A DNA stretch of 21,038 nt from Diplonema japonicum (GCA_964019335.1 OZ025773.1:1-21038); one strand, 5' to 3'; counted from the first letter of the stretch, positions 1 to 21,038 are shown. The notes: a model not told the origin generated them from the letters alone. Made by a program: numbers and translations.

Positions 1-630
1 CCCCAAGGTGTCCCCAAAGGGGTAGGGTATAGGACCCCCAATATAAGGGGGTACAGAGAGGGGGGTTAGGATAAGGGTCTAATACATAGGGGTTAGTACC
101 AGTGGTTAGACAAGGGGTTAGTTAGTAGACAGTGTGTAGGGGCTAATACCACAGTATACAAGGGATAATGTACTACCCCATACCAGTGGTTACATACTCT
201 CTGCTAACAGTGTGTGTCCCTGGTAACAGTGTGTGTCTCTGCTAACAGGTACTTACTACAGGCCCCCAGACGTGCCCTGCTATGGAATCCCCTGTTATGA
301 GATACCACCACCAGACACCCTACTTGTGCTACCCCCAGAGAACACACTCTTCTGCTGGTGTTCCTGTTAGTTGGTGTTATCCCCAGATGTATAGCTACAC
401 CCTTCTGGAGCACTGCTTGTGCTACTACATGTATTACTACACACTGTCTGTATTACTCTCTGTGTTAGTGTGTAGTGTGTTACTGTACTTAGCTAAACAG
501 TGTGCTTCCTCTTGTATGTTATGGATATCAGTACCTCTGGATATACTCCCCACAGGCCTCCGTACCTCTGCTAACAGGTCCTAGCATCCCTAATCCCAGG
601 ATCTAAGGGTTCCGAGGGGGTCCCAATCTA

Positions 631-741
631 GGGGTTTACGTCCCTGTAGCTATGCAATTCCTGAAACCCTTGTGGGACACTACGGATGAATTCGTAGAAT
701 TACCTCGCTATATCCCCCACGCGCGCGCGCGCGCGTAAGGA
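631..741. repeat. Fourth, dispersed copy of the CpG element ending in (CG)8 (720-735)
   Basis: ggggtttacgtccctgtagc...cctgaaacccttgtgggacactacg...aattacctcgctatatcccccacgcgcgcgcgcgcgcgtaagga closely matches 5390-5494. Confidence 0.88.
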
Positions 742-1650
742 CATGAGTCCATATACAGGTCTCTACACCCTAATCCCCAGGTTAAAGCACCCTTTCTAAG
801 GATACCTCTGTACAGCACACCCGTTATCAGGGGTTACACACTCTCTGCTGTTCTCTGATAATGTGTAGTTACTGTACTTACTGTTATCCCATGCATACTG
901 TGGTATTACGTACTTCACACTGTCTATGTTCCTGTGTTATGGTACTTAGCTAAACAGTGTGTCTGTACTACCACCTGTATATACTCCCCACAGGTATCCC
1001 CAGATGTATAGCCACACCCTTATGGGATGATGTACTTACTATTAACATGTACTTCCATAGTTACTTACTTAGATACACTGTGTGAATACTGGTGCAACAA
1101 CATATTCACTGTGTTACACTGTCTGTACTAATGGTAGCACTACATGTCCCCAATACTACAGTATACAAGGGACTAATGTACTACCTACATATTACTAGAT
1201 ATACCCTGTACACCTAGATACCCCTTTTAGGCCTGAAATGAGGTCCGAGGCTCACCGGGCCTTTTCCCAAAAAGGGGATATCATTTCTCAGAATTGGTCT
1301 GGGACCATTCCCTTGAGTCTTCGAATAGAATGAGGTACCTACCAATAAAGTGGTATTTTGGGTATGCCCATAATCACCCCATATGACCTATCCTCTAGAC
1401 ACCCTACTATCTATGGTAGCACTACATGCCTCCATTGTGCTCTATGCACTACATACTATGTATTCCCTACGTACATACAGTATGTATTGGTGTGCATGAT
1501 ATGGTATACAGTACATGGCACTGCATCCTGTGCATTGGTGCCATTGCCTGTGCTACTAGATATGCCCTGTTCCTATCCTTCGTACTTCTCCAGATTAGTG
1601 GTTTATTTAGTTCTCATGATTCCACTACTTCTGGTATTCCCTCTCTGCAC

Positions 1651-3006
1651 ACCTCTGTACTACTGACAGCACTAGATATCATAGTTAGCACAGTATGTAT
1701 CCCCTGTGCTCTATGCACTGCACAGTATGTATTCCCTATGTACATACAGTATGTATTGGTGTGCATGATATCATATACAGTACATGGCACTGCATCCTGT
1801 GCATTGGTGCCATTGCCTGTGCTACTAGGATATGACGTACTTCCCTAGTTCCATACTCCTGGTATTCTCTGAGTTAGTACTTCTAGTATTCCACAGGTTC
1901 CTCCACTCTCAGGATACCTGTGCTACTGATATCATACTATGTACTAGCCATGATACCTATGACAGTACTACATGCATCCATTGCACATGTAGCACTACAC
2001 AGGATATATGCTCATGCATACTGTGTGTGTACTGGTGGTAGGATATGCTCTATGCCACACACTCAGTGTATTGGTGGCATTGCCTGTGTTAGTACTTCTA
2101 GTATTCCACTGGTTCCATACTCCTGTGTTCTCAGGGAATGGTGCCACTAGATATCTACTGCACAGCTAACATGGCATCTCCTTCTGTACTATGCCATGGT
2201 ATGTACTACAGGATGTACTACATGCATCCATTGCACATGTAGCACTACACAGGATATATGCTCATGCATACTGTGTGTATTGGTGTGCATGATATCATAT
2301 ACAGTACATGGCACCACCACCACAGCTACTGGTGGTATTACCTGTGTTACCAGGGATGTACTACTTCAGGGATTCCCCAAGTTAGTGGTTCTCCTGATTC
2401 CACTGCTTCTCTGGGATCACTACCCTTCTCAGGATACCTCTGTACTACTGACAGCACTAGATATCATAGTTAGCACAGTATGTATCCCCTGTGCTCTATG
2501 CACTACATACTATGTATTCCCTATGTACATACAGTATGTATTGGTGTGCATGATATCATATACAGTACATGGCACTGCATCCTGTGCATTGGTGCCATTG
2601 CCTGTGCTACTAGGATATGACGTACTTCCCTAGTTCCATACTCCTGGTATTCTCTGAGTTAGTACTTCTAGTATTCCACAGGTTCCTCCACTCTCAGGAT
2701 ACCTGTGCTACTGATATCATACTATGTACTAGCCATGATACCTATGACAGTACTACATGCATCCATTGCACATGTAGCACTACACAGGATATATGCTCAT
2801 GCATACTGTGTGTGTACTGGTGGTAGGATATGCTCTATGCCACACACTCAGTGTATTGGTGGCATTGCCTGTGTTAGTACTTCTAGTATTCCACTGGTTC
2901 CATACTCCTGTGTTCTCAGGGAATGGTGCCACTAGATATCTACTGCACAGCTAACATGGCATCTCCTTCTGTACTATGCCATGGTATGTACTACAGGATG
3001 TACTAC
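1651..3006 (+). repeat. ~570-bp near-perfect direct repeat (1651-2221 and 2436-3006, period 785) inside a mosaic of shorter sub-repeats spanning ~1410-3020
   Basis: Identical ORFs at 1832/2617 and 1920/2705. The block acctctgtactactgacagcactagatatc occurs at 1651 and 2436. Type B has a rearranged array with period 1036 (12741/13777). Confidence 0.9.
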
Positions 3007-3269
3007 TGATATCATACTATCTGTATTGGGGATACATCCTCTGTGTGTCTGCCCATACTTAGGATAGTACTGCTTAGAGGTATTCATGCTTAGTTAGTAT
3101 CCTTACCAGCATGTTCTCCTCATTATGAGGTACATGGTTGGTAGAGTATACCGCCACCATCCTCATGAGATGGTATGGCTAGAGAGAGAGCACACCACAT
3201 CCTTGGGATGCATTGGTGTGTGTACTCCTAGGATATACATGCCTGTACTCTCTGTACTTACTACAGTAT

Positions 3270-3485
3270 ATACTACTGATAGCACTGTTGGTGATCATGC
3301 TCTCTATGGTATCTACCACAGTGGGGATCATGGTTAGTGCTAGTAGCCTGTACACCTGATGTGCTATAGCCTTGCTGCTCATACTCAGGTACATGACTAC
3401 CAGGTATCGCATAGCTGATGCTGTTCACACCATGGCTAGAGCTATACTGGTGGATGCACAGCTACTGTCAGCAGCTACAGCTACA
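3270..3485 (+). CDS. nad1: Gene fragment (module): C-terminal part of NADH dehydrogenase subunit 1; ends approximate
   Basis: Manual translation with TGA=Trp (TGA at 3357): ILLIALLVIMLSMVSTTVGIMVSASSLYTWCAIALLLILRYMTTRYRIADAVHTMARAILVDAQLLSAATAT. LILRYMTTRYRIAD resembles the ND1 C-terminal motif (W)IRxxxPRxRYDQ preceded by hydrophobic helices. The sequence is unique to type A. The first in-frame stop is TAA at 3522-3524, beyond a flank repeat. Confidence 0.72.
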
Positions 3486-3537
3486 ATGAGTACTTACCAT
3501 TGTACTTACTACTGATACTACTAACAGTGTCTCTCCT

Positions 3538-3975
3538 TACTGATAGTACTATGGATATACTACTGATAGTACTGGTAGCACTACATGCATTGGCATGAGT
3601 ACTTACCATTGTACTTACTACAGGATATACTCTCTGTAGTACTGGTGGTACAGCTGGTGTCTTCTACGTGATAACAGGTATCCATGGTGGGCATGTTCTT
3701 GTTGGTGCCCTCCTTATCCTGGGATACACTCTCCAGGTACACATGTGAGGAGCATGAAGTGCTTACAGCCTCTCCTCTGTACATGGTGTCCTTTCTGTTA
3801 TCCTCTACTGGCACTTCGTAGATGGTGTCTGGATAACAGTGGTGTTCCTGGTGTACTGAGGACAGCTGTGCATGAGTATGATACTACTGATAGTACTATG
3901 GATATACTACTGATAGTACTGGTAGCACTACATGCATTGGCATGAGTACTTACCATTGTACTTACTACAGGATAT
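3538..3975 (+). repeat. 91-bp direct repeat bracketing the cox3 cassette (3538-3628 and 3885-3975)
   Basis: tactgatagtactatggatatactactgatagtactggtagcactacatgcattggcatgagtacttaccattgtacttactacaggatat occurs on both sides, offset 347. A partial copy follows nad1 at 3486-3511. Confidence 0.92.
3629..3880 (+). CDS. cox3: Gene fragment (module): C-terminal part of cytochrome c oxidase subunit 3; ends approximate
   Basis: Manual translation with TGA=Trp: TLCSTGGTAGVFYVITGIHGGHVLVGALLILGYTLQVHMWGAWSAYSLSSVHGVLSVILYWHFVDGVWITVVFLVYWGQLCMSM. It contains both COX3 hallmarks: F..TG.HG.HV..G (from 3662) and YWHFVD.VW (3806-3832), followed by the terminal YW (TAC TGA, 3854-3859). Confidence 0.95.
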
Positions 3976-4558
3976 CCTATTGATAGTACTACGGATGTAC
4001 TTCCCTAGAGAGCACACCATCATCCTCATGACTAGGATATGGTATGAGATACTCTCTGTAGTACTGGTGGTATTCCCCACAGGCATTGTTGCCTAGGATG
4101 TACACCACCACCATTCCCTTCTCTAGGGATAATGGAGTAGCTACAGTATGAGGTACATGGTTGGTAGAGTATACCGCCACCATCCTCATGACTAGGATAT
4201 GAGGTACATGGTTACTAGAGTATACTGCCAGCATACTCTGTAGATGGTATGGCTAGAGAGCACAGCTGCTCTTCTAGTAGATAATACCTCTACTCTGTAC
4301 ATCCCATGATCCATGCATGACATGATCTATGGTAATGATACCGTTAGTGGTATGCTCCATGATGTCATGGCTAGAGAGATGGTATGTTCTCCCACTCTCT
4401 GGATATGCTGGCATCCTTAGGATGTACCATCATGCCATGATATGATAATACTACTACTATGATAAGTAGGCATACACACTGTGTTAGTGCTAGTACATGT
4501 ATATCATATACTGTATGTACTACTACACAGAGTACTTACATGATAAGTAGTATGCTGG

Positions 4559-5144
4559 TATCTCTACAGACACTCTCAGGATGTGGTGGTGTCTAGAGAT
4601 GGTGGTCCAAGCTAGGGATCCTGGGATCTAGAGGTTGGGTCTCCACCCCTGGGATCCTGGGATCTAGAGAAGGGGTCCCCATCCCCAGGATGATGTCATG
4701 AGGGGATGAGTAGGGTTATGATACCATTAATACAGTTAGTACATCACTATGTAATACTAGTATTATGCATGTACATATATCCTCCGTATGCATGGGATAG
4801 ATATATGATACATACACAGTACTTACATAGTATGTAATGATAGTATTATAGTTATCTCTACAGACACTCTCAGGATGTGGTGGTGTCTAGAGATGGTATC
4901 CAAGCTAGGGATCCTGGGATCTAGAGGTTGGGTCTCCACCCCTGGGATCCTGGGATCTAGAGAAGGGGTCCCCATCCCCAGGATGATGTCATGAGGGGAT
5001 GAGTAGGGTTATGATACCATTAATACAGTTAGTACATCATTATGTAATACTAGTATTATGCATGTACATATATCCCCCGTATACATGGGATAGATATATG
5101 ATACATACACAGTACTTACATAGTATGTAATGATAGTATTATAG
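4559..5144 (+). repeat. Tandem duplication of a ~293-bp block (4559-4851 and 4853-5144); single copy in type B (15973-16264)
   Basis: tatctctacagacactctcaggatg...gatagtattatag occurs twice with a few substitutions. Each block has two internal gggatcctgggatctagag motifs. Confidence 0.92.
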
Positions 5145-5202
5145 GTGGTAATAGGAGGGTATATTGAGGGGTCCCAGAAGGGCTGGATAAGGGGGCATGC
5201 TA

Positions 5203-5494
5203 GGGGTTTACGTCCCTGTAGCCCTCCGATTCCTGAACCCCTTCAGGGCTGTATCGGGTGAATTCGTAGAATTACCCCGTAGGAGCCCTGGAATGGTTTA
5301 CGTCCCTGTAGCCCTCCAATATTGGGACACCTCTCTGGGCTCCTACGGGTGATTTCTGCAAATTAACCCGCTACGTCCCAGAGAATATCTACGTCCCTGT
5401 AGCCCTCCAATTCCTGAAACCCTTGTGGGACACTACGTAAGAATTATGCAAATTACCTCGCTATATCCCCCACGCGCGCGCGCGCGCGTAAGGA
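5203..5494. repeat. Three degenerate ~90-bp CpG-containing repeats ending in (CG)8; candidate control region
   Basis: tacgtccctgtagc at 5209, 5299 and 5390. A perfect 13-bp inverted repeat at 5276-5288/5337-5349. (CG)8 at 5473-5488. Function is inferred only. Confidence 0.8.
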
Positions 5495-8400
5495 TAACTG
5501 TTAGGATAGTAAGGTGCCCCAAGGTGTCCCCAAAGGGGTAGGGTATAGGACCCCCAATATAAGGGGGTACAGAGAGGGGGGTTAGGATAAGGGTCTAATA
5601 CATAGGGGTTAGTACCAGTGGTTAGACAAGGGGTTAGTTAGTAGACAGTGTGTAGGGGCTAATACCACAGTATACAAGGGATAATGTACTACCCCATACC
5701 AGTGGTTACATACTCTCTGCTAACAGTGTGTGTCCCTGGTAACAGTGTGTGTCTCTGCTAACAGGTACTTACTACAGGCCCCCAGACGTGCCCTGCTATG
5801 GAATCCCCTGTTATGAGATACCACCACCAGACACCCTACTTGTGCTACCCCCAGAGAACACACTCTTCTGCTGGTGTTCCTGTTAGTTGGTGTTATCCCC
5901 AGATGTATAGCTACACCCTTCTGGAGCACTGCTTGTGCTACTACATGTATTACTACACACTGTCTGTATTACTCTCTGTGTTAGTGTGTAGTGTGTTACT
6001 GTACTTAGCTAAACAGTGTGCTTCCTCTTGTATGTTATGGATATCAGTACCTCTGGATATACTCCCCACAGGCCTCCGTACCTCTGCTAACAGGTCCTAG
6101 CATCCCTAATCCCAGGATCTAAGGGTTCCGAGGGGGTCCCAATCTAGGGGTTTACGTCCCTGTAGCTATGCAATTCCTGAAACCCTTGTGGGACACTACG
6201 GATGAATTCGTAGAATTACCTCGCTATATCCCCCACGCGCGCGCGCGCGCGTAAGGACATGAGTCCATATACAGGTCTCTACACCCTAATCCCCAGGTTA
6301 AAGCACCCTTTCTAAGGATACCTCTGTACAGCACACCCGTTATCAGGGGTTACACACTCTCTGCTGTTCTCTGATAATGTGTAGTTACTGTACTTACTGT
6401 TATCCCATGCATACTGTGGTATTACGTACTTCACACTGTCTATGTTCCTGTGTTATGGTACTTAGCTAAACAGTGTGTCTGTACTACCACCTGTATATAC
6501 TCCCCACAGGTATCCCCAGATGTATAGCCACACCCTTATGGGATGATGTACTTACTATTAACATGTACTTCCATAGTTACTTACTTAGATACACTGTGTG
6601 AATACTGGTGCAACAACATATTCACTGTGTTACACTGTCTGTACTAATGGTAGCACTACATGTCCCCAATACTACAGTATACAAGGGACTAATGTACTAC
6701 CTACATATTACTAGATATACCCTGTACACCTAGATACCCCTTTTAGGCCTGAAATGAGGTCCGAGGCTCACCGGGCCTTTTCCCAAAAAGGGGATATCAT
6801 TTCTCAGAATTGGTCTGGGACCATTCCCTTGAGTCTTCGAATAGAATGAGGTACCTACCAATAAAGTGGTATTTTGGGTATGCCCATAATCACCCCATAT
6901 GACCTATCCTCTAGACACCCTACTATCTATGGTAGCACTACATGCCTCCATTGTGCTCTATGCACTACATACTATGTATTCCCTACGTACATACAGTATG
7001 TATTGGTGTGCATGATATGGTATACAGTACATGGCACTGCATCCTGTGCATTGGTGCCATTGCCTGTGCTACTAGATATGCCCTGTTCCTATCCTTCGTA
7101 CTTCTCCAGATTAGTGGTTTATTTAGTTCTCATGATTCCACTACTTCTGGTATTCCCTCTCTGCACACCTCTGTACTACTGACAGCACTAGATATCATAG
7201 TTAGCACAGTATGTATCCCCTGTGCTCTATGCACTGCACAGTATGTATTCCCTATGTACATACAGTATGTATTGGTGTGCATGATATCATATACAGTACA
7301 TGGCACTGCATCCTGTGCATTGGTGCCATTGCCTGTGCTACTAGGATATGACGTACTTCCCTAGTTCCATACTCCTGGTATTCTCTGAGTTAGTACTTCT
7401 AGTATTCCACAGGTTCCTCCACTCTCAGGATACCTGTGCTACTGATATCATACTATGTACTAGCCATGATACCTATGACAGTACTACATGCATCCATTGC
7501 ACATGTAGCACTACACAGGATATATGCTCATGCATACTGTGTGTGTACTGGTGGTAGGATATGCTCTATGCCACACACTCAGTGTATTGGTGGCATTGCC
7601 TGTGTTAGTACTTCTAGTATTCCACTGGTTCCATACTCCTGTGTTCTCAGGGAATGGTGCCACTAGATATCTACTGCACAGCTAACATGGCATCTCCTTC
7701 TGTACTATGCCATGGTATGTACTACAGGATGTACTACATGCATCCATTGCACATGTAGCACTACACAGGATATATGCTCATGCATACTGTGTGTATTGGT
7801 GTGCATGATATCATATACAGTACATGGCACCACCACCACAGCTACTGGTGGTATTACCTGTGTTACCAGGGATGTACTACTTCAGGGATTCCCCAAGTTA
7901 GTGGTTCTCCTGATTCCACTGCTTCTCTGGGATCACTACCCTTCTCAGGATACCTCTGTACTACTGACAGCACTAGATATCATAGTTAGCACAGTATGTA
8001 TCCCCTGTGCTCTATGCACTACATACTATGTATTCCCTATGTACATACAGTATGTATTGGTGTGCATGATATCATATACAGTACATGGCACTGCATCCTG
8101 TGCATTGGTGCCATTGCCTGTGCTACTAGGATATGACGTACTTCCCTAGTTCCATACTCCTGGTATTCTCTGAGTTAGTACTTCTAGTATTCCACAGGTT
8201 CCTCCACTCTCAGGATACCTGTGCTACTGATATCATACTATGTACTAGCCATGATACCTATGACAGTACTACATGCATCCATTGCACATGTAGCACTACA
8301 CAGGATATATGCTCATGCATACTGTGTGTGTACTGGTGGTAGGATATGCTCTATGCCACACACTCAGTGTATTGGTGGCATTGCCTGTGTTAGTACTTCT

Positions 8401-8785
8401 AGTATTCCACTGGTTCCATACTCCTGTGTTCTCAGGGAATGGTGCCACTAGATATCTACTGCACAGCTAACATGGCATCTCCTTCTGTACTATGCCATGG
8501 TATGTACTACAGGATGTACTACTGATATCATACTATCTGTATTGGGGATACATCCTCTGTGTGTCTGCCCATACTTAGGATAGTACTGCTTAGAGGTATT
8601 CATGCTTAGTTAGTATCCTTACCAGCATGTTCTCCTCATTATGAGGTACATGGTTGGTAGAGTATACCGCCACCATCCTCATGAGATGGTATGGCTAGAG
8701 AGAGAGCACACCACATCCTTGGGATGCATTGGTGTGTGTACTCCTAGGATATACATGCCTGTACTCTCTGTACTTACTACAGTAT

Positions 8786-9001
8786 ATACTACTGATAGCA
8801 CTGTTGGTGATCATGCTCTCTATGGTATCTACCACAGTGGGGATCATGGTTAGTGCTAGTAGCCTGTACACCTGATGTGCTATAGCCTTGCTGCTCATAC
8901 TCAGGTACATGACTACCAGGTATCGCATAGCTGATGCTGTTCACACCATGGCTAGAGCTATACTGGTGGATGCACAGCTACTGTCAGCAGCTACAGCTAC
9001 A
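8786..9001 (+). CDS. nad1: Second copy of the nad1 C-terminal module
   Basis: Same sequence as 3270-3485 at +5516. Confidence 0.72.
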
Positions 9002-9144
9002 ATGAGTACTTACCATTGTACTTACTACTGATACTACTAACAGTGTCTCTCCTTACTGATAGTACTATGGATATACTACTGATAGTACTGGTAGCACTAC
9101 ATGCATTGGCATGAGTACTTACCATTGTACTTACTACAGGATAT

Positions 9145-9396
9145 ACTCTCTGTAGTACTGGTGGTACAGCTGGTGTCTTCTACGTGATAACAGGTATCCA
9201 TGGTGGGCATGTTCTTGTTGGTGCCCTCCTTATCCTGGGATACACTCTCCAGGTACACATGTGAGGAGCATGAAGTGCTTACAGCCTCTCCTCTGTACAT
9301 GGTGTCCTTTCTGTTATCCTCTACTGGCACTTCGTAGATGGTGTCTGGATAACAGTGGTGTTCCTGGTGTACTGAGGACAGCTGTGCATGAGTATG
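9145..9396 (+). CDS. cox3: Second copy of the cox3 C-terminal module
   Basis: Same sequence as 3629-3880 at +5516. Confidence 0.95.
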
Positions 9397-12300
9397 ATAC
9401 TACTGATAGTACTATGGATATACTACTGATAGTACTGGTAGCACTACATGCATTGGCATGAGTACTTACCATTGTACTTACTACAGGATATCCTATTGAT
9501 AGTACTACGGATGTACTTCCCTAGAGAGCACACCATCATCCTCATGACTAGGATATGGTATGAGATACTCTCTGTAGTACTGGTGGTATTCCCCACAGGC
9601 ATTGTTGCCTAGGATGTACACCACCACCATTCCCTTCTCTAGGGATAATGGAGTAGCTACAGTATGAGGTACATGGTTGGTAGAGTATACCGCCACCATC
9701 CTCATGACTAGGATATGAGGTACATGGTTACTAGAGTATACTGCCAGCATACTCTGTAGATGGTATGGCTAGAGAGCACAGCTGCTCTTCTAGTAGATAA
9801 TACCTCTACTCTGTACATCCCATGATCCATGCATGACATGATCTATGGTAATGATACCGTTAGTGGTATGCTCCATGATGTCATGGCTAGAGAGATGGTA
9901 TGTTCTCCCACTCTCTGGATATGCTGGCATCCTTAGGATGTACCATCATGCCATGATATGATAATACTACTACTATGATAAGTAGGCATACACACTGTGT
10001 TAGTGCTAGTACATGTATATCATATACTGTATGTACTACTACACAGAGTACTTACATGATAAGTAGTATGCTGGTATCTCTACAGACACTCTCAGGATGT
10101 GGTGGTGTCTAGAGATGGTGGTCCAAGCTAGGGATCCTGGGATCTAGAGGTTGGGTCTCCACCCCTGGGATCCTGGGATCTAGAGAAGGGGTCCCCATCC
10201 CCAGGATGATGTCATGAGGGGATGAGTAGGGTTATGATACCATTAATACAGTTAGTACATCACTATGTAATACTAGTATTATGCATGTACATATATCCTC
10301 CGTATGCATGGGATAGATATATGATACATACACAGTACTTACATAGTATGTAATGATAGTATTATAGTTATCTCTACAGACACTCTCAGGATGTGGTGGT
10401 GTCTAGAGATGGTATCCAAGCTAGGGATCCTGGGATCTAGAGGTTGGGTCTCCACCCCTGGGATCCTGGGATCTAGAGAAGGGGTCCCCATCCCCAGGAT
10501 GATGTCATGAGGGGATGAGTAGGGTTATGATACCATTAATACAGTTAGTACATCATTATGTAATACTAGTATTATGCATGTACATATATCCCCGTATACA
10601 TGGGATAGATATATGATACATACACAGTACTTACATAGTATGTAATGATAGTATTATAGGTGGTAATAGGAGGGTATATTGAGGGGTCCCAAAGGGGCTG
10701 GATAAGGGGGCATGCTAGGGGTTTACGTCCCTGTAGCCCTCCGATTCCTGAACCCCTTCAGGGCTGTATCGGGTGAATTCGTAGAATTACCCCGTAGGAG
10801 CCCTGGAATGGTTTACGTCCCTGTAGCCCTCCAATATTGGGACACCTCTCTGGGCTCCTACGGGTGATTTCTGCAAATTAACCCGCTACGTCCCAGAGAA
10901 TATCTACGTCCCTGTAGCCCTCCAATTCCTGAAACCCTTGTGGGACACTACGTAAGAATTATGCAAATTACCTCGCTATATCCCCCACGCGCGCGCGCGC
11001 GCGTAAGGATAACTGTTAGGATAGTAAGGTGCCCCCCAAGGTGTCCCCAAAGGGGTAGGGTATAGGACCCCCAATATAAGGGGGGGTACAGAGAGGGGTT
11101 AGTACCAGTGGTTAGACAAGGGGTTAGTTAGTAGACAGTGTGTAGGGGCTAATACCATAGTATACAAGGGATAATGTACTACCCCATACCAGTGGTTACA
11201 TACTCTCTGCTAACAGTGTGTGTCCCTGGTAACAGTGTGTGTCTCTGCTAACAGGTACTTACTACAGGCCCCCAGACGTGCCCTGCTATGGAATCCCCTG
11301 TTATGAGATACCACCACCAGACACCCTACTTGTGCTACCCCCAGAGAACACACCCTTCTGCTGGTGTTCCTGTTAGTTGGTGTTATCCCCAGATGTATAG
11401 CTACACCCTTCTGGAGCACTGCTTGTGCTACTACATGTATTACTACACACTGTCTGTGTTACTCTCTGTGTTAGTGTGTAGTGTGTTACTGTACTTAGCT
11501 AAACAGTGTGCTTCCTCTTGTATGTTATGGATATCAGTACCTCTGGATGTACTCCCCACAGGCCTCCGTACCTCTGCTAACAGGTCCTAGCATCCCTAAT
11601 CCCAGGATCTAAGGGTTCCAAGGGGTCCCAATCTAGGGGTTTACGTCCCTGTAGCTATGCAATTCCTGAAACCCTTGTGGGACACTACGGATGAATTCGT
11701 AGAATTACCCCGCTATATCCCCCACGCGCGCGCGCGCGCGTAAGGACATGAGTCCATATACAGGTCTCTACATCCTAATCCCCAGGTTAAAGCACCCTTT
11801 CTAAGGATACCTCTGTACAGCACACCCGTTATCAGGGGTTACACACTGTCTGCTGTTCTCTGATAATGTGTAGTTACTGTACTTACTGTTATCCCATGCA
11901 TACTGTGGTATTACGTACTTCACACTGTCTATGTTCCTGTGTTATGGTACTTAGCTAAACAGTGTGTCTGTACTACTACCTGTATATGCTCCCCACAGGT
12001 ATCCCCAGATGTATAGCCACACCCTTATGGGATGATGTACTTACTATTAACATGTACTTCCATAGTTACTTACTTAGATACACTGTGTGAATACTGGTGC
12101 AACAACATATTCACTGTGTTACACTGTCTGTACTAATGGTAGCACTACATGTCCCTAATACTACAGTATACAAGGGATAATGTACTACCTACATATTACT
12201 AGATATACCCTGTACACCTAGATACCCCTTTTAGGCCTGAAATGAGGTCCGAGGCTCACCGGGCCTTTTCCCAAAAAGGGGATATCATTTCTCAGAATTG

Positions 12301-14500
12301 GTCTGGGACCATTCCCTTGAGTCTTCGAATAGAATGAGGTACCTACCAATAAAGTGGTATTTTGGGTATGCCCATAATCACCCCATATGACCTATCCTCT
12401 AGACACCCTATTATCTATGGTAGCACTACATGCCTCCATTGTGCTCTATGCACTACATACTATGTATTCCCTACGTACATACAGTATGTATTGGTGTGCA
12501 TGATATGGTATACAGTACATGGCACTGCATCCTGTGCATTGGTGCCATTGCCTGTGCTACTAGATATACCCCTGTTCCTATCCCCGTATTTCTCCAGATT
12601 AGTGGTTTATTAGTTCTCATGATTCCACTACTTCTGGTATTCCCTCTCTGCACACCTCTGTACTACTGACAGCACTAGATATCATAGTTAGCACAGTATG
12701 TATCCCCTGTGCTCTATGCACTACATACTATGTATTCTCTATGTACATACAGTATGTATTGGTGTGCATGATATCATATACAGTACATGGCACCACCACA
12801 GCTACTGGTGGTATTACCTGTGCTAGCTGGAGATGGTGTAGTTCCATACTCCTGGTATTCTCTGAGTTAGTACTTCTAGTATTCCACAGGTTCCTCCACT
12901 CTCAGGATACCTGTGCTACTGATATCATACTATGTACTAGCCATGATACCTATGACAGTACTACATGCATCCATTGCACATGTAGCACTACACAGGATAT
13001 ATGCTCATGCATACTGTGTGTGTACTGGTGGTAGGATATGCTCTATGCCACACACTCAGTGTATTGGTGGCATTACCTGTGTTAGTACTTCTAGTATTCC
13101 ACTGGTTCCATACTCCTGTGTTCTCAGGGAATGGTGCCACTAGATATCTACTGCACAGCTAACATGGCATCTCCTTCTGTACTATGCCATGGTATGTACT
13201 ACAGGATGTACTACATGCATCCATTGCACATGTAGCACTACACAGGATATATGCTCATGCATACTGTGTGTATTGGTGTGCATGATATCATATACAGTAC
13301 ATGGCACCACCACAGCTACTGGTGGTATTACCTGTGCTACCAGGGATGTACTACTTCTGGTATTCCCAAGTTAGTGGTTCTCCTGATTCCACTGCTTCTC
13401 TGGGATCACTACCCTTCTAAGGATACCTCTGTACTACTGACAGCACTAGATATCATAGTTAGCACAGTATGTATCCCCTGTGCTCTATGCACTGCACAGT
13501 ACGTATTCCCTATGTACATACAGTATGTATTGGTGTGCATGATATGGTATACAGTACATGGCACTGCATCCTGTGCATTGGTGCCATTGCCTGTGCTACT
13601 AGGATATGACGTACTTTCCTAGTTCCATACTCCTGGTATTCTCTGAGTTAGTACTTTCCCTAACTTAGGGTTACCACTACTCTCAGGATACCTCTGTACT
13701 ACTCCTAGCACTAGATATCATAGTTAGCACAGTATGTATCCCCTGTGCTCTATGCACTACATACTATGTATTCCCTATGTACATACAGTATGTATTGGTG
13801 TGCATGATATCATATACAGTACATGGCACCACCACAGCTACTGGTGGTATTACCTGTGCTAGCTGGAGATGGTGTAGTTCCATACTCCTGGTATTCTCTG
13901 AGTTAGTACTTCTAGTATTCCACAGGTTCCTCCACTCTCAGGATACCTGTGCTACTGATATCATACTATGTACTAGCCATGATACCTATGACAGTACTAC
14001 ATGCATCCATTGCACATGTAGCACTACACAGGATATATGCTCATGCATACTGTGTGTGTACTGGTGGTAGGATATGCTCTATGCCACACACTCAGTGTAT
14101 TGGTGGCATTACCTGTGTTAGTACTCCTGGTATTCCACTGGTTCCATACTCCTGTGTTCTCAGGGAATGGTGCCACTAGATATCTACTGCACAGCTAACA
14201 TGGCATCTCCTTCTGTACTATGCCATGGTATGTACTACAGGATGTACTACTGATATCATACTATCTGTATTGGGGATACATCCTCTGTGTGTCTGCCCAT
14301 ACTTAGGATAGTATTGCTTAGAGGTATTCATGCTTAGTTAGTATCCTTACCAGCATGTTCTCCTCATTATGAGGTACATGGTTGGTAGAGTATACCGCCA
14401 CCATCCTCATGAGATGGTATGGCTAGAGAGCACACCATCATCCTTGGGATGCATTGGTGTCTGTACTCCTAGGATATACATGCCTGTACTCTCTGTACTA

Positions 14501-14899
14501 CTGATAGCACTACATGCATTACCTGTGCTAGCTAGGAATGGTATGAGTACTTACCACTGTACTTACTGATAGTATGACAGTACTGATACTGGTGGTATCA
14601 TATCTACTGGTGATACTACTGATCAATGCAGCCCATGCCTTCGTAGCACTGTGCATGGCTAGCTATACTCGTAGTGCTAGTGCATTGGCCCACATGTACT
14701 TAGGATATGGTCTTCCTGCCATCCTACGTATTGTACTGGGCTGTATAGAGATGGCATCTACGTCCTTCCGTAGTGTCTCTCTTACTCTACGTGCAGCCTG
14801 CAATGCCATTGCTGGTCATGTGCTGGTAGGAGTGCTGCTAGAGATGACCATCGTAGCTGATAGCACTACATGCATTACCTGTGCTAGCTAGGAATGGTA
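14501..14899 (+). repeat. 43-bp direct repeat bracketing the atp6 cassette (14501-14543 and 14857-14899)
   Basis: ctgatagcactacatgcattacctgtgctagctaggaatggta occurs on both sides. Confidence 0.92.
14574..14855 (+). CDS. atp6: Gene fragment (module): internal part of ATP synthase F0 subunit a; ends approximate
   Basis: ALAHMYLGYGLPAILRIVLGCIEMASTSFRSVSLTLRAACNAIAGHVLVGVLLEM matches the subunit-a pattern LAH...G.P..L..+L..IE..S...R.+SL..RL..N..AGH+L, including the essential Arg (CGT at 14790-14792). The last transmembrane helix is missing. The ORF tail (DSTTCITCAS) is a flanking direct repeat starting at 14857. Confidence 0.93.
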
Positions 14900-14937
14900 C
14901 GGGTACATTCTACTAGCATTACTACAGGATGTACTAC

Positions 14938-15387
14938 TACTGATAGTACTGGTAGCACTACATGCATTGGCATGAGTACTTACCATTGTACTTACTACAG
15001 TATGTATGAGAGCAGCTGTGCTCTCTGAGTATTGCTAGCATGACATACTCTGTATTACAGCTGTGTGTTGTCTCTGGTACACAGGCTGATAGCATGGACA
15101 GAGTACTGATGAGGATACTAGAGAGCATAGTTAGTGCATCCCTCTGCTCACAGCTATGCACAGCAGCTCTGCGTACGTCAGTAGCATCAGCACAGGCTCA
15201 CAGGACGTCTGTGTCCTGCACTAGCCTCTCTGCTTAGCTATGGATCTACTGATAGTACTGGTAGCACTACATGCATTGGCATGAGTACTTACCACTGTAC
15301 TTACTACTGGATATACTACTACTGATAGTACTGGTAGCACTACATGCATTGGCATGAGTACTTACCATTGTACTTACTACAGGATAT
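14938..15387 (+). repeat. ~60-bp cassette-flanking repeat, three copies around nad7 (14938-15000, 15247-15307, 15320-15387)
   Basis: tactgatagtactggtagcactacatgcattggcatgagtacttacca(t/c)tgtacttactac; this is the same core as the cox3 flanks. Confidence 0.9.
15001..15234 (+). CDS. nad7: Gene fragment (module): internal part of NADH dehydrogenase subunit 7 (49-kDa/NuoD); ends approximate
   Basis: With TGA=Trp (15007): YVWEQLCSLSIASMTYSVLQLCVVSGTQADSMDRVLMRILESIVSASLCSQLCTAALRTSVASAQAHRTSVSCTSLSA. GTQADSMDRVLMRILESIVSASLCSQ aligns by eye to the NAD7 motif GT.GDCYDRYL.R.EEM..S..I..Q, with an upstream W and Y at about the expected spacing. In-frame TAG at 15235-15237 probably lies outside the module. 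Confidence 0.8.
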
Positions 15388-18300
15388 CCTATTGATAGTA
15401 CTACGGATGTACTTCCCTAGAGAGAGCACACCATCATCCTCATGACTAGGATATGGTATGAGATACTCTCTGTAGTACTGGTGGTATTCCCACAGGCATT
15501 GTTGCCTAGGATGTACACCACCACGCCATCCCTAGAACAGGGATAATGGAGTAGCTACAGTATGAGGTACATGGTTGGTAGAGTATACCGCCACCATCCT
15601 CATGACTAGGATATGAGGTACATGGTTACTAGAGTATACTGCCAGCATACTCTGTAGATGGTATGGCTAGAGAGCACAGCTGCTCTTCTAGTAGATAATA
15701 CCTCTACTCTGTACATCCCATGATCCATGCATGACATGATCTATGGTAATGATACCGTTAGTGGTATGCTCCATGATGTCATGGCTAGAGAGATGGTGTG
15801 TTCTCCCACTCTCTGGATATGCTGGCATCCTTAGGATGTACCATCATGCCATGATATGATAATACTACTACTATGATAAGTAGGCATACACACTGTGTTA
15901 GTGCTAGTACATGTATATCATATACTGTATGTACTACTACACAGAGTACTTACATGATAAGTAGTATGCTGGTATCTCTACAGACACTCTCAGGATGTAG
16001 TGGTGTCTAGAGATGGTGGTCCAAGCTAGGGATCCTGGGATCTAGAGGTTGGGTCTCCACCCCTGGGATCCTGGGATCTAGAGAAGGGGTCCCCATCCCC
16101 AGGATGATGTCATGAGGGGATGAGTAGGGTTATGATACCATTAATACAGTTAGTACATCATTATGTAATACTAGTATTATGCATGTACATATATCCCCGT
16201 ATACATGGGATAGATATATGATACATACACAGTACTTACATAGTATGTAATGATAGTATTATAGGTGGTAATAGGAGGGTATATTGAGGGGTCCCAAAGG
16301 GGCTGGATAAGGGGGCATGCTAGGGGTTTACGTCCCTGTAGCCCTCCGATTCCTGAACCCCTTCAGGGCTGTATCGGGTGAATTCGTAGAATTACCCCGT
16401 AGGAGCCCTGGAATGGTTTACGTCCCTGTAGCCCTCCAATATTGGGACACCTCTCTGGGCTCCTACGGGTGATTTCTGCAAATTAACCCGCTACGTCCCA
16501 GAGAATATCTACGTCCCTGTAGCCCTCCAATTCCTGAAACCCTTGTGGGACACTACGTAAGAATTATGCAAATTACCTCGCTATATCCCCCACGCGCGCG
16601 CGCGCGCGTAAGGATAACTGTTAGGATAGTAAGGTGCCCCCCAAGGTGTCCCCAAAGGGGTAGGGTATAGGACCCCCAATATAAGGGGGGGTACAGAGAG
16701 GGGTTAGTACCAGTGGTTAGACAAGGGGTTAGTTAGTAGACAGTGTGTAGGGGCTAATACCATAGTATACAAGGGATAATGTACTACCCCATACCAGTGG
16801 TTACATACTCTCTGCTAACAGTGTGTGTCCCTGGTAACAGTGTGTGTCTCTGCTAACAGGTACTTACTACAGGCCCCCAGACGTGCCCTGCTATGGAATC
16901 CCCTGTTATGAGATACCACCACCAGACACCCTACTTGTGCTACCCCCAGAGAACACACCCTTCTGCTGGTGTTCCTGTTAGTTGGTGTTATCCCCAGATG
17001 TATAGCTACACCCTTCTGGAGCACTGCTTGTGCTACTACATGTATTACTACACACTGTCTGTGTTACTCTCTGTGTTAGTGTGTAGTGTGTTACTGTACT
17101 TAGCTAAACAGTGTGCTTCCTCTTGTATGTTATGGATATCAGTACCTCTGGATGTACTCCCCACAGGCCTCCGTACCTCTGCTAACAGGTCCTAGCATCC
17201 CTAATCCCAGGATCTAAGGGTTCCAAGGGGTCCCAATCTAGGGGTTTACGTCCCTGTAGCTATGCAATTCCTGAAACCCTTGTGGGACACTACGGATGAA
17301 TTCGTAGAATTACCCCGCTATATCCCCCACGCGCGCGCGCGCGCGTAAGGACATGAGTCCATATACAGGTCTCTACATCCTAATCCCCAGGTTAAAGCAC
17401 CCTTTCTAAGGATACCTCTGTACAGCACACCCGTTATCAGGGGTTACACACTGTCTGCTGTTCTCTGATAATGTGTAGTTACTGTACTTACTGTTATCCC
17501 ATGCATACTGTGGTATTACGTACTTCACACTGTCTATGTTCCTGTGTTATGGTACTTAGCTAAACAGTGTGTCTGTACTACTACCTGTATATGCTCCCCA
17601 CAGGTATCCCCAGATGTATAGCCACACCCTTATGGGATGATGTACTTACTATTAACATGTACTTCCATAGTTACTTACTTAGATACACTGTGTGAATACT
17701 GGTGCAACAACATATTCACTGTGTTACACTGTCTGTACTAATGGTAGCACTACATGTCCCTAATACTACAGTATACAAGGGATAATGTACTACCTACATA
17801 TTACTAGATATACCCTGTACACCTAGATACCCCTTTTAGGCCTGAAATGAGGTCCGAGGCTCACCGGGCCTTTTCCCAAAAAGGGGATATCATTTCTCAG
17901 AATTGGTCTGGGACCATTCCCTTGAGTCTTCGAATAGAATGAGGTACCTACCAATAAAGTGGTATTTTGGGTATGCCCATAATCACCCCATATGACCTAT
18001 CCTCTAGACACCCTATTATCTATGGTAGCACTACATGCCTCCATTGTGCTCTATGCACTACATACTATGTATTCCCTACGTACATACAGTATGTATTGGT
18101 GTGCATGATATGGTATACAGTACATGGCACTGCATCCTGTGCATTGGTGCCATTGCCTGTGCTACTAGATATACCCCTGTTCCTATCCCCGTATTTCTCC
18201 AGATTAGTGGTTTATTAGTTCTCATGATTCCACTACTTCTGGTATTCCCTCTCTGCACACCTCTGTACTACTGACAGCACTAGATATCATAGTTAGCACA

Positions 18301-20178
18301 GTATGTATCCCCTGTGCTCTATGCACTACATACTATGTATTCTCTATGTACATACAGTATGTATTGGTGTGCATGATATCATATACAGTACATGGCACCA
18401 CCACAGCTACTGGTGGTATTACCTGTGCTAGCTGGAGATGGTGTAGTTCCATACTCCTGGTATTCTCTGAGTTAGTACTTCTAGTATTCCACAGGTTCCT
18501 CCACTCTCAGGATACCTGTGCTACTGATATCATACTATGTACTAGCCATGATACCTATGACAGTACTACATGCATCCATTGCACATGTAGCACTACACAG
18601 GATATATGCTCATGCATACTGTGTGTGTACTGGTGGTAGGATATGCTCTATGCCACACACTCAGTGTATTGGTGGCATTACCTGTGTTAGTACTTCTAGT
18701 ATTCCACTGGTTCCATACTCCTGTGTTCTCAGGGAATGGTGCCACTAGATATCTACTGCACAGCTAACATGGCATCTCCTTCTGTACTATGCCATGGTAT
18801 GTACTACAGGATGTACTACATGCATCCATTGCACATGTAGCACTACACAGGATATATGCTCATGCATACTGTGTGTATTGGTGTGCATGATATCATATAC
18901 AGTACATGGCACCACCACAGCTACTGGTGGTATTACCTGTGCTACCAGGGATGTACTACTTCTGGTATTCCCAAGTTAGTGGTTCTCCTGATTCCACTGC
19001 TTCTCTGGGATCACTACCCTTCTAAGGATACCTCTGTACTACTGACAGCACTAGATATCATAGTTAGCACAGTATGTATCCCCTGTGCTCTATGCACTGC
19101 ACAGTACGTATTCCCTATGTACATACAGTATGTATTGGTGTGCATGATATGGTATACAGTACATGGCACTGCATCCTGTGCATTGGTGCCATTGCCTGTG
19201 CTACTAGGATATGACGTACTTTCCTAGTTCCATACTCCTGGTATTCTCTGAGTTAGTACTTTCCCTAACTTAGGGTTACCACTACTCTCAGGATACCTCT
19301 GTACTACTCCTAGCACTAGATATCATAGTTAGCACAGTATGTATCCCCTGTGCTCTATGCACTACATACTATGTATTCCCTATGTACATACAGTATGTAT
19401 TGGTGTGCATGATATCATATACAGTACATGGCACCACCACAGCTACTGGTGGTATTACCTGTGCTAGCTGGAGATGGTGTAGTTCCATACTCCTGGTATT
19501 CTCTGAGTTAGTACTTCTAGTATTCCACAGGTTCCTCCACTCTCAGGATACCTGTGCTACTGATATCATACTATGTACTAGCCATGATACCTATGACAGT
19601 ACTACATGCATCCATTGCACATGTAGCACTACACAGGATATATGCTCATGCATACTGTGTGTGTACTGGTGGTAGGATATGCTCTATGCCACACACTCAG
19701 TGTATTGGTGGCATTACCTGTGTTAGTACTCCTGGTATTCCACTGGTTCCATACTCCTGTGTTCTCAGGGAATGGTGCCACTAGATATCTACTGCACAGC
19801 TAACATGGCATCTCCTTCTGTACTATGCCATGGTATGTACTACAGGATGTACTACTGATATCATACTATCTGTATTGGGGATACATCCTCTGTGTGTCTG
19901 CCCATACTTAGGATAGTATTGCTTAGAGGTATTCATGCTTAGTTAGTATCCTTACCAGCATGTTCTCCTCATTATGAGGTACATGGTTGGTAGAGTATAC
20001 CGCCACCATCCTCATGAGATGGTATGGCTAGAGAGCACACCATCATCCTTGGGATGCATTGGTGTCTGTACTCCTAGGATATACATGCCTGTACTCTCTG
20101 TACTACTGATAGCACTACATGCATTACCTGTGCTAGCTAGGAATGGTATGAGTACTTACCACTGTACTTACTGATAGT

Positions 20179-20460
20179 ATGACAGTACTGATACTGGTGG
20201 TATCATATCTACTGGTGATACTACTGATCAATGCAGCCCATGCCTTCGTAGCACTGTGCATGGCTAGCTATACTCGTAGTGCTAGTGCATTGGCCCACAT
20301 GTACTTAGGATATGGTCTTCCTGCCATCCTACGTATTGTACTGGGCTGTATAGAGATGGCATCTACGTCCTTCCGTAGTGTCTCTCTTACTCTACGTGCA
20401 GCCTGCAATGCCATTGCTGGTCATGTGCTGGTAGGAGTGCTGCTAGAGATGACCATCGTA
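20179..20460 (+). CDS. atp6: Second copy of the atp6 internal module
   Basis: Same as 14574-14855 at +5605; identical translation in the ORF track. Confidence 0.93.
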
Positions 20461-20605
20461 GCTGATAGCACTACATGCATTACCTGTGCTAGCTAGGAAT
20501 GGTACGGGTACATTCTACTAGCATTACTACAGGATGTACTACTACTGATAGTACTGGTAGCACTACATGCATTGGCATGAGTACTTACCATTGTACTTAC
20601 TACAG

Positions 20606-20839
20606 TATGTATGAGAGCAGCTGTGCTCTCTGAGTATTGCTAGCATGACATACTCTGTATTACAGCTGTGTGTTGTCTCTGGTACACAGGCTGATAGCAT
20701 GGACAGAGTACTGATGAGGATACTAGAGAGCATAGTTAGTGCATCCCTCTGCTCACAGCTATGCACAGCAGCTCTGCGTACGTCAGTAGCATCAGCACAG
20801 GCTCACAGGACGTCTGTGTCCTGCACTAGCCTCTCTGCT
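20606..20839 (+). CDS. nad7: Second copy of the nad7 internal module
   Basis: Same as 15001-15234 at +5605. Confidence 0.8.
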
Positions 20840-21038
20840 TAGCTATGGATCTACTGATAGTACTGGTAGCACTACATGCATTGGCATGAGTACTTACCAC
20901 TGTACTTACTACTGGATATACTACTACTGATAGTACTGGTAGCACTACATGCATTGGCATGAGTACTTACCATTGTACTTACTACAGGATATCCTATTGA
21001 TAGTACTACGGATGTACTTCCCTAGAGAGAGCACACCA

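Follow-up and report, generated by a model that had tools for sequence, protein, structure and literature searches.

Gene expression in diplonemid mitochondria is among the most extreme known, and the factors responsible for matching and joining the gene modules have, to our knowledge, still not been identified. In the kinetoplastids, which are the sister group of the diplonemids, mitochondrial DNA is organized as kDNA, a system of maxicircles, minicircles and guide RNAs. It resembles the diplonemid arrangement in comprising many small circles and in depending on heavy post-transcriptional repair, including TUTase-based addition of U. However, kDNA maxicircles carry contiguous cryptogenes that undergo internal U insertion and deletion by means of minicircle guide RNAs, whereas the small chromosomes described here carry pieces of genes, and we know of no guide RNAs in the diplonemid system.

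Among the diplonemids, Paradiplonema (Diplonema) papillatum, with its class A and class B chromosomes, shares with the present system the small chromosomes bearing a unique cassette, modules that are transcribed separately and then joined in trans, U-appendage editing, and the lack of intron-like motifs; about 95% of each of its chromosomes is class-specific constant region (PMC3035467, PMC5658414). Its 81 chromosomes are circles of 6 and 7 kb with nearly always one module per cassette, whereas those described here measure about 5.5 kb and hold two modules per cassette zone (PMC5658414). The close relative Diplonema ambulator has many multi-module cassettes and cassette-like arrays, an example being y2-m3 with nad1-m5 on one chromosome, but it is another species with other constant regions (Valach et al. 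2017, PMC5658414). In D. ambulator and Diplonema japonicum, overlapping modules have been conserved (PMC7049700, PMC5658414). The fragmented-module system of D. japonicum is itself already known, having been published for strain YPF1604 in 2020. The mtDNA of that strain comprises five chromosome classes and 30 chromosomes with 80 modules; 23 of the chromosomes are multi-module, the median cassette is about 1 kb long, and transcripts are subject to trans-splicing and U-appendage (Kaur et al. 2020, NAR 48:2694, PMC7049700). The 2020 study used short reads, and its authors stated that the chromosome sizes remained unknown (PMC7049700).

The stretch of DNA analyzed here (the window, a contig of 21,038 nt, designated C129) almost certainly belongs to the multipartite mitochondrial genome of D. 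japonicum YPF1604, the assembly of which (peDipJapo1.1) is described in PMC13598402, and comprises two chromosomes of the same class, A and B, whose gene modules are trans-spliced as RNA. An earlier note, made from the sequence alone, had read the stretch as a diplonemid genome of fragmented genes, with constant regions, cassettes and trans-splicing; this reading is supported, and all four of its gene calls (nad1, cox3, atp6, nad7) hold. Compared with the description in PMC7049700, the contig supplies the whole constant region, together with complete laps that measure 5,516 and 5,605 bp. The gain is at the level of annotation, involving no new kind of system and no discovery; modestly new are the complete chromosome lengths, obtained from long-read complete sequences of two D. 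japonicum chromosomes where the 2020 description gave no sizes, and a spacer repeat shared beside every module. With module borders given exactly and the spacer repeats plainly visible, the material is useful for processing-signal searches and for tracing the origin of multi-module cassettes.

Self-comparison resolved the window (1–21038) into four units, A, A2, B and B2, arranged head to tail on the plus strand. The first lap of chromosome A (1–5516; 5,516 bp), which consists of a constant region and a two-module cassette zone, matches 5517–10589 identically. The second lap, A2 (5517–11006), is A-type through 10589 and B-type from 10590, as indicated by a three-way alignment of diagnostic sites. 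The first lap of chromosome B (11007–16611; 5,605 bp) is 100% identical to the second lap, B2 (16612–21038), which is incomplete, being ended by the contig end. Identity is 99.9% between A and A2, 100% between B and B2, and 95.6–97.6% between A and B outside the cassette zones. The cassette zone of A (3259–3995, plus strand) comprises 737 nt and recurs identically at 8775–9511; that of B (14500–15407, plus strand) comprises 908 nt, with an identical copy at 20105–21012 and a 98.7% identical one on contig C126. As the earlier note had described, two units of about 5.5 kb share nearly all of their sequence and differ in a zone of less than 1 kb; three more differences, absent from that note, concern the 293-bp repeat, the upstream repeat array and the unit border (see below). 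The zone limits were set by mapped flank motifs, a left one at 3100–3258 (B copy at 14344–14499; 92–97% identical copies on C124–C128) and a right one at 3996–4200 (B copy at 15408–15614), both on the plus strand, which return on all units of the same class.

The constant region is non-coding and repeat-rich and accounts for about 85% of each chromosome. It contains a nested array of direct repeats with periods of about 269 and 785 nt (1408–3000, plus strand), the B counterpart of which (12412–14250) is about 250 bp longer; an imperfect inverted repeat (5243–5382) with 46-nt arms that are 78% complementary and separated by a 48-nt spacer; and a second inverted repeat (126–168/884–926), detected by self-comparison. 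A 293-bp tandem repeat (4559–5144, plus strand) is present in two copies in A and in one copy in B (about 16020–16319). A difference of 27 bp between A and B at the unit border was considered as a possible second cassette and ruled out, since it is a plain indel.

Judging from the sequence, the head-to-tail laps are consistent with circular chromosomes, and the A-A-B-B order most likely reflects the route that the assembler took through a graph of circular molecules with common sequence. That the 21-kb array is instead a real molecule, i.e., one of several tandem homo- or hetero-multimers formed by recombination in shared repeats and occurring beside 5.5-kb monomer circles, appears improbable. 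Such multimers would agree with the tandem mixtures of different units seen on several contigs (C124, C126, C128 and C129), and with the A-to-B switch, which according to the three-way alignment falls exactly inside the shared 293-bp repeat, like a homologous crossover; the HiFi reads, averaging about 9.4 kb (7.93 Gb in 8.4e5 reads; PMC13598402), are moreover longer than one unit. However, A2 matches A identically as far as the switch, and B2 likewise matches B, which is the pattern expected of an assembler that runs round a circle two times; five contigs consist of nothing but repeated laps of a single unit. The B-type cassette, besides, has different neighbours on C126 and C129, as in arbitrary paths through a tangled graph.

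The terminal module of nad1 (3279–3482, plus strand; 204 nt; second copy at 8795–8998) codes for Nad1 residues 235–302. Its product is identical to the Nad1 protein of D. japonicum (QHQ98658.1), a deposit of Kaur et al. 2020, in 68 of 68 residues, which proves the assignment and indicates that organism and system are the same as those of that study (PMC7049700). The suggestion of the earlier note that species or chromosome class might be undescribed therefore fails, the inventory having been published in that study. A 38-residue piece of the module had D. japonicum Nad1 as its sole match among 1.84 billion proteins, so that the only protein-database match obtained is to a diplonemid protein rather than a non-euglenozoan one. 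Given this exact match, and given that multi-module cassettes about 1 kb long are the published peculiarity of D. japonicum (PMC7049700), it is very improbable that the contig comes from an undescribed diplonemid or from some other lineage with a fragmented mitochondrial genome. The nad1 terminal module was not recognized by Pfam or NCBIfam profiles, the piece on the present contig was not flagged in a whole-assembly search with PF00146, and phmmer of the piece against PDB sequences yielded no match at E up to 10; its identity was established solely by the exhaustive protein search.

The 5′ border of the nad1 module was set at 8795 by a contig of the RNA-like run X10. The preceding nad1 module is located on a different chromosome, found on another contig (C126:9953–10189, minus strand); it codes for residues 156–234, with 79 of 79 residues identical, and stops exactly where the module for residues 235–302 on C129 begins, and the deposited mature Nad1 covers both. 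The C-terminus of the deposited protein is ...SAATAFFFFF; the DNA past the module reads ACAATGAGTAC, and FFFFF is not encoded after 3482. A tail of this kind, lacking a DNA counterpart, fits what a 3′ U-tract added by U-appendage editing, here deduced from the deposited protein, would contribute.

Downstream in the cassette zone of A, the terminal module of cox3 (3645–3874, plus strand; 230 nt; second copy at 9161–9390) matches about positions 166–254 of 258 of the Pfam COX3 profile with 24.6 bits, above the Pfam cut-off of 23.8. Profile positions 103–195 of the same gene are found on C130 and C132. All four modules are located on the plus strand and are read with TGA as Trp; this mitochondrial code follows from TGA 3357–3359, which aligns with W of the deposited Nad1, and from three in-frame TGA codons in the cox3 match.

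The cassette zone of B contains an internal module of atp6 (14589–14856, plus strand; about 268 nt; second copy at 20194–20461), which covers about positions 94–171 of 217 of the ATP-synt_A profile (E 1.1e-6; TIGR01131, E 8.8e-10). Its 5′ border at 14589 derives from an X10 contig, and its 3′ border (about 14856) is presumed from the start of the spacer repeat. The second segment of this zone (15001–15237, plus strand; at most 237 nt; second copy at 20606–20842) is probably an internal module of nad7, as judged by profile similarity; its borders (about 15001–15237) were taken from the limits of the unique segment that the spacers enclose and are not RNA-defined. It matches positions 118–168 of 271 of Complex1_49kDa (PF00346, E 0.0027; 17.3 bits, sub-threshold) and NuoD models (E 0.01–0.03). 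This call is weaker than the others, yet NuoD was the top match in two profile libraries, and a piece on C127 matches Complex1_49kDa positions 87–113, just ahead of those covered here. A whole-assembly search with PF00346 did not flag the nad7 piece of the present contig, and phmmer of the piece against PDB sequences gave no match at E up to 10. Open minus-strand frames and other plus-strand frames of the nad1 and nad7 segments were dropped after the plus-strand frame had matched Nad1 and NuoD. The four modules thus agree with the pieces of 200–300 bp that the earlier note had reported.

Fragmentation extends across the assembly. Eleven mitochondrial contigs were counted (C122–C132); the same backbone occurs at 96–99% identity on C124–C128, C130 and C132, and other chromosome classes are represented on C122, C123 and C131. 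Among the contigs examined, at least ten distinct cassettes share the common constant region. Pieces of cox1 are spread over four contigs and nad2/4/5-type pieces over three, each gene piece spanning 50–110 profile positions. Pfam searches of the 62.5 Mb assembly produced partial matches only, with no full-length cox3, atp6, nad1, nad7, cox1 or nad2/4/5 family gene. In line with the earlier note, which had seen neither a complete gene nor an intron signature, no complete gene is contained in the 21,038-nt contig, Rfam at gathering thresholds gave 0 matches and hence no group I or group II intron, and a tRNA search of the contig was negative. The module borders likewise lack group I, group II and spliceosomal intron signatures, and the module flanks are class-wide spacer repeats.

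Expression of the modules was assessed with run X10, which bears no recorded RNA label and which we infer to be RNA from its depth pattern and its joined contigs. In this run, the depth over the modules exceeds that over most of the constant region by a factor of 10–100. Three X10 contigs match a module with 0 differences and then continue for 183–480 nt in non-adjacent sequence. The cox3 contig, for example, comprises 710 nt, of which a part lies on 9161–9390 with 0 differences and the other 480 nt are non-adjacent, and in the atp6 contig 183 nt lie elsewhere. Being Logan contigs, these data carry neither strand nor transcript ends, and the extensions are known by their length and non-adjacency. 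The joining of modules in RNA to stretches that are not their neighbours in the DNA is thus visible, provided that X10 is RNA, and the prediction of the earlier note that RNA-seq would show modules joined to partners is borne out to that extent.

The mapping covered 6,000 bases with the nad1, cox3 and atp6 modules, the nad7 module lying outside, and within these three modules the number of RNA-DNA differences in X10 was 0. Clustered substitution editing of the C-to-U and A-to-I type is reported in the literature for some diplonemid modules only, and its absence from three modules therefore says little.

No unit carries a complete gene, and many open frames lie in low-complexity sequence, as might be expected of nuclear copies of mitochondrial DNA or of dead gene fragments devoid of function. 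Such an origin is nevertheless scarcely credible. The pieces equal the published mature Nad1 exactly and meet the neighbouring module to the residue, and the modules are abundant in the RNA-like run X10 and joined there to non-adjacent sequence. The units form small contigs of their own, C122–C132, beyond which no constant-region match was found. In DNA-like runs, moreover, coverage of the constant region is about 13–20 times that of a single cassette, which is what sharing by many chromosomes would produce.

By analogy with the diplonemid literature, each module would be transcribed along with the sequence on either side, after which both ends would be trimmed. Modules that require it would be lengthened through a TUTase (U-appendage) or undergo deamination (C-to-U, A-to-I) before ligation to the cognate neighbour, an RtcB-type ligase being the current candidate for this last step. 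An RtcB gene occurs in the nuclear genome of D. japonicum. Neither introns nor known cis-motifs would take part in the joining.

A spacer repeat of about 70–95 nt (3880–3975, plus strand) adjoins each module on at least one side. Copies or variants are located at about 3538–3628, 14501–14567, 14857–14923, 14935–15000 and 15238–15390, and cassettes of the same class on other contigs all contain the repeat as well. In this the chromosomes differ from those of D. papillatum: the 5′ spacer is separated from the three RNA-defined 5′ module borders by only 0–21 nt of unique sequence. One might speculate that the unusually few, multi-module chromosomes arose, and perhaps still rearrange, through fusion of single-module cassettes at repeats, that hetero-multimers exist in vivo, and that the spacer serves as a common transcript-processing signal, a type of cis-element not known from D. 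papillatum; this combined proposal is tentative and on balance doubtful. A cassette segment common to C125 and C127 was considered as a module present on two chromosomes and was ruled out, as it consists of an internal copy of the left flank motif and generic repeat.

The window, which is the whole of contig C129 in a 62.5-Mb assembly of 132 contigs, was resolved by repeat finding and self-BLAST into four units arranged head to tail, A (1–5516; 5,516 bp), A2 (5517–11006), B (11007–16611; 5,605 bp) and B2 (16612–21038, truncated by the end of the contig). In self-BLAST, A and A2 are 99.9% identical, and B and B2 are 100% identical across 4,427 bp. A and B share 95.6–97.6% identity outside the cassette zone, which confirms the earlier note's description of two units of about 5.5 kb that are nearly identical except for this zone. 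The zones, each with a left and a right flank motif at its borders, lie at 3259–3995 in A and at 14500–15407 in B. The two units also differ in the copy number of a 293-bp repeat (two in A, one in B), in an upstream repeat array that is about 250 bp longer in B, and at the unit border, by an indel of 27 bp. Two imperfect inverted repeats, with 43-nt arms at 126–168/884–926 and 46-nt arms at 5243–5288/5337–5382, lie in the GC-richer part of the constant region and are conserved in all units.

A and B each contain two unique segments, and all four read on the plus strand with TGA as tryptophan. The first A segment, the nad1 module, did not yield a match in Pfam, NCBIfam or PDB searches. A 38-residue piece, searched exhaustively with phmmer against 1.84 billion proteins, had a single match, 100% identical, in QHQ98658.1 ("NADH dehydrogenase subunit 1 [Diplonema japonicum]"), a protein that scores 98 bits against Pfam NADHdh. 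Translated with code 4, positions 3279–3482 are identical to residues 235–302 of this protein (68/68), the TGA at 3357–3359 aligning with a tryptophan. The cox3 module matches positions 166–254 of 258 of Pfam COX3 with 24.6 bits (cut-off 23.8), and the match spans three in-frame TGA codons. The atp6 module covers positions 94–171 of 217 of ATP-synt_A (Pfam, E 1.1e-6) and matches TIGR01131 (NCBIfam, E 8.8e-10). The second B segment is probably a nad7 module, to judge from its best matches, which in Pfam (E 0.0027, positions 118–168 of 271) and in NCBIfam (E 0.01–0.03) are to NuoD/the 49-kDa subunit; a piece on contig C127 covers the preceding profile positions 87–113. All four earlier gene assignments hold, that of nad7 at this lower level of confidence. 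In line with the earlier note, which saw no intron signature, an Rfam search of the window detected neither introns nor other RNA families, and ARAGORN did not predict any tRNA.

By the exact Nad1 match, the host is Diplonema japonicum. The suggestion that the species or the chromosome class might be undescribed is not borne out, since both system and species were already described by Kaur et al. 2020 (PMC7049700), who reported for the mtDNA of the same strain five classes, 30 chromosomes (23 of them multi-module) and 80 modules, a median cassette of about 1 kb owing to the many modules per cassette, and trans-splicing as well as U-appendage. Chromosome sizes could not be determined in that study because short reads fail to cross the repeats. 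A genome note (PMC13598402) describes the mitochondrial genome of D. japonicum, assembled with MitoHiFi, as "multipartite". New here are the full constant region and two complete chromosome laps, 5,516 and 5,605 bp long; other units of the class measure about 5.2 to 6.0 kb.

The constant region was found again, with 96–99% identity, on contigs C124–C128, C130 and C132 of the same assembly. Further cassettes, which the earlier note expected, are present: the contigs retrieved contain ten different cassette zones of the class, each of 0.7–1.15 kb. Contigs C122, C123 and C131, with laps of 7,671, 8,457 and 6,710 bp, respectively, have only islands of 100–300 nt (83–93% identity) in common with the backbone of this class, and on this sequence comparison they are other chromosome classes. 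One such island is a 105-nt repeat, located at 637–741 and 5390–5494 of the window. Pieces of cox1 occur on C127, C123, C126 and C124, and pieces of nad2/4/5 type on C128, C124 and C130. The cox1 modules at C126:9589–9831 and C124:10524–10682, both on the plus strand, are opposite in orientation to the backbone and to the nad1 module of the same cassette, so that the class carries modules on both strands. Pfam searches of the 62.5-Mb assembly did not find a full-length copy of cox1 or the nad2/4/5-type genes, nor of cox3, atp6, nad1 or nad7, the four genes for which the earlier note had named contiguous copies as evidence against its reading.

Pieces of one gene lie on separate chromosomes. 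The minus strand of C126:9953–10189 encodes residues 156–234 of the deposited Nad1 (79/79 identity), stopping exactly one residue before the nad1 module of the window starts. The deposited protein ends in ...SAATAFFFFF, and the DNA beyond 3482 reads ACAATGAGTAC; a poly-Phe tail lacking a DNA counterpart suggests that a U-tract is appended to nad1 post-transcriptionally. Public sequencing runs were compared, as Logan contigs, over 8790–14789 (6,000 bases). Run X10, although not recorded as RNA, behaves like RNA in its depth pattern, with values of 1,700–14,000 on modules and spacers as against 50–300 across most of the constant region. Three of its contigs match modules with 0 differences and continue for a known length in non-adjacent sequence: a 431-nt contig contains 8795–8991 (nad1) and 234 nt from elsewhere, a 710-nt contig 9161–9390 (cox3) and 480 nt, and a 360-nt contig 14589–14765 (atp6) and 183 nt. 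The pieces are joined in RNA, as the earlier note had expected, and together with the Nad1 match and the split modules these contigs support its interpretation of the window as trans-splicing diplonemid mtDNA. The X10 contigs define the 5' border of each of these three modules and, for cox3, the 3' end as well; within the covered parts of the modules substitution differences were not seen. X10 depth is also high about 0.5–1 kb to either side of the cassettes (9590–10190, 13790–14590) and low in 10990–13400, which hints that transcription covers the cassette and nearby backbone, contig-derived depth being a poor measure.

For the steps leading to the joined RNA, the diplonemid literature (PMC3035467, PMC4889940, PMC5658414, PMC12699882) suggests that transcription of a module would include its flanks and that both ends would then be trimmed, that at some sites a TUTase would extend it or a DYW-type enzyme deaminate it, and that it would be ligated to its cognate partner, the current candidate being the RtcB-like ligase RTCB1; no cis-motifs or specificity factors are known. 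RtcB is the enzyme family proposed as module ligase in D. papillatum, and a nuclear RtcB-family gene is present in D. japonicum at C36:86825–88049 (minus strand), in two adjoining frames matching Pfam positions 1–264 and 253–426.

The three differences between A and A2 all lie 3' of 10589 and all show the B-type state; C129 therefore runs through A about 1.9 times and then through B about 1.8 times. Diagnostic sites are all A-type before and all B-type after 10589, placing the switch inside the 293-bp repeat common to both units (10297–10590). The A-A-B-B order may represent a real hetero-multimer, the change from A to B being a real crossover. However, the laps are identical, the switch sits in a repeat common to both chromosomes, and the neighbours of the B-type cassette on C126 are not those on C129, so that the order is most simply read as an assembly path. 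The cassette copy on C126 (3606–4510, locus L015) is 98.7% identical to 14500–15407; its 13 differences all fall in spacer or flank by the inferred module borders, the one at 14864 just beyond the inferred end of atp6.

In this class, a spacer repeat of 70–95 nt adjoins every module on one side or both, with copies at 3538–3628, 3880–3975, 14501–14567, 14857–14923, 14935–15000 and 15238–15390 and in the cassettes on loci L012–L021 of the mitochondrial contigs, so that multi-module cassette zones resemble single-module cassettes strung together. The 5' borders of nad1, cox3 and atp6, the three defined by RNA, lie 0–21 nt past a spacer, after a ...TACTG... motif; since the borders number only three and such words abound in the backbone, this pattern is an idea rather than a result. 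A reading in which repeats mediate the fusion of cassettes or the formation of multimers, and in which the spacer would be a processing signal, seems unlikely to us. In Kaur et al. 2020 (PMC7049700), no mention of spacers or recombination was found in the main text.

The pattern in runs X18 and X6 is that of DNA: depth in the constant region is approximately 13–20 times that of a single cassette, which fits a region common to many chromosomes. Runs X6, X7, X11 and X5, which are labelled as other organisms, contain about two thirds of the stretch. In X6 the constant-region variants are the same and the cox3 cassette is identical, at a depth roughly ten-fold lower, which looks like the same organism mislabelled, or library carry-over, rather than cross-species conservation.
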